64,000 bases of DNA. Source: a virus. Position numbers and translations under genes: made by a program. The notes beneath the pieces were generated by a model. The model worked only from the letters and a program-made list of their open reading frames with translations, ran no database searches and had not been told where the DNA came from. The stretch is taken from IMG/VR virus record IMGVR_UViG_3300028559_000025, positions 12,728-76,727 of that record. The stretch is one strand, 5' to 3'. Shown here one piece after another: positions 1 through 64,000 of the stretch; the first letter of the stretch is position 1, and every line of letters starts with the position of its first letter.

Positions 1-1
1 T

Positions 2-1435
2 AGATCAACAAAGCACTTCACAATAGGAGATTCAGTTCAGCAAAGAACTGGACATACTAGTGGATCAGTATGGAGTCCAAATCAACCAAAAGTAGTTACC
101 ACATTAAGAAATTTAATTGACAACAATGGTAATCCAGAAAATTTACATGAAGTAGACAGTTGGTGGATACAGCAATTTGGCAAAGAGTTTAAAATAGGAA
201 GAAAAAACGCTAGCGTTATTCAACCCATTACTGGAAGAAAAGACTATATTGAAGAGCTAAAAAAGCTTGGGATATATAAAGAAGGAGAAGAATTTCCAAT
301 AATTGCAGAAAACGCTACAAATAAGTCTGTACACTATTTGCAAAAACCAAAATATTCTGAAAAAGAAATAGAGCAGATACTAAAAGAATTTAGTGATAAT
401 CGTTACGAGCTTCCATCAATATCAAGAATACCACAATCAAAAATGAACGGAAATCTAAAAAGAAAAGGCTTTCTATTTCAAGATTCACATGGAATAGCTT
501 ATACAGCCCATAGATTGTTAGAAATACTTGCCATACAACGTGCAAAAAAACAAATTGGTATAGATACACCATTTCAAAGACTTCAAGATCATAGCTCATC
601 AAGCATAACTTTAAGTGATGACATAGCAGCGATAGCTCGCACTATTGGAGCAAAACCTAGTTCACGCCACAGCGATTCTAGTTTAAGCGATTTAGAAAGC
701 GCTGGAACTAAAGGATTTTTTGATCAAGGCACTGAAGAAAATCCAGATTTTAGTAACCCATTTAAACTTCTACAACGGGGTGGAACTTCAAGCACAGAGA
801 ATGCACTATCAGCAATGCTAATGCATCAATTTTTTGGAAAATATAGTAGCGGAAAAGTTAGATCAAATTCTACTGACCCCGCGATAAGACTTTCTGAGGC
901 AACAGGGCTGTATGTTCGTCAATTGATGGAATATAGGTCAGGTGCAACAACAACTCCCCCAAGCTGGGAAGAGTATGTTGCGTTAACAAAAAAAATACAA
1001 AAAGACTTGGAAGATAGCAGACTAGCCCTTTCTGCTGGTGGATATATCAATAACAGAAAAGTTAAACTTCCTAAGTTTGCTAATGGAGGTTCTATTAAGG
1101 GCTATGCAATGGGCGGACTTATAAAGGGACCAGGTACAGGAATATCAGATTCAATTCAAGCAGGCTTTGGATATGCTGGTGGAGGATCAATTAGAGTTTC
1201 AAATGGAGAATATATTGTAAAGGCATCATCTGTTAGAGATTATGGCGTTAAGACAATGGATGCAATTAATAACGGTACCGCAAGAGTTGGCACAGAATCT
1301 GGCGGTACAGTGTATAATATAAATATGCCTGTTACAAGTAATAATGCAAATCCAGAAATTGTTGCAAATGAAGTTATGAGAAAGCTAAAACTTGAAATAA
1401 GCAAGAATAATAAAACAAATAGAGTTGGTGGATAA
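2..1435 (+). CDS. Tape measure protein, C-terminal part (5' truncated by the window edge)
   Basis: The frame is open from position 2. It ends in the typical TMP C-terminal motif (FANGG...GPGTGISDSI...VSNGEYIVKASSV) and precedes tail genes. Confidence 0.8.
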   Translation, partial: RSTKHFTIGDSVQQRTGHTSGSVWSPNQPKVVTTLRNLIDNNGNPENLHEVDSWWIQQFGKEFKIGRKNASVIQPITGRKDYIEELKKLGIYKEGEEFPIIAENATNKSVHYLQKPKYSEKEIEQILKEFSDNRYELPSISRIPQSKMNGNLKRKGFLFQDSHGIAYTAHRLLEILAIQRAKKQIGIDTPFQRLQDHSSSSITLSDDIAAIARTIGAKPSSRHSDSSLSDLESAGTKGFFDQGTEENPDFSNPFKLLQRGGTSSTENALSAMLMHQFFGKYSSGKVRSNSTDPAIRLSEATGLYVRQLMEYRSGATTTPPSWEEYVALTKKIQKDLEDSRLALSAGGYINNRKVKLPKFANGGSIKGYAMGGLIKGPGTGISDSIQAGFGYAGGGSIRVSNGEYIVKASSVRDYGVKTMDAINNGTARVGTESGGTVYNINMPVTSNNANPEIVANEVMRKLKLEISKNNKTNRVGG

Positions 1436-1884
1436 TGGCTTATTCAATTCAATCAGGTATACAGGTATCCCTAGATAATGTTAATTGGCAAAAAATTACA
1501 GATCATAATAGAGAGCCAATTTCAGTGTCTACAGAGCTTATTGAAACCCAGGCTAGAATGGCTAACGGTAGAATGAAGAAGTATGTAGTTTCTCAGAAAA
1601 ATACAATATCAGCATCATGGACATATGTCCCATCAAAAACATCTGAAACAGCAGACCTCAACCATGGTGCTGCTTGGCTTGAATCATTTTATAGATCTAA
1701 TGTAGGGTCTCCAATTTATGTTAAGATAGTAGAGTCTGGACTAAATGGGTCTGAAGATTTTGTTACTGCACAACATACCTCTAAGGTATATACTGTATTT
1801 ATGACTAACTTTTCTAAAACCATTATTAACAGAACAAAGGTTTCAGATTACGTTAGTATGAGCATTGACTTTACGGAGATCTAA
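1435..1884 (+). CDS. Minor tail / distal tail-like protein
   Basis: 149 aa, directly after the TMP, with an RMANG-type motif of distal tail proteins. Confidence 0.55.
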   Translation: MAYSIQSGIQVSLDNVNWQKITDHNREPISVSTELIETQARMANGRMKKYVVSQKNTISASWTYVPSKTSETADLNHGAAWLESFYRSNVGSPIYVKIVESGLNGSEDFVTAQHTSKVYTVFMTNFSKTIINRTKVSDYVSMSIDFTEI

Positions 1885-4800
1885 TGCTAGGTAATGTCAG
1901 CTCTTCAGTCTTCACAGGCTCAGACTCAATCACTTTGACACCAGTAGTTTCTGCAGAGTGGAATCATAATTTATTTAATGCTCCATATATAACTACCGCT
2001 GGAATCGGAGAAGAGTTAACGGCAACTGCAATATCACCTTTGCCAACAGATGTAACACCTACGCTTAAGCCTAACTTTGTAACTAAAAGCTTTGCTATGT
2101 TGCGACCAGTTAACGTTCAACCAATTACTACATCAACACCAAGCGCAAGTGACTTTGCTATAACAAATTCAGTTGTATCTTCATCTAGTATTAATGTTTC
2201 TTGGTCTAATCCACCAACTGGAACTGTATTTTATAGAGTTCAAACAACTGGTCAGTCAGACACAATTTCATCAGGAACAAGCTATACATTTTCTGGACTA
2301 TCATCAGGCCAATCATATACTATAAGCATTGAGGCATGTAATTCTTCGTTTGGTGTTCTTGGTAGTATTAGTCAAATTTTTACAACTCAGTTATCTCCAC
2401 AAGATATGGTTAGTCAAGGAAAAGTATCATATACTATATCTGGAGGATCTAGTTCTGCATATAAAGTAGTCACATATGTAAAGACTAGTAGTCCTATTCC
2501 AGTAATGATAAATGCATCAGGAAGAGGAACAGGCGTTCAGTACGGCTCTGAGTACGTTGAGGCAGACTCTTTAGGATGGACTAAGGTTGTTACCTACGTA
2601 GCCTCCCAAAGCTCTGATAACACCTTTGCAGGCTTTGTATACACTATCGCAGCCAACTCCATAAGTGGTGAAACAAATAATCCAATAGTATATTTTACAG
2701 AACCTAAAGTATACGCTACCACTTATTTTGATTATCAAAACCACTCACTATTTCCAACAGAAATGCCATTTACATATTTTAGGCCAGGGGAGTCATATGT
2801 AGGATCAGGTAATACAAAGTCAAACTTCCCATCTGCATTTAGAAAGATTACCTCTCCAGTGCTTACTGGATATACTACTCCTACATATTTTCCAGTAACT
2901 CCAATTTTACAAAATCCAAAGTTTTGTCTTGCCTCTAAGCCTGTACCAATATTAAAAAATGCTTTACCAACAGATACATCTGCATATAGATATTTTGTTT
3001 CAGATGAATCATCAAGAAGCATTACATCTATTTATGAAAAGCCAATTACAACAAACAAGTTAGTTATTAAATTTAATACATTAATGACTGTGCCAGTTGT
3101 TAACATAGCTATTGATGGAACTAACATTACAGTTGACGATAGTCAAAATATATCACCTTCAGCTAACTCAGAAGGTGGAAGAAGTACTGGAGTCCTAATT
3201 CTATACTGGAATGGTTCTGCTTGGACTAAAACAAAGTGGTCATCAATGCCACAATTCAGCTCTACTGGATCATTATATTTGTCTACATCATTTAGCAAGA
3301 TAACTATAACTCAGATAGATCAAAGAACTAATCCAGAATTTTTATCTTTGACAGGAGAAACACCACCACCTTCAGCAGGACCAACAATTACCTCATTTTC
3401 TGCTCAGTGTGCTAACCCTGATAATGGAAGATGTTTATCTTCATCAGTTGGTCAAACCCAATCTATTTGGGCACTGTTTAGTTACGCTAACGCATCATCT
3501 TATAAAATAACAATGTCTCCCTCAACAACTGCTGGAAGCACAAAAACAAGCAATGCAAACTCAGACACAGATGCTTATCTTGGACTAGGATCTTGTGGAA
3601 CAACTTATGCACTAACTTTAACGGTATACGCAGCAGACAACCAGCAAGGAGCTTCTTCATCTCAGACAATAAACTATACAGTAAACTGCACTTCAACACC
3701 AACAGAAATTCCTTCAGCTTCATTAAATGTAGTATCTGATTTAAAAAGAATGCACGTAGTAGAAATTTCTCCAAGACTTGAGATTGATTTGACAGATTTT
3801 GTTCAGTCTGTATCTATTGATAAATCTTTAGATGCAAGCAATAGCCTACTTCCCATTTCTTCTCTAAATTCCAACGATGCCCGAATTACTTTATCTGGAA
3901 TACCAGCTATGATTGGATCAACAATAGTTCCAATTTTTTCTAGTCAAAGTGATCAGTCATCTACAATATTGGCAAACATGCTAAGAAAAAATATTAAGTT
4001 TTATATAAACTTTCATCTTAAAGAATACGCATCACCTAACTCAAAAATATCGTCAGACACCTATATTCCTGGCGGAGTTTTTTATTCAGACTCTTGGGCT
4101 GAAAATGATATTAAGGATATTACAGTTCAATGTTTTGACATTTCTAGGTACTTACAATCAATAGCAGTAGCAGACTATGTTGTGAATTTAAAGAGGCCAT
4201 TTGAAATTATAACAAATATTTTAGATTTATCTGGATTTACAGACTATGACTATGACTCTCTTTATAGAATATTTGACTCATCAGAAGCTCCAGTAAATCT
4301 TTATTATTATTATTGTAATTCTAAAGATTCAACCATTATGGAATGCTTAAATGAATTGTTTATAGCTTATCAAATTGGCGCATATATTGATGAGTATGGA
4401 GTTATGAAGTTTTTAAGTTTACACAACATATTATCATCTTCAGGATCTAACCTTGCTTTGACAGATGGCAACATTATGAAAGATGGATTTAATATATCAA
4501 ATAATGCTAAACCAGGAAAAATTTCTTTAAAATATCAAACACCAAAAATTAAACAATCACCAACTGTTCAGAATGTAAACAATGTTGATATAAAAAATTC
4601 CCCATCTTATATATACACAACTTCAAATGATGTTGTTTGGAGCCAGCAAACCGTTGACTCTGTTGGATTTAATTATCTTAAATCAGATATGCTAGAAAAT
4701 TCCAATATATTTGAGATTAACACTAGTGATTTACTAGATATTTTTTATACATTTGATATGAGTAATGATGGCTTTGCATTTATTGAAAATGAAATTGTTT

Positions 4801-6875
4801 CTTTTGCATATAAAGAATACAAGCTGTCAACTCTTAGTGGCAGCAAAGAAAAATTTATATCTATTAAAAATAATCTTGATCTTACTTCATATATAGATAC
4901 ATTTATTAAAGAACAAGGTATTGGGCTTAGACTATCTAGTGCTAAAATTACCTCTGTCTCTGGTAATGGAACTGAGATTACTTATACATCAGCGAATACC
5001 TTTAAAGTTGGTGACAGAGTAATGATTGCTGGAGTTGTTCCATTTCTTTATAATATTCAAGGTATTATTAGTGAAAGAACAGCAACATCATTTAAGATAT
5101 TAGGAAAACAAACAGGAACATATGTATCAGGTGGGGAAGCCTATATATCTGCAGACTATGACGTCCTCGTAGAACTAACAGGAAAAATTACAAATGTAGA
5201 ACGTGGTCTATTTGGAACCGTTCCTATGGAACATAAAAAAATAGAAGATTTAGCAAGCAAGGGTTTGTCAAAAATAGCTATAACTCCAGGCTTTGAAATA
5301 TCTAATACAGCACCTACAACATCAATTGTTAACAGTAAGGCAGAGTACCCTAAACTGCCAGAGGTAAAAAGCATTTCTTTAAGTACAGCAGATTCTGATT
5401 CAACACTTATATTTCCAACATCTCAAGTAGACATTGGCTATAAAACATACTCTGTTAAATTTAAATTAGATGAAGAAGGTGGAGCAGCAGCAGGTTTATT
5501 TTTTAATATGACAAGTGCAACTGATCCTACAGGCACATACTTTGTAGAACTTGCAAGATATAATAAGATTAATCCAAAAACACAGGAACTCTATGATGCA
5601 CCAACATATAATTACACCCTAAGCATTTATGATCATACAGGAGCAACCCAGTCATGGGCAGATGTTACTGCTGAGTGTGTTAATATAATTGATAATTTTT
5701 CTAAAGTATTAAAGAAAGAAGGTACAGAAGATGCACCTATATATTCTTATGAAAGAGATCAGTGTTTCAATTTAAAGGTGGTTCATTATTTAACAGATGG
5801 TAAAGATGGAGAAGATGCAACAGTTGAAGATCCAAAAAACTGTTTGTTAGTGTTTATAAATAATGTTGAGATAACTGGCTGGCAAATTCCAGGAACAGAG
5901 TATAATGGAACTACTGCTCCGTCAGCAACTGGATGGCAAGCATCAAAAGTTAATCAGCTTACGGGCCTGGGGCAAAAGCCAACGATACCAGATGACATTA
6001 AAATTGGTACAAAATTTGGGTTTTTTGCTTGTAGTATCCCACAGAGCATAACTAATCTTTTTCCACCACGTATAAATTATCTTCCAGTCTCTAATATACC
6101 AGCGACACTGAGAGAAATACATTCTACTGTAAAACCATTAAAAGAAAGAAGTGTAAATTACTTCTATCAAGATAGAGAATTTTTAAATGGACTAGTTCAA
6201 AAACAACCACTGTATACAAAGTCTCCCACATACCTTATGCAAACAACTCCAGAAGTATCTGGAATTAATTATTATGATGTTGAGTATCAAACCCCAGCTG
6301 CTGTTTCTGTAGACGTTTTTCCAGTTAGCTATATGATGAAATATTTTCCAGGTAATAAGCCAATAGATAAACAACAAGCTCAGAAGAAAATAGTTGATGA
6401 ATATTCTCTAGCTTATTCAACACCAATAAATACTGGGTTCAGATTAAGAATGGCAATAGCCAATGGATCCCCACATATGGTGTACCTTAAAAAAGACTCT
6501 GATGATGTAAACAATGCTACTGTATTTCTAAATCTATTTACACAGGAAATAATTGCACCTTCAGATCCAGAAATTATTGAAAGCATTATAGATTATTCTA
6601 ACTTGTCAGAAACAGTTCAGGTAGACTCAGAGTGGATACAGTCTAAGCAAGCAGCCTATAAAACACTAAAGGTTGTTCAAAGAGGTATTGAGGGTTTTTC
6701 TAAAAATGTATCTTTAAGTATATTTGGCAACCCTTTAATTCAGGTGGGAGATATCGTAACCCTGTCTTACTCCTTAAATGGCATTGTTGGTCAAAGATAT
6801 CTAGTACACTCAGTATCTCACAGCTTTAGCCAAGGACTATCAACATCTCTAAATCTTAAAAGGATTCAAGAGTAG
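1884..6875 (+). CDS. Large tail tip/baseplate hub protein with fibronectin type III-like inserts
   Basis: 1663 aa. FN3-like segment (SINVSWS...YTFSGLSSGQSYTISIEA) and a C-terminal hub signature (GNPLIQVGDIVTL...YLVHSVSHS). Confidence 0.7.
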   Translation: MLGNVSSSVFTGSDSITLTPVVSAEWNHNLFNAPYITTAGIGEELTATAISPLPTDVTPTLKPNFVTKSFAMLRPVNVQPITTSTPSASDFAITNSVVSSSSINVSWSNPPTGTVFYRVQTTGQSDTISSGTSYTFSGLSSGQSYTISIEACNSSFGVLGSISQIFTTQLSPQDMVSQGKVSYTISGGSSSAYKVVTYVKTSSPIPVMINASGRGTGVQYGSEYVEADSLGWTKVVTYVASQSSDNTFAGFVYTIAANSISGETNNPIVYFTEPKVYATTYFDYQNHSLFPTEMPFTYFRPGESYVGSGNTKSNFPSAFRKITSPVLTGYTTPTYFPVTPILQNPKFCLASKPVPILKNALPTDTSAYRYFVSDESSRSITSIYEKPITTNKLVIKFNTLMTVPVVNIAIDGTNITVDDSQNISPSANSEGGRSTGVLILYWNGSAWTKTKWSSMPQFSSTGSLYLSTSFSKITITQIDQRTNPEFLSLTGETPPPSAGPTITSFSAQCANPDNGRCLSSSVGQTQSIWALFSYANASSYKITMSPSTTAGSTKTSNANSDTDAYLGLGSCGTTYALTLTVYAADNQQGASSSQTINYTVNCTSTPTEIPSASLNVVSDLKRMHVVEISPRLEIDLTDFVQSVSIDKSLDASNSLLPISSLNSNDARITLSGIPAMIGSTIVPIFSSQSDQSSTILANMLRKNIKFYINFHLKEYASPNSKISSDTYIPGGVFYSDSWAENDIKDITVQCFDISRYLQSIAVADYVVNLKRPFEIITNILDLSGFTDYDYDSLYRIFDSSEAPVNLYYYYCNSKDSTIMECLNELFIAYQIGAYIDEYGVMKFLSLHNILSSSGSNLALTDGNIMKDGFNISNNAKPGKISLKYQTPKIKQSPTVQNVNNVDIKNSPSYIYTTSNDVVWSQQTVDSVGFNYLKSDMLENSNIFEINTSDLLDIFYTFDMSNDGFAFIENEIVSFAYKEYKLSTLSGSKEKFISIKNNLDLTSYIDTFIKEQGIGLRLSSAKITSVSGNGTEITYTSANTFKVGDRVMIAGVVPFLYNIQGIISERTATSFKILGKQTGTYVSGGEAYISADYDVLVELTGKITNVERGLFGTVPMEHKKIEDLASKGLSKIAITPGFEISNTAPTTSIVNSKAEYPKLPEVKSISLSTADSDSTLIFPTSQVDIGYKTYSVKFKLDEEGGAAAGLFFNMTSATDPTGTYFVELARYNKINPKTQELYDAPTYNYTLSIYDHTGATQSWADVTAECVNIIDNFSKVLKKEGTEDAPIYSYERDQCFNLKVVHYLTDGKDGEDATVEDPKNCLLVFINNVEITGWQIPGTEYNGTTAPSATGWQASKVNQLTGLGQKPTIPDDIKIGTKFGFFACSIPQSITNLFPPRINYLPVSNIPATLREIHSTVKPLKERSVNYFYQDREFLNGLVQKQPLYTKSPTYLMQTTPEVSGINYYDVEYQTPAAVSVDVFPVSYMMKYFPGNKPIDKQQAQKKIVDEYSLAYSTPINTGFRLRMAIANGSPHMVYLKKDSDDVNNATVFLNLFTQEIIAPSDPEIIESIIDYSNLSETVQVDSEWIQSKQAAYKTLKVVQRGIEGFSKNVSLSIFGNPLIQVGDIVTLSYSLNGIVGQRYLVHSVSHSFSQGLSTSLNLKRIQE

Positions 6876-6910
6876 TCCTTTGTGGTATAATTAATTGACA
6901 GGAGACAAAA

Positions 6911-7453
6911 ATGCCATATGTTAAAATATCAGACCCTAATATTATAGATCTTGCTGCTTGGCACCAAGTTATTAATGTTATTAATCAACACAGCGATACT
7001 CTTTCTGCTATCACAAATAATTTTGGTATTAAAGGAACTGCTGTTACAGACTGGAATGGCGAAACAGAAATTTACGAAGAATTTAATTCTGGCTCACAAA
7101 AAATACTTTATGGAAAGATTGTGATTGATACTAGAGCAGGTTCTGCCCAAGATTTAAACGTAAATAATTATCGTATGTTTTATCAAACAATAGATTTTGA
7201 TAACGCTCCAAGTGGAACAGCTAGCTTTAAAGCAAAACCAGTTATAACAACTTCAATATCCCTTCCTGGCTCAACTGTTACATCAGATAGAAACGTTGGT
7301 CTTATCTGTACTGTAATTGCAGTAACTCAAACAAGTTTTACGGTTCGTGTTATTAAGGCAAGAGAATTAACTGCAGAGACAGGCACAACGATTGCTGATC
7401 CAAAGCCAATTCAAACTTTTCAAATAAACTGGATTGCTATAGGACCAAAGTAA
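6911..7453 (+). CDS. Minor tail protein (lectin/gp53-like beta domain)
   Basis: Ends in INWIAIG, typical of tail-fibre H-type-lectin-like domains. Upstream TGGTATAAT and GGAG RBS. Confidence 0.5.
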
Positions 7454-10400
7454 TGGCTAAGGTACCACCTAAGTCTGTTTATAAAAGCCCCAAGTCTGTT
7501 GCTAGAAATCAACCCGTAACAATAAGTGTTGATGATCCAAGAGCAGCTTGGGATAAGATTGGACAGACTAGAGCAAGGTTAGGCTCTGAACTTGAACTTG
7601 TTGGATTAGATGACATCCCTTTAATTAGTGGAGGAAAAAGTTTAACAGCATCGGTTGGTCCACCAACATTGGGTATACCAAAAGATCTAGAAAAATTTGT
7701 AAGTCCTCCAAGTAATGGCCAAGAAGCTAAAATTGTATATGGATTTGGTGCTATAGTACCAACAGATATTACTAATGTTTCAACAGCCTGGTCAGGATCA
7801 AGTCTTGTAGTTACATTTGATTGGGACTATGCAGATCCTGCTAATGCAACCGTTACAGAATTTATTTTAGAAATAACTTTATCTACAGGCACAGTTCGTC
7901 AAACTCCATACGGTTCTTTTCCAGTAAATAGAACACAAACAGGACAAACAACAACACTTACAAAATCTTTAAATAGATCTACCCTTGGCGTATTTGGAAC
8001 AAACATTACAAGTATTTGTGTTTATGCTATTGATGCATTTTATAATACAAGTGGTAAGGTTTGTGATGCAACAGTTCCTGCATACGTGGTTAACCTACCA
8101 GTACCAGTTATTACAGTTACTTCAGCAATGAGTGGATATAGCGTAGCTTGGACAATTCCAACATCTGTTCAAGATCCAGATGAGGTGTTTGACGCTATTG
8201 ATATTTATGAATATGAGTCTAGTGCTTCTACAGAACCAACAGATGTCACTTATTCAAGGGTATACTTTGATCAAGTTTCACCAGCAAATATTATTACAGT
8301 TAATAGTAATGATAGATGGGTAAAGGCAAGATTTTCTTCAGATGGAGGAACATACACAGCATTTTCTGCTGCACAAAAAGTAACACCAACATCTCCAGTT
8401 ACAGTAGACACCACTGGACCAGCCGCTCCAACTGGATCAGTAACTGGTGGATTAGAAACTTCTGGAACGATAGGCTTTAATGCTTTCTTAAATATATCTT
8501 GGACTGCAGTATCAGATACTACTTTACGAGGGTATAGAATTAGGTTTAGACCAGTAACTACTCCAGCATCTGCTTACTCTTATGTAGACTCCCCAGGAAA
8601 TGGAACAACTTTTAGAATTACAGGTCTTGCTTCAGGCACAAGCTATGAAGTTCAAATTGCATCATATGATGAGTTTAATAACACTTCTTCATCATATCAA
8701 ACATTAACTAATAGCCCAGTGTCAACTGCTGGATCTCCCTTTATAGGAACAAATGTTTCTACAACTGGATACTTTGAAGCTGGAGTTTCTGGAACAGATA
8801 CAGGAGTTTTTAGATTTGGCTACGGGGTAGCTACTGGTAAAAGAGGCTTATCATTTAATACAAACAATTATTGGTATATAGATTCATCTCAGTCAGCGTC
8901 TTTAAAGGTTGGTGGAGCAGACAACTATGTTACTTGGGACGGCTCATCTCTTATAGTAGCTGGAGACCTACAGGCTAAAAAAGGATCGTTTAGCGGAAAC
9001 GTAAACATTGCAAGTGGTGCATCTCTATATAGTGGTACTTTAACTGGAAATACCGTTACTGCTTCTGCTAATACTGGTGGTTCATTGTCTAGTGCAGGAT
9101 ACATATTAAATGAAGATGGAATTACATTTTCTAATGGGCTATCAGGAAATGATTTAAGACAAACTACTATAGTTGGAGCAAGTGGATTACTCACAACAAA
9201 TTCAGCAAATATAGGTGGATGGATTATAACTCCAGGCTCAATAACAAAAACTGCAAGGGGAGAAGGAAAGATTTCTTTAGACTCAGCAAATGGATACATC
9301 TATGTAACTAGAGACGATGTAGAGACAATTACTGCTGGTATTAATAGTCCAAAAGATGATAACGATAATGTTTTTTGGTCTGGCGGAAGTAATCCAACAG
9401 ATGAAACAAGCCCATTTAGAGTTAGACTAAATGGAGATCTATTTGCAAGCAATGCAGAAATTAAAGGTGTTATAAGGGCTACTAGTGGTGGTTTTGGAAC
9501 ATTTGATCCATCTACTAACCTTATTACAAACGGTTGGACTATTAGTACCAATGGAATAATTGCAAAGGGTGAGGGTAGCATTAAAATTGGAAACTATTCA
9601 ATACAAACTCTTGAGCCAGACGGTTCTGATTTTTCAATAAAATATATTGCAGGTAATGAAAACCTAATAAGAACAGATTCTTTTGCTAGCAATGTTGATG
9701 ATCCAAAAAGAATATTTATAGGTGATAGTACAAGACAGGTTGAAGTTGCTAAATCAGCAAGCCTATCTGGAGCTGGTTCAATAGTAACTTTGCCAACAAG
9801 CAATGCTACAGCTCTAAGTGCTTATCGCTCAGGTGGTCTAAGAAATATATTTACTGTTTCAGAGTCCGCAAGAAGTGGTTCAACTGGAGACGGAGTAGAT
9901 TTTAGTGGAAATGTGCTAGATTATCCATCAGCAATTAAGGGTGACATGCTGATTGTTTATAAAACTACAGGAACCAATCCAGACCCTAAATGGAGAGAGG
10001 TAGTCGCAACATACGTAGCCATTACTGGTACAGCCCCTACTCCAACGCCAACACCTACTCCAACGCCAACGCCAACTCCAACGCCAACACCTACGCCAAC
10101 ACCTACACCAACTCCAACCCCTACTCCTACGCCAACACCTACGCCAACACCTACGCCAACACCTACTCCAGTACAAAGCACCTATTACTTTGTTTGTGAC
10201 GATACACAATGTGGTTCAGTACTTGCCTCATCCGCTCTTGAAGCAGTTGCACTTGGAAACGCATATTGTCAAGATAATGCAGATCCAGGACTTACAAATA
10301 ATGTAGCTGGAGGAGTATCACTAACACCAATTCCTGGTTGTGCTCCAACTCCAACACCTACTCCAACACCTACGCCAACACCTACACCAACACCTACACC

Positions 10401-10719
10401 AACACCTACGCCAACTCCAACGCCAACACCTACGCCAACACCAGTAACAGAAACAAGTAGAACAGTTGGAACCTGTATATCATATGTTTATTGCCCAGAA
10501 GGTGGAGAGAGACTAGATACTGTTTATTATTCAAATGGAACTAGTAGTGAGCAATATGTTTGCTGTTCTTATACAGCAACAGCAACTCCAACGCCAACTC
10601 CTGAACCAACACCAACCCCAACCCCTACACCAACTGAATGCCAAACATGCGGCATCTGCTGCCTGTACGGACCATGTGAATATGGCTGTGGCCCATGCGA
10701 CTTTTGGTGTGATGACTAG
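7453..10719 (+). CDS. Tail fibre/host-attachment protein with FN3 domain, Pro-Thr repeats and Cys-rich C-terminus
   Basis: FN3 (LRGYRIRF...[16 protein letters not shown]), G-rich beta repeats and three PT tracts separated by Cys-rich modules. Confidence 0.7.
10036..10170 (+). repeat. Coding (Pro-Thr)22 repeat
   Basis: CCN-ACN hexamers with variable third positions. Confidence 0.95.
10345..10443 (+). repeat. Coding (Pro-Thr)16 repeat
   Basis: Second CCN-ACN tract in the same ORF. Confidence 0.95.
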
Positions 10720-10752
10720 TATGGTAGAATTTTATAATAAAAAGGAGAAAAA

Positions 10753-11148
10753 ATGAAAAGAAAAAATTTCTATTTAAATGTAGAGGATGATAAAATCATC
10801 TTTTATTCAATAGAACTTAAAGATGATGGCTCTGTTTTAGATGATAATAAGCACAATAAAGATTATGCTTTATCTAATAGTCCAGAAATATTAAATATTA
10901 CACATTTGAATTATGTTCCAGCCAAACTTAGTGTTTGGGATGGATCAGAGTTTATTGCTCCAGAAGGGCTAGAGCACAGGCTGCCTTGTATAAGAGATTG
11001 CATAGATGGATGTATATCTTTTGCGTTTTTAAAAAATAATACGTATTATGGAATGAACGGATATTGTATTGGAGTGGCACATAATGATATGCTTATTGCT
11101 GCATTATCAAGCAATCCAACAATAACATTTGAGATTGTAGAATCTTAA
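10753..11148 (+). CDS. Hypothetical protein (possible tail fibre-associated)
   Basis: ORF with AAGGAG RBS, directly after the fibre gene. Confidence 0.5.
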   Translation: MKRKNFYLNVEDDKIIFYSIELKDDGSVLDDNKHNKDYALSNSPEILNITHLNYVPAKLSVWDGSEFIAPEGLEHRLPCIRDCIDGCISFAFLKNNTYYGMNGYCIGVAHNDMLIAALSSNPTITFEIVES

Positions 11149-11169
11149 TAATAGAATGGGTGGAATTTT

Positions 11170-11409
11170 ATGAAAGACGAATTAACTCCTTGGCAAAAGT
11201 ATAAACAAAATCTTGGAGATACAAGACCTTGGGATTTATTAAATCCGAACACAGAATATGTTAGTGATGACTTACATTCTGATAGACTTAATATATGCAA
11301 GGCTTGTCCAGAGTTTATATCTCTAACAACTCAATGTAAAAAATGTGGTTGTGTAATGAAATTTAAAACAAAGTTAGAAAAAGCAACTTGTCCAATAGGA
11401 AAATGGTAA
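11170..11409 (+). CDS. Small Cys-rich protein (DUF6171-like)
   Basis: RLNICKACP...QCKKCGC...TCPIGKW pattern. Confidence 0.6.
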   Translation: MKDELTPWQKYKQNLGDTRPWDLLNPNTEYVSDDLHSDRLNICKACPEFISLTTQCKKCGCVMKFKTKLEKATCPIGKW

Positions 11410-11412
11410 AAA

Positions 11413-12012
11413 ATGATAAAAGAAGAAGTTGCACCAGGTATAGTTGTATATAATAATGTAATTCCAGATAGCGAAAATCTATACAAAGATATTGAAGAAG
11501 GTATAATTTCTGCGGGATTAAAATGGATAGAAGCAGAAGTAAAAGAATCTTCAGATCCAATGGTAAATACTAAAACAAGAGATACAAGCGCTATTGGTAT
11601 TCCTTACATGGGTGGTCTTAAAGATATATCAACAGAAAGTAAGTCTGAGACCTTTCTTATAAACACTAATAATATGTTTTTTAAAAATTTTGATCCAATA
11701 GAAAAAGATTATATGCAAACATACGGGGTATATTCAGAGTGGCACGACACCTATGGCATTTTAAAATATGGATCTGGTCAGTTTTTCAGTAACCATATAG
11801 ATGACCACCCTACATATCATAGAAGAATTTCTACTCTATACTATTTAAATGATAACTATACAGGTGGAGAAATTAATTTTCCTCGTTTTAATATTACTTT
11901 TAAACCAAAAGCTAATCAAATGATTTTATTTCCATCAACCTATGTCTATAACCACTCAGTGTCTCCAGTTATTGAAGGAGAAAGATATGCTGTGGTTTCA
12001 TGGATGAAGTAG
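11413..12012 (+). CDS. 2OG-Fe(II) oxygenase, prolyl 4-hydroxylase-like
   Basis: HxD (HID), YLNDNYTGGEINF, distal His and 2OG-binding Arg (HSVSPVIEGERY). Confidence 0.85.
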   Translation: MIKEEVAPGIVVYNNVIPDSENLYKDIEEGIISAGLKWIEAEVKESSDPMVNTKTRDTSAIGIPYMGGLKDISTESKSETFLINTNNMFFKNFDPIEKDYMQTYGVYSEWHDTYGILKYGSGQFFSNHIDDHPTYHRRISTLYYLNDNYTGGEINFPRFNITFKPKANQMILFPSTYVYNHSVSPVIEGERYAVVSWMK

Positions 12013-12029
12013 TCTGATACAATATAAGT

Positions 12030-12959
12030 ATGGATAAAATTTTTGTAAGTCTTGCTGGGTATAGAGATCCAGATTTAATTAATACAGTTAGAAGTTTTTA
12101 CGAAAATGCAAAAAATAAAGATAATCTGTTTTTTTCTTTAGTCTCACATGAAGGACCAGAAACAAATTTTGATTTTTCATTTATACCAAAAGAACAAATA
12201 TCTTATCAAAAGATTGACTATAAATTAGCAGATGGAGCATGCTCTGGAAGACATTTAGCTAACTCCCTACTATCTGATCAATATAAATATTTTTTGCATA
12301 CAGACTCTCACTCAAGAGCAAAAGTAGAATGGGATAGAATGCTTATTGATGAATATACTAAGTGTTCTTCAAAATGGGGAACAGATTATATATTTACTAA
12401 ATACCCCCATGGATTTTTAAAAGAGTGGGATGAAAATGGAAACGGCACTGACAAAATAAATCTAAATAACGAAAGTTTACATAAGGTAGTTCCAGAGTGG
12501 GATGAAATAGAGAATGTTTATTTGTTAAGATGGAGAGACCTTGAGGACTTAGAGTTTGGCGATAAAGTTTATGGCTTTGCTGCTAACTTTGCTTTTGGTT
12601 CTGTAAAGGCATTTATGAAGGCCCCATATGATCCATATTTATATTTTCTAGGAGAAGAAATAAGCCTTGGAGTTCGTCTTTCAGTACAAGGGGTAAATCT
12701 AGTTGCCCCAGCAATCAATGCAATATATACAAATTACGATAGAGATAATGGAAAAAGGGGTGGGTTTCATTGGAATGATAATTCAAACTGGGGATTAAGA
12801 GATAAAAGCGCAAGAGAAAGACTGACAAAACTATTTACTCTACAAGATTTGGGAATGTATGGATTACAAGATCACGTTGAAGAGTATAGAGCTTTGCAAA
12901 CAGAAATGGGTCTTGACTTTGAATCAAAAGATTATATAAAGCCAATTTATAAAAACTAA
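12030..12959 (+). CDS. GT60-family glycosyltransferase ([Skp1]-hydroxyproline N-acetylglucosaminyltransferase-like)
   Basis: N-terminal IFVSLAGYRD, DSH motif (YFLHTDSHSR..WD) and PYDPYLYFLGEE, all characteristic of the Gnt1/GlcNAc family. Confidence 0.8.
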   Translation: MDKIFVSLAGYRDPDLINTVRSFYENAKNKDNLFFSLVSHEGPETNFDFSFIPKEQISYQKIDYKLADGACSGRHLANSLLSDQYKYFLHTDSHSRAKVEWDRMLIDEYTKCSSKWGTDYIFTKYPHGFLKEWDENGNGTDKINLNNESLHKVVPEWDEIENVYLLRWRDLEDLEFGDKVYGFAANFAFGSVKAFMKAPYDPYLYFLGEEISLGVRLSVQGVNLVAPAINAIYTNYDRDNGKRGGFHWNDNSNWGLRDKSARERLTKLFTLQDLGMYGLQDHVEEYRALQTEMGLDFESKDYIKPIYKN

Positions 12960-13014
12960 GCAATACTCGTATTGCAAGCGTGTGATATACTTATAATAAA
13001 GCAAAAGGGGAAAA

Positions 13015-13149
13015 ATGACTACAAAACATGATCTTGTGATAACTGCACTACAGCAAAGAATAGGCGAGCTAGTAACTCACTATGAAACACAAATGGCTAT
13101 TCTTAGAGCAGATATTACAATGCTGGCTGGTGAAAAAGAAGAAGATTAG
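13015..13149 (+). CDS. Small coiled-coil protein (not in the ORF track)
   Basis: MTTKHDLVITALQQRIGELVTHYETQMAILRADIT..., with AAGGGG RBS. Confidence 0.55.
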   Translation: MTTKHDLVITALQQRIGELVTHYETQMAILRADITMLAGEKEED

Positions 13150-13157
13150 GATACTTA

Positions 13158-13349
13158 ATGTTAAAATGCAGCAAGTGTGATGGACGTGTATTTGTTGATA
13201 GACAATATACAAGTGTTGACCATATAGAAACATCTTGTCTTACATGTGGCAATAGAAAGTTTTATCACCCAGTAGGGGCGACAACAGAGGGACAATGGAT
13301 ACTTCAAAAGGAAAGATTCAGAGCCAAGCATACAATAACGAACCTGTAA
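13158..13349 (+). CDS. Zn-ribbon protein
   Basis: CSKC and CLTC pairs. Confidence 0.6.
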   Translation: MLKCSKCDGRVFVDRQYTSVDHIETSCLTCGNRKFYHPVGATTEGQWILQKERFRAKHTITNL

Positions 13350-13837
13350 TTAAGGGTAAAGTTAAAGTATGGTTTTTGAATGGTGATCTGGTCAGGGTAT
13401 ATCATAACTCCCGTTCAACTGGAATGGTTACGTTTTACAATATAACTAAAGATCGTTTAGAGACATGCTTACTTTCTGATTTCAAAAAAGGCAGAGAAAG
13501 AGCATACAGTGTAGCAGAGACTGCTAAGCTTGTCAATAGACATAGAAAGTATATGCCAAGTTTAATTAAACGAGGAGTTATTCCTCCGCCTATTGGTGCA
13601 AAGCTTAATGGTGAAAGAGGTTTTACAATTAGATCTTATTACTCTGAGTCACAGGTAAGAGAGATCCGTTCAATTTTAGCAAGCATACATATTGGTCAAC
13701 CAAGAAAAGATAAACTTATTACAAATAACATGACACCAACAACTCAAGAATTGACTCGCAGGATGGGAGATGGTATACTTACATATACGAAGACAGAAGA
13801 TGGCAGGTTCATTCCTGTTTGGTCAGAAAATATTTAA
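13295..13837 (+). CDS. Putative DNA-binding protein (MerR-like HTH)
   Basis: YSVAETAKLVNR...LIKRGVIPP...YYSESQV. Confidence 0.5.
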   Translation: MDTSKGKIQSQAYNNEPVIKGKVKVWFLNGDLVRVYHNSRSTGMVTFYNITKDRLETCLLSDFKKGRERAYSVAETAKLVNRHRKYMPSLIKRGVIPPPIGAKLNGERGFTIRSYYSESQVREIRSILASIHIGQPRKDKLITNNMTPTTQELTRRMGDGILTYTKTEDGRFIPVWSENI

Positions 13838-13857
13838 AACTATGAAATGGGTGGATA

Positions 13858-14064
13858 ATGGAAAACAATACAACAAAGATTAATGTAACACTTGGTTATA
13901 CCCTTAATCTAGGTAACTTTCAATCACTTAGACTTGATCTAGGTATCGTAGATAGCAAGCGTGATGGAGAGACTACAAACGAAGCTTTTGAGCGTGTATA
14001 TAAGTTTGTAGAAGATAAGCTAACTGAGAAGATTCAAGAAGCAAAGTCTGAAATCTCAGAGTAA
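13858..14064 (+). CDS. Conserved phage hypothetical protein
   Basis: TLNLGNFQSLRLD motif, common in phage replication modules. Confidence 0.55.
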   Translation: MENNTTKINVTLGYTLNLGNFQSLRLDLGIVDSKRDGETTNEAFERVYKFVEDKLTEKIQEAKSEISE

Positions 14065-14372
14065 TGGCTGAGCGCAAAGACCGAATGGCTTTGCTTAGCA
14101 GATACTCAAAATTGCATACTGCAAGATATGAACAAAAGCCATCTCTAAATTTAAATGTTGAACAGTGGGCCTCAGATGGTCTTATTGAGTCATACGGTAT
14201 TTCTCAATGCTATGACTTACTTGAGTATTACTTTTCTGTTGCACAAGATCCAACTTGGAACTACTTTGCATATAACGCAGAAAAAATTCTTAATGGTAAA
14301 CTAGATGTAGAACAAGATATAAAAGAGAGACAACAACGCAGGGCTAAAGCAAGGGAGTGGCTAAATGAATAA
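14064..14372 (+). CDS. Hypothetical protein
   Basis: Translationally coupled ORF before the helicase. Confidence 0.55.
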   Translation: MAERKDRMALLSRYSKLHTARYEQKPSLNLNVEQWASDGLIESYGISQCYDLLEYYFSVAQDPTWNYFAYNAEKILNGKLDVEQDIKERQQRRAKAREWLNE

Positions 14373-15588
14373 CACTGAGGCTAAAGTAATTTCAGCGGTA
14401 TTGCAAGATAAACAACTCCATGTACTACTGCAAGCCAATGTAGAGACACTGCTAAGAACACATAATGATGTATGGAACTTTATTCGTCTGTATGCTGAAA
14501 ATAATGGAACAGTGCCACCTTCATCTCTTGTGGTAGAAAAGTTTAGAGACTTTGATATTGTCAAGGATGTTGGTGCAACCAAGCACCACCTTGAAGAGCT
14601 AAAGGTTGAGTATGTTAATGATAGTATGAAGGACATATTAAGGTCTGCTGCAACTGAAGTTCAAAGTGGTCAAGGTGCACAAGCACTTGAAGAGCTAATC
14701 ACTAAGACATCTGCACTAAAGAAAAATACATCTTCTATTCGTGATATTGATGCAACAGATATTGATTCTGCAATTGCATACTTTGAAAATGTTAAAGAAC
14801 AGCAAGCACTAGGTCAGCGTGGAATTAAAACAGGCTTGCCAGGATTTGATAATTACCTGCCATCTGGAATTATGCCAGGACAGCTTGGGGTATTCCTTGC
14901 CTATCCTGGAATTGGTAAGTCATGGATGGCATTGTACTTTGCTGTGCAGGCATGGAAGCAAGGCAAGACACCACTAATTATTTCTCTTGAAATGAGTGAG
15001 ACAGAAGTTCGTAACCGTGTATTTACAATTATGGGCGAAGGTCTTTGGTCACATAGAAAACTATCAAATGGTGAAGTAGAAATTGATATGATGAAGAAGT
15101 GGCACACCAGTAAGATTGAAGGTCGTCCACCATTCCATATTATATCTAACGACTCTGGTGGAGAGGTTACACCATCTGTTATTCGTGGAAAGCTAGATCA
15201 GTATAAACCAGACTTTGTTGTGGTTGATTATCTTCAACTTATGAGTCCAAACCAGAAGGCTGATAATGAAACGGTAAAGATGAAAAATCTATCAAGAGAG
15301 CTTAAGCTAATGGCTATTAGTGAAGAAGTTCCTATTATTGCTATCTCATCTGCTACACCTGATGATGTCAAGGATATGTCCACTGTACCTACCCTTGCAC
15401 AGACAGCATGGTCAAGACAGATTGCCTACGATGCTGACTGGGTTATGGCACTTGGTCGTTCTAGCAATAGTGACATTATTGAGTGTGCATTCAGAAAAAA
15501 CCGTAATGGTTTTATGGGAGACTTCCTAGTTCAATGTGACTTTGACAAGGGGTATTATCGTTATAAGGATTTTGAAGATGGCAAGTAA
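14365..15588 (+). CDS. dnaB: Replicative DNA helicase
   Basis: Walker A AYPGIGKS, SLEM and VVVDYLQLM motifs. Confidence 0.93.
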   Translation: MNNTEAKVISAVLQDKQLHVLLQANVETLLRTHNDVWNFIRLYAENNGTVPPSSLVVEKFRDFDIVKDVGATKHHLEELKVEYVNDSMKDILRSAATEVQSGQGAQALEELITKTSALKKNTSSIRDIDATDIDSAIAYFENVKEQQALGQRGIKTGLPGFDNYLPSGIMPGQLGVFLAYPGIGKSWMALYFAVQAWKQGKTPLIISLEMSETEVRNRVFTIMGEGLWSHRKLSNGEVEIDMMKKWHTSKIEGRPPFHIISNDSGGEVTPSVIRGKLDQYKPDFVVVDYLQLMSPNQKADNETVKMKNLSRELKLMAISEEVPIIAISSATPDDVKDMSTVPTLAQTAWSRQIAYDADWVMALGRSSNSDIIECAFRKNRNGFMGDFLVQCDFDKGYYRYKDFEDGK

Positions 15589-16504
15589 AGAGATTTATAC
15601 AGAAGAGCAGATACGTCGTGTTCTTAATGGTGCAGGCTTAGACATTGAGGCTGAGTTTGGAAATGACTTTATTATATACTGTCCTTATCACAATAACACT
15701 AGAACACCAGCTGGAGAAGTAGCTAAAGATAGTGGCTTGTTCTTTTGCTTTGGATGCCAAACAACAAAAAATATTGTTGAGCTAATTATGTTTACTTCTA
15801 GCAGATCATATTTTGAAACTGTTCGCTATATTAAAAGTAAAGAGCAGCAATCAGATATTCAAGAGATAGTTGGAAAAGCATTGTACGCACCACCTGATTT
15901 TGTTCAATATGATGAGCTTCTTATTAAAAGATTAAATAAGCAAGCACTTGATGCGCCAAAAGCAATGAACTACTTCAATGGTCGTAGAATCAACAAGGAT
16001 TCTGTTATTAAGTTTGATCTAGGATATTCTGAAAAGCAGGGGTCTGTAACTATACCAGTTCATTCTCCTGACGGAATGTGCATAGGGTTTGTTGCAAGAA
16101 CTATTGAAGGTAAAGATTTTAAAAATACTCCAGGGCTTCCAAAAAGTAAGGTGCTATTTAACTTACATAGAGTCAAGAGTTCTAGTATAGTATATGTAGT
16201 GGAATCATCATTTGATGCAATCCGCTTAGATCAAGTAGGTTTTCCAGCAGTTGCAACGCTGGGTGCTAATGTGTCTGTATCTCAGATCAGACTATTAGAA
16301 AAGTACTTCAATAATGTTGTACTAATTGCAGATAACGATGAAGCTGGTAGCATTATGAAAGATAAGTTAGTTGAAAAACTAGGTCATCTTGTAACTGTTA
16401 TTAGCCTAGACAAAAAATATAAAGACATAGGAGACATGGAAGATGATGACATTAAAAAGCTGGAGTTCCAGTTTGATAATTCAATCATTTCTATGCTAAA
16501 ATAA
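15578..16504 (+). CDS. dnaG: DNA primase (Zn finger + TOPRIM)
   Basis: CPYH...CFGC zinc finger; VVES..DA and DNDEAG TOPRIM motifs. Start moved to the ATG at 15578. Confidence 0.9.
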   Translation: MASKEIYTEEQIRRVLNGAGLDIEAEFGNDFIIYCPYHNNTRTPAGEVAKDSGLFFCFGCQTTKNIVELIMFTSSRSYFETVRYIKSKEQQSDIQEIVGKALYAPPDFVQYDELLIKRLNKQALDAPKAMNYFNGRRINKDSVIKFDLGYSEKQGSVTIPVHSPDGMCIGFVARTIEGKDFKNTPGLPKSKVLFNLHRVKSSSIVYVVESSFDAIRLDQVGFPAVATLGANVSVSQIRLLEKYFNNVVLIADNDEAGSIMKDKLVEKLGHLVTVISLDKKYKDIGDMEDDDIKKLEFQFDNSIISMLK

Positions 16505-16530
16505 AAACAATAAACAAGGAGAAATAAAAA

Positions 16531-17187
16531 ATGGCAATTGTAAAAGGACTAAAAAACATTAACGCACTAGTAGATAAGCCAAAGTTTGAAGGAACTGGAA
16601 CTAAGGTTCGTTGGTTTAAGATCGCTGACGGACAAGCAGTTAAGATCCGCTTTATTGAGGAACTTGATGAAGACTCAGCCAACTACAATGTAGATCGTGG
16701 ACTGGCTCTAGTAGTATCAGAACACACAAATCCAAAGGACTATAAGCGCAAGGCTGTAGATACAATGGAATCAGAAGGACGTGACTGGGCAGAAGAGATG
16801 CATCGTAAGGACCCAAAGGCTGGCTGGAGAGCTCGTCTTCGCTTCTACTGCAACGTTCTTGTTGACGATGGAATTGAAGCACCATATGTTGCAATTTGGA
16901 ACATGGGTGTTAGCAAGCAGTCAGCATTTAATACTATCCGTGAATATGCACTTGAGACAGGTAGCATTTCAAATCTTACTTGGAAGGTAAAGCGTAATGG
17001 CCAGGGAACTGAGACAAGCTATACACTTATTCCAAGTACCCCAGATTCTGCACCATTTGATTGGTCAGGAATTGAACCTTATCCATTGGAGAAGGCTCTA
17101 AACAAGGTTCCATATGCGGAACAAGAAGCCTTTTATCTAGGCTTTGATACTCCTTCATCTTCTTCATCATCAAATATTGACTGGTAA
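16531..17187 (+). CDS. Single-stranded DNA-binding protein (gp32-like)
   Basis: Lies between primase and polymerase. KRNGQGTETSY motif, Ser/acidic tail ending in DW. Confidence 0.7.
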   Translation: MAIVKGLKNINALVDKPKFEGTGTKVRWFKIADGQAVKIRFIEELDEDSANYNVDRGLALVVSEHTNPKDYKRKAVDTMESEGRDWAEEMHRKDPKAGWRARLRFYCNVLVDDGIEAPYVAIWNMGVSKQSAFNTIREYALETGSISNLTWKVKRNGQGTETSYTLIPSTPDSAPFDWSGIEPYPLEKALNKVPYAEQEAFYLGFDTPSSSSSSNIDW

Positions 17188-17191
17188 TTAG

Positions 17192-20100
17192 ATGAATTAC
17201 GTTGGCTTACATGTCCATACTCACTACTCCTTAATGGATGGTGTTGCTACTCCAGAAGAATACGTGAACCGTGCAGTTGAGTTGGGGATGCCAGCATTGG
17301 CAATTACTGACCACGGTACTTTATCTGGGCATAGGGAACTGCACCGTATTGCAAAAGCAAATGGAATTAAGCCAATACTTGGTGTAGAAGGCTATATGAC
17401 GACAAGTATGGAAGACAAGAGGGCGAAGGCAGATCGCACAGACCCTCTTGACCAAAACTATCATCATATAGTCCTTCTCGCTAAGAACCAAATTGGTCTT
17501 GAAAACTTAAACAAGATCAATGAGATTGCATGGACAGAAGGATTCTTTAGCAAGCCAAGATTTGATTTTGAAACACTTGCTAAGTATAAAGAAGGAATTA
17601 TTGTTACATCTGCATGTTTAAGTGGATGGATAGCAAAAGCTGTTGAACTAGGAGAACTAGCAACAGCAAAGAAGCACATTCAGTGGTTTAAAAAAGAATT
17701 TGGTGATGATTACTACATTGAAGTAATGCCACACAACCCACCTGAAGTTAACAAGGGAATTATTGATCTGGCTGATGCAGCTAAGGTTAAGATTGTTGTA
17801 ACTCCAGACTGCCATCACTCAGACACAAGTCAAAAAGAAGTTCAAGAACTAATGCTTCTTCTGAACACACATGCTAAGTTGCAGAAAGATGTAACCTATG
17901 ATAAGTCTAAGAAGCACGAATCATTTATGGATCGTCTTGACTATCTATACGGTGCAGACCGTATGATGAGTTTTAATAAGTTTGATATACACTTGCTTTC
18001 ATATGAAGAAATGAAAGACGCAATGCTCAAGCAGGGCATTGATCGTGAAGATATGTTTACGTCAACTATAGAGATTGCTAATAAGGTAGAAGACTATGAC
18101 ATTAAAGAACACCTAGACTTGCTTCCAGTTCAATACAAAAAGCCAATGGATGAACTTAAGAATCTTGCAATTGAAGGATTAAAAGAAAGAAATCTAGAAA
18201 AGAATGAAGAGTATTTATCACGACTTGATGAAGAGTTAGAGATTATTGGTCAGAAAAACTTTGGACCATACTTTCTAGTAGTTCGTAACATGCTTAACTG
18301 GGCAAAGAGTGAAGGCATTATGGTAGGTCCAGGTCGTGGATCTGCTGCAGGCTCTTTGCTTTGTTACGCACTTGGAATTACTGACATTGATCCAATCAAG
18401 CATGGTCTTCTGTTTTTCCGTTTTATTAATCCAGATCGTAATGACTTCCCTGATATTGACTCAGATATTCAGGATACTCGTCGTGATGAAGTCAAAGATT
18501 ATCTAGTTCGTCAGTATCGCCATGTTGCTTCTATTGCTACATTCTTACAGTTTAAAGATAAGGGTGTGGTGCGAGATGTTGCAAGATGCCTAAATATTCC
18601 TTTGCCTGATGTAAACAAGGTACTAAAGGTTGTTGATACATGGGATGACTTCTGTAATTCAAAGAATACTTATTGGTTTAGAGAGAAGTACCCAGAAGTA
18701 GAGCGCTATGGAGATCAGCTTCGTGGAAGAATTCGTGGTACTGGAATCCACGCAGCAGGAGTTGTAACAAGCAAGGACCCAATCTTTAGATATGCTCCAT
18801 TAGAAACACGTTCAGTAACTGGACAAGATGAACGCATTCCTGTGGTAGCAGTAGATATGGGTGAGGCAGAAAACATTGGTTTGATTAAGATTGATGCTCT
18901 TGGTCTAAAGACACTTAGTGTTCTTAAAGACTGCATTGATATAATTAAAGAGCGTGAAGGAACAAAGATTGACCTTCTCAAAATTGATATGGATGATGCA
19001 AATGTTTACACTATGTTGTCTGATGGTTATACTAAAGGTGTCTTTCAGTGTGAAGCAGCACCATACACGAACCTTCTAGTTAAGATGCGTGTAAAAAACC
19101 TTGCAGAACTTGCAGCTTCAAATGCTCTGGTTCGTCCAGGTGCCATGAATACAATTGGTAAATCTTATATTGCTCGTAAGCATGGTCGTGAAAATATTGA
19201 TTATAAACATCAGGTTATGAAATCATTTACGGAGGAAACATATGGTTGTATTCTTTACCAAGAACAAGTTATGCAAGCATGCGTACAGCTTGGCGGTATG
19301 TCCATGTCGGAAGCGGATAAAGTTAGAAAGATCATTGGAAAGAAAAAGGATGCTAAAGAGTTTGATGTCTTCAAGGATCAATTTGTTAAGGGTGCTTCTC
19401 AATACCTTTCGCCGAATGATGCGCTAGACCTATGGCATGACTTTGAGGCTCACGCAGGGTACTCATTTAATAAGTCTCACGCAGTAGCATACTCAACACT
19501 ATCCTACTGGACAGCATGGTTAAAGTACCACTATCCACTAGAATTTATGTTTGCACTATTGAAGAATGAAAAAGACAAAGATGGAAGAACGGAGTATTTG
19601 ATTGAAGCAAAACGTATGGGTATCCCTGTTAAACTTCCGCATCTTAATGATTCGGAAATTGATTTTAAGATTGAAGGTAAGGGAATTAGATTTGGGCTTA
19701 CGGGTATTAAATATATCTCTGACAAAATTGCAGAAAAATATATCGCAGGCCGTCCGTTCACATCATATAAGCAAGTAGAAGAGTTTACTTTTACCAAGGG
19801 TAATGGAGTTAATAGTCGTGCACTACAGGCAATGAGATGCGTAGGAGCACTTACATTTCCAGATAATCCAGCAAATCCGCAGGAAGTTAAAGAAAATCTG
19901 TATGAGTATCTAAACCTTCCTGAGTTTAATACTTCTATTCCACAACATTACTATGCATACATAAATGATATTGAGGAATATGAAGAGACTGGATCATTTG
20001 TATTGCTTGGCATGGTAAAATCAATTAAAAGAGGAACAGGATGGTCAAGAGTTGAAGTTTTGGACAAGACTGGCAGTGTTGGTATATTTGATGAGGAGTC

Positions 20101-20467
20101 TCCGTCTATTGAGAGTGGTCGTACTTATCTCATTCTTGCAAGTGACAATAGGATTGTTTCTGCAGTACCTGCTGATGAGATAAAAGGGTCTAAAAGCTCT
20201 TTAGTAAAGTTTTTAAACTATAAGATGCTTCCATATAAAGAGGGTGAACACTTTGTTGTTTCTTTTAAACCTAGAGTAACGAAGGCTGGGAAAAAGATGG
20301 CGTCATTAGTATTGGCAGATGCTGGCAGAGAAATGCATTCAGTTGTTGTATTTCCAATGCAATTTGCAAAAGCTTATATGAAGATTGAAGAAGGAAATGT
20401 TTATAAGTTTGATTTTGGAAAAACAAAAGATGGTACCGTGACTATGAATGAGGTGGAAAGTGTTTGA
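17192..20467 (+). CDS. dnaE: DNA polymerase III alpha subunit
   Basis: PHP domain (LHVHTHYS, AITDHG), GRGSAAGS, PDIDSD and YSFNKSH motifs. Confidence 0.97.
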   Translation: MNYVGLHVHTHYSLMDGVATPEEYVNRAVELGMPALAITDHGTLSGHRELHRIAKANGIKPILGVEGYMTTSMEDKRAKADRTDPLDQNYHHIVLLAKNQIGLENLNKINEIAWTEGFFSKPRFDFETLAKYKEGIIVTSACLSGWIAKAVELGELATAKKHIQWFKKEFGDDYYIEVMPHNPPEVNKGIIDLADAAKVKIVVTPDCHHSDTSQKEVQELMLLLNTHAKLQKDVTYDKSKKHESFMDRLDYLYGADRMMSFNKFDIHLLSYEEMKDAMLKQGIDREDMFTSTIEIANKVEDYDIKEHLDLLPVQYKKPMDELKNLAIEGLKERNLEKNEEYLSRLDEELEIIGQKNFGPYFLVVRNMLNWAKSEGIMVGPGRGSAAGSLLCYALGITDIDPIKHGLLFFRFINPDRNDFPDIDSDIQDTRRDEVKDYLVRQYRHVASIATFLQFKDKGVVRDVARCLNIPLPDVNKVLKVVDTWDDFCNSKNTYWFREKYPEVERYGDQLRGRIRGTGIHAAGVVTSKDPIFRYAPLETRSVTGQDERIPVVAVDMGEAENIGLIKIDALGLKTLSVLKDCIDIIKEREGTKIDLLKIDMDDANVYTMLSDGYTKGVFQCEAAPYTNLLVKMRVKNLAELAASNALVRPGAMNTIGKSYIARKHGRENIDYKHQVMKSFTEETYGCILYQEQVMQACVQLGGMSMSEADKVRKIIGKKKDAKEFDVFKDQFVKGASQYLSPNDALDLWHDFEAHAGYSFNKSHAVAYSTLSYWTAWLKYHYPLEFMFALLKNEKDKDGRTEYLIEAKRMGIPVKLPHLNDSEIDFKIEGKGIRFGLTGIKYISDKIAEKYIAGRPFTSYKQVEEFTFTKGNGVNSRALQAMRCVGALTFPDNPANPQEVKENLYEYLNLPEFNTSIPQHYYAYINDIEEYEETGSFVLLGMVKSIKRGTGWSRVEVLDKTGSVGIFDEESPSIESGRTYLILASDNRIVSAVPADEIKGSKSSLVKFLNYKMLPYKEGEHFVVSFKPRVTKAGKKMASLVLADAGREMHSVVVFPMQFAKAYMKIEEGNVYKFDFGKTKDGTVTMNEVESV

Positions 20468-20777
20468 TGATTTAGCAATTGCATTACATGAAGTAGCAGT
20501 AGAAAAAGGTTTTTGGCCTGAAGATGTTGATGACATTTTTATTGCTAAGCAATGTATGATGATCGTATCTGAAGTAACTGAGGTTATGGAAGCAGTACGC
20601 AAAGATAAAGGCGAAGAAGAAATTGCTAAGGAAGTTGCAGACATTTTGATTCGTACACTAGATCTCTATGCAGGAATGGTTGAAGCAGGGTATACTAAGA
20701 TGTCACTAGATTATGCAATGGAAGAAAAAACTAACTTTAATAAAACTAGACCAGAAAAACACGGGGTACGATTTTAA
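20460..20777 (+). CDS. mazG: MazG-like nucleotide pyrophosphohydrolase
   Basis: SEVTEVMEA...EVADILIRTLD. Probable GTG start at 20460. Confidence 0.8.
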   Translation: MFDDLAIALHEVAVEKGFWPEDVDDIFIAKQCMMIVSEVTEVMEAVRKDKGEEEIAKEVADILIRTLDLYAGMVEAGYTKMSLDYAMEEKTNFNKTRPEKHGVRF

Positions 20778-21790
20778 TGATAACGGTAGAAGAAGTATTG
20801 GCTCAGCTTAGCCCAAAGCTAAGAAAGACTGTAATGGCTGGAGACACTATTCCAGCAACAGAATATGCAGCAACACCTAGCTTCGGTTTAAACCGTGCTC
20901 TGAATGGTGGCTTGCCATATGGAAGACAAGTACTAGTTTGGGGCTCAAAGTCCTCTGCAAAGTCCTCTCTATGCCTTCAGATGATAGGTCTAGCACAGAA
21001 GGAAGGCAAGGTTTGTGCATGGATTGATGCTGAAATGTCATACGATAAGAAGTGGGCCGAAAGTCTTGGGGTTGACTCATCAAAGCTTATTGTTTCTCAG
21101 TGTCGTACAATTAATGAGATGGTTGACGTTGGCACAAACCTAATGCAGGCTGGAGTTGATATAATAGTTATTGACTCTATTACGTCATTGCTGCCAGCAA
21201 TATACTTTGAAAAGGATTCTGATGAACTTAAGCAACTTGAAAATACCAAGCAAATTGGTGCAGAGTCTAGAGACTTTAGCAATGCATGGAAGATGCTTAA
21301 TTACGCTAATAATAAAGTTAAGCCTACTATGCTTGTGCTTATTAGCCAGTCTCGCAATAATATTAGTGCTATGTATACTAGTCAGCAGCCTACTGGTGGT
21401 CAAGCTACTAAGTTTTATTCCTCAACAGTTATTAAGTTATTTTCGTCAGAGTCAGACAATCAAGCGATTAAGGGCAAGATTCATGTTGGAGATAAACTTA
21501 TTGAAGAAAAGATTGGTCGCAAAATTCGTTGGGAACTACAGTTCTCTAAGACTTCTCCTGGCTTTCAGTCTGGCGAGTATGACTTTTATTTCAGGGGAGA
21601 TAATGTTGGTATTGATAGCATTGGTGATCTTGTTGATACGGCTGAAATGATGGGTATTGTTGAGCGCACAGGAGCATGGTATGTATTACCTGACGGTACT
21701 AAGGTACAAGGAAGAGAAGGGTTTGTTAATAGGGTTAGAGAAGATTTAGATCTACAAGACTCTATTAAGAATAAAATACTAAATGTCTGA
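20777..21790 (+). CDS. recA: RecA/UvsX-like recombinase
   Basis: GGLPYGR, P-loop GSKSSAKS, WIDAE, IVIDS and GAWY motifs. Confidence 0.92.
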   Translation: MITVEEVLAQLSPKLRKTVMAGDTIPATEYAATPSFGLNRALNGGLPYGRQVLVWGSKSSAKSSLCLQMIGLAQKEGKVCAWIDAEMSYDKKWAESLGVDSSKLIVSQCRTINEMVDVGTNLMQAGVDIIVIDSITSLLPAIYFEKDSDELKQLENTKQIGAESRDFSNAWKMLNYANNKVKPTMLVLISQSRNNISAMYTSQQPTGGQATKFYSSTVIKLFSSESDNQAIKGKIHVGDKLIEEKIGRKIRWELQFSKTSPGFQSGEYDFYFRGDNVGIDSIGDLVDTAEMMGIVERTGAWYVLPDGTKVQGREGFVNRVREDLDLQDSIKNKILNV

Positions 21791-21959
21791 AAAGTTTAAG
21801 ATTTTTCCAGGAAAGTTTGCATGCAAAAAATGCAATGAAGAAGTTAATGCTTTAAGACTATGGCTTGAGACTGCAGACGTAACATGGATGTGTAGTCAAA
21901 AACACATATCAAGGGTCCCACTAATACTTACAAGGAAAGATTATGAGCGAAAGAGCTGA
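21783..21959 (+). CDS. Small Zn-binding protein (not in the ORF track)
   Basis: MSEKFKIFPGKFACKKC...WMCSQKH; overlaps both neighbours. Confidence 0.55.
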   Translation: MSEKFKIFPGKFACKKCNEEVNALRLWLETADVTWMCSQKHISRVPLILTRKDYERKS

Positions 21960-22233
21960 GAGCAAAAGAATAGGTGCTAAGCAGCATAAAAATTCTGGAC
22001 GTAACACTCATAAAGGTGATGCTACTTGGAAAAATTTTACTGTAGATTTTAAAGAATGCTCAAAATCTTTTACCTTAAATAAAGATGTTTGGGCTAAAGC
22101 AGTAACAGATGCAATCAGAAATGGCAATGATCCAGCAATCCTAGTAGTCCTTGGTGACGGCAATTCAAAGGTACGGCTAATGATAACTGAATTTGAAATA
22201 ATGGAACAGATAATAGGAGAAGATGATGAGTGA
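21943..22233 (+). CDS. PD-(D/E)XK Holliday junction resolvase-like nuclease
   Basis: NSGR...KGD...VDFK pattern. Confidence 0.65.
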   Translation: MSERAESKRIGAKQHKNSGRNTHKGDATWKNFTVDFKECSKSFTLNKDVWAKAVTDAIRNGNDPAILVVLGDGNSKVRLMITEFEIMEQIIGEDDE

Positions 22234-22528
22234 ACAAACAACGCTAGATATGGTAAACGGTCTGTCTGAAATAGCAGACTATATGCAAGATGAAGAGCTA
22301 ACACAAGCTTTAACATTCATAGCCAAGGTAATTATTAAGCCAGATATTCCAGCACAAGTAGCCAGTATTGAGATTGTAAGGCTGCAGGCTATTGCTGCAA
22401 AGATGGCTTTCAAGGCAACATGGATGGCCAATGTTGACAAAAATGACAGGGCAAAGAAGAACATATACTACACAGCAGCAGAATCAATCAACAATTTAGT
22501 GTCAGCACTCAAATATATCATGCGCTAA
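22223..22528 (+). CDS. Hypothetical protein
   Basis: Coupled helical ORF. Confidence 0.55.
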   Translation: MMSEQTTLDMVNGLSEIADYMQDEELTQALTFIAKVIIKPDIPAQVASIEIVRLQAIAAKMAFKATWMANVDKNDRAKKNIYYTAAESINNLVSALKYIMR

Positions 22529-22560
22529 CATGCTATACTTATATAAAGAAAAGAGATAAC

Positions 22561-23346
22561 ATGACAAAAAATTTACTAAAGCAGATTATGATAAAAGATG
22601 TTGAGACCAGCGCACAGATTGATGCTAAAGAACTTGTAAAGGCTATTGAGGCTGGATATCTTGTTGGGCGTGAGCCTAAGCATACACAGAAGAAGACGTT
22701 TGGACCTTCTACTATTGCCTATGGACATGGAGAATGCCCAAGATACTGGTACCTTGCATTTGAAGGAGCAGTGTTTGAAGATAACTCTGACCCATACGCA
22801 GTAGCAAATATGACTAATGGAACACTTGCTCATGGAAGAATTGAGACAGCGTTTAAGAACTCTGGAATTTCAATTGATTCAGAGTTTAAGATTTTCAATG
22901 ATGATCCTCCAATTTTTGGTTATGTAGATAACTTTATTAATTGGAATGGTGAAGAAGTAGTTGTTGAAGTAAAGACAACCAATAACGAAGTGTTTGAGTA
23001 TCGTAAGCGCACAGGCAAGCCTAAGATGGGTCACGTTGTGCAGATACTTATCTACATGAAGATTCTTAAGAAAGCTAAGGGTGTTCTTATTTATGAGAAT
23101 AAGAATAACCACGAACTTCTTGTTATTCCAGTAGAGGTAAATGATCATTATCGTAAATGGATTGATGAAGCTTTTGAGTGGATGAGGGTTGTTCGTAAGT
23201 CTTGGGAAGTTAAAGAGCTTCCAACCAAGAACTACAGATCAAACTCTAAGGTTTGTAAAAACTGTCCAATCAGAAAAGCATGTGATGAGGCAGGAACAGG
23301 CGTTGTTAAGATAGCATCGCTGGAGGAACTGAGTGAAGCTTTGTAG
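22561..23346 (+). CDS. Cas4-like PD-(D/E)XK exonuclease
   Basis: CPR, GYVD, EVKT, QILIY motifs and a C-terminal CKNCP..C Fe-S cluster. Confidence 0.85.
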   Translation: MTKNLLKQIMIKDVETSAQIDAKELVKAIEAGYLVGREPKHTQKKTFGPSTIAYGHGECPRYWYLAFEGAVFEDNSDPYAVANMTNGTLAHGRIETAFKNSGISIDSEFKIFNDDPPIFGYVDNFINWNGEEVVVEVKTTNNEVFEYRKRTGKPKMGHVVQILIYMKILKKAKGVLIYENKNNHELLVIPVEVNDHYRKWIDEAFEWMRVVRKSWEVKELPTKNYRSNSKVCKNCPIRKACDEAGTGVVKIASLEELSEAL

Positions 23347-23623
23347 CAGATGTGATATCAGGTTTAGCCCAAAGGTCAGTTATCAAATTTACTGTAGCCT
23401 TGAGTGCAGAGACCTTGCTACAAAAGATAAAATTCAGGAAAGATATCAGATAAATCGTAGACAAAAAAGAAAGGGGAAGGACCGTAGATGCTTAGGTGGA
23501 TGCGGAACTTCTCTTTCTATCTATAATGATTCTGGTTTTTGTGCAAATTGTAATGTAAGTGAAAAAGCAGTTAATAAAATGTTAAAAGAGTTAAAAGGAT
23601 TTATTGAGTATGAGCAAGAATAA
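23333..23623 (+). CDS. Cys-rich Zn-finger protein
   Basis: Four CxxC-type pairs. Confidence 0.55.
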   Translation: MKLCSRCDIRFSPKVSYQIYCSLECRDLATKDKIQERYQINRRQKRKGKDRRCLGGCGTSLSIYNDSGFCANCNVSEKAVNKMLKELKGFIEYEQE

Positions 23624-24206
23624 ATGGGGATTGGAACTTATTCCAAAAAGAATATGTGCTATTGATGCCAGCACTAATAGTCTTGCCTTTGCTATTTTTG
23701 ATACCTTTACAAAAGACATTGTTAGTGTAGGTAAAATTAATTTTGAAGGCAAAGATACTTATGAAAAAGTTATGGATGCTGGTAAAAAAGTAAAGGCTTT
23801 CCTAGATATTTACGATGGATTTGAAGTAATAGTAATTGAGCATACAGTATTTATGAATAGCCCAAAGACCGCTGCAGATCTTGCTCTTGTGCAAGGAGCA
23901 ATTCTTGGTTCTGCAGGTCAGACTGGAACAAAGGTTATTGGCAAGGTATCTCCAATTACTTGGCAAAACTATATAGGCAATAAAAAGATATCTAAAGAAG
24001 AAAAGGCAATCATTGTTGCAAGAAATCCTGGCAAATCTGAGTCATGGTATAAAACTTATGAGCGTAATCTAAGAAAGCAAAGAACAATTGATTTTATTGA
24101 GTTTCAGTACAATAGAAAAATAGATGATAATGATGTAGCTGATGCCTGCGGTATTGGTCATTGGGCTATAAAAAATTGGGGAAAGGCGATAGGAGTTGAT
24201 AAATAA
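23604..24206 (+). CDS. ruvC: RuvC-like Holliday junction resolvase
   Basis: AIDAS, VIEH and DDNDVADA acidic catalytic motifs. Confidence 0.8.
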   Translation: MSMSKNKWGLELIPKRICAIDASTNSLAFAIFDTFTKDIVSVGKINFEGKDTYEKVMDAGKKVKAFLDIYDGFEVIVIEHTVFMNSPKTAADLALVQGAILGSAGQTGTKVIGKVSPITWQNYIGNKKISKEEKAIIVARNPGKSESWYKTYERNLRKQRTIDFIEFQYNRKIDDNDVADACGIGHWAIKNWGKAIGVDK

Positions 24207-24850
24207 TGCCTGAGTTAAATGCAAATATTCCACCAATAGAATGCTATGTGCGTGGAAATTTTTTAAGAGATCAACTAGATAGTCATGATCAGTATTTTCC
24301 ATGTGTAATATTTGGTGTTTCAAGTATTAAAGCAAGAAGCCCATTGTTTCACTTTATGATGGAGGATGGTGGGATTTGGTGGAGAATGCCAATTAATGCA
24401 TTTTGTACTAAGCCAGGAGTTCCAGAAGAGCCAATTCACAACCTTGTCTTGTGGAACTCTTTTAGCTCTCATGTTTCTGTTACAAAGTTTCAAGCATTAA
24501 GCAATATGAGAATGTCATACATGGATAGAACTCATACAACGGTGCCAGGTACATACTTGTTTACACTTGATTGGCATAGTCCAGAAACCAATATTTTAGA
24601 TGATGGATACTCTGAAAATCCAGGTCAGCATAAGTGCGGTCATGTAATTCAAAGAGATGATGGAAATTTTGCGGTACAGCCAAATAACAGGGTAAGAATA
24701 AAAGAACCATCCTTTGTAACAAAGAAAGATCTACTAATACAAAGACTTATTAATACAAATAAATGGGATGTTGAAAGCTATGACAAGTGGATTCTTGAGG
24801 ACTCAGATGCCTATAATTATGATGTGTTGGAATCTAATGGTGAATTATGA
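24206..24850 (+). CDS. Conserved phage hypothetical protein
   Basis: 214 aa coupled ORF (LNANIP, YLFTLDW, HKCGH, QPNNR). Function not recognised. Confidence 0.6.
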   Translation: MPELNANIPPIECYVRGNFLRDQLDSHDQYFPCVIFGVSSIKARSPLFHFMMEDGGIWWRMPINAFCTKPGVPEEPIHNLVLWNSFSSHVSVTKFQALSNMRMSYMDRTHTTVPGTYLFTLDWHSPETNILDDGYSENPGQHKCGHVIQRDDGNFAVQPNNRVRIKEPSFVTKKDLLIQRLINTNKWDVESYDKWILEDSDAYNYDVLESNGEL

Positions 24851-25029
24851 GCGATAGAGATATTTTTTTATTTAAAGAAGAAGAGTCTGATGTTACACTA
24901 ACTGTAAGAACTCTTGCTCCAACAAAATGGCTATTGATGGACCGTGAAACTGGTCAAATGTATCAGGGTAGCCCAAAAGGATACTGGGATAGACTTGATC
25001 CTATTATAAAGGTTGACAAAGAGGTATGA
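24847..25029 (+). CDS. Hypothetical protein
   Basis: Coupled small ORF. Confidence 0.5.
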   Translation: MSDRDIFLFKEEESDVTLTVRTLAPTKWLLMDRETGQMYQGSPKGYWDRLDPIIKVDKEV

Positions 25030-25184
25030 TGTCTGCTAAACTATATACTTCAGAGGTATGGCTAAAAAAGAGATTTCTTATTGATAGGAAGTCTCCAGAA
25101 GAAATTGCAAAAGAGTGTGGGGCAAGCGTAGAGACTATCTATGTTTACTTAGCTAAATTTAATTTGAGAAAGAGTAAAAGATGA
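25026..25184 (+). CDS. Small HTH protein (not in the ORF track)
   Basis: SPEEIAKECGASVETIYVYL helix-turn-helix. Confidence 0.65.
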   Translation: MMSAKLYTSEVWLKKRFLIDRKSPEEIAKECGASVETIYVYLAKFNLRKSKR

Positions 25185-25306
25185 ATAAAACACAAAAAGT
25201 TCTTATTGGTTTAGGGGTTGCTGGTGCAGTAGGATTAACCTATGTAATAACAGCACTAAAGGGATTGCCAGAAGCTTTTGAGTGGGAAGAAGATGAATAT
25301 GAGTGA
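25181..25306 (+). CDS. Small single-pass membrane protein (not in the ORF track)
   Basis: VLIGLGVAGAVGLTYVI hydrophobic segment with an acidic tail. Confidence 0.5.
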   Translation: MNKTQKVLIGLGVAGAVGLTYVITALKGLPEAFEWEEDEYE

Positions 25307-25541
25307 AAACCTAAATATCACGGTTGATCAAGTTAACCATCCCAAACATTATACAACAGACCCTTCTGGCGTTGAGTGTATAGAAATTACTCGTCATCGT
25401 AACTTTAATATTGGTAATGCATTTAAGTATCTTTGGAGAGCAGGACTTAAAGATGAGTCAAAAACAATTCAAGATTTAAAAAAAGCAATTTTTTATATCA
25501 AGGATGAAATTAATAGACTAGAAGGAAAGTATGTCAACTGA
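25299..25541 (+). CDS. DUF3310 family protein
   Basis: DQVNHPKHY...ECIE...GNAFKYLWRAG.K...DLKKA.FY. Confidence 0.85.
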   Translation: MSENLNITVDQVNHPKHYTTDPSGVECIEITRHRNFNIGNAFKYLWRAGLKDESKTIQDLKKAIFYIKDEINRLEGKYVN

Positions 25542-26064
25542 AGAAGATTTAGTTAAGCATCTTGACCAAGTAAATAATGTTGTCAGTGAATACTTAAAAG
25601 GCAATGATCCTACAGTCATCTCAAAAGAGTTAGATATCCCACGTACACGTGTTGTCTCTCTTATTAATGAGTGGAAGACAATGGCTTCCGACAATGCTGC
25701 AATTCGTGCCCGTGCAAAAGAGGCATTGGTTGGTGCTGACACACACTACAGCAAGCTGATTTCTAAATCTTATGAAGTTATTGATGAAGCCTCACTAACT
25801 AATAACCTTAGTGCAAAAACTGCTGCCATTAAGCTTGTAATGGACATTGAGTCTAAGCGTATTGACATGCTACAAAAGGCTGGCCTTCTTGAGAATAAAG
25901 AACTTGCAGAAGAAATGGTTGAGATTGAGCGTAGACAAGAAGTACTTGTAGGAATTCTTAGAGATATTGCATCAGAGCATCCAGATATTAGAGATCTTAT
26001 TATGCAAAGACTATCGTCTATTGCTAAAGAAGGAGAAGTGATTACAGTTGTCCACGACGTTTAA
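25531..26064 (+). CDS. Probable terminase small subunit
   Basis: N-terminal HTH and helical body, directly upstream of the large terminase. Confidence 0.6.
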   Translation: MSTEEDLVKHLDQVNNVVSEYLKGNDPTVISKELDIPRTRVVSLINEWKTMASDNAAIRARAKEALVGADTHYSKLISKSYEVIDEASLTNNLSAKTAAIKLVMDIESKRIDMLQKAGLLENKELAEEMVEIERRQEVLVGILRDIASEHPDIRDLIMQRLSSIAKEGEVITVVHDV

Positions 26065-27829
26065 TGATTTCTTAGAAGTTCTAAAAGAAAATCATTTTGT
26101 TGAAAAGCCTGTTGACGCAAAGACATTTGTTGAGTCCCCAGACTATCTTGGACAACCACCATTATCTGATATTCAATATACAATTGTAGAAGCAATGAGC
26201 CAGATTTATCGCAAAGAAGATGTTGTTGATATCATGGGAGATGCAGGTGAAGAATATTATAAAAAATATACAAAGAATGAGCTTATCCTGCAACTTGGCA
26301 AGGGATCTGGAAAAGACTTTGTATCAACAGTATCATGTGCATATGTAGTATATAAGATGCTATGCCTTAAAGACCCAGCAATATATTATGGAAAACCAGC
26401 AGGAGATGCTATTGATATTATTAACGTAGCTGTAAATGCTCAACAGGCAAAGAATGTTTTCTTTAAAGGGTTTAAGTCAAAGATTGAAAGATCACCATGG
26501 TTTGCAGGAAAGTATAATCCAAAGGCAGACTCAATTGAATTTGATAAATCAATTACTGTTTACTCTGGTCACTCTGAGCGTGAGTCACATGAAGGCTTGA
26601 ACTTATTTATGGCAGTACTTGATGAAATTTCTGGTTTTGCATCAGAGGTAGCAACAGGAAACGAACAAGGAAAGACCGCTGATAATATTTATAAAGCTTT
26701 CCGTGGTACTGTAGATTCTCGCTTCCCTGACCTTGGAAAAGTTGTTCTTCTTTCATTCCCTCGTTATCAAGGTGACTTTATTTCTCAACGGTATGATTCA
26801 GTAATAGCTGATAAAGAAGTAGTAGAAAGAACACACAAGTTTATTATTAATGAAGACCTTCCTCATGACAATCCAGACAATACTTTTGATATCTCATGGG
26901 ATGAAGATCATATACTTTCATACAAGATACCTAGAATATTTGCACTTAAGCGACCAACTTGGGAAGTAAACCCTACTCGCAATATTGATGATTTTAAGAT
27001 TGCATTCTTAACAGATCTAGGAGATGCGATGATGCGTTTCCTATGTACACCAACATACTCATCAGATGCTTTCTTCAAGCAAAAAGATAAACTTATTAGC
27101 TGCATGACACTAAGTAATCCTGTGGATAGCTTTAGAAGGTTTGCAGAAAATTTTAAGCCAGACCCAGACAAGATTTATTATGTACATGCTGACCTTGCAC
27201 AAAAGCATGATAAGTGTGCTGTTGCAATTGCACATGTAGACAAGTGGGTAAATATCCAGGTAATTAAAGATTATGAACAGGTAGCACCTATCGTTATAGT
27301 AGATGCAGTAGCATGGTGGGAACCAAAAGCAGAGGGGCCAGTTAATCTATCTGAGGTAAAACAGTGGATTCAAAACCTAAGAAGACAAGGTTTTAATATA
27401 GGATTAGTATCTTTTGACCGTTGGCAGTCATTTGATATTCAGCAAGAGCTTAAGGCTGTTGGAATAAGAACTGATACTGTTTCTGTTGCCAAAAAACACT
27501 ACGAAGATTTAGCAATGATGGTCTACGAAGAGCGCATTGCTATGCCAATGATTCCATTGCTTCTTGAAGAAATGTCTGAGTTGAAGATCATGAAGGGTAA
27601 TCGTGTTGATCACCCTAGAAAGAAGTCTAAAGACTTAGCAGATGCTGTTTGTGGTGCCGTTTTTGGTGCTATTTCTCATACTCCAAAAGAAATGAATATT
27701 GAAATAGAGATTCATACATGGGGAACAAGTGATAAACTTGCAAGACAGCAGAGAGCTATGGTAGAATTGGAAGACAGGCAAATGCCTGAAGATGTCAAGA
27801 GTTTTCTTGATAATTTAAAACTAATATAA
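26048..27829 (+). CDS. terL: Terminase large subunit
   Basis: Walker A GKGSGKD, Walker B AVLDE, nuclease HADLA and SKDLADA motifs. Confidence 0.9.
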   Translation: MSTTFNDFLEVLKENHFVEKPVDAKTFVESPDYLGQPPLSDIQYTIVEAMSQIYRKEDVVDIMGDAGEEYYKKYTKNELILQLGKGSGKDFVSTVSCAYVVYKMLCLKDPAIYYGKPAGDAIDIINVAVNAQQAKNVFFKGFKSKIERSPWFAGKYNPKADSIEFDKSITVYSGHSERESHEGLNLFMAVLDEISGFASEVATGNEQGKTADNIYKAFRGTVDSRFPDLGKVVLLSFPRYQGDFISQRYDSVIADKEVVERTHKFIINEDLPHDNPDNTFDISWDEDHILSYKIPRIFALKRPTWEVNPTRNIDDFKIAFLTDLGDAMMRFLCTPTYSSDAFFKQKDKLISCMTLSNPVDSFRRFAENFKPDPDKIYYVHADLAQKHDKCAVAIAHVDKWVNIQVIKDYEQVAPIVIVDAVAWWEPKAEGPVNLSEVKQWIQNLRRQGFNIGLVSFDRWQSFDIQQELKAVGIRTDTVSVAKKHYEDLAMMVYEERIAMPMIPLLLEEMSELKIMKGNRVDHPRKKSKDLADAVCGAVFGAISHTPKEMNIEIEIHTWGTSDKLARQQRAMVELEDRQMPEDVKSFLDNLKLI

Positions 27830-27842
27830 TAAGGAGAAGTAA

Positions 27843-29549
27843 GTGAATTCATTTAAGAAAATCGCTTTGGGACTAGCTGCAGCAATGTCTTTTGGCGTAC
27901 TATCAGCACTTCCGACAAGTGCTGCTGTAAACGCACCAACTCTAGCCATTGACTCAGCAACAGACGCTGTGACATCTGGAGAGTCTGCTACAGCAGTCGT
28001 AACATTGTCATTTATTTCAGAAACATCAGCAGATACAGCAACAATTATTTCTGCTATGTTTTCTCAGCCAGCAGGGGCAGCAAAATCTGCAACCCTATCA
28101 CTTCTAGAAACATCAACATCCTCAGTAGTTATTGCAGGAAATAATGTTTCAGCAAACATTAACTCAACAGTTAACACACCAACATATGTAACGGCAAAGT
28201 TCTTGGTAACTTTGAATGCACCAACAGTTGCAGGTACATATGATGCAAAGATTCTAACAACAAGCCCAATCAATGGCCCATCAGTTTCATGGACAGTAAC
28301 AGTTAAGGCAGCGGATCTAACTCCATCTGCTTCAACTACTACATCTATCCTCAATGCTGGTGAAGTAACAACTGCAACAGCAGATGCTACAGTTTATGCT
28401 CCAAAGGCTACTTCAACAGATGCAGCAGCAGTAATTGTTGTTACACCTAAGAATGCAGCAGGTGGATCAGCAACTGAGTCAATCCTTGCAACAGTTTCAG
28501 GTTCAGGAATGATTGGTAGTGGATCAAACGCTACATCAATTTCAGCACAGGGTCGCTCATTGGTAATTCCTTCAGGAAACCACATTGGTGTATTTGCTGA
28601 CGGTACAGCAGGAGTATCAACAATTACTCTTACAACACTTACAGGTGTAGTTCTTGCAACTGAGAAGGTAACATTCTACGGAGATATCGCATCTATCGTA
28701 GCAACAACAGTTAAGCCTGTTATCCCAGTAGGATCAAATGTTTCAACAATTAAGGCAGTGGCCTACGATGCTGCTGGAGTAACAGTTGGAGCAGGAACAA
28801 TTAACGCTTTCTCAAGCGATGTTTCAGTGGTATCCGATTCAGGAACTGCAGCAACAATCGTAAACGGTGAAGCAGTGTTTACTCTTACAGGAGTTAAGAC
28901 AGGCGGAGTCGCTGTAACTGTTAAGTCAGGTACAGTATCATCTGCTCCAGTTGCTACTCGTGTAGAAGGTGCAGCAGCAACAGTTAAGTTGTCTTTTGAT
29001 AAGGCTCAGTACCTTCCAGGAGAAGCAGCAACTATTACAGTTCAGGTTCTAGATGCAGCAGGTCTTCCAGTATCTGGTAAGACACACGCTAATCTATTTG
29101 CTACAGGTGGAATTGTTTCTAACTATGCATTTGGATCAGCATCTGATGTATTAACAGCGACTTCTGTAACAACAGACACAGCAACCGTTAAGACATATAA
29201 GGTCTTTATGCCACTTGTACAAAATACAGTCAAGATCACAGCAACTGGTGGATCATCTCTTCCAGTAGCAGGTCAGGTTGTAGTTTCTGCAGAGGCACTT
29301 GTTGAAGATTCTGCACAGAAAGCAGCAACAGATGCAGCTAACGAGGCAACAGATGCAGCAAATGCAGCAACAGATGCAGCTCTTGCTGCAGCTGAGGCAG
29401 CAGATGCTGCTACAACAGCAGCTCAGGAAGCATCTGATGCAGTTGCAGCTCTTTCAGAGTCTGTAACCAAGTTGATCGCAGGCCTACAGGCTCAGATCAA
29501 GTCACTTGCAGCAGTAGTTGCAAAGATTGCTAAGAAGGTAAAGGCTTAA
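27843..29549 (+). CDS. Secreted Ig-like (Big domain) surface/S-layer-like protein
   Basis: Signal peptide MNSFKKIALGLAAAMSFG...SA-A, Ala/Thr/Val-rich beta repeats, and a C-terminal coiled coil ending AKIAKKVKA. Confidence 0.7.
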   Translation: MNSFKKIALGLAAAMSFGVLSALPTSAAVNAPTLAIDSATDAVTSGESATAVVTLSFISETSADTATIISAMFSQPAGAAKSATLSLLETSTSSVVIAGNNVSANINSTVNTPTYVTAKFLVTLNAPTVAGTYDAKILTTSPINGPSVSWTVTVKAADLTPSASTTTSILNAGEVTTATADATVYAPKATSTDAAAVIVVTPKNAAGGSATESILATVSGSGMIGSGSNATSISAQGRSLVIPSGNHIGVFADGTAGVSTITLTTLTGVVLATEKVTFYGDIASIVATTVKPVIPVGSNVSTIKAVAYDAAGVTVGAGTINAFSSDVSVVSDSGTAATIVNGEAVFTLTGVKTGGVAVTVKSGTVSSAPVATRVEGAAATVKLSFDKAQYLPGEAATITVQVLDAAGLPVSGKTHANLFATGGIVSNYAFGSASDVLTATSVTTDTATVKTYKVFMPLVQNTVKITATGGSSLPVAGQVVVSAEALVEDSAQKAATDAANEATDAANAATDAALAAAEAADAATTAAQEASDAVAALSESVTKLIAGLQAQIKSLAAVVAKIAKKVKA

Positions 29550-29563
29550 TAAGCAAAACAATT

Positions 29564-29593
29564 AGGGGAGTCAGGCAACTGGCTCCCTTTTTT
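29564..29593 (+). terminator. Rho-independent terminator
   Basis: GGGAGTCAG-GCAA-CTGGCTCCC followed by T6. Confidence 0.85.
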
Positions 29594-29630
29594 GTTGCAT
29601 AAAATGGTATAATAAGGCTATTAAACATCT

Positions 29631-31910
29631 TTGAAAGGATGGCCCTCTATCAGAAACTTCCTACTAAAAAGTTGTTTGGTGGGATTTTTTGTATTGCTTT
29701 GGCTATTCTTTGCATCTGGAGAACCTGCACATGCAGATGAGGTTTTAACTGTACAGGTAGATACAGCAACAGCAACTTCTACTGGGACAATACAGTTAAC
29801 AGAGTCTGCAACAGTAACAATTGAAAGCGCAACAGCCATTATTGAGTCAGCAACTGCTGTAATTACTCAGGCCGAAACTGTCACGGCAGTCATACAAACC
29901 CAAGCAACAGCCATTACAAGCCCTACAGAGACTATTACAGCCACCATCACACAGGCTCAGAACTTTATTACCCAGGCTCAGACAGTAGTAGATAGTGCTA
30001 CTGTGGCTATTGCACAAGTTGATTCTGCTACCGTTTTAGTTGAAGAGGCTGAAGAAGATGTTGAGATTGCAGAGATAGCAGTAGAGGCACAGATAGCAGT
30101 TGTTGAAGATAAAACTCAGGTAGTTGAATCTGCTACAGCAGTAGTAAATGAAAACACAAGCCCTGGATTAACTACAACAGTTTACCAAAATATTGGATAC
30201 AACAATGCACCACCATTGGGTGCAGGTCAGGTAGTTTCTACGACTACTGATACAAATGGAATTAATGAGCAATGGGGCGGATCAGGCCCAGCAAATACGT
30301 ACCCTGAAGACTTTCAGGTTAAGTGGGAAGGGATTTGGACACCAACCCATACAGGTACAACATATCTTCATGCTCCAGCCGATGATGGAGTTCAACTATA
30401 CTTAGATAATCAACTTGTGATTAATGACTGGTACGACAAAGGTGGCGGAGGATCTGTTGTAGGTGTTCAAACTACAGCAGGAACAGGGAAAGACTTTATA
30501 TTGTGGTTTTATGAAAATGGTGGCGGTGCAGGTGTTTCTTTATATAAAAATACAGGCAATGGCTGGGAATTAATTCCAGGATCTGAATTTAGCACATCTA
30601 GTGCATCACAAGAACAAATTCAAACACTTCAAGCAGCACAAACAAATCTTGAGGTTGCAGAAGAAACTCTAGAGATACTTAATAGCGATTTAGAAACCTC
30701 ACAAGAAAACCTAACAACTGCTCAGTCAAACCTAACAAGTGCTCAGGAAAACCTAACAAATGCTGTTGTTGCAGTTCAGGTTGCAGTAGAAGTAATGAAC
30801 AATAATGTTGCAGCAGCACAAAATATTGTTGTATCAACACTCGCTGCTGAAGAGGCAGAGCGAGCAAGAATTGCTGAGGAAGCAAGACAAGCAGAAATTG
30901 CTAGGCAAGCAGCACTAGCAGCAGAAGCAGCAAGGGTTGCTGCACAACAAGCATATGAAGCAGAGCAGTCTAGAATTGCAGCAGAAGCAGCACGAGCAAA
31001 GGCAGAGGCAGAGGCGAAGGCAGCAGAAGAAGCAAGAATTAAAGCAGAAGAAGAAGCAAAAGCGGCTGCGGAGGCAGTAGCAAAGGCTGAAGCAGATCGT
31101 ATAGCAGCAGAAGAGGCTGCAAAGAAAGCAGAACAAGAAAGAATTGCTGCAGAAGAAGCAGCAGCCAAAGCCAAGGCGGAAGAAGAAAAGGCTGAGTCTG
31201 ATAGATTAGAAGCAGAGGCAAAAGCCAAAGCAGAAAAAGAAGCGAAAGCAAAGGCTGAGTTAGATGCAAAGATTAAGGCTGAAGAAGAAGCCAAAAGATT
31301 AGCGGAAGAAAAAGCAGCAGAGGAAGCAAAGGCTAAAGCAGAATCAGATAGATTAAAGGCAGAAGCAGATGCTAAAAAGGCTGAAGAAGAAAGATTAGCA
31401 AAGATTGCAGAAGATGCTAAAAAAGGAATAGAGTTATCTAAAGAAGAAGTTGCAGCAGTTGTAACAGCATTGGTAGAAAATTTAAAACCAGGAGAGTCAA
31501 TTTCAGCAGAACAAGTACAAGCATCTGGAGTCTCTTATGCAGACCTTCCACCATCTACACCAATTGAAGTTAGAGCAGATAAAAATGGAAATGCTCTTGT
31601 AATTACAGCAGAATTAGCAGCAAATGTTGAACTTGTACAAGATCCAGGTGCGCTACTTGAAGCAGTATTCAGTGATCCAGGAGCAGCGCTAGCAGCCTTT
31701 GGAAGCATAGGTGCAGACATGACTGAAGGCGAAAGAGAAGAAGCAACAGACATGGTTATAGCAACAGTAGTAGCAGCAGGAGCAGCAATTAATGCAGCAG
31801 CCGTAGCCACAGGCGGAGCTGCAGGTGGAAGCACAGGTGGAGGAAGTTCTGGTGGAGGTGGTGCTTCAGGTGCTAATTCACCAGGTTCAAGAGGAGGAAG
31901 AAAATGGTAA
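29631..31910 (+). CDS. Exported PA14-domain protein with long Ala/Glu/Lys coiled coil
   Basis: Signal/TM segment, PA14 motifs (FQVKWEG, ADDGVQLYLD, YENGGGA), TolA-like AEK repeats and a Gly-rich tail. Confidence 0.75.
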   Translation: MKGWPSIRNFLLKSCLVGFFVLLWLFFASGEPAHADEVLTVQVDTATATSTGTIQLTESATVTIESATAIIESATAVITQAETVTAVIQTQATAITSPTETITATITQAQNFITQAQTVVDSATVAIAQVDSATVLVEEAEEDVEIAEIAVEAQIAVVEDKTQVVESATAVVNENTSPGLTTTVYQNIGYNNAPPLGAGQVVSTTTDTNGINEQWGGSGPANTYPEDFQVKWEGIWTPTHTGTTYLHAPADDGVQLYLDNQLVINDWYDKGGGGSVVGVQTTAGTGKDFILWFYENGGGAGVSLYKNTGNGWELIPGSEFSTSSASQEQIQTLQAAQTNLEVAEETLEILNSDLETSQENLTTAQSNLTSAQENLTNAVVAVQVAVEVMNNNVAAAQNIVVSTLAAEEAERARIAEEARQAEIARQAALAAEAARVAAQQAYEAEQSRIAAEAARAKAEAEAKAAEEARIKAEEEAKAAAEAVAKAEADRIAAEEAAKKAEQERIAAEEAAAKAKAEEEKAESDRLEAEAKAKAEKEAKAKAELDAKIKAEEEAKRLAEEKAAEEAKAKAESDRLKAEADAKKAEEERLAKIAEDAKKGIELSKEEVAAVVTALVENLKPGESISAEQVQASGVSYADLPPSTPIEVRADKNGNALVITAELAANVELVQDPGALLEAVFSDPGAALAAFGSIGADMTEGEREEATDMVIATVVAAGAAINAAAVATGGAAGGSTGGGSSGGGGASGANSPGSRGGRKW

Positions 31911-32083
31911 GAATACTAAAAAATATAATCAAAGACCTAATAGATCAGGCATGGACTCTTCTTGGAATGTTTATTGCTTGGGTGGTTTTAGATGGTAGTG
32001 CAAAAACAATAGTTGGCTATGGAATTATAGCAACCACAGCACTATGGATATTAACTAGTCCTGCTAGAAATAAAGAAGAGTAG
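31904..32083 (+). CDS. Small 2-TM membrane protein (not in the ORF track)
   Basis: DQAWTLLGMFIAWVVLDGSAKTIVGYGIIATTALW. Confidence 0.6.
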   Translation: MVRILKNIIKDLIDQAWTLLGMFIAWVVLDGSAKTIVGYGIIATTALWILTSPARNKEE

Positions 32084-32096
32084 TATAATACTAAAT

Positions 32097-32306
32097 ATGA
32101 GAAAAATATTATCCACCATATCTGTATTAATACTATCTGTCTCTTTGACTTCTTGCGGTATGCTAGAAAACAGATACCGTTATGAGTGCCATGACCCAGA
32201 GAACTGGTATAATAAAGAGTGCACTGTTCCAGTCTGCTTAGCAGATGGATTATGTACAAAAGATATACTTGGTTTTGATCCTGCGGAGGGTGGAGTAAAT
32301 GAGTAG
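32097..32306 (+). CDS. Small lipoprotein
   Basis: Lipobox LTSC and a Cys-rich body. Confidence 0.65.
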   Translation: MRKILSTISVLILSVSLTSCGMLENRYRYECHDPENWYNKECTVPVCLADGLCTKDILGFDPAEGGVNE

Positions 32307-32655
32307 AAAAAGATATTCATCAGATGAATTAGATGCAAGACTAAAGTTTTTCCTTGGAATGACACTAGGAACAATTTTATTGTTTACAACAATGGGTATT
32401 CTTTATGCCCTTGTTTTTGTAACACAGCCAATAGGTGAGCAGTCAGAAAATGATAAGATGTTCTTTAATGTCTTGTCATCTGTGGCAACATTTATCACAG
32501 GTACACTGGCTGGTATTTTGATTGGTAAAAATGGTGGAAGCTCAGAAGTTACACAAACTTCTCAGCCATATGAGCAACAGTCTATTCAGACATCTAAGCC
32601 TACTGCAACACAAGCAGTAGATGAACTTGATGATCTTGATGATTTTATTGAATAA
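32299..32655 (+). CDS. 2-TM membrane protein
   Basis: Two hydrophobic segments and an acidic tail. Confidence 0.6.
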   Translation: MSRKRYSSDELDARLKFFLGMTLGTILLFTTMGILYALVFVTQPIGEQSENDKMFFNVLSSVATFITGTLAGILIGKNGGSSEVTQTSQPYEQQSIQTSKPTATQAVDELDDLDDFIE

Positions 32656-32666
32656 ATAATCAATTC

Positions 32667-32695
32667 TTGACACCATCTAGGGCAGATGGTATACT
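32667..32695 (+). promoter_or_regulatory. Sigma-70/SigA-type promoter with palindromic spacer
   Basis: TTGACA-17 nt-TATACT. The spacer contains ACCATCT-AGGGC-AGATGGT. Confidence 0.8.
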
Positions 32696-32724
32696 TTAAT
32701 ATACACATCTAAAGGGGTTGGGGC

Positions 32725-33249
32725 ATGACTTGTATTGCAGTGGTAAAACATGAAGATAAAATCTACATGGCTGGAGATCGTGGTGCTTCAGATGATGGAA
32801 CAATTCTAGCACTTGATGCACCAAAGGTTTGGAAGATAGGTCCATACCTTATTGGATATGCAGGTGCAATGGATGGAGAAAGAATCCGTTACAACTTTAA
32901 ACCAACACCTCCAAACATTAAAGATACTGATAAGTTTATGCAAACTAGATTTATCAAAGAGCTTCGTGAATTCTATAATGAGTTCTGGGTTGATACATCT
33001 AAAGATGGTGATCTTGGTTTAATAGTGTGTGTGCGTGGTGAAATTTATGAACATAGTTCTGCCGATATGTCTTTATCTAAGTATACCCTTCCATATTTAG
33101 CTATGGGATCTGGAGCTGAGTATGCTTATGGAGTTCTCTATGCAACAGATAAACAAAAAAATGCAAGAAATAGAGTGATGTCTGCAGTATCTGCTGCAAT
33201 TAAATTTAGCCCATCATGCATGGGACCAGTTGACATCGTTAGCCTTTAA
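32725..33249 (+). CDS. Ntn-hydrolase (HslV/proteasome beta-like) peptidase
   Basis: N-terminal M-T-C, AGD and MGSGAEYA motifs. Confidence 0.8.
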   Translation: MTCIAVVKHEDKIYMAGDRGASDDGTILALDAPKVWKIGPYLIGYAGAMDGERIRYNFKPTPPNIKDTDKFMQTRFIKELREFYNEFWVDTSKDGDLGLIVCVRGEIYEHSSADMSLSKYTLPYLAMGSGAEYAYGVLYATDKQKNARNRVMSAVSAAIKFSPSCMGPVDIVSL

Positions 33250-33258
33250 GGGTATACT
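33230..33258 (+). promoter_or_regulatory. SigA-type promoter for a leaderless gene
   Basis: TTGACA-17 nt-TATACT, with the ATG 6 nt downstream. Confidence 0.75.
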
Positions 33259-33264
33259 TAATAT

Positions 33265-33486
33265 ATGGAAGAAGAGTTTGAAGAAGTATTAAATCAAATG
33301 CAAAACAATGACTCAGACTACAAAGAGTTTGAGATTTGGTTAAATAACGGTATTGATAGAGGCTGGATTACAGAGCCTTTCTGCAATACTCATGATGGAG
33401 ATCCATACATGACAGAAGAAGAAATGCAAGAGTGGTCAGATGGTGGAGATCCATGCCAAGTAGTATTTAAAATAAAAGAATCATAA
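33265..33486 (+). CDS. Hypothetical acidic protein
   Basis: CNTHDG and GGDPC motifs. Confidence 0.6.
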   Translation: MEEEFEEVLNQMQNNDSDYKEFEIWLNNGIDRGWITEPFCNTHDGDPYMTEEEMQEWSDGGDPCQVVFKIKES

Positions 33487-33509
33487 CAACAAAAACAAGG
33501 GGTAATAAA

Positions 33510-34376
33510 ATGAAGAAAGTAATCGTAGTTCTAGTATCAGTAGTAATGTCATTTATGGCAATTCAGCCAGCACATGCAGAAGATCAAAAGGTCTTGGCTA
33601 TCATTGACACAGCAATTGACTCATCAAGAATGACAAATGTAATCCATGAAGTATGTTTTACATACAATAATACATGCAACAATAAAGCTGGGTATGATGA
33701 GGGTCCAGGATCTGCAAGAATTAATAACTGGAAGATTAAGGGTGCTCTTCACGGATTTAGTATGGCACAGGTTGCAGTCCAAGCAAATCCAAATGTAAAG
33801 ATTGTCTTTATCAGAATTTCTGATGAAAAGGTATACGATACATTTTCAATGATTCGTAATGATGGTGGATCAATCGCACGTGCTATTGACTGGGTATCTA
33901 ATAATGCATCACGATTTAACATCAAGGCTGTATCTATTAGTCAGTCAAGAAGCAACTTTGCTGCTGGAACATGCCCATCTGATACGCTTTTTGAGGAATC
34001 TGTAAAGAAGCTAAAAGTACAGAATGTTCCTACATTTGTAGCAACTGGCAATGATAGTAAAAAGAATCAAATTGGATTCCCAGCATGTGTTTCTGGAGTA
34101 TACTCAGTTGCAGGTACAGATGCTAAGAATAATATTGTTAGATCAAGCAATGTCAATGCAACAACAAGCCTGCTTGCCTCTACATGCTTTAGTTTTAATA
34201 AAGATGCATGCGTAGAAACAAGAGACTACTTTGGGGTTATGCGCCCAATCGTTGGAACATCTACGGCTACAGTGCTTGCTGCAACACTATCTATTAGCAA
34301 GAATAGTCTGTCAAACTTTGATCAGTTCTTGGCAACATTGCCTAAGTCAGGCAACTATCCATACCTATCAAAGTAA
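33510..34376 (+). CDS. Secreted subtilisin-like (S8) serine peptidase
   Basis: Signal peptide, catalytic triad IIDTA / HG / GTS, oxyanion ATGND. Confidence 0.8.
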   Translation: MKKVIVVLVSVVMSFMAIQPAHAEDQKVLAIIDTAIDSSRMTNVIHEVCFTYNNTCNNKAGYDEGPGSARINNWKIKGALHGFSMAQVAVQANPNVKIVFIRISDEKVYDTFSMIRNDGGSIARAIDWVSNNASRFNIKAVSISQSRSNFAAGTCPSDTLFEESVKKLKVQNVPTFVATGNDSKKNQIGFPACVSGVYSVAGTDAKNNIVRSSNVNATTSLLASTCFSFNKDACVETRDYFGVMRPIVGTSTATVLAATLSISKNSLSNFDQFLATLPKSGNYPYLSK

Positions 34377-34404
34377 GAGGTTTTGGTCTGTAGATTCAGA
34401 CCAA

Positions 34405-34476
34405 TGGGGTATAGTGAAATGGCTATCACGGAACGCTGTTAACGTTCAATACTTGGATCGTAACCAGGTACCCCAG
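34405..34476 (+). tRNA. tRNA-Asn(GUU)
   Basis: Acceptor TGGGGTA/TACCCCA, anticodon arm GAACG-CTGTTAA-CGTTC. Atypical T-loop ATCGTAA. Confidence 0.85.
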
Positions 34477-34480
34477 CAAT

Positions 34481-34554
34481 GCGGATATTGCATAGTGATA
34501 GTGCGTAACCTTGCCAAGGTTAATGTGCGGGTTTGATTCCCGCTATCCGCTCCA
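34481..34554 (+). tRNA. tRNA-Gly(GCC)
   Basis: Acceptor GCGGATA/TATCCGC, anticodon arm TAACC-TTGCCAA-GGTTA, encoded CCA. Confidence 0.9.
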
Positions 34555-34625
34555 AAAAGTTTGATATAATAGTATTGTATTGCCTACGGGGATACATTAA
34601 CTTATTCGCTTGAAAGGGGAATAAC

Positions 34626-35042
34626 ATGGTAACAAAGTACGCTATGGATCTATTCAATGATCCTTTTTTTATTGGCTTTGGCAGGGAGCTAAGTCGCCTT
34701 AATGGTGCATATAAAACAAATTCACAGTCATATCCTCCATATGATCTTATTAAGCTAGATGAAGATACATATAGACTATCACTTGCAGTTGCAGGTTTTA
34801 CAAAAGAAGATATTGATGTATCAGTAGATAATGGTACATTAATTATTAAGGGTGAGATTGTTGAAGTAACAGATGCTGAAGTTGTTCACAAAGGTATCGC
34901 AGCTCGTAAATTTGTAAGATCATTTGCACTTGGAGAATACATGGAAGTAACAGGGGCTGATCTAAAGGATGGTATGCTACATATTAATGTTGATCGTATC
35001 GTTCCTGAAGAAAAGAAACCCAAGACAATTAAAATCAAGTAG
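34626..35042 (+). CDS. Small heat shock protein (Hsp20/IbpA family)
   Basis: YPPYD, LAVAGF, HKGIAAR.F.R.F.L and DGML motifs. Confidence 0.93.
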   Translation: MVTKYAMDLFNDPFFIGFGRELSRLNGAYKTNSQSYPPYDLIKLDEDTYRLSLAVAGFTKEDIDVSVDNGTLIIKGEIVEVTDAEVVHKGIAARKFVRSFALGEYMEVTGADLKDGMLHINVDRIVPEEKKPKTIKIK

Positions 35043-35054
35043 TACAATATAGAA

Positions 35055-35141
35055 GTCCCCACACAGGACCTTAGAGATGGATTAGTTACCCATTTATATA
35101 TAACCTGGCCTTCGTGCCTGAATTACCTGTGTGGGGCTTTT
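35055..35141 (+). ncRNA. Candidate small structured RNA
   Basis: 11-bp closing stem CCCCACACAGG/CCTGTGTGGGG, upstream TACAAT (35043-48) and a downstream T run. Confidence 0.45.
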
Positions 35142-35167
35142 AACATTAGGTGTATAATTATAAAACC

Positions 35168-35443
35168 ATGTCAGAAAAAGAATTGGCAGTTTATAATAAA
35201 CAGCAATTCAAGATGCGCCTTAAGGCAATTAAGGAGGCAAGTGGATGTGTTGACTGTGGAGAATGTAATCATATAGTTTTAGACTTTGATCACATTAGAG
35301 ATAAAAAATATAATATTTCAAGAATGATCCACGATGGGTTTTCTTGGGCAGCAATAAAAAAAGAAATAGCAAAATGTGAAGTAGTCTGTGCCAACTGTCA
35401 TAGAATAAGAACTCATAATCGTTTGACAGAAAAAGCTTCATAG
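35168..35443 (+). CDS. HNH endonuclease
   Basis: CVDCG, LDFDH and CANCHRIRT motifs. Confidence 0.85.
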   Translation: MSEKELAVYNKQQFKMRLKAIKEASGCVDCGECNHIVLDFDHIRDKKYNISRMIHDGFSWAAIKKEIAKCEVVCANCHRIRTHNRLTEKAS

Positions 35444-35480
35444 TGATATACTAGAATGTCGTACTTAACAGGAGGAACAA

Positions 35481-36272
35481 ATGGCGGTAAAAGGTAGTTT
35501 AGAAGCAATCATTGAGGTTGCAAAGAAAGAAGTAGGAACCATTGAAGGTCCTAAAGATAATGAAACAAAGTATGGAAAGTGGAGTGGTGCAAACTTCCTT
35601 CCATGGTGCCAGTCATTTGTTTCTTGGTCAGCATTTACAGCAGGATTAAATCCAAATAAATACCCAAAGACTGCTTCAACAGTTGCAGCAGCAGATTGGT
35701 TTAAGAAAAATAATCGTTGGGCAGATGCTCGTAATGATGATCCAACACCAGGTGATTGGATTTATTTTGATTTCCCAGATGATGGTGTAAATAGAATTTC
35801 ACATGTTGGTATATGCATCAAGAACAATGGCGATGGAACAATTCAAGTTATTGAAGGAAATACTTCAGGAACTGCAAAGGGAGACCAGCGTAATGGCGGA
35901 ATGTGCGTAGAAAAGACTCGTGCATACGTAAAGAATAAAAAGGGAATTATAAATGCAGTAGTTGGTTGGGGTCGTCCAGTTTATGCTGGTGAAGAGAATG
36001 TCCCACTTCTGTCAAAGGGTGGATCAGTATCACAGCCTGCAACAACTACATCTCAGCCTGCAGCACCTGCAGCAAAGAAAGAGTTTAAGCCATTTAAGGT
36101 TGGCTCAAAAGGAGAAGCAGTAAAGAAAGTTCAAGAGCTTCTTAGTCTAAATGCAGATGGTGATTTTGGTCCAGGAACTGAAAAGGCAGTCAAGGCATTT
36201 CAGAAGAAGTCTGGTCTTCCAGTAACAGGAATAGTAGATCAGGCAACTCTAAAAGCATTAAGAGGAAAGTAA
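35481..36272 (+). CDS. Endolysin (CHAP domain + peptidoglycan-binding domain)
   Basis: PWCQSFVSW, SHVGI, IEGNT; C-terminal DGDFGPGTEKAVKAFQ...TGIVD. Confidence 0.92.
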   Translation: MAVKGSLEAIIEVAKKEVGTIEGPKDNETKYGKWSGANFLPWCQSFVSWSAFTAGLNPNKYPKTASTVAAADWFKKNNRWADARNDDPTPGDWIYFDFPDDGVNRISHVGICIKNNGDGTIQVIEGNTSGTAKGDQRNGGMCVEKTRAYVKNKKGIINAVVGWGRPVYAGEENVPLLSKGGSVSQPATTTSQPAAPAAKKEFKPFKVGSKGEAVKKVQELLSLNADGDFGPGTEKAVKAFQKKSGLPVTGIVDQATLKALRGK

Positions 36273-36273
36273 T

Positions 36274-36474
36274 ATGGAATCAACAAAGAAAACACTTCTC
36301 AAAACATTAAGCTGGGAGACATTCCATCTTGTTGGTGTTGCTGGAGTTATTTATTTGTTTACTGGTGAATGGGAATACGCCAGCCTTGGCGCATTGTTAT
36401 ACATTGGTTGGGAAGCTATTGGATATTTTCTTCACGAAAGAGTATGGGCTAAATTTGGAAAGAAAATAAAGTAA
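36274..36474 (+). CDS. DUF2061-like membrane protein
   Basis: ES.KKTLLKTLSW...YFLHERVW. Confidence 0.7.
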   Translation: MESTKKTLLKTLSWETFHLVGVAGVIYLFTGEWEYASLGALLYIGWEAIGYFLHERVWAKFGKKIK

Positions 36475-36475
36475 T

Positions 36476-36658
36476 ATGGCTTTATACGAATATGATTGTA
36501 TGCCCTGTGGTGTCAGAGTTGTTAAGGAAAGATCAATTAATGATTCTGACCCAGGGTATGCATGTGAGACTTGTAATCATACGTTAGTTCGTGTATACTC
36601 TAATGTAGGAGTTGTATTCAATGGCTCTGGCTACTATTCTACAGATAACAGAAAGTAA
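36476..36658 (+). CDS. FmdB-family zinc ribbon protein
   Basis: YEYDC..C...C..C...FNGSGYYSTD. Confidence 0.85.
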   Translation: MALYEYDCMPCGVRVVKERSINDSDPGYACETCNHTLVRVYSNVGVVFNGSGYYSTDNRK

Positions 36659-36667
36659 AGGTATACT

Positions 36668-36922
36668 ATGAGTACAATGATTACAGACGAAGTTGTAGAA
36701 AAAGAGTGGATACTTAAAGCAACAGATCGCTGTGATTCGTGTGCAGCAGAAGCCCTAGTTAAGGTCACTGGCCTTAATGGTGATCTTATGTTCTGCGGTC
36801 ATCACTATAATAAGATTATGGATAATCCAGAAGGATACAATAAGATGATGTCCTTTATGATTAGCGTAGTTGATGAACGTGATAAATTAATTGAAAATAA
36901 AGCAAAAGGTAAAGACTACTAA
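36668..36922 (+). CDS. Actinobacterial-type small Zn-binding protein
   Basis: DRCDSCAAEA...LMFCGHH. Confidence 0.6.
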   Translation: MSTMITDEVVEKEWILKATDRCDSCAAEALVKVTGLNGDLMFCGHHYNKIMDNPEGYNKMMSFMISVVDERDKLIENKAKGKDY

Positions 36923-36956
36923 TGCAAAATAATAAAATTAAGAAAGATATTTGTGT

Positions 36957-37748
36957 ATGAGATTTCACTGGATGGAAAGGGGTAAAGATACTAGTACCCG
37001 TCATCTAAAAACAATTTCTGCAGTAGTTGATGAGTTTGGTTACGAATCTATTCTTCTTGTCTATCATTCTAAAATAGATGATAATTGGATTAAGGCAGCA
37101 CGTGTTTTAGATACTAACCATAAATTTAAATATATGCCAGCTATTAGAACATACGCAATAAGTCCTGAATACTGTGCTATGATGGCTAAATCTTTTCATG
37201 ATATATCACCTAGTAGGCTTATGCTAAATATTGTTTCTGGTGATATACATCAAGAAGAAACATCAATAGATGATTTGGTATGGATTAATGACAAACTAGA
37301 TACTGCAGAAAAAAGGCTTGAGTATACAGATGAATGGCTAAATAAATTTATTAAGATGTCTAATGGCACAGTATCTCAAATAGTCATGGGCGGTCATTCT
37401 AGCAAGACCAAGGCTATGGCTGAAAAATATGGGGCTACTCACCTTTCTATGCTTAATATGCACAAACAGATGTACAACAAACCTGATTTTATAAAAAACT
37501 CTAAACAGATGCTGTCCTTAAGTGTTATTATAAATAATTCTAAAAAAGAAATTGATAGACTTTTACATACCAACAAAGGGTCAGAGCAGTGGACAATATT
37601 TGGAAACAAAGAAAGCGTTAAAGAGCAAATCAATAGCTTAACAGATTTGGGTGCAACTGATGTATTGATCAGCTCACATCCAGAAGACAAAGATGTCTCA
37701 TCAATACATTATTTAATAAAAGAAATGGTAGAGGAACAAAATGTATGA
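36957..37748 (+). CDS. Luciferase-like monooxygenase (LLM) family protein
   Basis: GYESILL, AIR.Y.ISP, RLMLNIVSG and MGGHS motifs typical of LLM/SsuD barrels. Confidence 0.7.
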   Translation: MRFHWMERGKDTSTRHLKTISAVVDEFGYESILLVYHSKIDDNWIKAARVLDTNHKFKYMPAIRTYAISPEYCAMMAKSFHDISPSRLMLNIVSGDIHQEETSIDDLVWINDKLDTAEKRLEYTDEWLNKFIKMSNGTVSQIVMGGHSSKTKAMAEKYGATHLSMLNMHKQMYNKPDFIKNSKQMLSLSVIINNSKKEIDRLLHTNKGSEQWTIFGNKESVKEQINSLTDLGATDVLISSHPEDKDVSSIHYLIKEMVEEQNV

Positions 37749-38148
37749 ATACTATGTAAGAAAAGTAGAAAATGTAGTAGATGGAGATACCATTGATGTT
37801 CTTATTGATTTAGGGTTTGATATTTTGTTTCAATCCCGTGTGAGATTGGCTGGTATTGATACCCCTGAGTCTCGTACAAAAGATTTAATGGAAAAGGCTC
37901 TTGGAATTGAGTCTAAAGAATACCTAAAGAAGGCTCTAAAAGATGCCAAGTCAGTTGTAATTAAGACTGAGAAGATGAACTCATCTGAAAAGTATGGTCG
38001 CATTTTAGGCTGGGTATATATTAATGGAGACACAGTATCTCTTAATGACATGATGATTAATGATGGATATGCGTGGGGCTATATGGGTGATACTAAGGTA
38101 AAGGATTTTGATGTACTTGCTAAGGCAAGAAAGAAGTCTGGTAAGTGA
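37741..38148 (+). CDS. Thermonuclease (SNase-like)
   Basis: VVDGDTID, RLAGIDTPE and KYGRILG motifs. Confidence 0.9.
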   Translation: MYEYYVRKVENVVDGDTIDVLIDLGFDILFQSRVRLAGIDTPESRTKDLMEKALGIESKEYLKKALKDAKSVVIKTEKMNSSEKYGRILGWVYINGDTVSLNDMMINDGYAWGYMGDTKVKDFDVLAKARKKSGK

Positions 38149-38396
38149 GTCACGTACTTTACTTTACTGCTGAATGGTGTAAACCATGTGAAAGAACTAT
38201 GCCAGTAGCAGAAGAATTAAAGAGGGGTGGACTTATAGATTTTATATTTGTTGATGCAGACTACGAAAGAGAGCTTTTTGAAACATTTGGTGTTAAGTCT
38301 GTTCCTACATATATACTTCTTAAAGATGGTCTAGAGGTTAAACGTATGACTGGTGCAAAAACTCGTGAAGAATTCTTGGACTTCGTAAATGCTTAA
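38145..38396 (+). CDS. Thioredoxin
   Basis: WCKPC and SVPT motifs. Confidence 0.88.
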   Translation: MSHVLYFTAEWCKPCERTMPVAEELKRGGLIDFIFVDADYERELFETFGVKSVPTYILLKDGLEVKRMTGAKTREEFLDFVNA

Positions 38397-38733
38397 TGAT
38401 GAAGAAATAAGTAAAATAGTAGACAGCCTAATACTTGAAGGTGGCATAGAGTTTGCTGGTGTTGATCCAGAGAGTGGAGAAATACTATACTCTCTTACCC
38501 CAAAAATAAAAGAAATAATGCCAGAGCTGTATGAGGAGCATATAAACTTCATAAACAATGACTTGATGGCTCTTTGGGAAAAAGGGTTTGTAAATATAGA
38601 TTTTTTTAATGATGATCCATTAATATATATTAGTGATAAATCTTATGATAAATCTGAGGTTATGAAGCTTTCCAGAGAAGAGCGATGGTCTTTGCAAGAG
38701 CTAAAAAGAACCATAGACTCTCAAGAACTCTGA
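38389..38733 (+). CDS. Hypothetical protein
   Basis: Coupled ORF. Confidence 0.55.
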   Translation: MLNDEEISKIVDSLILEGGIEFAGVDPESGEILYSLTPKIKEIMPELYEEHINFINNDLMALWEKGFVNIDFFNDDPLIYISDKSYDKSEVMKLSREERWSLQELKRTIDSQEL

Positions 38734-38745
38734 TATAATGATTAT

Positions 38746-39888
38746 ATGTTGAACATACAAGAAGGCAATTTTGTCATGGGCATGACCAAAGAAGGCATAA
38801 TCCATGGAATGGTTGAGCACATAATGGTAGAGGGTGGAACACTTGGCACACCTGGATCAGAATATTCTCTTGTCTCTATGCCACCAGATAACCCAGCAAT
38901 GTCTGTAAGAATTTATGAAGAAGAAGATGGCGGTTGGGAAGAAACCGCATATAGTATTGGCATGATGTATAGTGATGCTACAAAATTAGAAACCTTGGAT
39001 GGTCACACAATGAACTCAAATAATAACACTGACGCCTATGATAACTCAGTTGGTAAAGCAGAAAAACCTAACTATGCAGAAATAATTGATGAGCGTGAAG
39101 GTGGTAGTGAGCCATCCAACAGAGAGCTTTATAATAGAATTATTGCTGAAGCAAAAGCAAAGTTTGATGTTTATCCTTCAGCAGTAGCAAATGCGTGGGT
39201 ATCACAAGAATATAAAAAACGTGGTGGAACATATAAATCTTATGATGAAGACGATAAAGTTAAAAAAGAATATGAAGGTTGTGGATGTCCTACGTGTAAA
39301 GAATTAAATGTTAACTGTGATAACTGTCCAATGTGTCAGGCTGGAGAAATGAAGTCAGATTGCTGTGGCAATGTAAGCAAGCAAGCACCTTGTTGGGATG
39401 GATATGTACAAAGAGGAATGAAGCCTGGAAAAAATGGCAAAATGGTTCCTAATTGTGTGCCTGCTGCAAAAGCAGATGACTTATGGGAAGATGATGACAC
39501 AGTTGAATACGATACAGATTCAGTATCAAAGGCTGAAGGTTACTCACCACCAGAAGGAGCAAGATCAGCTGCTCGTAAAGCAATTAAGTTTAAAGAAGAT
39601 GGCAAGGCCACTGGTGCAGGAACTGCAGTTGGCTGGACTCGTGCAGGGCAGTTAGCAAGAGGAGAAACTATATCTCTTAGTACTGTTAAAAGAATGTACT
39701 CATACTTCTCACGCCATGAAGTAGATAAGAAGGGTAAGGATTGGGGAAACCAATCAAACCCTTCTAATGGATATATCATGTGGTTGGCATGGGGCGGAGA
39801 CGCAGGATTCTCTTGGTCACGAGGTATTGTTGAGCGTGAAAAGAAAAAGACAGTATGGGTTGGAAGCGCATTTAGTTTTAGAGGTTAA
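38746..39888 (+). CDS. Multi-module phage protein (possible internal head protein)
   Basis: Chain of short conserved modules (YPSAVANAW..EYKKRGG; PCWDGY...VPNCVP; RMYSYFSRH...WGGDAG). Confidence 0.55.
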   Translation: MLNIQEGNFVMGMTKEGIIHGMVEHIMVEGGTLGTPGSEYSLVSMPPDNPAMSVRIYEEEDGGWEETAYSIGMMYSDATKLETLDGHTMNSNNNTDAYDNSVGKAEKPNYAEIIDEREGGSEPSNRELYNRIIAEAKAKFDVYPSAVANAWVSQEYKKRGGTYKSYDEDDKVKKEYEGCGCPTCKELNVNCDNCPMCQAGEMKSDCCGNVSKQAPCWDGYVQRGMKPGKNGKMVPNCVPAAKADDLWEDDDTVEYDTDSVSKAEGYSPPEGARSAARKAIKFKEDGKATGAGTAVGWTRAGQLARGETISLSTVKRMYSYFSRHEVDKKGKDWGNQSNPSNGYIMWLAWGGDAGFSWSRGIVEREKKKTVWVGSAFSFRG

Positions 39889-39890
39889 AA

Positions 39891-40310
39891 ATGGTATCAA
39901 CCTTGCTTATTGGCTTGACATCTATAGTCCTTTGCTCTATAATTATAAGAGTAGTACAAAAGCGTAAGAAGTATTTTGCTAAAATTGTTTATACTCAAAG
40001 CAGTATTCATCAAATAGTAAAAAACATTTTACCAAAAGATCTTTTTGAGGTACCTAAAATACTTTCTCAATCAAGAAAGCATGTCAGTAATAATACTGTC
40101 AAGGTACTGATAATAGAAGATAACGCATATTGGGTACACAACAATATGTTTTATGTGGCAGATGCAGTTGATGGATCAGTAGATTCAGAAACTGTTAGGC
40201 CAGTAGACACAAACAATATGTCAAAGCGAGATATTGATAAGATGCTATTCATACTGGATAGCTTAAAGAATGGGAATTCTGATGATAGTAGCAGTGCATG
40301 GAACGAATGA
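39891..40310 (+). CDS. Membrane-anchored hypothetical protein
   Basis: N-terminal hydrophobic helix. Confidence 0.55.
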   Translation: MVSTLLIGLTSIVLCSIIIRVVQKRKKYFAKIVYTQSSIHQIVKNILPKDLFEVPKILSQSRKHVSNNTVKVLIIEDNAYWVHNNMFYVADAVDGSVDSETVRPVDTNNMSKRDIDKMLFILDSLKNGNSDDSSSAWNE

Positions 40311-40632
40311 CTTTAATGATTATAAAGTCTTTCTTCGTGCTATGAGCGTTGCCCTTTCTGGAATGCAAGATGGAGATACAGAGTTTATAGTTTATTCTGC
40401 TGGACCAGCTTCAATAAACTCATTTGTATCTGAGTTTTGTAATTTATCAGAAAGAGGAATGAAGTCTCGTGGAAGAAAGATTAAGTTTTACAATGTTCCT
40501 TCTTCCTGGATTGAAGAAAACATGCTTAGTGTAAACTATCTTGCTTTCTTGAGCAGACCACATCAGTCTGTATCAAAACTTGTTAAAACTGCAGAAAAAA
40601 ACAACATTGAAGTAGGAATTTTCCGATACTAA
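40282..40632 (+). CDS. SLOG/YspA-like protein
   Basis: MIVAVHGT.DF.DY start typical of YspA/DUF2493-type SLOG folds. Confidence 0.5.
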   Translation: MIVAVHGTNDFNDYKVFLRAMSVALSGMQDGDTEFIVYSAGPASINSFVSEFCNLSERGMKSRGRKIKFYNVPSSWIEENMLSVNYLAFLSRPHQSVSKLVKTAEKNNIEVGIFRY

Positions 40633-40642
40633 AGGGGTAAAA

Positions 40643-40852
40643 ATGATTGTAAAAGATTTAAAAACAATGGAAAAGATTGTTGCAAAGAACAACAACTTGC
40701 ATTGGGATGGTTGGACAGTTGTAGAAACAAAGCAGTCTGATATTGCCAAGACTGCTATTAATGGAATTCGTCGTAATGGTAAATGGTTTTTGGCAAAGAC
40801 TTTCGTACCTGATCGTAATGGCTGGGATATTCCAAATAAATACAAGGAGTAA
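40643..40852 (+). CDS. Hypothetical protein
   Basis: AAGGGG RBS, WDGW motif. Confidence 0.55.
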   Translation: MIVKDLKTMEKIVAKNNNLHWDGWTVVETKQSDIAKTAINGIRRNGKWFLAKTFVPDRNGWDIPNKYKE

Positions 40853-40854
40853 CC

Positions 40855-41142
40855 ATGAAGCAACACTTATGGAAAGACGAAAGTGCTTGCTTTGGTACAG
40901 ATACCAATTTATTCTTTGAAAGATATGAAGATGATGAGCTTATTAGACCAATAATAGACAACCTGTGTCAATCGTGCCCAGTGCAAAAAATATGTTTTGC
41001 TAACGGTGTATCTGGCAAAGAGTGGGGTGTATGGGGTGGTATATACTTAGAGAATGGTGAAATATCAAGAGAGTTTAGTAAGCATAGAACAAAAGAAAAA
41101 TGGGGTGAGATGTGGAAATCTCTAACAATGGAGAAGATGTAA
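40855..41142 (+). CDS. whiB: WhiB-family transcription factor
   Basis: W...AC...FF...CQSCPV...C...GVWGG. Confidence 0.92.
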   Translation: MKQHLWKDESACFGTDTNLFFERYEDDELIRPIIDNLCQSCPVQKICFANGVSGKEWGVWGGIYLENGEISREFSKHRTKEKWGEMWKSLTMEKM

Positions 41143-41414
41143 CCAGCTTTGATTCAATATGTGCCATCCTTGGAGAACTGTGGATGGACTATAAGTCTGA
41201 TAAATACTTTAAAGACTTTATTGAATACAACGATATTGGTCTTCCAATTGCATTTTTAATTGATAATGAACTTGTTGAGCCAACGGTATTGGCAAGACAG
41301 TATGTTTATGAAACATGGGATATTTTTCTTGGAGCACTAGAAGTTAAAGAAGATTTAGGCTGGGAATCATTAGAAGATTTATTTCATTATGTAGATAAGA
41401 AAGATAAGCAGTAA
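41112..41414 (+). CDS. Hypothetical protein (paralog of 53664-53924)
   Basis: Shared IL.E.W...D.G.P.A...VE.T.LA...ED.G pattern. Confidence 0.55.
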   Translation: MEISNNGEDVTSFDSICAILGELWMDYKSDKYFKDFIEYNDIGLPIAFLIDNELVEPTVLARQYVYETWDIFLGALEVKEDLGWESLEDLFHYVDKKDKQ

Positions 41415-41644
41415 TGTATACAGATTCAATGCGTAGAGCTTTTCATGCCGTTCAAGCACCAAAAGGTTTTGGTGTGCAACTTATTGACAACGAGCACTTT
41501 CTTACGATAAAATTAGATGAAAGACACTTTGTAGGATTATCGCATGATGAAAAGATTGCAGCATTACAATATGTTGTTCAACTTAAAAATGCTTTAGAGA
41601 TGGAAGGTGCTATAGTGTTAGTTACAAGAGAGGCTTTAAATTAA
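41414..41644 (+). CDS. Hypothetical protein
   Basis: Coupled ORF. Confidence 0.55.
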   Translation: MYTDSMRRAFHAVQAPKGFGVQLIDNEHFLTIKLDERHFVGLSHDEKIAALQYVVQLKNALEMEGAIVLVTREALN

Positions 41645-42054
41645 TGAATATCCTAGAAGTTACAGTGATTGTTGGCTCTTTGCTTTTTGCTTCCTTGCTT
41701 TCAGTATTAGTTTTATCAATTAAGTTTTTAAGACTAAAGAACGATATTAAAAAGATGGCTACTGCCTATTCTAAAGTTACTCAGCTAATGCTATCTAATG
41801 ATAAGCTAGATAACAATGTGCATCAAGAAAGCTTTATTAAGTTTCTTTCTGATTCTCGTGATTCCGCATTTGATTATATTGAAGAGGTTCAATCAGGTAT
41901 ATCTAAGTTTGTTGAGCAGGTTGATCCAGAAATATCATACTTTAAAGAGTACGGAGACATAATAGCGATGGCACCTAATTACAACTCTATGAATAAAATT
42001 GCTACTGCCTATGAAGATCTTATTAAACTATTACCAAAAGAGGAAGTTGAATGA
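41644..42054 (+). CDS. Membrane-anchored hypothetical protein
   Basis: N-terminal TM; FLSDSRD.AFDYIE motif. Confidence 0.55.
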   Translation: MNILEVTVIVGSLLFASLLSVLVLSIKFLRLKNDIKKMATAYSKVTQLMLSNDKLDNNVHQESFIKFLSDSRDSAFDYIEEVQSGISKFVEQVDPEISYFKEYGDIIAMAPNYNSMNKIATAYEDLIKLLPKEEVE

Positions 42055-42209
42055 AAGACATTATTCTATCAACATTAACAGGTTTTGGATGCGGTGTCGT
42101 GTTCGCAGCATTCAAATTGCCAGTACCAGCACCACCAGTTTTTGCGGGAGTCGCAGGAATTATTGGTCTATGGATTGGCTTTACATTACTAACACGAGTT
42201 ATATCCTAG
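42051..42209 (+). CDS. XapX/DUF1427-like small membrane protein (not in the ORF track)
   Basis: G..FA.FKLPVPAPP..AG..GIIG...G. Confidence 0.75.
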   Translation: MKDIILSTLTGFGCGVVFAAFKLPVPAPPVFAGVAGIIGLWIGFTLLTRVIS

Positions 42210-42219
42210 GAGGAAAACA

Positions 42220-42495
42220 ATGAATACAGAACAACTAAAGGCACTACTGGCATCATATGGTCGCTCAGTACTTGCATCAGGTCTAGCACTCTATATGGCT
42301 GGCGTAACAGATCCAAAGGATCTATGGACAGCACTAGTTGCTGCAATTGCACCAGTAGCAATCAGAGCAATCAACCCTAATGACAAGGCGTTTGGCGTAT
42401 TGCCAGATGCTAAGGAAGTAGAGAAGGCTCTAAAGACTGCTAAGGCACCTGTAAAGAAGGCAGCAGCTAAGAAGGCTGCTCCAAAGGCTAAGTAA
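42220..42495 (+). CDS. Putative holin with Lys/Ala-rich tail
   Basis: Two hydrophobic segments, NP.D.AFG motif and a basic C-terminus. Confidence 0.5.
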   Translation: MNTEQLKALLASYGRSVLASGLALYMAGVTDPKDLWTALVAAIAPVAIRAINPNDKAFGVLPDAKEVEKALKTAKAPVKKAAAKKAAPKAK

Positions 42496-42510
42496 ATAGT
42501 AAAAATAGTT

Positions 42511-42540
42511 AGGGCCAGTCCATTTGGGCTGGCTCTTTCT
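42511..42540 (+). terminator. Rho-independent terminator
   Basis: AGGGCCAGTCC-ATTT-GGGCTGGCTCT followed by TTCT. Confidence 0.7.
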
Positions 42541-42558
42541 ATGCTATGATAGGATTAT

Positions 42559-43245
42559 ATGTCAAATACAGCTTTAATTATGTGCACTTATATAAGGTTT
42601 GAAAACCTTAAAAAAACTTTGGGTTGCATAGAAAGACAAACCAATAAAGATTTTGATTTTTATATTGTTGATAACTCTAATAGACATGAAAAGTTGTTGG
42701 GGTACCTTGATAAATTTGGCAAAGGTATTGATATAACTGTACACAACTATCATAATGAATTTAAACAGTTCGCTAGATTCTTATTGGCAAGAGATCTTGC
42801 TGAGCAAGGATATGAAAAAATTATATTTATTGATGATGATGAAATTATTCCAGACACATTTATACAGGAATGCCACGAACAATATGAAGAAGGCTCTATA
42901 AAATCTTTTTGGGCACATATGGTTGAAGAAAGATATAACAGAAAAATAAAATTAGAAAAAAATGAAATAGGTAACTACGCTGGAACAGGTGGACTTATAT
43001 GTAGCTCTAAGCTATTTTTAAATGACGACTTTTTTGATTGCCCTGAAGAATATTGGATCATTGATGATCTTTGGTTATCTTATTATGTATTAAGTTTTAC
43101 AGACTATAAGATTAAAGAACTTAAAACAAATATTCAATTTATAAAAGATATGAAGGCAACATTCATGACATTAGGAAACTTAAAACAAAAATTTTCAAAT
43201 GATTTTATTATCCCAGTATCTAAAAAGCTTGATTTAAAGCTGTAG
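42559..43245 (+). CDS. GT-A (GT2-like) glycosyltransferase
   Basis: IMCTY.R, IVDNS, IFIDDD and DDLWLS motifs. Confidence 0.8.
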   Translation: MSNTALIMCTYIRFENLKKTLGCIERQTNKDFDFYIVDNSNRHEKLLGYLDKFGKGIDITVHNYHNEFKQFARFLLARDLAEQGYEKIIFIDDDEIIPDTFIQECHEQYEEGSIKSFWAHMVEERYNRKIKLEKNEIGNYAGTGGLICSSKLFLNDDFFDCPEEYWIIDDLWLSYYVLSFTDYKIKELKTNIQFIKDMKATFMTLGNLKQKFSNDFIIPVSKKLDLKL

Positions 43246-44268
43246 CAATTCTCTATATCCTGCTATTAAACTATTGGCTGAAAAGTTTGTTAATCCTATT
43301 TGATATGCCTGATCCTTATAAATACTCATATCACTTTCATAATAATTATCAACTATTTTAGCTAACATTTTAGCATCTCCCCCATAAACATCAAGCATTA
43401 TACGAGTCATTAGCCTATCAATCTTTTTAGAGTCTGTAAGCCATTCCTGCGGAAGTATCTTGTTGTTAGGGGATATATTGGTCATAAAAACGGGTAGAGC
43501 GCTCATTAGAGCCTCGTTCATAGGTAGACATAGGCCTGCATACCGCCTTGGCATTACCATAGCGTCATAGCCTTCGTAGAGGCTTTCTCTGGTATCTGGA
43601 CTAGAGGTATCAATGACCAGTCTTGGATCATCACATTCTGTATCTAGGGGGGTTTGACTCTTGATTACAAGTTGATAATCACTCTTAGAATACTTAAGCA
43701 TTTCAATTACCGTACTTGTGCCGTTTCTATCTTTTACAGCAGCCTTGCCACCAATGTGTAATATTTTTTTGTGAGTCTTGCTTGTATTAATATTTTTTGC
43801 ACCAGCAAATAAATCTATGCTTGTTGGAGGTGGAAGATAAACTACTTTGGTTTTGTCACCAAACTTTTCAACAACATCGGTAAAGTTCCATAGGCTTGGA
43901 GCAACTAAAATGTCTGGTAGTTGAAGGTCTGGGTTGGCTAAATAGTCCAAGAATTCATAGTTGTATTGAAGAACAGTTTTAACTTTTCTTTTCTTTGCTA
44001 TAGAAATAAATGAGTTGTTGTAGAATATTTCACAACTAAGTACTACATCTAGTCCGTCTATGAACTCATATACCTCTTCTTTAGAGGCCATTCCTCGTTT
44101 AGTAGTCAAGCAATTGTACCCTTGATACCATTCTGGATGCTGCGTGTTGTCATTAAATTGCGAGGAATCAATAAGAAGAACCTTATCAGGATTAAGCATT
44201 TTAACAAGCTCTTTAGTCTGATTACCTAGTCCAGTGTTGTCAGACCTTGCAATGATTCCTAATCTCAT
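43234..44268 (-). CDS. GT-B (GT4-like) glycosyltransferase
   Basis: D..VMP...AGLCLPMNEALMSALPV motif. Confidence 0.8.
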   Translation of the reverse strand: MRLGIIARSDNTGLGNQTKELVKMLNPDKVLLIDSSQFNDNTQHPEWYQGYNCLTTKRGMASKEEVYEFIDGLDVVLSCEIFYNNSFISIAKKRKVKTVLQYNYEFLDYLANPDLQLPDILVAPSLWNFTDVVEKFGDKTKVVYLPPPTSIDLFAGAKNINTSKTHKKILHIGGKAAVKDRNGTSTVIEMLKYSKSDYQLVIKSQTPLDTECDDPRLVIDTSSPDTRESLYEGYDAMVMPRRYAGLCLPMNEALMSALPVFMTNISPNNKILPQEWLTDSKKIDRLMTRIMLDVYGGDAKMLAKIVDNYYESDMSIYKDQAYQIGLTNFSANSLIAGYRELLQL

Positions 44269-44930
44269 AAATCCATTTCTTTATATAATTGTTTTAGTCC
44301 TCTTAATGTTCCGATATCCATATACTTTCCACCAGGTTTTACCGCTGATATATTAGCACCATCAGATATCCAATCTTTTAATTGTTTACCAGGATGATCC
44401 AGGGTTGGATCTAAATATCTAATCATGTTTTTTCTAAACATCATGGTTCCCCACATATCTGGGTAATTACAATCTTCTACTTTGTCTTCAGACTTAATTA
44501 CTTTATCTCCAGATAACAATACCTGCCCTACACGACCTTTTAACTCATCACCACATTCCCAAACACCCAAAACTATATCAGCATTGGTTTCTTTAATCAT
44601 TTCTTTATAAATGTTTACAGGTGCATTTAATATATAAGTATCTGGCATTCCAACAAGCACGGTATCGTTATATTCACCAATCATAAACTTTACTGCATCA
44701 GACATTGTTGATGGCTCACGAATAATCAGCTTAATGTTCATGTCCATATTTTGTATAATATTTACCCACTCAGGTCTAGTTGATACACGAACCTCATCAC
44801 ATACTTCTAGCATTTGTTCTACATGCCACTGAAGCAAACATCTTTCATCAGAAATAGGTAGGCAAAACTTTGGTATTCCTCCAATTCTGGAGGCCTTTCC
44901 AGATGCTGGTAAAACTCCTATTGTTTGCAT
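44265..44930 (-). CDS. Sugar-phosphate nucleotidyltransferase
   Basis: LPASGKASR.GG.PK.LP, GMPDT and YMDIGT motifs. Confidence 0.85.
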   Translation of the reverse strand: MQTIGVLPASGKASRIGGIPKFCLPISDERCLLQWHVEQMLEVCDEVRVSTRPEWVNIIQNMDMNIKLIIREPSTMSDAVKFMIGEYNDTVLVGMPDTYILNAPVNIYKEMIKETNADIVLGVWECGDELKGRVGQVLLSGDKVIKSEDKVEDCNYPDMWGTMMFRKNMIRYLDPTLDHPGKQLKDWISDGANISAVKPGGKYMDIGTLRGLKQLYKEMDL

Positions 44931-45724
44931 TATTTTAACCCATAGTTTTTCTTTAATGTCGCTATATCATTTACTGGCCAATAGTCTAAAGATTTTGTAG
45001 GATCGTTAAATGGATATTTATATTCTCCCCAACCTTCTCTTGTTCTATCTCCGCCCCATTTAGCCTTAAAGTAATCATGAAGAGGTTCAATGTTAATTCT
45101 TAGTCCGTCTATTGTTGCACCGCCGTCTATTTGACATGATACATCAACTTCTGCAGCAGGTGCGTTTATTCTCATTACATAACTTATAGGTGTATTAGAA
45201 TGTACAAACTGACTACGCCAAGAAACTGCAACATCCGAATCAGGGTTTATTATAACTTGTTCTTCAAGTATTCTGCACCTTTGATCCCAGTCACAGTCAT
45301 CAAAATTATATGGATAAAAATTTTCATCAAAATATCCAATTGCTGAAACTAATTTTTTATTGATTCCACAAAGATGCCACCCATGCTGTGTTCTAAACAT
45401 TAAACCATTGAAGTCTTTAAGCATATCAATGATATGTGAAAAAGGCTGATTAAACAACATTGAAGATGAAACAACAAATGTCCAATCATGATTCTTTTTT
45501 AATGCTACATTCCATGCTCTTGCTAACCCAATGTTCTCTGACTGATACTCTACCTGAAATCCATACTTTTTTTCAAATACTTCACACTCTCTGTTTCCAC
45601 TATTATCTATAAGTAAAACATTTTTATCTCTTATAGATTCCATACATTTATATATTCTTTCTGTTACTCTATAAACAGGGATACAAATTAGATAATCAAT
45701 CTCAGTATCTGTTTGCATAAACAT
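44930..45724 (-). CDS. GT2-family glycosyltransferase
   Basis: ICIPVY, LIDNS, NIGLARAWN and IGYFDENFYP..FDD.D motifs. Confidence 0.82.
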   Translation of the reverse strand: MFMQTDTEIDYLICIPVYRVTERIYKCMESIRDKNVLLIDNSGNRECEVFEKKYGFQVEYQSENIGLARAWNVALKKNHDWTFVVSSSMLFNQPFSHIIDMLKDFNGLMFRTQHGWHLCGINKKLVSAIGYFDENFYPYNFDDCDWDQRCRILEEQVIINPDSDVAVSWRSQFVHSNTPISYVMRINAPAAEVDVSCQIDGGATIDGLRINIEPLHDYFKAKWGGDRTREGWGEYKYPFNDPTKSLDYWPVNDIATLKKNYGLK

Positions 45725-46400
45725 ATCCTCCTCTTTCGGGACTACCTAAAATTTCAATGCCAAACTGTTTTGAAAGCTTTTCAATCATGATGCCAAACCT
45801 TCCGTCAAAAGATTTATCAAACTCAAGTGTTAAATATCTAATCTTTGAAAGTATTTCTGGGGGGGTATTAATTATAAGATCAAATTCAGCACCTTCAATA
45901 TCAATCTTCATAACATCTATCTCATCAATACCGTAACGTTCAACAAGGTCTTGAATTGTAATTGCTAAAACCTCAACAGATTCAGTTAATCCTCCATCAA
46001 CAATGCTGCTATTACCACCTCTATTTGTAATAAAAACATTTTTTTGTTCATACCAAATAGCATTATTGACTACTGTAATATTTTCAGTTGGATTATTTTT
46101 AATATTTTCTTTTAACAAGAAGAAATTGTGTGGCTCAGGTTCAATTGAATAAACTTTTATCTTGTTTGCATCTTCTCTAAACTTATTAAAGCTATCTACA
46201 TACAGACTAACAGACCCAATGTTTGCACCAATATCAATAAATACTGCATTTTCTTTAAACTGATATTCATGTAGTCTATAAACATTTTCATTCCATGTTT
46301 CATCAACTACTTTATAGTCTAAATTATGATCATCACTTGGATCATCTAGCAACTCTCTAATTTTAAAGGAGTAGTTTGTATCTATAGTATTGTAATTCAT
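45702..46400 (-). CDS. FkbM-family methyltransferase
   Basis: IDIGANIG, IEP and KIDIEGAE motifs. Confidence 0.9.
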   Translation of the reverse strand: MNYNTIDTNYSFKIRELLDDPSDDHNLDYKVVDETWNENVYRLHEYQFKENAVFIDIGANIGSVSLYVDSFNKFREDANKIKVYSIEPEPHNFFLLKENIKNNPTENITVVNNAIWYEQKNVFITNRGGNSSIVDGGLTESVEVLAITIQDLVERYGIDEIDVMKIDIEGAEFDLIINTPPEILSKIRYLTLEFDKSFDGRFGIMIEKLSKQFGIEILGSPERGGYVYANRY

Positions 46401-47338
46401 AGTCCCAGCTCTTCAAGTATATGCTTCCATCTATGTTTGTAGGTATAGTTATTCTTCACTAACTCATGCCCTGCAATTCTTATTTGCTCACGTTCTTCTT
46501 CATGTTCTACATAATAGTCAATTAATTCCTTCAGTTGTTCAAAATTTCCATACTCATAAAAAACTAAATGCTTTCTATCTTCAAATTCTTTTTCCATCCC
46601 TTGAACATATGGATGTATAAGAAAACCACCACGACCAAGAGTTTCATAAACACGATCAGACCAATAGTCAGGGTAGTTAAAGTTTAGACATAACGTATCT
46701 CCAACAACTACCTTAGTAGTCCAGTATATTTTATTTAAAGAAATTCCACGAACACTTTTGATACCACCGCTACCATAGTGCTCAAATCTATTTTTGTATG
46801 TATCTTCAAGCCATTCAACTAACTTTGTTCTATATTGCCACTCTGGATGATATTTTTTACTACCAACAAACAACACCTTACGATTAGTTATGCTTGGCCT
46901 ATAAATACATTCTTCTCCAAATACTCCTGCAGGAAGATAGTGACCCTTAACGTTGGTCTTTTCATTAAACCATTGAGCCATTTGGCTATCAACGGTAAAG
47001 AAGTGATCAATTAATTTGTATACAGGAAATGATTCAAGGTCTTTCTGTCTTTGAAGGCCAAACCATAAGTCAAGGTGGTATGTCATACTTGGGATAGATA
47101 ACGTTTTTAATCTTTCAAGTAGCTTTTCCATAGTTATTTTTCCTGAAGTCTGCCAACCATGTGTATGTATCCAAATAAAAAGATCACTATTTACACAAGC
47201 AGCCAAGATATCTTCTGACCTAGCGTCAGACTCTTGCATCCTAACAACTTTATGTCCAAGTGCCTCTAAAGACTTGGCATGGTGAGATTCGCTGGTATAG
47301 TCAACACGAAAGTTACCTAAAAAAACTATATTAGCCAA
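46397..47338 (-). CDS. CgeB-like (GT-B) glycosyltransferase
   Basis: YWSDRVYETLGRGGFL...EEREQIRIAG.ELV...YTY..R. Confidence 0.82.
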   Translation of the reverse strand: MANIVFLGNFRVDYTSESHHAKSLEALGHKVVRMQESDARSEDILAACVNSDLFIWIHTHGWQTSGKITMEKLLERLKTLSIPSMTYHLDLWFGLQRQKDLESFPVYKLIDHFFTVDSQMAQWFNEKTNVKGHYLPAGVFGEECIYRPSITNRKVLFVGSKKYHPEWQYRTKLVEWLEDTYKNRFEHYGSGGIKSVRGISLNKIYWTTKVVVGDTLCLNFNYPDYWSDRVYETLGRGGFLIHPYVQGMEKEFEDRKHLVFYEYGNFEQLKELIDYYVEHEEEREQIRIAGHELVKNNYTYKHRWKHILEELGL

Positions 47339-47374
47339 GACTACCCCTTTGTTTTAACCATTATACCAGAATAG

Positions 47375-47446
47375 CACCCCTGATTGGATTTGAACCAACG
47401 ACCTGCGGATTAGAAGTCCGTCGCTCTTCCGCTGAGCTACAGGGGT
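47375..47446 (-). tRNA. tRNA-Arg(UCU)
   Basis: Acceptor ACCCCTG/CAGGGGT, anticodon loop CTTCTAA, T-loop TTCAAAT. Confidence 0.88.
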
Positions 47447-47447
47447 A

Positions 47448-47524
47448 TGGTAGAGCAGGTGAGAATTGAACTCACGATCTTCAGTATATAAGACTGGTGC
47501 CTTTACCAACTTGGCTACTGGTGT
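47448..47524 (-). tRNA. tRNA-Ile(UAU) with a defective acceptor stem
   Basis: Good D, anticodon (CTTATAT) and T arms plus CCA, but acceptor ACACCAG/CTGCTCT has two C-C mismatches. Confidence 0.65.
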
Positions 47525-47528
47525 TTAG

Positions 47529-47603
47529 TAGGGCAAGTGGGACTTGAACCCACACCTTCCAATTTATGAGATTGAAGCTACTAACCAATTAAGCTATTGC
47601 CCC
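47529..47603 (-). tRNA. tRNA with CAU anticodon (Met or Ile2)
   Basis: Acceptor GGGGCAA/TTGCCCT, anticodon loop CTCATAA, T-loop TTCAAGT. Confidence 0.85.
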
Positions 47604-47701
47604 AATGACGTTATTCTTTATTCTGATTAACTCCAACAGTCATTACTAGGTATGAAACTAGATACCCAGAAAAAAATGATACTGCAGTTAAAACAATTAG
47701 C

Positions 47702-47932
47702 TTAAGCATTTGCCACTCCTTCCTTTTCATCTTTCTTCCAATGTATATAAGACTTAATATAAACTGCTGCATATGCTATTGCCATAGCTATGAAGCCATA
47801 CTGATCTGTAGCAAGTGCATAAGCAATCCATAAGCACTCATTAACACAAAGTATTAGCCAACCCCAAATAGTCTTACGACCTACCAAAAATATACCAGTT
47901 ACACCAATTGCTGCTAATATCCAAGACCACAT
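47702..47932 (-). CDS. PnuC/SemiSWEET-like small membrane protein
   Basis: WSW.L..IG..G..L...K..WGW......LW..YA....QYG. Confidence 0.55.
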   Translation of the reverse strand: MWSWILAAIGVTGIFLVGRKTIWGWLILCVNECLWIAYALATDQYGFIAMAIAYAAVYIKSYIHWKKDEKEGVANA

Positions 47933-48050
47933 TTATTTAGTAGCTGGCATGATTTTGTCACATGGACAAATTATTGATTCTGCCAAATCGCCTTTTGTTT
48001 TAATAGTAATTGTTGTTCCACACTCTTTATCCTCACATACATATGTACGT

Positions 48051-48287
48051 TTATTCATTGCCATGATGTAACCTTTCGTTTTGTCCTCTTGCAATTGCAG
48101 CACATACCTTAAAAGCTGCCTTTGTCCTACGACTTTTCATAAAGCCTAACCTCTGCCATACTGGAACAGTAGCCTCAATATCAAGTGCAATCTGTTCCCT
48201 AATCTCTTTTACCGTTGTGATGATTAAATCCATCACGTATGCTTTTTGATCATCATCAAGATCTTTAGTCCACCCAGTTGTTTCCAT
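48051..48287 (-). CDS. Hypothetical protein
   Basis: ORF with an upstream TGATATGAT -10 element. Confidence 0.5.
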   Translation of the reverse strand: METTGWTKDLDDDQKAYVMDLIITTVKEIREQIALDIEATVPVWQRLGFMKSRRTKAAFKVCAAIARGQNERLHHGNE

Positions 48288-48340
48288 GGATCAATCATAT
48301 CAGAAAATCAGCGGTATTGCAACTATGGTATGATTAGTAT

Positions 48341-48505
48341 ATGTATGAATGCGATCATCACCTAATACCTATAGTATATGGCTACATGCATGGAGACGTA
48401 ATTGATAAAATAAACAATTATGAAATAATATACGGTGGAATAAAGAGATCTAGTGATTCAGCAGACTGGTTCTGCACTAGATGTCTTGAAGATGTTTATA
48501 TTTAA
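48341..48505 (+). CDS. Small Cys protein, leaderless (not in the ORF track)
   Basis: IPIVYGY...YGG...WFCTRC; TATGAT lies 6 nt before the ATG. Confidence 0.55.
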   Translation: MYECDHHLIPIVYGYMHGDVIDKINNYEIIYGGIKRSSDSADWFCTRCLEDVYI

Positions 48506-48510
48506 TTAAA

Positions 48511-49176
48511 TTAATCAACTGCTAAAAAACTTAATTTATCTGAAAATAATTTCCAGATCTTTTCCATATGCTCAGGTTTTAATCCGTCTACTGGATGTGG
48601 AGCATCTGTATGTGTCATAGATGGAGTTAGCTCAGGTACACCAAGAGCATCTAGGATATCCTGCTGAGTAATTACTATTTCAAATCTCGCTTCTTTTGCA
48701 TACTTATGTAGTGCAGCTAGAAACTCACGATTCTGATCAATTCTCTGCTCATGCGTGTAGTATGGACTAATTCCTTCATGCTTTAGCAACATCTCAGTAA
48801 ATTGAGGTAATGGCTCTATCACTACAACACTAGAATTTATAAAGTTATTATTTATATTGTCAATAAATTTCTTTACTGTCTCATCTGCATTCTTGTACCT
48901 AGGTAAAAATGTTCTAGTGTCTACATATCCAAGCCATAAAACCAAAACTCCATCATCTTTAATAACTGAAAATGGTTGTGGCATATGGTTAACAGTTCTA
49001 GCAATTTCTACTCCAGAAGACATTTCATCTTCTTCACGCATTTGCTCAACACTAAATCCATGCATTTTCTTAGCAGCTTTAGACCAAGGAATAAAAACTA
49101 CATCATGTTTTTCTGGATAATAATGCTCTATTGCTCTAGATAAATGGCAATCACCAATCATATAAATTTTTTTCAT
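48511..49176 (-). CDS. SGNH-hydrolase-like protein
   Basis: IGDCH block I variant, LGYVD, late D..H/DGL segment. Catalytic Ser replaced by Cys. Confidence 0.45.
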   Translation of the reverse strand: MKKIYMIGDCHLSRAIEHYYPEKHDVVFIPWSKAAKKMHGFSVEQMREEDEMSSGVEIARTVNHMPQPFSVIKDDGVLVLWLGYVDTRTFLPRYKNADETVKKFIDNINNNFINSSVVVIEPLPQFTEMLLKHEGISPYYTHEQRIDQNREFLAALHKYAKEARFEIVITQQDILDALGVPELTPSMTHTDAPHPVDGLKPEHMEKIWKLFSDKLSFLAVD

Positions 49177-49806
49177 TACTCAAAATCTACCTGCGTTTCA
49201 AACTTTTTAGCCCATTCTGTCATATAGTTATCTTCTCCCCTTGCAATATTAGCAGCAGCAATACGCATACCCAAAGCATTTGTTACTCCTGGAACAATTG
49301 GAATAGCCTCTATCTCTGCTGCAATTTCTATTCTTAGCATCATTTCATCCATACTCATTTTATTCCTCCATGTTTAATTCGTAATAGGTTCCCCACCAAT
49401 GATAGGGCTTGTACAAAAAGGTTGACATATATGCGTGGTACCTACAAGCAAGACCAAGATCATCATGATCTCTATAATGTAAAAACATATTTAGGTGATA
49501 GTGAGCATATTTTTCACAAAAATTACCCATCCATCTAAGTGGAAGTATCCTAGTCTTCTCTATCTTCTTTGATCTGCTGAGGAATCCATCGTAATCTTCC
49601 ATCTACATATACCCTTTCATATCCTAAAGCTTTCCAGTCCATCTTCATAATACTTGGCTCTTTAATTTTGATCCACCTTGTATGTCATAACAAAATAGCA
49701 TGTCACATAGCCAATAAAAAATGCTGTAATAAGAAATAATATGTTTATCATATATATCAGTATATCACTTACCAGTAAATAAGTCAAGATAAGGTATAAT
49801 GAATAT

Positions 49807-50382
49807 ATGAAAAATAATAATTATTTAGATTTTTTATACCATAAAATTCCAGACTTAACAATGCTTACTTATCCTAGATCTGGCAAACATTGGTTATATT
49901 GGAACATATTAACAAATACAGACCTAAAAGTAAACTTTTTTCACGCAATAGGTAAAGAATATTATAAAAATAATCTTTGTGTCCCAATAATAACAGTAGT
50001 CAGAAGCCCAGAAGAATGCTTAGCTTCTATAAATACAATGGAACAAAATACAAAAATTGATAACAGACTAAATGAGTATATAAATCATTATGAATTTATT
50101 CTAGAGCATGCAGATTTATTTTTTGCATATGAAGACTTAAAGGAAAAAACTCCACAGATAATAGAAGCTATATGTAATAGGTTTGGTGGTACGGTATTAG
50201 GGTCAAACCATAACTTTCAAGAATATGAAAGATGGTATAAAGAAACACAGAACCCAATTAAACTTATAACATCAAAAGAGTCTGTTTTGTATCAAGATGT
50301 ACTTAAACAAACTAAATCTCTTGATTTATCTAAACACAAAAAATTGTATTTTGCTGCAAAAAGCAAAGCAATCAATCTTTAA
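49807..50382 (+). CDS. Sulfotransferase-like protein
   Basis: 5'-PSB TYPRSGKHWL, 3'-PB VRSP..CLAS and YEDL motifs. Confidence 0.7.
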   Translation: MKNNNYLDFLYHKIPDLTMLTYPRSGKHWLYWNILTNTDLKVNFFHAIGKEYYKNNLCVPIITVVRSPEECLASINTMEQNTKIDNRLNEYINHYEFILEHADLFFAYEDLKEKTPQIIEAICNRFGGTVLGSNHNFQEYERWYKETQNPIKLITSKESVLYQDVLKQTKSLDLSKHKKLYFAAKSKAINL

Positions 50383-50672
50383 TTTTATCTTTAATGCACC
50401 ATATGTGTTTATCTGACATAGTTTGATGAGTATCCCAGTATTCAATGTTTTCTTTGTCCATACCGCAGGCTTTACAGTTCATACATACATAATACCTTAT
50501 TTAGAAAATAAAGTCAAACATGGATTATGATACAAGGCCCATTGATAGATGATTTAAGCACACATCTGCAACCACATATTCGTGGTGATTTACTACAACA
50601 TCGTAATGTGTTGCATCTTTATCGCAGAAGAAGCACTTATCTTTTTTCATACACTTATTGTATCATGCCAAG

Positions 50673-50864
50673 CTATAGGCTATAAGTCTTCAAAGCGCCA
50701 TTTGCTGCAATCTCAGCCTCTTCCTCTGTATGGCAATATCCATATCTTACAACCTTCAACCCATCATATAGGGTCCACTTCCAAGGGATAGATGGCATGT
50801 AGAATCCAACACGTTTTTTTTCTACATACTCCTCAACGACTACTTTCAACATATCTCCAAGCAT
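50673..50864 (-). CDS. Hypothetical protein (paralog of 51634-51867)
   Basis: Shared EEYV...IPWKW.LY.GL...YGY.HTE..A...AN.A. Confidence 0.55.
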   Translation of the reverse strand: MLGDMLKVVVEEYVEKKRVGFYMPSIPWKWTLYDGLKVVRYGYCHTEEEAEIAANGALKTYSL

Positions 50865-50975
50865 CGCCTGTTAATGGATCAATATGCCATCCAAACTCTT
50901 CCTGAAACTTTTCATTTCTTTCAATCATATTCATGTATTTATTGTAGCAAATTTGTGGGGATAAGTCAAATATAT

Positions 50976-51209
50976 TTAAACGTATTCGCCATCCCATACT
51001 ATTTCCCAAGATGTTGTATTGTATAGTCCTGCATCTACAGAAGCAGATTCTTCATTATATAAGCCACCATCAATGTATGGCACTGGAGGTGGGAAGTATG
51101 TATCATCATATACAGTAATAGTTGGGATCTTGTTTCTTAATGTTATTGTTTCTCTACCAAGGTAAATATTGGCTTTAGGGTTTTTTTGACGAACCAATAT
51201 TTGTGGCAC
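50976..51209 (-). CDS. Hypothetical virion-like protein
   Basis: IDGG.Y and DAG.Y repeats, WDG end; coupled to the upstream gene. Confidence 0.45.
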   Translation of the reverse strand: MPQILVRQKNPKANIYLGRETITLRNKIPTITVYDDTYFPPPVPYIDGGLYNEESASVDAGLYNTTSWEIVWDGEYV

Positions 51210-51562
51210 TATGATGCTCCAGTTATATCGTTCACTACTGTCATAATTCCAGTCAATACTGTATATATAGTGTCTGGATCTGGGGTTGTGTCTGTGATTT
51301 GAACATCATAAAAATATGATCCTGCAGCCAGTCCTCTGCCAACTGTAGATGTAATTGTACATCTCACGGTAGATGGCAAAACCTTTGTAGCAAGAGCTGT
51401 AGTCTTAGTACCCCCAGAACCTCTCTGAGTTCCGATGGTAAAGGCTACTGTTTCATATAGGGATATATCAAAATTACTGCCATCTTGGTTCTTCAAAACA
51501 ACATCAAATTCGTATGTATCACCACGGTAGTAGCTAAAGTCATGGTTTCCTGGAAATGGCAT
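51209..51562 (-). CDS. BppU-like/virion structural beta protein
   Basis: YYRGDT.EF...G.Y.YDVQI...TVL.G...V..DIT. Confidence 0.55.
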   Translation of the reverse strand: MPFPGNHDFSYYRGDTYEFDVVLKNQDGSNFDISLYETVAFTIGTQRGSGGTKTTALATKVLPSTVRCTITSTVGRGLAAGSYFYDVQITDTTPDPDTIYTVLTGIMTVVNDITGAS

Positions 51563-51633
51563 ATGTCCCCCTTTTGTTTAACTGATTATATCACGGTTTA
51601 AAGTTCGGCGAAAAATAGAGGTCATAAACATTA

Positions 51634-51867
51634 CTACGCCCTATGAGGGCGATATTGGTTAATAGCCTGATTCGCCATCTTATTAGCATCATCTTCAGTA
51701 TGAGCATACCCGTATGTGAGAAGGTTTAACCCATTGTAGAGTTCCCACTTCCAGGGAATTGGATCTATCCTGAAGTTTGTTTGAAGCCTCTTAGGGCTTC
51801 TTCCTCCATTCTTGCCTTTCTTAAATGGTGATACATACTCCTCAATTACTATCTTCAAGATGAACAC
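51634..51867 (-). CDS. Hypothetical protein (paralog of 50673-50864)
   Basis: See the paralog; shared motif. Confidence 0.5.
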   Translation of the reverse strand: MFILKIVIEEYVSPFKKGKNGGRSPKRLQTNFRIDPIPWKWELYNGLNLLTYGYAHTEDDANKMANQAINQYRPHRA

Positions 51868-52834
51868 TTCACATGCTTTGTCTGCTTATTCTTCTTGTTC
51901 CAAAGTATCTGATTGCCAACCAAGATCCTATCATTACAGACAGAGCAGGTGGTAATATACTGGCTTACAATCTTAACCCACTTAGCACCTTTGACAGGGG
52001 CATTATTGTTTTCTTTCTTTGCTTTCCTAAGTGCCTTTAGCCTAGATGGGGTCAGGATGTTGCCATCTTTGTCATATCTGACAGTGCTGAAAGAATTGTT
52101 CTTTGTTCTAACATTTTTAATCATGACTATCCTTAATAGTTTCTGTGTTTCCAGTTTAGCAGGGTATAGACAAAATGACCATACCAAGTCTTACTACATA
52201 TCTTAATACCTTCTCCCCCATAATGATCCATCATGAATAGGATAAGTCTGGTTTTGTCGTTTGTCCTGATAAATTTACCACAGTCAATGCAGGACTCAAA
52301 GATATATTTGGGTAAAGGTTTGTCAAAGTTCACATCATTCATATACCAAGCATAGCAGATTTTGGACGGTATGTAAAGCTAAGAACACTTAGGACAAACC
52401 CTAGTAGGATACTTAATCCCATAAGGTACTTGATACATAGATCCACAGTTAAAGCATAGGACATTTAGCATTACTTACAAGCCAGACAGTAAAAGGGTGT
52501 TCTGAGGTTGTCTATATGAGTGTATATGGTTTGAGCACAGTTATGACATTTAATATTAATCATATCTGGGCTTGAAGTAATCATTGAGATTTTAAGGCTA
52601 TTTGTGTAGTATACCTTAGTGACATACCATGTGATTAATATTAGGCTTAGTGTTATCATATATCAATTGTAGCATATGGCTAGCTGTAGCATATACCTAG
52701 TCTTTAAAAGACTCGTAGATACCCATAGCAATCAATATTCCAGAGAAAGCTAGCATGCCGTATATCCAGTAAATGATGATGTCCATAGAGTGATTATACC
52801 TGGTTTAAATAGGTTTTATATGTCCGATTTGGGT

Positions 52835-53650
52835 GGTTTGATAGGGTTTGATAGGATAATAAATCTTACTGATATTTTTTAGATGTGGGTTTCGTGGAGG
52901 AAAGTGGAGTAAAGTGGGGGATTGAGCACTTAGACAGATGGCGTCGTAATGTCCAGGACGTTTTAAAGCCTGCTCCCAAACCTCCAAACCTTATATATCC
53001 CCTGGATTATACCGCCAAACCTTCCTTTTGTCAAACCTTACATGCTTATTTCCAAACCTTTATAGCTTAAAAACCATATAAAAAACATAGACAAAATGAG
53101 CAAATTTGTCCAATAATATATATAAAGGTTTGATAAATATTTAAAAATCAGGAGAAAAGGTTTGATATCGTAATGTTTTATATAGAGAGGTTTTGTGTAG
53201 TGGTTTGTCTATCTCCCCCGCCAAAAAGCGGGGACGCCAAAGGCGTGATCGTAATGTCTAATAGGATTATTTAGCGGCCTTGCGACGGGACTTATAAAGA
53301 ATACAGAACTATACCTATAATAGCTAATGTAATAACAAACCCTGACACTATAAAGTAAAAGAAACCTTTATCTAGTTTGTAAGGTTTGATATCAGAATGC
53401 CTGGTAAAACCATCATTAATAAAATATGGTCCTCCATGCTTTGAGAAATAGTTTCTGCCCATATAAAGATTATAACATGGTTTTATGGTTTGACAAATAA
53501 GGTTTGATAGTATAAAATGGGAGGTTTTTTAGAGCCTTCGTAATGTCCTCAAATAGGAGAAAAATTTTGAGATCTCGTAATCCCAAAAAATGGGAAAAAT
53601 TTGGACATATCGTAATAAGGTTTGAAGAAATGGTTTGAATGCTCGGCCCC
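52835..53650. repeat. Non-coding tract with interspersed GGTTTGA/CAAACCT and TCGTAAT repeats
   Basis: 9 GGTTTGA, 5 CAAACCT and 6 TCGTAAT copies; no credible ORFs. Confidence 0.75.
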
Positions 53651-53663
53651 ACCACCGCAGTGG

Positions 53664-53924
53664 CTAAGGGTTTAAAATTAAATAAACAATACTCTGTGAG
53701 CTTTTGAATCCTGTATCTTCTACACCAGCCACACGAAGCAAACCTTTAAATGCTTGCTCTATACTTTCTTGTGCTAGTGGAGTGGATTCTACTATCCCCT
53801 CAAAAATACAATGGGCTAGTGGAAATCCAACATCAAACATATCAAATAAATCTTCAAGTTCTGGAATGCGTTCTATCCATACCTCATTAAGGATTTCTAT
53901 TTTCTTAGCGTATTCTGTAGTCAT
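53664..53924 (-). CDS. Hypothetical protein (paralog of 41112-41414)
   Basis: Shared motif with 41112-41414. Confidence 0.55.
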   Translation of the reverse strand: MTTEYAKKIEILNEVWIERIPELEDLFDMFDVGFPLAHCIFEGIVESTPLAQESIEQAFKGLLRVAGVEDTGFKSSQSIVYLILNP

Positions 53925-54108
53925 GGTGTTGATCTTCCTTTTCTGCTTCTGCTGAGTCCGTTAGTGTGATTAAGCGATTGTAAATTACATTAGGTGATAA
54001 TCGTACCAGATAAACACCAATCATGTCAAGGTCAAGGCGAAGGTCTGCCAAGATATTGCATAATTGTATTGCTACCTTTTCTTCCTTCGTTACCAGTTTT
54101 TTTCTCAT
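53905..54108 (-). CDS. Hypothetical protein
   Basis: AAGGAG RBS; T.EEK.A..L.....DLRLDLD..G.Y. Confidence 0.55.
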   Translation of the reverse strand: MRKKLVTKEEKVAIQLCNILADLRLDLDMIGVYLVRLSPNVIYNRLITLTDSAEAEKEDQHHDYRIR

Positions 54109-54132
54109 GATTCTCCTTACCTACATTGTACC

Positions 54133-54177
54133 AAAAAGAGGAGAGGGGCGCAACCCACCACTAATTGCGCCTCCTCT
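54133..54177 (-). terminator. Probable rho-independent terminator
   Basis: GC-rich hairpin (AGAGG.GGCGCAA/TTGCGCCCCTCT) followed by a T run on the minus strand, just after the 54190 stop. Confidence 0.55.
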
Positions 54178-54189
54178 AATGTAGCCTGA

Positions 54190-54576
54190 TTATATGGCTA
54201 CGTGCTCAGCGGAAACCTTTGGCAGGTATGCTTCAATGAATAACTGCCAGTCTAATACATTGCCCTGGTTATCAATGATAGTTTCTTTAGAGATATCAAT
54301 GACTACCGTCGTATCTCCTAGATCTTCGTTAAGATTATTAATAGCATAAATACCAAACCCTGTCTCACTAAATACGGAGTCTTGAATTAAATAACTAATA
54401 ACCATACGAGTAAAGTAACTAGCATCACTCCACCTAGGTTTAGCATGTAGCAGCGCCATTGCTAGGTCCCGCTGCCATTCTGTCTCACCCCAGTGGCTAT
54501 ATAGGACAACATGTGCAGTGGGCTCACCAATTGCTGCCTCTACATCTTTAAATACATAGCAAATTCTTGCTCCCAT
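54190..54576 (-). CDS. Conserved phage hypothetical protein
   Basis: MGAR, LYSHWG, RW.D.SY..R and TGFGI motifs. Confidence 0.6.
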   Translation of the reverse strand: MGARICYVFKDVEAAIGEPTAHVVLYSHWGETEWQRDLAMALLHAKPRWSDASYFTRMVISYLIQDSVFSETGFGIYAINNLNEDLGDTTVVIDISKETIIDNQGNVLDWQLFIEAYLPKVSAEHVAI

Positions 54577-55011
54577 TATTCTTGCTCCTCTAGATCTGTA
54601 ATTAGTTTGGCAATGATGTTATGTGCTTGAATGTTTTCTGTCTCTGACCCACCCCACAAAAGTTTTTGGGCCAGATCTAGTTGACCATTAAGATAGATAT
54701 CAGTTACCATTAGTCTTCATCCTCTTCTAGTAAATCAACAGGGTCTAAAATATAACCTTTTTCTAACATCCATTCTAATACATCATCATGGTGTTGCTCT
54801 GCTCCATACTCTAGAGAGAAGCCCTTGCCTGCCTCTACAGACTCGCAGAGACCATTCCATACAGTATCAAGGTTGACGTCTGCATGGTAAGACTCATCAT
54901 CTAGTATATCTACAATAACATTCCATGTCCATAGCCATACCATGGGCAGGCCTAGACTTGTTGTCTGCAGTATCTCTAGACACTTGTGTAGTTTATCTCT
55001 ATCTTCCGTTT

Positions 55012-55647
55012 TCATTTTACCTCTACTTTCGGTGGTAGTCCCATTAACTCTAACACAGGCCACTGACATTTAGGGCACACATATTCTTCATGCTCCTCCA
55101 TGTATAACTCATCAGGATCTCCTGCATGGTAGTGGTCACATTCTTGGCATTTCCAGTTATATTCCATGCCGTCAAGTTTTTCACCTTTGAGGTACTCATG
55201 CTCTCCACCCCAACCAGTCTCTTCCTCATATGACAAAGTAAATAATAAATCAGGGTACTGAGCAGACAGTTCAGCAAGAGCCTCATCTGGAATTCCCCAA
55301 GGGGATTCAAAGTTATACTGAATTACATAGTTCTCACCATTGACTTGCTCTCCACCAATGTAAACACTACTTGCATCCCATTTAACTCCCCAATTAGTAA
55401 TGTTCCATGTATACCAATCGTTGCCATTTGTAGATTCTGATTTCTGCAAAGGGTATGTGTCTAGATCAGTTGGAGCAATTATGTTCCAATATGAGAAGAT
55501 AGGACTATCATTAGTTTGTATGCTTACTTCATTAGTCTGCCACTCATCTATTGGCACAGAGATAGGCTTACCTACCTGCTCCTTTAACTTAAGGACAGAT
55601 GACTCAGATCCTTCTACAGTTAATCCGTTATAAACCCAATTTGGCAT
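55012..55647 (-). CDS. DUF1281/YubB ferredoxin-like domain protein
   Basis: MPNW..N.L.V.G, WY.W...NWG.KWD and F.SPW..P motifs. Confidence 0.75.
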   Translation of the reverse strand: MPNWVYNGLTVEGSESSVLKLKEQVGKPISVPIDEWQTNEVSIQTNDSPIFSYWNIIAPTDLDTYPLQKSESTNGNDWYTWNITNWGVKWDASSVYIGGEQVNGENYVIQYNFESPWGIPDEALAELSAQYPDLLFTLSYEEETGWGGEHEYLKGEKLDGMEYNWKCQECDHYHAGDPDELYMEEHEEYVCPKCQWPVLELMGLPPKVEVK

Positions 55648-56870
55648 GGTGGTCTCTTTCTATTTGTTGGCGGTCTATAGATAAATTATACGTCATAACG
55701 TATAGGTCTGTCAAGCAGTCTTTATATCCCTCTCCCCACTGCTTATCCTCAAACTCTTTATATTGCATTTCATTCATCATATTTTTAAGTTCACCGTGCA
55801 TGATATCAATTAGTGGTATGGAGATATCTTCTAATGCTTTAGTTAAATGTTCGGGTAGGAAAGGATACTTAGCGCTCATTTATATACTCCAATAGGTGAT
55901 CACAGGTAGCAATGGCTCCTTCATAGTAAGCGTCTGACTCATAGTACTCGTCATCACTAATAGGAATATCATTGTTAGCGTCCTCAACGTCTTGCTCCAA
56001 GGAGATTTTGTGAATTTTTATATACTCTCGTAATGTGTCTATGTTCATTTTAATCCATAAAATATTTTGCATGCTTCGCAGTAGCAGTCGTTGTGACTCC
56101 ATATTTCCTTTAATTCGTCACAATATGGGTCATCGTATTCGCTTATGTGCTTTAGTTTTGATATGTCCATAGTATTAAGTATAGTGGCTTTCGCCAATAA
56201 TATCAAGGTGTGGCTCTGTGAGTTGTGTCACATCATATCTGTTTATCCTAATAATGTGAGGCTGTTCACAGATACAGTTAGGCTGAATCACCAGGGAATT
56301 ACTAGTTGTGATTTCAAACAGGGTATCACAATTAGTACATATATACTCATGCTTAGTCCACATACTATTTCTCACATTCACATTCACATTTATAGTTAGG
56401 GTCTTGGATGGGTATTCTACAAAAAGGATGAGACTTCATTAGTCAAAGTACCCTTCTGCCCAAAGCCCTTGTAAGAATTCACTTGCCATGTACAATCTTG
56501 AGTGTAGCCAAGGGTCATCGTCAGGATTCACGGTAGTTATAGCAGAGTCAATAGCATTAGTCATCTCATCTAAATCTTCTTTAGTATATCCTAACATTAC
56601 TCTCCCCAATACTTTACAATAGTTTCCATAGTGATATGTAGGTGGCAGTCACAGGGTTCTCCACCCATGTTCTCCTCAAATTCAAAGTGCGATAGGTTGT
56701 CCTCATAGATTTCTTCTACTAGTTCGTGTATTGTGTATGGTTTGTATGTTGTAGTCATATATTTATTGTACAGGATTCTGCAAAAAAAAGCAAGTCCTCT
56801 TAATACAATTTTCTGAGAATATTTATACTAGTTCTTAAATGTCCAATTTGTACCATTTTGCCTCGGGGCC

Positions 56871-57008
56871 TCTACAATAGGAGGACAAAAGGTCTCTGGA
56901 GCTAATTTTTATTTACATTTAATTAAACAAGGTTTGCCAGATGGCTATCAGACATTATGTGCTAATTGCAATAATATTAAACAATGGGATCGTGTAAAGC
57001 GGTTCTAA
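56871..57008 (+). pseudogene. C-terminal remnant of an HNH endonuclease
   Basis: Translates as ...FYLHLIKQGLPDGYQTLCANCNNIK...; no start codon before the in-frame stop at 56829. Confidence 0.6.
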
Positions 57009-57071
57009 CGAGAATTGAACTCGTGCTTCGGCAGTGACAGTGCCGTGTCCTAACCACTGGACCATAGAACC
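57000..57071 (-). tRNA. tRNA-Asp(GUC)
   Basis: Acceptor GGTTCTA/TAGAACC, anticodon arm CGGCA-CTGTCAC-TGCCG, T-loop TTCAATT. Confidence 0.9.
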
Positions 57072-57074
57072 TAA

Positions 57075-57103
57075 TGAGCAGTTTTAAATCATGCTCAGGA
57101 TTT
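57075..57103 (-). ncRNA. 29-nt pseudoknot repeat, copy 1
   Basis: AAATC-CTGAGCAT-GATTT-AAAAC-TGCTCA. Confidence 0.7.
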
Positions 57104-57137
57104 TTGCGAACGTTTCTGAAGTCGCAATTTTATTGTA

Positions 57138-58154
57138 TCATGCTAGTTGCATGACACCCTGCACAACTTTTAGTAAGCGATTTTTTTCTGCGTTGATTAC
57201 AGGGTCAAATCCGCTTGCGCTTGCAAGAATAGATTCGTTAGAACCACCTCTTGCAGAACGATACCAGTCAAGGCGTTCAGTAAGTGCATTAAACGCACCC
57301 CACGCATTACCAGCGATCATTCCGTTAAACTCACCAGTGTAAATGTCGTTAATAACATCTACCTTGTTTTCCCATTTCTTGATTGCGCCCTTAGAATCTT
57401 TCTCTGGCTTAGGATAAGCAGCGAGAATGATATCGTTGAATTGTTGAGCAGATACTTCTGCCTGAATCATAGCGTTAGCCATGAGATCAAATGAGTCCAT
57501 GTACTTATGAGCAAGCCCAAGAGTCTCACGTGCAACCTGAATTTTACCTTGTGCAGTTTGTGTGTGACGAATCTTGAAAGATTGCTTCACGCCACCCTTG
57601 CGCTTAGTGGTGTTAAGTGCAAGATTGAGAGTGTTAGCGCACACAACACGAACGGGTGTAATGCTTGCTTGAATAGCGATTGAGCCATCGTGTGATGTGT
57701 TGATGAGCAAATAAGTCTTTACCTTATCTGCAACACCGCTAGGGTCTAGGATAGTTTCACGCTCTAGTGCTAACGCACCGAATACGACACGACCACCCTT
57801 GATTGAGCCAGCAGTTTCCCAACGACCACCGCCGTCTAGGATATTATCACCAAATGAAAATAAATCTTCATTCTGCATAACATGATAACGCTCACCTACA
57901 ACGCCAAGAATATCAGTTTGTGTGTTATCAGTGGGATTGGTACGCAATACATACTGATAATTTTTATCGCTTGTTAAGTGTGATGGGGTTTCCAAATCCT
58001 CTAAGCGAACATTCCAGTTAGAAAGGTTAGCAAGATCTAACATTTCTGCGGTGGTTTTTTCCTCAGTGAATACGGTACCCAATCCATGCCAAGCAGGTTC
58101 ACGAAATGACGCAAAAGATGCAACGCCGTTTTGTGTTTCTAGTTCATGTGCCAT
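57138..58154 (-). CDS. DUF932/DUF945 phage-plasmid family protein
   Basis: PAWHGLG, ETAGS..GG, NTSHDGS, TPVRVVCANTL and W.AFNALTE motifs. Confidence 0.85.
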   Translation of the reverse strand: MAHELETQNGVASFASFREPAWHGLGTVFTEEKTTAEMLDLANLSNWNVRLEDLETPSHLTSDKNYQYVLRTNPTDNTQTDILGVVGERYHVMQNEDLFSFGDNILDGGGRWETAGSIKGGRVVFGALALERETILDPSGVADKVKTYLLINTSHDGSIAIQASITPVRVVCANTLNLALNTTKRKGGVKQSFKIRHTQTAQGKIQVARETLGLAHKYMDSFDLMANAMIQAEVSAQQFNDIILAAYPKPEKDSKGAIKKWENKVDVINDIYTGEFNGMIAGNAWGAFNALTERLDWYRSARGGSNESILASASGFDPVINAEKNRLLKVVQGVMQLA

Positions 58155-58186
58155 GAGTTTTCTCCTTTTTGTTTGTTGTTAATATA

Positions 58187-58209
58187 ATCATACACTAGGC
58201 CACTAACAA
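58187..58209 (-). promoter_or_regulatory. WTGTCA-N11-(-10) promoter
   Basis: TTGTTA-GTGGCCTAGTG-TATGAT. Confidence 0.55.
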
Positions 58210-58274
58210 ATGCAAATCAGGCTAGTTAGATATGGGATAAATCGGACATTTTTTTAATGTTTCGTAAAGACACG

Positions 58275-58290
58275 TGTGATATTGGTCACA
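58275..58290. promoter_or_regulatory. CRP/GlxR-like palindrome
   Basis: TGTGA-TATTGG-TCACA, perfect consensus. Confidence 0.65.
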
Positions 58291-58324
58291 TGGGGCCCGA
58301 GGCCCAAATTTTGCGGGAGCTGAA

Positions 58325-58353
58325 TGAGCAGTTTATAGACATACTCAGGTCTA
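58325..58353 (-). ncRNA. 29-nt pseudoknot repeat, copy 2
   Basis: TAGAC-CTGAGTAT-GTCTA-TAAAC-TGCTCA. Confidence 0.7.
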
Positions 58354-58367
58354 TTAGTAGCCCCCTA

Positions 58368-58784
58368 CTAAATATCTATTCTGTCAACACTGGATGACAA
58401 ATAAGTTACGCCTTGAGGCTCTGATACTGAATCAAAATCAATATCATGAATTAAGTTCTGCGCTTCTTCTTCATTAAGTGCATTAACTGTAATTGAATAA
58501 AGAACTGTAACTTCTAGTTCAAATTCTTTTGTTAGTTCAAATCCCATGATTTCTGCAATTGCTTCTGCATGCTCTTGTGCAAGCGAAAGGTTTTCCAATT
58601 CGCTAAGAGTCCACTCTTTCATTGCCTCAACCATGCGGTTACGTTCTGCAGATTCTGCATATGAGCCCTGCTTTACTTTTTGGATGTGCTCTTCAAGTTG
58701 TTGAATGCGTTCTTTATTTTGTACAAGAGTAGTTTCTAAAAACTCTCGTGTCATGTAGTGATTATCTATTACTGGCTGGTCCAT
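58368..58784 (-). CDS. Hypothetical protein
   Basis: 138 aa, coiled-coil N-terminus, RBS present. Confidence 0.6.
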   Translation of the reverse strand: MDQPVIDNHYMTREFLETTLVQNKERIQQLEEHIQKVKQGSYAESAERNRMVEAMKEWTLSELENLSLAQEHAEAIAEIMGFELTKEFELEVTVLYSITVNALNEEEAQNLIHDIDFDSVSEPQGVTYLSSSVDRIDI

Positions 58785-58811
58785 GGGGTCTCTTTCTATT
58801 AGTTGTGTGGT

Positions 58812-58840
58812 TGAGCAGTTTTGCGACTTACTCAGGTCGT
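58812..58840 (-). ncRNA. 29-nt pseudoknot repeat, copy 3
   Basis: ACGAC-CTGAGTAA-GTCGC-AAAAC-TGCTCA. Confidence 0.7.
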
Positions 58841-58873
58841 TTGGGTTCAGGACTTTAAGTTGCCCCCCAAGTT

Positions 58874-59296
58874 TTAGAGGTAGCGAGCCACCGCTTGATA
58901 GGTTGATGTGGAAACTGTTTCCTCATCTGTCATCTTTAGAATACGGATAGCATTTGACATTTCCTCTTTTTGTTCACGATAAGTGTGCTGATGGATAACC
59001 TCAAAATCCTTTTCAGGTTCTGATGGGAAAGTTCCTTCTTTTGTGATTATGTCAAAATCAACATTGAGTGTGTTGCTCCAAGAACGATAGTTTGTGCGAA
59101 GGTTCTCAGCCTTTGAGAAGTTGGCAATAGCCCACTCACCAATTTGCTTTTTCCAAGCCTCATAAGCAAGTGTGTGTTGTGCTTCTTTTGCTGATTGTGT
59201 TGCGTAGTCTGACTCTAACTTAGCGAGTGCAGTTTCAAGTGCGTTAATTACTTTTGGTGTTGCGATTTTTACTGAGATTGCTTTCTGTCGTGCCAT
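58874..59296 (-). CDS. Hypothetical protein
   Basis: 140 aa, AAGGA RBS, own promoter. Confidence 0.6.
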   Translation of the reverse strand: MARQKAISVKIATPKVINALETALAKLESDYATQSAKEAQHTLAYEAWKKQIGEWAIANFSKAENLRTNYRSWSNTLNVDFDIITKEGTFPSEPEKDFEVIHQHTYREQKEEMSNAIRILKMTDEETVSTSTYQAVARYL

Positions 59297-59326
59297 AGTG
59301 TTTTTCCTTTTCTGTGGGTTATTTAT

Positions 59327-59349
59327 ATTATAGGGGGTGGGTCTGACAT
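59327..59349 (-). promoter_or_regulatory. WTGTCA-N11-(-10) promoter
   Basis: ATGTCA-GACCCACCCCC-TATAAT. Confidence 0.65.
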
Positions 59350-59354
59350 TAAGT

Positions 59355-59383
59355 TGAGCCTTTTTATATCATGCTCAGGATAT
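59355..59383 (-). ncRNA. 29-nt pseudoknot repeat, copy 4
   Basis: ATATC-CTGAGCAT-GATAT-AAAAA-GGCTCA. Confidence 0.65.
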
Positions 59384-59395
59384 TGGATTAACTAA

Positions 59396-59563
59396 TTATG
59401 AATTAGCCTTCCAAGTTGTCCAGCGTGTCATGCCGTCTACATCTAACTTAACACGCACTGTGTCATTTGCAGTTGGTGAGATTTCCAAGATTGTTCCTGT
59501 TACCTTTGACTTCTGTGAAGTGTAGAGGTCGCCCACCTTGTATGTTGCTGTTGCTACTGTCAT
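59396..59563 (-). CDS. Small SH3-like beta protein (not in the ORF track)
   Basis: MTVATATYKVGDLYTSQKSKVTGTILEI...RWTT; AAGGAG RBS. Confidence 0.6.
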   Translation of the reverse strand: MTVATATYKVGDLYTSQKSKVTGTILEISPTANDTVRVKLDVDGMTRWTTWKANS

Positions 59564-59659
59564 TTGTTTCTCCTTTGTAGTTGGTCTTGCTTATATCTAA
59601 GTGTAGCAAAAAATCTAAGAAATATCAAATCCATTTCCTAAAAATCTCACTATTTGGAA

Positions 59660-59675
59660 TGTGATCTATATCACA
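59660..59675. promoter_or_regulatory. CRP/GlxR-like palindrome
   Basis: TGTGA-TCTATA-TCACA. Confidence 0.65.
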
Positions 59676-59744
59676 CTATTGACTCATCATGAACAATAGT
59701 AGTCCTATTAGGGATAGTAGAACGAATGTATCCATTTAGCCCCC

Positions 59745-60467
59745 TCATTTTTTGGTTGCACTAAACACTATATCAGATTTCTCATAAATACACAATTTGC
59801 AGGTAGCACACGCAGACCCTGCCTGTGAGATAAGTGGAATAGCCTTTTTATTCTCAGGGCACTTCGCACCTACCTTGCCAGTTAACTCTTTCATATCCGC
59901 TTGCCCCAGTGCAAAGTTTTTTGCAAGGTATGCAAGGGAGATCCCATTGTTAACCTTGAGGTCAATACCAATAGCCTTGTTCTCGCTATCTGTGGAATAA
60001 TATAAAGATAGATTATCAATACCGTTTAGCATTAGGGCGGCAGACTTAACACGTGTGTATACCCAGAATTGAATGTCTGGTTGTTCTTCAATTACTAGTT
60101 TCCATGCCTGCGTGTATTCATCATTAAAGAAGTCTCCGTCCCAGTGAATACGGAATAACATCTTAGCATTGCGCTTAACACAATCTGTCTTAAACTCTGC
60201 AATCATTTCTGAGATCAAAGAATACATTTCTTGCATGTCTGCATTGCGTAGTAGTTCCCAGTTATGCAATAGGTTTTTCTTTACTGTAGGGAAGACCTTT
60301 TCTAATTTGCCTGCATAGCACACTGTTTCACACACACTGGTAGCGCCAGGACATGAATATGCTTTTCCTGCAGGTAATCCAAAAGTGTTAGCAATACTTG
60401 CTTGCTTACCATTAGGTGTAACGGCATTAGCCACTTTTCTATCTTTTGATCTAAGTAATTTGGTCAT
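59745..60467 (-). CDS. Gp88-like (mycobacteriophage gene 88 family) Fe-S protein
   Basis: CPGAT..C...CYA, FRIH..GDF and W.YTR motifs. Start placed at the ATG at 60467. Confidence 0.75.
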   Translation of the reverse strand: MTKLLRSKDRKVANAVTPNGKQASIANTFGLPAGKAYSCPGATSVCETVCYAGKLEKVFPTVKKNLLHNWELLRNADMQEMYSLISEMIAEFKTDCVKRNAKMLFRIHWDGDFFNDEYTQAWKLVIEEQPDIQFWVYTRVKSAALMLNGIDNLSLYYSTDSENKAIGIDLKVNNGISLAYLAKNFALGQADMKELTGKVGAKCPENKKAIPLISQAGSACATCKLCIYEKSDIVFSATKK

Positions 60468-60472
60468 GGGGG

Positions 60473-60619
60473 TTACTCGCTTTCTTTCTTTAATTTTAGC
60501 AGGTAGGACTGACATTTCTTTCTGTCATATTTCTTTTTATTGGGGATAGCTGAGGCAGCATTAGATCTACGTAACTCCATAAGGATACGTAACTGTTCAG
60601 GGGTTTTTTTCTGTCTCAT
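60473..60619 (-). CDS. Small basic protein, leaderless (not in the ORF track)
   Basis: MRQKKTPEQLRILMELRRSNAA...; TTGATA-17-TAAGAT promoter with the ATG 6 nt downstream. Confidence 0.55.
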   Translation of the reverse strand: MRQKKTPEQLRILMELRRSNAASAIPNKKKYDRKKCQSYLLKLKKESE

Positions 60620-60923
60620 GTAATAATCTTACCAGATATGGGGAAAAATATCAAATCTCGTAAATGTGATGTAGATCACTTGGGGACTCGGGCCCCACTA
60701 GTCTAGATAAACGTACCAATCAACTTCTTCATCAAAATCAAAATCAACTGTTGTTGTTTCACCAAAGTCGTTGCTTACTTGAACACTGTATATGTCTCCA
60801 GTAGAATCAACATCAATTGAAATTACTTCAACAATATCATCATCAAAAGAAATTAGATCACCAATCTCTAGTGCATCTGCTGTTAGTACATCAGCTTTTA
60901 TTAGTTCCATGACATTTATTGTA

Positions 60924-61232
60924 TCACTCATTTTGCTCCTCATCATCAGAGTATGCAACTGGCTCAATAAACCATGATAAGTGGTGTTGTTCTACAATAG
61001 CGTGTGCAGGTGCTTGAGTATCTCCACGATAGAGAATCTGAAAGTCACCAACTTTAGGCATATCAATCATGCGGTCATAGTCCTCGTCATAGTAAGCGTC
61101 AATGGCTTCAATGCAAGGTTGTACCATTTCTGCGGGTACTGGTGGATAGTGATTACCCTTTAAGTGATAAAGTAATTGTGTTTCTAGGTCTAACACGCTA
61201 TCTTTAATTCCTAGTGCTGTTACGCTTCCCAT
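60924..61232 (-). CDS. Conserved actinophage hypothetical protein
   Basis: HL.GNHYPPVP..M...CI.AI...AIVEQHHL. Confidence 0.55.
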   Translation of the reverse strand: MGSVTALGIKDSVLDLETQLLYHLKGNHYPPVPAEMVQPCIEAIDAYYDEDYDRMIDMPKVGDFQILYRGDTQAPAHAIVEQHHLSWFIEPVAYSDDEEQNE

Positions 61233-61373
61233 ATTACTTACCTTCCCAATCCTCAATTACTCCGTCAATAGCGTCCTGTATATCTGCTTCAAATATTGCT
61301 AACTCATCTTGAGTTAATTTGCTAATAAAAGAATTCTTATCATTAGGCTTCCATGTAATTACTTCTGCATCTA

Positions 61374-61586
61374 TCACTTTACTACGACCAATCCGCTAGT
61401 ATAAAAAGTTTTTGTGTACATCTTGCCTGTTGGCGTTGAGAGATTGACTGTGCGATATTCTTTAGCCATTCCCCAATCAGTAAATAGGAAAAAGTTTTCC
61501 CATGCACCATATTCGTTTTCATAGCGTTGTACCCAATGAGGTGCTTCTCCATCATAGGCTGAGGTGATTGCGTATTCGTATTCCAT
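61374..61586 (-). CDS. Hypothetical protein
   Basis: DWG.A.EY.TVNL..P.GKMYTK. Confidence 0.55.
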   Translation of the reverse strand: MEYEYAITSAYDGEAPHWVQRYENEYGAWENFFLFTDWGMAKEYRTVNLSTPTGKMYTKTFYTSGLVVVK

Positions 61587-62033
61587 TTATTCATTCCAAT
61601 CTAGTGTGAGTTCTAATTCTAACATGTCTGAGTAGTGTTGGTCAATTCCGCATGACCAGCAATAAAATCCGTCTATATGTAGGTTTTCATTACATGCAAC
61701 GCACAAGGCTTCCATCATATTACCCAAAATACTCACCCATATTCTTTTCATCTTGCCAGTCACGATAGTGTGGCTCGCATAGTTCGTTGATATTGATAGA
61801 TATTGCAGAGATACTCATGCGCTGAGCAAAACATACTTTGCATTCGTTCATAGGGGGTTCCTTCTTTCTGTTGATATATTTTATCTTACACTATGGGGCT
61901 GACAAGGGCAATTCGTAAGGGCACTTAATCTCAAAATGTGAGAAAATTTGGGAGTGATTAATGTCACAACGTAAAGCCTGTGGATAACCTGTGGGCGACA
62001 CGCCAGGGCGCGTCGGGCCCCATTTTTGAAGGT

Positions 62034-62062
62034 TGAGCAGTTTTAAATCTTGCTCAGGATTT
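62034..62062 (-). ncRNA. 29-nt pseudoknot repeat, copy 5
   Basis: AAATC-CTGAGCAA-GATTT-AAAAC-TGCTCA. Confidence 0.7.
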
Positions 62063-62190
62063 TTTTATTTACTTTCGCAAATCGTTTTTTATTTCAACAA
62101 GATCATCTTTTAAATCTTGCCACATTAAACGAAAACAAGCAAGCACTCCAAGAAATAAAATCACCTGCACGATTGTTGTGATAACTCTGC

Positions 62191-62376
62191 TCATGCATTT
62201 ACTTCAATTTCTTTTGTGCAAGCGTCCCAAAATTTATTTTCATCAAATCTTGGATTGTCTGCGCTAAACCATTCGCTGAATTCAAAAACTAAATCTTTAA
62301 AAGTTTTAGAATCCATTTCATCAACGAATAGATTTAGAATCTTTGCAGTTTCTACATAGTCTTTTCTAGTCATCAT
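62191..62376 (-). CDS. Conserved phage hypothetical protein
   Basis: MTRKDY...A..L...F..DNPRFD..KF..AC. Confidence 0.65.
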   Translation of the reverse strand: MMTRKDYVETAKILNLFVDEMDSKTFKDLVFEFSEWFSADNPRFDENKFWDACTKEIEVNA

Positions 62377-62536
62377 TAGATGTTCACCAAATTTTCTACA
62401 TGTGCAGAAATCTGATTGTATGCATTAGAGCAATCATAGCAATATGTTTCCGTAGGGATACCACCTAGCATGAATGCATCTATGCCTGAATAAACAAGGC
62501 TTGTGCTTGTGCATTTAGTTACTTTACATTCTTTCA

Positions 62537-62743
62537 TTACTCTGCCACCTTTAGCGTTGCATATGAATTTCCTTCATTGAGTTCATCAAGCGCAGACTGA
62601 ATGCGTGGTGCAAGTAGTTCTTTTAGCATTGACTCAAGCATAGCAACCTGATCTATTGTAGGTAGTGCAAGCAATTGCTTAGCGATTGGATGTGTTTCGT
62701 CTAATTCAGTTACGAATTGGAGAGAGTGAGGTATTGTTATCAT
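62537..62743 (-). CDS. Hypothetical protein
   Basis: ORF with AGGA RBS. Confidence 0.5.
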   Translation of the reverse strand: MITIPHSLQFVTELDETHPIAKQLLALPTIDQVAMLESMLKELLAPRIQSALDELNEGNSYATLKVAE

Positions 62744-62763
62744 TGTTTTTTATTTCCTATTCT

Positions 62764-62958
62764 TTAGTTTGTTTTTGTTAGTGTAGAAGTGCCACGAAGT
62801 GTGCCACTAATTCCAAGTGTATCGCAAGCGATTTTTACTGATACCCCAACTGGTAAAGTTTGAGGGTATTGTGAGATGAATTGAGCAACTGCACCCCTAG
62901 AAGGGAGAGCGATTGTTTTTACTGAGCCATTGAAAGACTCTAGTTTTACTTTGTACAT
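62764..62958 (-). CDS. Hypothetical protein
   Basis: ORF downstream of the promoter at 62994-63016. Confidence 0.55.
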   Translation of the reverse strand: MYKVKLESFNGSVKTIALPSRGAVAQFISQYPQTLPVGVSVKIACDTLGISGTLRGTSTLTKTN

Positions 62959-62993
62959 AAGTTTGTACCTACTTTCTTTTTGTTGATTGTTTT

Positions 62994-63016
62994 ATTATAT
63001 CAGGGGGCACTGACAA
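62994..63016 (-). promoter_or_regulatory. WTGTCA-N11-(-10) promoter
   Basis: TTGTCA-GTGCCCCCTGA-TATAAT. Confidence 0.65.
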
Positions 63017-63214
63017 TTAGTTAGCGACGGCAATCGTGCGATAGGTGGTAAGGATACGGTTATCAGGTTGTACCTCTACAAGATAAGACTCGCAACCCTC
63101 ATACCATACGGCTTTAGGGTGAGGCTCTGCACTTACGATTTTACCCGTAAGAGTATTTGAGCGATATTCTTTTCCTACTAGTAGGGTTTGGACATTGTAG
63201 ACATTGGCTGACAT
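63017..63214 (-). CDS. Hypothetical protein
   Basis: AAGGTG RBS, own promoter at 63249-63271. Confidence 0.55.
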   Translation of the reverse strand: MSANVYNVQTLLVGKEYRSNTLTGKIVSAEPHPKAVWYEGCESYLVEVQPDNRILTTYRTIAVAN

Positions 63215-63428
63215 ATTGTCACCTTCTTTTCTTTTTGGTTATATAAATATCTTACCATAGGGGTCTGACATTTCTAGCGGTTCTAAGGGGTAACGCTCCC
63301 CTTATTCTAGGTTGACAACCTAGCGTGATTACTTTTTCACTATAAAACCTTATTTATTTTTATATCTAATTATAGCATTTTTGGCTGACATTATCAAATC
63401 CAAATTCGGACATATCCGACATTTTGAA

Positions 63429-63444
63429 TGTGAGGTTGGTCACA
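63429..63444. promoter_or_regulatory. CRP/GlxR-like palindrome
   Basis: TGTGA-GGTTGG-TCACA. Confidence 0.65.
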
Positions 63445-64000
63445 CTTGTTTTTCTACTTATTTAATTTTACTCCTCTAGAGTACCATAAAAATATCAAAA
63501 AGTCAAGGCGACACGCCGTAAAATAGTGAAAATAATATTGTGATCTTAAACACATTTGCAGCTGCGACACGCCCGAATGCGTCGGGCCCCATTAGACCAT
63601 TAGTTTATTTTTTAGTAACACTCACCGCACATTGGAAAATAATATTCGCCGTCATCCGTTACGAATTGTGTTGTTTCTTTTTTACAAGAATCGCATTTGT
63701 TCATTTTTTATTCTCCATCTCTAAATCTTTTGCAAATAGTTTTGCAATTCTTTCTTTTTCTTTATCTGGCGTGTTAGCCCATAAATATCCTAGCAAATAG
63801 TGTGTGCCAGAATCACGATCATTGTTGCGAATCTTGCGTGTTGTAGCAAGTACATCTTGTAGTTCAATGCTTATCATTACTTTACCTCATTCTCTTTAGC
63901 GATCATCTCTTTTAGATACCAAATTGCTACCTGCCTACCATTCTTGTAGCCAGTACCTACAATGGTGCGAGGTGCAACCTCTCTTGCCATTAGTGCGTCA

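Follow-up and report, generated by a model that had tools for sequence, protein, structure and literature searches.

Why would a bacteriophage encode a prolyl hydroxylase-like oxygenase and a polypeptide glycosyltransferase immediately behind its tail fibre? The question is raised by an uncultured lake phage, in which a small cassette of genes lies directly 3′ of a tail-fibre gene with a Pro-Thr-linked tip. We analysed a window of 64,000 nucleotides from its 76.7-kb virus record, together with related loci in IMG/VR. The reading we prefer, at a probability of about 0.6, is that these genes make up a module with the fibre tip, a cassette whose enzymes would tailor the fibre linkers.

The fibre and the genes behind it

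The fibre gene (7453-10719, + strand) lies downstream of tape-measure-like and minor-tail genes and encodes a tail fibre or receptor-binding-type protein of 1088 aa, the proposed substrate of the cassette enzymes. It matches the minor tail protein family phrog_11445 (E = 5.4e-15) and fn3. The N-terminal ~850 aa are common to homologues in related phages (29 IMG/VR loci, 39-72% identity), and over the C-terminal ~230 aa the protein is extended by Cys-rich modules that PT linkers join. On the + strand, a (PT)22 linker (aa 862-905, nt 10036-10167) leads into a first module (aa 906-964, nt 10168-10344; Cys 915, 920, 939 and 963), a (PT)16 linker (aa 965-996, nt 10345-10440) into a second module (aa 997-1044, nt 10441-10584; Cys 1008, 1014, 1037 and 1038), and a shorter PT tract of 17 aa (aa 1045-1061, nt 10585-10635) into a Cys-rich C-terminal tip with 8 Cys in 27 aa (nt 10636-10719, stop codon included). 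All three tracts, noticed in an earlier sequence-only reading of this DNA, are present in the ORF translation and in the TRF output. The TRF periods of 12-48 nt match at only 79-91%, so the peptide repeat is kept while the codons vary. No other ORF of the window has long Pro/Thr tracts. Compared by eye and unscored, its first module is homologous to fibre-tip modules of three related loci (L055, L056 and L228), with a shared YY..C..ALxA..C pattern.

Four co-directional + strand genes follow the fibre, with gaps from fibre through GT60 of 33, 21, 3 and 17 nt, and 198 nt after the last. The two genes between fibre and oxygenase had been absent from the sequence-only reading. The first of them (10753-11148) encodes a 131-aa protein, O131, without a known family; searches of Pfam, PHROG and NCBIfam gave no match. 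Many cassettes have it in the same place, just behind the fibre gene. An HMM built locally picked it up in 21-27 ORFs of related loci, and it has a weak relation to ORFs of 138-157 aa at L228, L038 and L045. Judged by its position, O131 may serve the fibre as an assembly factor or chaperone. The second (11170-11409) encodes a DUF6171 protein of 79 aa (PF19668, E = 4.3e-7, 30.7 bits against a cut-off of 27; phrog_13558), with six Cys that are invariant in the alignment (43, 46, 56, 59, 61 and 74). This family is almost wholly viral and is encoded in at least 570 IMG/VR stretches.

The third gene (11413-12012, 199 aa) had been taken for a 2OG-Fe(II) oxygenase of the prolyl-4-hydroxylase type, and this assignment holds. 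It matches 2OG-FeII_Oxy_3 (PF13640; E = 2.2e-18, 67.4 bits, cut-off 27), and its metal and 2OG ligands are intact (H128-x-D130, H181 and R191). The metal ligands align with those of its best solved relatives, the Bacillus anthracis P4H 3itq (E = 6.8e-6) and 5hv0 (E ~7e-6), and the P4H of chlorovirus PBCV-1, vCPH, is a weak sequence match (E = 0.12). Aquatic phages often carry PF13640 oxygenases, whose substrates are possibly non-protein, and this counts against a role on the linkers. In other cassettes the oxygenase slot is occupied by an alternative 189-aa gene, X189, of a divergent family with an invariant HxD...HWR. Its predicted fold is that of a DSBH oxygenase (pLDDT 90.7), with PHD2, Pseudomonas P4H, AlkB and vCPH as best structural matches; X189 thus also resembles AlkB-type nucleic-acid oxygenases, which likewise speaks against a linker substrate.

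The fourth gene (12030-12959) encodes a GT60-family polypeptide glycosyltransferase of 309 aa without a lectin domain. A profile search bears out the family proposed from its motifs: the match to PF11397 ("GlcNAc") reaches 126.7 bits against a cut-off of 21 (E = 1.9e-36), and the motifs are in place, namely YRDPD (aa 11), D92-S-H94 and PYDPYLYFLGEE (aa 199), with H247 in addition. The DxH motif is invariant in the GT60 alignment. An AlphaFold model (pLDDT 94.5) has as its top Foldseek matches the GT27 enzymes ppGalNAc-T2, T10 and T12 and TgGalNAc-T3 (E ~1e-9). DxH and polypeptide O-glycosylation are features common to GT60 and GT27 (PMC7185993). Oxygenase, DUF6171 and GT60 each occur once in the virus record.

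The cassette and the linkers in related phages

The sequence-only reading had pointed to the clustering of a putative substrate with both enzymes. Many IMG/VR phages, on at least two different genome backbones, show this arrangement behind fibre proteins that bear linkers, and the comparison indicates that the clustering of fibre, oxygenase and GT60 is not chance. Where GT60 has DUF6171 in its vicinity and the upstream DNA is long enough, 29 of 31 loci encode a linker tract protein (Pro-X or poly-Thr) just upstream, against 2 of 43 GT60 loci of the DUF-less kind (naive Fisher 6e-16, the loci counted here and below not being phylogenetically independent). The window's own syntenic lineage, defined by downstream genes of 193, 72, 106 and 407 aa, gives the same picture. 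There, GT60 is present at 5 of 5 loci with the fibre linker extension and at 0 of 22 (about 13 distinct) without it. The linkers at the five positive loci are of three types: PT in the window, (VTPP)n at L228 and L229, and poly-Thr at L230 and L234. Because cassette genes come and go with linkers among its relatives, the phage probably decorates its own fibre with its cassette enzymes. The in-frame fusion of DUF6171 to GT60 at L033 also favours this reading, as do the order of the genes, their common strand and their short gaps of 3-33 nt.

Which enzymes are present varies with linker composition. An oxygenase (P4H-like or X189) accompanies nearly all Pro-containing linkers and never pure poly-Thr: it is found at 22 of 24 Pro-linker and 0 of 5 poly-Thr loci when loci are centred on the GT, and at 27 of 27 and 0 of 2 when they are centred on DUF6171. 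GT60 is present at all seven poly-Thr loci with enough flanking DNA (L055, L056, L090, L093, L096, L230 and L234), and also at L330; only about three lineages show this combination of a poly-Thr linker with no oxygenase. In the reverse direction, at least one cassette family was found near 15 of 120 IMG/VR loci chosen solely for a (PT)10-coding tract. Since the other 105 PT-tract proteins in viral contigs have no cassette nearby, PT linkers do not need these enzymes. Linker, oxygenase and GT are all missing from 8 of 41 DUF6171 loci, which also weighs against the preferred reading.

The slot downstream of the fibre gene may simply be a place where insertions of accessory genes are tolerated, and one could suppose that the fibre is not the target of the enzymes at all. 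The substrate of the GT would then be a small molecule, a phage protein other than the fibre, or some component of the host envelope. The oxygenase, as an auxiliary gene of general use, would work on a metabolite, a protein of the host or nucleic acid, for instance. Slot content is indeed highly variable, including P4H-like and X189 oxygenases, cupin, DUF6065, radical SAM/SPASM, epimerase, sulfotransferase and other GT-like genes. Phages with no linker protein nearby carry GT60 genes too, from another supergroup, and the window has an additional cluster of sugar genes, apart from this one, at 42.5-47.3 kb. However, a hot spot of this kind leaves unexplained why the cassette follows the linker extension within one syntenic lineage and why the oxygenase follows linker Pro content in three differently centred samples. 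Nor does it account for the window lineage's three cassettes, in which three different and unrelated GT60 lineages have been recruited to one position behind linker-bearing fibres. We regard it as quite unlikely.

A further alternative makes the Cys-rich tip modules the common target: DUF6171 and the oxygenase or GT would help in folding, metallating or modifying them, and the linkers would be passive spacers. DUF6171 is the most constant partner across these cassettes, and at loci of the L232 type it stands behind a Cys/Thr-rich second fibre ORF without GT60 or oxygenase. Cys-rich modules are present in every linker-bearing protein seen. Yet the type of enzyme follows the Pro or Thr content of the linker, while homologous Cys modules occur with both, and GT60 and P4H families are known for extended Pro/Thr-rich peptide substrates. 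The Cys modules as target therefore seem highly improbable.

Putative hydroxylation and glycosylation

In the Skp1 pathway of Dictyostelium and Toxoplasma, PhyA hydroxylates a proline of Skp1 and the GT60 enzyme Gnt1 adds GlcNAc. The sequence-only reading had transferred this scheme to the phage: the oxygenase would make 4-hydroxyproline in the linkers and GT60 would add alpha-GlcNAc to it, with hydroxylation as an obligatory priming step. Several observations fit. Members of both enzyme families adjoin, 17 nt apart, behind a Pro-rich substrate, and both are soluble cytoplasmic types, as would suit phage assembly. Within the window's GT60 subclade (window and L003-L029), an oxygenase lies between DUF6171 and the GT wherever the DNA suffices.

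The wider set does not support this coupling in either direction. The expected co-occurrence with linkers was found for the cassette, but oxygenase and GT60 are not co-inherited. Beside the poly-Thr linkers listed above, GT60 and DUF6171 occur without an oxygenase in two unrelated GT60 lineages. GT60 also stands beside PT linkers without an oxygenase at L038, L044 and L045, where PF13640 was not found in the whole records, all of them fragments; the L045 GT is 92% identical to that of the oxygenase-bearing L037. Conversely, three CheckV-complete phage genomes carry Pro-linker and oxygenase modules without GT60. Each enzyme thus occurs without the other and they behave as independent modules, the oxygenase tracking Pro and GT60 tracking Thr.

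Known acceptors argue in the same direction. Apart from Gnt1, the GT60 enzymes that have been characterised attach sugar to Thr, in mucin domains rich in Thr and Pro (PMC3769586, PMC8724618), and the peptide KPPTTTTTTTTKPP served as acceptor for the Trypanosoma cruzi enzyme TcOGNT-2 (PMC3769586). A Skp1-type sequence of events is accordingly doubtful. Two separate linker tailoring steps, Pro hydroxylation and Thr O-glycosylation, are the most likely reading of the gene distributions. We favour Thr over Hyp as the GT60 acceptor, judging it at least as likely; Thr is the acceptor of the protist mucin-type enzymes.

Proposed mechanism and known parallels

In the cassette model that we prefer, the four genes would be made together with the late structural genes, and their products would act in the host cytoplasm on fibre that has just been synthesised and is yet to be assembled. 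The fibre extension would consist of small disulfide- or metal-type Cys-rich modules strung on flexible PT linkers. With O2, 2-oxoglutarate and Fe(II), the P4H-type oxygenase would hydroxylate linker prolines. GT60, as a putative Mn-dependent, retaining, mucin-type polypeptide HexNAc-transferase, would put a sugar on the linkers, presumably from host UDP-GlcNAc. DUF6171 and the 131-aa protein could assist either the fibre tip or the enzymes as accessory factors. If this is true, the product would resemble mucin or extensin: a stalk, stiff and extended, that resists proteases and presents the Cys-rich tip modules. We found no literature report of such fibre modification in bacterial viruses.

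The protist systems that initiate mucin-type O-GlcNAc (Dictyostelium Gnt2/modB and TcOGNT-2) share PF11397/GT60, DxH and a GT27-like fold without a lectin domain, and their Thr-rich, Pro-flanked, low-complexity acceptors resemble the phage poly-Thr and PT linkers. Whereas these enzymes sit in Golgi membranes and modify secreted mucins, the 309-aa phage GT is soluble, is encoded with DUF6171 and would act on a virion protein in the bacterial cytoplasm. With the Skp1 pathway the phage shares a P4H-type oxygenase and a GT60, both cytoplasmic and here encoded with their Pro-containing putative target; it differs in having neither Skp1 nor a single-site target.

PBCV-1 likewise combines a virus-encoded P4H-type oxygenase (vCPH, PDB 5c5t) with Pro-rich repeats, but is a eukaryotic giant virus; its substrate repeats are PAPK-type, differing from PT, and we know of no GT60 or DUF6171 adjacent to vCPH. 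Cellulomonas fimi cellulases have O-glycosylated Pro-Thr "PT box" linkers, and plant and algal extensins carry Hyp-O-arabinosides. There too, PT or Pro-rich linkers lie between small binding modules and are stiffened and protease-protected by O-glycans and/or Hyp, but in secreted proteins of cells and by mannosyltransferases or the GT95/GT96 HPATs; to our knowledge, no such system occurs in viruses of bacteria. Finally, phage-encoded O-glycosylation of capsid and tail-tube proteins has reportedly been described in mycobacteriophages. There, as proposed here, a phage uses glycosyltransferases of its own to modify its virion proteins within the bacterial cytoplasm; the GT families and hosts differ, no hydroxylase takes part, and the substrates are C-terminal Ser/Thr tails.

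The fibre, its linkers and the genes behind it

The window takes up the greater part of a linear 76.7-kb IMG/VR virus record with a CheckV completeness estimate of 72%, and the region is carried by contigs of lake-water metagenomes. Its genes are arranged as in a siphovirus-like tailed phage: behind a tape-measure-like ORF lie the genes for a minor tail protein of 1663 aa, a 180-aa ORF and a 1088-aa fibre, then four small genes, and further on the replication genes, among them helicase, primase and DNA polymerase. INPHARED phage records held no DNA relatives of the region, and the protein-level matches there were only to jumbo Xanthomonas and Stenotrophomonas phages, with the glycosyltransferase (GT) 24-25% identical. 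The only close relatives in cellular genome contigs were on two MAG contigs, viral-looking or unresolved. The cellular homologues found in the genome-contig scan are multidomain proteins of at most 29% identity, so a host cannot be assigned.

The fibre ORF (7453-10719) carries the Pro-Thr (PT) tracts that the sequence-only reading had described: (PT)22 at aa 862-905, (PT)16 at aa 965-996 and a shorter third tract of 17 residues at aa 1045-1061. These linkers set apart small Cys-rich modules, and the fibre tip holds 8 Cys in 27 residues. Among the ORFs of the window, long Pro/Thr tracts occur in the fibre only. The PT repeat is constant as a peptide while its codons vary (79-91% DNA matches), which favours selection on the peptide over recent slippage. 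In four lake-water runs the contigs break at the PT tracts, with no insertions or deletions listed in the parts covered, and summed contig depth over the first tract (10029-10212) reaches 400-2800, against 5-50 on its flanks. This excess points to near-identical PT-coding repeats in very many other contigs of these lakes.

Four genes follow the fibre on the same strand, separated by gaps of 33, 21, 3 and 17 nt: a 131-aa ORF without a known family (O131), a 79-aa DUF6171 protein with six Cys, a 199-aa 2OG-FeII_Oxy_3 oxygenase and a 309-aa PF11397 (GT60) transferase. The last three are present in one copy each in the record. A scan of the region found promoter-like sites to be rarer than in shuffled sequences and no convincing terminator, and is thus uninformative on an operon; among the sequencing runs listed, none was an RNA dataset holding the region.

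Profile searches confirmed both enzymes that had been proposed from the sequence, the oxygenase by PF13640 and the transferase by PF11397. The latter match scored 126.7 bits (cut-off 21, E 1.9e-36) in two stretches that span positions 2-37 and 95-316 of the profile. Among 22 relatives, the most distant of them 27% identical, D92-x-H94 does not vary, and H247, a putative Mn2+ ligand, is at least 90% conserved. GT60 and GT27 enzymes have the DxH motif and the mode of polypeptide O-glycosylation in common, with GT60 so far reported from prokaryotes and protists only (PMC7185993); GT60 enzymes have no lectin domain (PMC8724618). The AlphaFold model (pLDDT 94.5) of the window's transferase, a protein of only 309 aa that lacks a ricin-type lectin domain, has a GT-A fold most similar to the catalytic part of GT27 polypeptide GalNAc-transferases, its top Foldseek matches being GalNAc-T2, T10, T12, PGANT9 and TgGalNAc-T3 (E 1e-9 to 1e-8, TM ~0.6 on the query), with no GT60 structure among the matches. 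By analogy with the family, the donor is probably UDP-GlcNAc, and the bond formed would be a retaining alpha-linkage to a hydroxyl of the peptide, on Thr/Ser or Hyp.

P4H-type 2OG oxygenases bind 2OG through a basic residue about ten positions past the distal His. The window's oxygenase has a complete H128-x-D130...H181 iron triad, with R191 ten residues past the distal His, and these four residues align with H, D, H and K of Bacillus anthracis P4H (3itq, 5hv0). It matched PF13640 at 67.4 bits (cut-off 27, E 2.2e-18; 69.4 bits in the genome search). Its closest solved relatives are P4Hs, at an E value of only ~7e-6, followed by PKHD-type and PiuC-type hydroxylases. NCBIfam gave only sub-threshold 'Fe2+-dependent dioxygenase' matches for this protein and none for the other cassette genes.

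Many related cassettes fill the oxygenase slot with X189, a 189-aa family that has no Pfam match and no significant hhalign match to the P4H-like set. H97-x-D99 and H143-W-R145 are invariant in its alignment, and its model (pLDDT 90.7) has the double-stranded beta-helix fold of these oxygenases, with Foldseek matches to PHD2, Pseudomonas P4H, AlkB and the PBCV-1 prolyl hydroxylase vCPH (E ~1e-6, TM ~0.6). By its predicted fold and HxD...H triad, X189 is a 2OG-oxygenase. Motif and fold together indicate that the occupant of the slot, whichever of the two families it belongs to, is always an oxygenase of the iron/2OG type; both families occur together in L064 and several other loci.

No gene of the module is more constant than that of the DUF6171 protein (PF19668), which scores 30.7 bits where the cut-off is 27. 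Its family is almost wholly viral, and six Cys are invariant across 29 sequences. In one phage locus (L033:350-1444), DUF6171 and GT60 form a natural in-frame fusion of 365 aa, in which ...CPLGKW joins ETIFISIASYRD without a linker. The predicted complex of the two separate proteins scored 0.02, below the mark for a verdict. DUF6171 also occurs in loci without any linker, and in loci with neither GT nor oxygenase where it follows a second fibre ORF rich in Cys and Thr. It may serve the enzymes or the Cys-rich tip. The second-ORF arrangement is found in L232 (10056-12764), L233, L235 and L237. There the fibre ends (...GDVVLLYTP) where the window's extension starts, a separate 880-900-aa ORF of short Cys-bounded Thr/Ser-rich repeats follows, and a DUF6171-like gene comes next, with GT60 and oxygenase absent.

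Linkers and cassette genes across phage loci

GT60-like genes were found in at least 564 IMG/VR stretches, from which about 100 loci were fetched, and DUF6171 in at least 570 IMG/VR loci. The counts below come from the best 80 matches per scan of much larger sets, on contigs that are often fragments and with ORFs called mechanically from stop to stop; related contigs within a count are not independent events, which leaves any Fisher value naive.

A quick IQ-TREE of the GT-centred sample divides the GT60 sequences into two supergroups. One of them (47 rows, SH-aLRT 99) corresponds to the cassette: a linker-bearing protein, often an O131-like ORF, then DUF6171, an oxygenase and GT60. A protein with a Pro-X or poly-Thr tract lies just upstream in 29 of the 31 cassette loci with enough upstream DNA, compared with 2/43 loci of the other supergroup. 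Most cassette loci are on a phage backbone other than the window's, with an opposite-strand lysozyme and then structural genes downstream. The module thus exists in at least two genome architectures.

Co-variation of the cassette with fibre linkers had been posed as a question beforehand, and in the window's own lineage it held: a cassette lies behind every kind of linker-extended fibre. Homologues of the N-terminal 846 aa of the fibre were found at 29 loci, many of them with the window's downstream genes, and three fibre kinds have a C-terminal linker extension. The PT linkers of the window are followed by O131, DUF6171, the P4H-like oxygenase and GT60. The (VTPP)n linkers of L228 and L229 are followed by a 138-aa ORF, DUF6171, X189, GT60, and cupin-like and DUF6065 genes. 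Behind the poly-Thr linker of L230 and L234 are O131, DUF6171 and a DUF7164-GT60 fusion, and the oxygenase is absent. In a further locus, L236, poly-Thr stands at the exact position of the window's PT between nearly identical flanks, on a contig that stops before the downstream genes. GT60 was absent from all 22 linker-less fibre loci (about 13 distinct) within the 8 kb examined downstream. The GT60 genes behind the three linker-bearing fibre kinds belong to three different lineages, which argues that the association of cassette and linker was assembled repeatedly.

Two of these cassettes have unusual transferases. The GT60 of the (VTPP)n cassette (L228:11345-12337) has C-G-H in place of the family's D-x-H, so that the first metal ligand is apparently lost. 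The extra genes of this cassette encode a cupin/JmjC-like protein, a DUF6065 protein and a 305-aa protein with a GCSHTFG motif. In the poly-Thr cassette (L230:12388-14163; also L234), GT60 lies behind a DUF7164 domain in a single 592-aa fusion, and it belongs to the GT60 supergroup other than that of the window's transferase.

The oxygenase follows the composition of the linker. In the GT-centred sample it was present in 22 of 24 Pro-linker cassettes and in none of five poly-Thr cassettes. These five (L055, L056, L090, L093 and L096) form a clade whose GTs are only 50-58% identical among themselves, which marks this as an old, stable state, and the Cys modules of their fibre tips look homologous to those of the window. 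A DUF6171-centred sample added 78 new loci, of which 41 had sufficient DNA on their flanks. The oxygenase was found in all 27 Pro-linker loci and one mixed locus, both poly-Thr loci had GT60 and no oxygenase, and eight of 11 linker-less loci had neither enzyme. Across the three samples, oxygenases go with linkers that contain Pro and were never seen with purely poly-Thr ones, a pattern that lends indirect support to peptidyl-proline as the substrate.

Neither enzyme is a fixed companion of the other. In the DUF6171-centred sample GT60 was present in only 8/27 Pro-linker loci, and three CheckV-complete genomes combine a Pro-linker, DUF6171 and an oxygenase with no GT60 above the cut-off anywhere in the genome. 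Conversely, PT-linker cassettes without any oxygenase were found at L038, L044, L045 and L257 (a pond MAG). PF13640 was not found in the whole records of L038, L044, L045, L055 and L096, all five of which are fragments. The GT of L045, which has no oxygenase, is 92% identical to that of L037, which has one. Taken from the other side, a cassette gene was nearby in only 15 of 120 loci with long PT tracts, so the cassette is an option for PT linkers and not a requirement. Such tracts abound in viral contigs, whatever their GC content.

What the enzymes may do to the linkers

The comparative pattern supports well the view that the oxygenase and GT60 are present because of the linker-bearing fibre tip. 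This much of the interpretation in the sequence-only reading is supported; the obligatory coupling of the two reactions is not. That reading had invoked a pathway like PhyA and Gnt1 acting on Skp1, with GlcNAc placed by GT60 on a hydroxyproline formed beforehand. A transferase that depended on prior hydroxylation should be inherited together with the hydroxylase, and each enzyme is found without the other: GT60 without oxygenase in the L055 clade, in L230/L234 and in L038, L044 and L045, oxygenase without GT60 in the three complete genomes, and near-identical GTs with and without an oxygenase in L037 and L045. As gene content goes, the loci show the oxygenase and GT60 to be separable modules, each apparently tracking the residue expected as its target, Pro for the one and Thr for the other. 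Skp1 itself was dismissed as a target, this being a bacterial virus in which the sole Pro/Thr-tract protein of the window is the fibre and no Skp1-like gene was noticed.

The simplest reading is that two independent tailoring reactions would act on the same linkers, one a prolyl hydroxylation and the other a mucin-type O-glycosylation of Thr. The latter would be of the kind carried out by the GT60 enzymes of Trypanosoma cruzi and Dictyostelium; the T. cruzi test acceptor KPPTTTTTTTTKPP is much like the phage poly-Thr linkers (PMC3769586). Modification would probably take place in the cytoplasm, and the benefit to the phage may be stiff, extended, protease-resistant stalks that present the tip modules.

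In the window's GT60 subclade, where an oxygenase is always present, the Skp1-type order (Hyp, then GlcNAc on Hyp) is no longer favoured. We consider it unlikely that this subclade makes Hyp-O-GlcNAc on PT linkers as a counterpart, possibly an evolutionary relative, of the protist Skp1 pathway, with the poly-Thr cassettes as a Thr-specific branch of the same family. If it did, this would be the first case of glycosylated hydroxyproline made by a bacteriophage.

The activities that the cassette would combine are of known kinds: virus-encoded virion glycosylation, mucin-type GT60 glycosylation and viral prolyl hydroxylase. There are few known cases in which phage particles glycosylate themselves, and we know of no description of prolyl hydroxylation of a phage protein. 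In the literature searched, none of GT60, DUF6171 and prolyl hydroxylation was found described for a tailed phage, and no paper found there mentioned DUF6171 at all. What recurs in hundreds of lake-phage contigs is a compact, swappable module, a tip with low-complexity linkers plus tailoring enzymes that match the chemistry of the linker. If fibre tailoring is borne out, the receptor-binding tips of many aquatic phages would sit on stalks resembling mucins or extensins, with a bearing on adsorption, on resistance to proteases and grazing, and on host range. A function would be found for the many 'orphan' 2OG oxygenases that aquatic phages carry, and the cassettes would be a source of small soluble GlcNAc-transferases and prolyl hydroxylases, active in the bacterial cytoplasm, with a defined natural peptide substrate and open to direct assay.

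The phage cassettes also bear on the origin of GT60. In two Saprospiraceae / Bacteroidota MAGs (L266:3308-9794 and L271:4822-10712), a P4H-like gene lies directly 5' of a ~1500-aa ORF with a GT60 domain, possibly a cellular counterpart of the oxygenase-GT60 pairing.

Other sugar-related genes

Cassettes without GT60 often have other sugar-related genes behind the oxygenase (L297:7796-10513, L337, L338, L311 and L287). Among the genes of such cassettes are an NAD-dependent epimerase/dehydratase, a sulfotransferase (L338, also L054), a radical SAM/SPASM protein (L287, L330) and a cupin (L291). A 317-aa protein of GT60-less cassettes has the N-terminus HWHGRFGNRMHQYAYG, or starts with MSFILLSHWHGRFGNRMHQYAYG, a sequence that may resemble fucosyltransferases.

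The window has a second sugar-gene cluster of its own (42559-47338), which could extend the fibre glycan or modify some other target. It opens with a GT2 gene on the plus strand (42559-43245); the remainder, on the minus strand, comprises a GT1-like gene, a MobA-like NTP transferase, another GT2, an FkbM methyltransferase and a Glyco_trans_1_2 gene. Three tRNA genes (47374-47603) adjoin this cluster. They are among the seven tRNA genes of the window (Asn, Gly, Arg-TCT, Ile-TAT, Met and two Asp-GTC), the others lying at 34405-34554, 56999-57071 and 63277-63349.

Follow-up and report, generated by a model that had tools for sequence, protein, structure and literature searches.

A compact RNA pseudoknot repeated at gene ends in a phage and found in many other phages and bacteria, with a possible part in defining message 3′ ends

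Analysis of the window, a stretch of 64,000 nt of viral DNA, revealed five copies of an element that folds at the RNA level as an H-type pseudoknot of about 28-29 nt on the coding strand, with covariation in both helices. As judged from sequence searches, it is one member of a large family that is spread over many unrelated phages and bacteria and absent from the RNA catalogue Rfam 15. Family members lie mostly just past stop codons, and we tentatively propose that the knot may form a compact roadblock, one that sets or shields the upstream mRNA's 3′ end, a reading we judge close to, though short of, probable.

Five copies behind five different genes

All five 29-nt copies were found on the minus (coding) strand, where the preliminary description had placed them and with the sequences it had quoted. 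A search with the pattern of the 24-nt core gave 5 matches compared with 0.00 expected from 100 dinucleotide-preserving shuffles, and the whole 76.7-kb virus record contained these five copies only. The copies are separated by 458-2650 nt, each with a different ORF upstream. The copies and their neighbors are as follows, with bit scores of the knots from model R1.

56999..57071, minus strand: tRNA-Asp(GTC), 70.6 bits, starting 3 nt after copy 1
57075..57103, minus strand: pseudoknot copy 1, 46.6 bits
57138..58154, minus strand: gene upstream of copy 1, 338-aa DUF932 protein (PF06067, E 4e-47; phrog_1221)
58325..58353, minus strand: pseudoknot copy 2, stem 1 AGAC/GUCU, 43.9 bits
58368..58784, minus strand: gene upstream of copy 2, 138 aa, no Pfam family
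58812..58840, minus strand: pseudoknot copy 3, stem 1 CGAC/GUCG, 43.7 bits
58874..59296, minus strand: gene upstream of copy 3, 140 aa, no significant Pfam family
59355..59383, minus strand: pseudoknot copy 4, the "AG" variant, 41.6 bits
59396..59563, minus strand: gene upstream of copy 4, 55 aa, no family
61993..62020, minus strand: hairpin of -16.9 kcal/mol without a U tract, 13 nt downstream of copy 5
62034..62062, minus strand: pseudoknot copy 5, 46.3 bits
62069..62194, minus strand: gene upstream of copy 5, 41 aa, no family

Read 5′ to 3′ on the minus strand, copy 1 consists of the 5′ arm of stem 1 (positions 2-5), a C that forms loop 1 (position 6), the 5′ arm of stem 2 (positions 7-12, UGAGCA), a junction nucleotide (position 13), the 3′ arm of stem 1 (positions 14-17), an A-rich loop 3 (positions 18-23) and the 3′ arm of stem 2 (positions 24-29, UGCUCA). 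Copy 5 has a stem 1 identical to that of copy 1. The U at position 11 of copy 2 gives a U.G wobble, as found at pair 11-25 of copy 3, and in copy 4 loop 3 ends in A and the 3′ arm of stem 2 is GGCUCA, making pair 12-24 an A.G.

The spacers between stop codon and knot measured 34, 14, 33, 12 and 6 nt for copies 1 to 5, in agreement with the 3′ UTR placement reported earlier (6-34 nt after a stop); the element lies in 3′ UTRs and intergenic spacers. The absence of a U tail (0 of 5 copies) and the 3-nt gap between copy 1 and tRNA-Asp were likewise reproduced. On the downstream side, copy 2 is followed by a hairpin, GGGCC-UCG-GGCCC, at about 58293-58305, the next start codon lies 27 nt past copy 3, and copy 4 is followed by a promoter-like AATGTCAGACC...TATAAT.

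Covariation and conserved positions of the fold

Stem 1 (positions 2-5 with 14-17) is 95-99.6% paired, with 205 double-change cells, and none of 500 shuffles came up to the observed value. The preliminary description had reported a stem 1 that varies in sequence and yet stays paired; this was borne out by more than 100 different stem 1 sequences, closed by an invariant C-G pair (C5-G14 in 135 of 141 relatives), but the fifth pair did not survive, because pair 1-18 is complementary only at chance level (about 37% of 141 relatives), so that stem 1 is really 4 bp rather than 5. Stem 2 is 92.5% paired, with double changes at pairs 8-28, 9-27, 10-26 and 11-25; its core is 4 bp, GAGY with GCUC, and the outer pairs 7-29 and 12-24 are facultative. 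In IMG/VR, the alternatives seen at pair 9-27 were A-U (at least 119 contigs), G-C (at least 118), G.U (35) and A.C (15). G.U outnumbers A.C by 67 to 8, and the sense strand is therefore the folding strand, as the preliminary description had argued from the wobble.

Between the helices, loop 1 is a single invariant C, and the stems are set apart by one junction nucleotide. The A-rich loop 3 (NNAAAM) has an invariant AAA and C as M23 in 115 of 141 relatives, and it can fit into the stem 1 minor groove. A G at +1, which would pair with the loop 1 C, is avoided (4 of 141). Nearest-neighbor energies of both helices are weak (stem 1, 0 to -4 kcal/mol; stem 2, -3.4 to -5.6 kcal/mol), and a block would have to depend on tertiary contacts, a point against the roadblock reading discussed below.

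The near-invariance of C6, A20-22, the C5-G14 pair and a W-W pair at 4-15, together with weak helices as in preQ1-I and conservation kept across assemblies from many phyla, could be expected of a specific binding site, either a small-molecule aptamer or the operator of a conserved RNA-binding protein, that regulates decay or expression. We consider this quite unlikely, since the upstream genes share neither a common theme nor a co-occurring protein family, no expression platform recurs, tRNAs and ribozymes start only 3-5 nt downstream of knots, no Rfam riboswitch matched, and base triples of the luteoviral and coremin-type knots explain the same conserved positions. A cmscan search of Rfam 15 (E up to 10) over 56000-64000 and 57040-57140 returned tRNAs and noise only, consistent with the earlier view of the element as undescribed. 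The resemblance to preQ1-I (RF00522) that had been noted at the outset extends to H-type topology, a 5-bp P1, an A-rich 3′ tail and a short P2, but it proved topological only: RF00522 did not match at E up to 10 even with a 101-nt search stretch, and the knots lie beside genes unrelated to queuosine rather than in the 5′ UTRs of queuosine or transport genes and lack an expression platform. The same applies to the ToxI antitoxin, which consists of tandem repeats of about 36 nt beside a toxN-like gene; the copies here are dispersed rather than in a tandem array, and Rfam gave no match. No positive evidence was found for a ligand sensor.

Gene-end contexts and a proposed role at message 3′ ends

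The motif is not confined to this phage: other phage contigs have it, as do bacterial assemblies whose labels span many phyla. The genes upstream of knots are diverse, encoding DUF932, Hsp20, RIIB, RNR and capsid proteins as well as small peptides. The order of DUF932 gene and pseudoknot recurred in 18 related phage contigs, and at another locus (L122) the knot again follows a gene end resembling that upstream of copy 5. An upstream same-strand stop codon lies no more than 40 nt away in 105 of 135 phage instances, with a modal distance of 4 nt and a minimum of 3 nt, and the distance from stop codon to first stem 1 pair has a sharp floor at about 5 nt. By comparison, the distance from knot to next start codon in the phage set ranges from 5 to 449 nt. 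This stop proximity and the variable distance to the next start argue that the knot goes with the upstream gene.

The knot also lies just 5′ of RNA ends of several kinds, a second argument for a roadblock. Fifteen tRNAs start 3-13 nt downstream of a knot, 12 of them tRNA-Asp; at one locus (L205) two successive units each consist of a gene, a knot and a type III hammerhead with its cleavage site 5 nt past the knot; the Rfam DUF2800 RNA abuts the knot at 4 loci; and genuine intrinsic terminators follow it at several bacterial loci. In bacterial contigs a convergent gene comes next in 38 of 92 instances (three of the 38 were checked against Pfam), so that those knots have no downstream cistron to serve.

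From these contexts we infer that each copy would be transcribed as a section of its immediate upstream gene's mRNA, where it would fold as an H-type pseudoknot. The RNA would be cut just downstream, by RNase P at a tRNA, by a hammerhead or by an endonuclease in the G-poor spacer, or would alternatively terminate at a nearby hairpin, so that the upstream RNA would have the knot at its 3′ terminus or close to it; for copy 1, the RNase P site of tRNA-Asp would leave the knot as that 3′ end. A terminal knot may then halt 3′-to-5′ exonucleases short of the stop codon, independently of sequence, and with at least 5 nt between stop codon and first pair a terminating ribosome would not need to melt it. 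Hammerheads are known to flank single genes in prophage operons and have been proposed to give transcripts differing stabilities (PMC3088659, PMC6765202). Among the functions first listed for the element, an exonuclease block or processing signal would fit these contexts best, and it is to this part of the list that our tentative preference applies. Several observations count against a roadblock. Across phyla, the sequences of stem 2, loop 1 and the A-tract are more strongly conserved than a plain obstacle would require, and this could reflect a specific partner instead; a second protective structure seems redundant where a terminator hairpin follows; and one group of peptide genes in bacteria ends at a UGA that is itself part of the knot, so that ribosomes must melt the knot there.

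Termination, listed with these functions, fared less well. The location at gene ends, the hairpins after copies 2 and 5, and some convergent gene pairs without room for another terminator might suggest a transcription signal for termination, pausing or antitermination. An intrinsic terminator does not fit: positions +1 to +9 show no U tract (T 28-47% per position) and the nested helices are weak. Other forms of transcription signal are very unlikely as well, given that co-transcribed sequence comes directly downstream, be it a tRNA, a ribozyme or the ribosome binding site of the next gene, and that the element recurs per gene, not once per operon.

The lower limit of about 5 nt is also the amount of mRNA that the ribosome encloses in its entry tunnel past the A site, and the ribosome helicase site lies near +11. 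A knot here might thus be a barrier to sliding, reinitiating or readthrough ribosomes that insulates downstream structured RNAs or cistrons, or might modulate termination. Coremin and WCC knots do stall scanning ribosomes and stimulate −1 frameshifting, WCC knots without hp2, an element considered below (PMC10520033, PMC10321173). This reading appears rather improbable, since the spacing varies from 4 to more than 60 nt whereas ribosome contact would be expected to need a single distance, selection to keep a tough fold out of the ribosome's reach accounts for the lower limit just as well, and the geometry of frameshifting at an upstream slippery site is inapplicable to a knot past stop codons.

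Finally, dispersed copies in fixed orientation directly after gene cassettes, with G.T pairs that would be tolerable in DNA too, could be structured single-stranded DNA sites of recombination or replication (attC- or REP-like) or, as suggested in the preliminary description, decoy RNAs against host defence. Both are highly improbable. Two overlapping helices with different centers make a pseudoknot, not a palindrome; the close association with stop codons and with sites of RNA cleavage speaks for RNA; and no recombinase association was seen. Nothing positive supported a decoy, and in bacterial assemblies the knot also follows an apparently chromosomal small-peptide gene, which argues against a phage-specific one.

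Comparison with known systems

The closest described fold is that of coremin (xrRNA-C) and xrRNA-WCC of eukaryotic RNA viruses, which the preliminary description did not name. These RNAs are known from beny-, cucumo-, picorna-like, hypo- and chrysoviruses (Dilweg et al. 2019 PMC6546385; 2023 PMC10520033; 2023 PMC10321173). Like coremin, the knot described here has a 4-bp first stem closed by C-G, an unchangeable one-nucleotide loop 1 and an A-rich spacer, the AAAC linker, with a proposed placement in the stem 1 minor groove. It also shares with coremin and WCC a GAG-CUC stem 2 core followed by A (as in SPlV5), which covaries here (G8-A9-G10 with C26-U27-C28), and, like the SPlV5 element (8 nt), lies a few nucleotides past the last stop codon. 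Coremin double mutants with A7G and U19C are functional and the single mutants are not (PMC6546385, PMC10520033, PMC10321173), a rescue mirrored by the natural alternation of A-U and G-C at pair 9-27 of the phage and bacterial knot.

In contrast, the loop here has 8 nt, C-UGAGYA-W, compared with YGAD or YGNNAD in coremin; it shares the Y start and the A-D end but has a U before the G. Among coremin loops CCGAAA is inactive and an octaloop is active (PMC6546385, PMC10520033, PMC10321173). Stem 2 has 4-6 bp rather than 3, and the element is encoded by phages and bacteria, which have DNA genomes and no Xrn1.

These likenesses raise the possibility of a coremin-like roadblock working in the 5′-to-3′ direction, which would stop RNase J or 5′-end-dependent RNase E scanning from the upstream cistron, shield the RNA downstream and let neighboring cistrons decay independently. 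Xrn1 and ribosomes that come from the 5′ side stall at the coremin fold (PMC6546385, PMC10520033, PMC10321173), and a Shine-Dalgarno sequence and start codon lie no more than 45 nt past the knot in 38% of phage instances. Knots of this kind are not known to resist 3′-to-5′ enzymes, which counts against our favored 3′-end role. We nevertheless consider a 5′-to-3′ block unlikely. Coremin's second hairpin, hp2, was found in those studies to be strictly required for resistance to Xrn1. Here a hairpin of at least 4 bp that starts 0-3 nt past the knot shows no enrichment, occurring in 8 of 136 phage instances (7.1 in shuffles) and in 3 of 98 bacterial instances. Moreover, hammerheads or RNase P would cut the knot off from the downstream RNA, and where the next gene is convergent or a terminator alone follows there is nothing downstream to protect. 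Unlike those of coremin, the contexts here favor the upstream rather than the downstream RNA as beneficiary.

The knots of about 28 nt that promote −1 frameshifting in luteoviruses (BWYV, PLRV) are also H-type, with a loop 1 of 1-2 nt that has a C in the stem 2 major groove and an A-rich loop in the stem 1 minor groove (PMC10321173). Luteovirus knots, however, lie in reading frames 5-9 nt past a slippery heptamer, unlike the knots here, which follow stops at variable distances. Judged by position, the knot does not resemble a −1 frameshift stimulator: the large majority of knots come after a stop codon and only 3 of 141 lie within a same-strand ORF of at least 100 aa.

Two systems resemble the proposed 3′-end role rather than the fold. 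Like the hammerheads that punctuate operons in prophages and phages (Perreault et al. 2011, PMC3088659; RF00008), the knot is an RNA element that recurs between the single genes of polycistronic, phage-type transcripts, and at L205 knot and type III hammerhead form one unit. The knot differs in having no ribozyme core, in lying on the 5′ side of the cut and in occurring far more often without a ribozyme. At the 3′ ends of MALAT1 and MEN-beta, RNase P cleavage at a tRNA-like structure leaves a triple helix. Those are eukaryotic lncRNAs with a U-rich/A-rich triple helix and no homology to the knot in sequence or fold, but the logic is alike, in that a compact base-triple structure 5′ of an RNase P site becomes a protected 3′ end.

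Five copies in an actinobacterial-phage-like genome

Reading the minus strand of 56900-62300 gave five 29-nt elements in exact agreement with the sequences quoted in the preliminary description, which had also placed all of them on the coding strand after the ends of ORFs and the first of them 3 nt from a tRNA-Asp gene, as we found:

57075-57103 (-), copy 1, 34 nt after the stop codon of a 338-aa ORF; 3-nt gap to tRNA-Asp
58325-58353 (-), copy 2, 14 nt after a 138-aa ORF
58812-58840 (-), copy 3, 33 nt after a 140-aa ORF
59355-59383 (-), copy 4, 12 nt after a 55-aa ORF
62034-62062 (-), copy 5, 6 nt after a 41-aa ORF

A 24-nt core pattern matched these five positions and no other in the window (0.00 expected from 100 shuffles), and the complete 76.7-kb virus record has no further copy. 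The record originates from lake water, the sequencing runs listed as containing this phage being all lake-water DNA runs, and its gene content is actinobacterial-phage-like, with DUF932, GP88 and tblastn matches to Streptomyces and Mycobacterium phages. Comparison of the copy-bearing region with isolated phages yielded only short, weak nucleotide matches, and no convincing copy was found in the cultured Streptomyces phage Jay2Jay (best match 17 bits), which has a DUF932 homologue of 53% identity.

Other features were observed in this part of the window:

59300-59354 (-), promoter-like AATGTCAGACC-N(6-9)-TATAAT directly 3' of copy 4, conserved after the equivalent copies in two related contigs (L051, L088)
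61979-61987 (-), perfect DnaA box TTATCCACA just 3' of the hairpin behind copy 5, with similar words at the same place in contigs L122 and L020
63277-63349 (-), a second, divergent tRNA-Asp(GTC), scoring 49.6 bits versus 70.6 for the first, with no pseudoknot upstream
56217-56232, 56255-56270, 58275-58290, 59660-59675, 60665-60680, 61953-61968, 63429-63444 and 63539-63554, TGTGA-N6-TCACA palindromes in the early region shared with the pseudoknots, upstream of promoter-like sequences

These palindromes, which are CRP/GlxR-like, number nine in the window at up to one mismatch versus 3.3 expected, and eight of the nine lie in the last 8 kb. The DnaA box was rejected as a meaningful site, the single match being about what is expected by chance (~1) and not significant.

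Both stems of the pseudoknot covary

A phage metagenome search, as suggested in the preliminary description, recovered a large family with strong stem covariation. The core-pattern scan of IMG/VR matched at least 119 contigs, many of the phage instances being orthologous sites of related phages and hence not independent. Among the matches listed, 142 of 143 had at least three of the five flanking positions (1-5 with 14-18) complementary, and there were more than 100 distinct stem sequences. In an alignment of 129 distinct 29-mers, in which stem 2 was fixed by the search pattern itself, positions 2-5 and 14-17 were paired in 95% of cells, 205 cells carried double changes, and covariation as strong as that observed arose in 0 of 500 shuffles; shifting the partner by one to three columns reduced pairing to 23-33%. 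Four base pairs of the 5-bp stem 1 first proposed (2-5 with 14-17) were thereby upheld, whereas pair 1-18 showed chance-level pairing only. The closing pair C5-G14 was near-invariant, and pair 4-15 was nearly always A-U or U-A.

For unbiased variants of stem 2 (positions 7-12 with 24-29), a stem-1-only covariance model was searched against 50 whole phage records and 20 regions, giving 62 distinct gapless hits. Among these, pair 8-28 occurred as G-C, A-U, U-A and G.U, pair 9-27 as A-U and G-C, pair 10-26 as G-C, U-A and G.U, and pair 11-25 as C-G, U-G and U-A. These four core pairs together had a single unpaired cell, and the outer pairs 7-29 and 12-24 were frequently lost. To test stem 2 independently across a whole database, IMG/VR was scanned for three alternative states of pair 9-27.

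Table. Instances of the pseudoknot in IMG/VR by state of pair 9-27
A-U (canonical): at least 119 contigs
G-C (compensated): at least 118 contigs; among the matches listed, 121 of 123 instances formed two or more of the three variable stem-1 pairs
G.U wobble: 35 unique instances
A.C mismatch: 15 unique instances, several near-identical

Because stem 2 covaries as well as stem 1, the element is a real pseudoknot (the knot), and the structure model is strongly supported. Since G.U outnumbered A.C (67 versus 8 across all pairs, 28 versus 8 with the pattern-biased pair left out), the sense strand is the folding strand. G was rare at the position following the knot (4 of 141 instances), where it would pair with C6 of loop 1 and abolish the loop. 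Loop 3, the A-rich linker at 18-23, accepted insertions of 2-4 nt, and the stem 2/stem 1 junction accepted an extra small hairpin in a copy on another contig (L157:3543-3586, plus strand). Taken singly, the helices of the window copies have low stability (0 to -4 kcal/mol for stem 1, -3.4 to -5.6 kcal/mol for stem 2), which together with the invariance of C6 and A20-22 points to stacking and base triples as the predicted source of the fold's stability.

Gene 3' ends and RNA cut sites

ORF calls at loci outside the window were heuristic. In phage contigs, a same-strand ORF stopped within 40 nt upstream of the knot in 105 of 135 instances, with a mode of 4 nt and a minimum of 3 nt. As position 1 is unpaired, the first pair comes no sooner than 5 nt after the stop codon, a distance matching the length of mRNA that the ribosomal entry tunnel encloses past the A site. 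A barrier to ribosomes is nevertheless decidedly unlikely, as the variable stop-to-knot spacing argues against a function needing ribosome contact. The distance from the knot to the next start codon was broad (5-449 nt). A Shine-Dalgarno sequence and start codon lay within 45 nt 3' of the knot in 52 of 137 phage instances, a tRNA within 20 nt in 15 (tRNA-Asp in 12, with the same synteny as in the window) and a stable hairpin in 11, the remainder having no recognisable element. The knot is coupled to the upstream stop codon and to no fixed downstream element. The genes ahead of phage knots were diverse, including DUF932 (18), Hsp20 (10), RIIB-like (5), ribonucleotide reductase (2), major capsid protein, tail proteins and many small unknown ORFs. 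With no gene theme and no expression platform, a riboswitch is disfavoured, and recognition by a specific ligand or protein is an improbable role for the knot.

Among prokaryotic assemblies, scanned at one genome for each species, the knot was present in at least 120 contigs. Labels among the matches listed included Saccharibacteria (many), Geobacteraceae and other Deltaproteobacteria, Omnitrophota, Bacteroidota, Firmicutes, Rhizobiales, Actinomycetes, Chloroflexota and others, a MAG label being no proof of chromosomal origin. Binning of phage or prophage DNA into MAGs may account for many of these contigs. A convergent gene came next after the knot in 38 of 92 scorable bacterial instances, and textbook intrinsic terminators lay 3' of the knot at several bacterial loci. 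The knot would thus often be the last element of its transcription unit, followed by a convergent gene or by a terminator only. The knot itself has no U tract, as the preliminary description had observed, and co-transcribed tRNAs and ribozymes follow it, so that it is rejected as an intrinsic terminator; a role as a transcription signal of any kind is very unlikely.

A recurrent bacterial set consists of genes for small conserved peptides of ~20-35 aa, around 25 aa for the ...AHC(S/D)EGC...S form, whose UGA stop codon lies within the knot:

L196, L212, L218, L223, L234, L239, L249, L264, L286, L289 and L294, peptides of the type ...R(V/T)AHC(S/D/K)EGC...S
L207, L232, L250 and L279, a second type, ...ATHCSTCGS...

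These genes show synonymous-codon variation under varied labels (Deltaproteobacteria, Aminicenantes, Actinomycetes and others). The loci checked had a Peptidase_C26 gene upstream and a convergent Wzm/Wzt/cytidylyltransferase operon.

At some loci the knot adjoins an RNA cut site or another structured RNA:

L205:7271-7624 (-), Polynucleobacter MAG contig, two successive gene/knot/type III hammerhead units resembling a punctuated cassette array
L026:285-445, L241:5432-5592, L097:1616-1771 and L283:5051-5208, DUF2800 RNA (RF02960, 135-160 bits) starting at the very next nucleotide after the knot

Of the hammerheads on the Polynucleobacter contig, one scored 50.5 bits and thus exceeds the Rfam gathering score of 48.5, whereas the other, at 41.2 bits (E 2e-7), falls short of it. 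Stem III begins right 3' of the knot, with cleavage predicted 5 nt past position 29; the first knot there has a fully compensated U-A at pair 11-25. Because the knot lies directly 5' of the predicted cut, each processed message would start with the ribozyme fold and finish with the knot. The same outcome would follow via RNase P where a tRNA starts 3-13 nt past the knot, so that in every case with an adjacent defined cleavage site the knot would be left at the 3' end of the upstream fragment. Candidate hammerhead-like cores after the knot at L008 and L011 were found by regular expression only and are below the Rfam gathering score. For the DUF2800 RNA motif, the knot may be an overlooked neighbour on the 5' side or even a component. 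A tRNA-like 3' end (CCA directly after the knot) was rejected as a general feature, being present in 14 of 141 phage instances, mostly related tRNA-followed loci, and in 2 of 106 bacterial ones, the background level. Hammerheads are known to flank single genes of prophage-type polycistronic RNAs and to cleave in vitro and in vivo (Perreault et al., PMC3088659), and a review proposed that such flanking gives transcripts differing stabilities (PMC6765202); neither paper describes this knot.

The tie to the stop codon, the unit-final place and the geometry of cleavage lead us to propose, from sequence, that the knot is a putative roadblock, fixing where the upstream message ends and shielding that 3' end. 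We give this proposal somewhat less than an even chance, because the helices have little thermodynamic stability and the closest fold so far characterised acts as a block from the opposite side. Among the alternatives, a DNA-level site or a decoy in defence is extremely improbable. A roadblock to exonucleases or ribosomes would explain how individual cistrons of phage early operons have lifetimes of their own, would connect the RNA biology of phages with the coremin xrRNAs found in eukaryotic viruses, and would offer synthetic biology a very short, portable part for stabilising or insulating mRNA. Gene 3' ends in bacteria are thought to depend mainly on terminator hairpins and REP-like stem-loops.

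Comparison with known RNAs

The knot is absent from Rfam, widespread, ~28 nt long and very strongly covarying, and it is found at gene 3' ends and RNA cut sites. To our knowledge, small structured RNAs that are sequence-conserved over many bacterial phyla and phages are rare, the known ones being mostly riboswitches, ribozymes and protein operators. Its novelty with respect to Rfam was borne out by cmscan of 56000-64000 and of a 101-nt stretch, which gave nothing at the motif at E values up to 10. No description of the element was found in the full-text literature searched, and it goes unmentioned in the main text of Weinberg 2017. The resemblance to preQ1-I aptamers and ToxI pseudoknots noted in the preliminary description is one of topology only, a defining feature of each failing in the knot, and a frameshift stimulator was rejected on the same ground.

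The closest likeness is to the Watson-Crick variant of coremin, the xrRNA-C of eukaryotic RNA viruses (PMC6546385, PMC10520033, PMC10321173). Both have a 4-bp stem closed by C-G, one unchangeable loop-1 nucleotide, a stem-2 core of GAG/CUC followed by A, an AAAC linker with proposed docking in the stem-1 minor groove, and a site a few nt past the last stop codon. The mutational rules of the coremin variant, under which function survives the double change from A-U to G-C but neither single change, parallel the natural variation of the knot. In contrast, hp2, the second hairpin strictly required for the Xrn1 resistance of coremin, is not enriched 3' of the knot, whose 8-nt loop starts with Y and ends in A-D but has a U ahead of the G of YGAD, whose stem 2 is longer and whose hosts lack Xrn1; a coremin-like block to 5'-to-3' degradation is unlikely. 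The knot might, though this is less likely than not, be a DNA-encoded coremin counterpart, a self-sufficient ~28-nt 'end-cap' spread by phages over many bacterial phyla that would withstand the exoribonucleases of bacteria and mark the 3' ends of mRNAs with no need for terminator hairpins. If so, bacteria would have their first described class of exoribonuclease-resistant RNA, and one fold would be common to phages and eukaryotic RNA viruses. The shared features, taken with the differences, place the knot with coremin in kind, as a compact, putatively triple-stabilised pseudoknot, but outside the coremin family.
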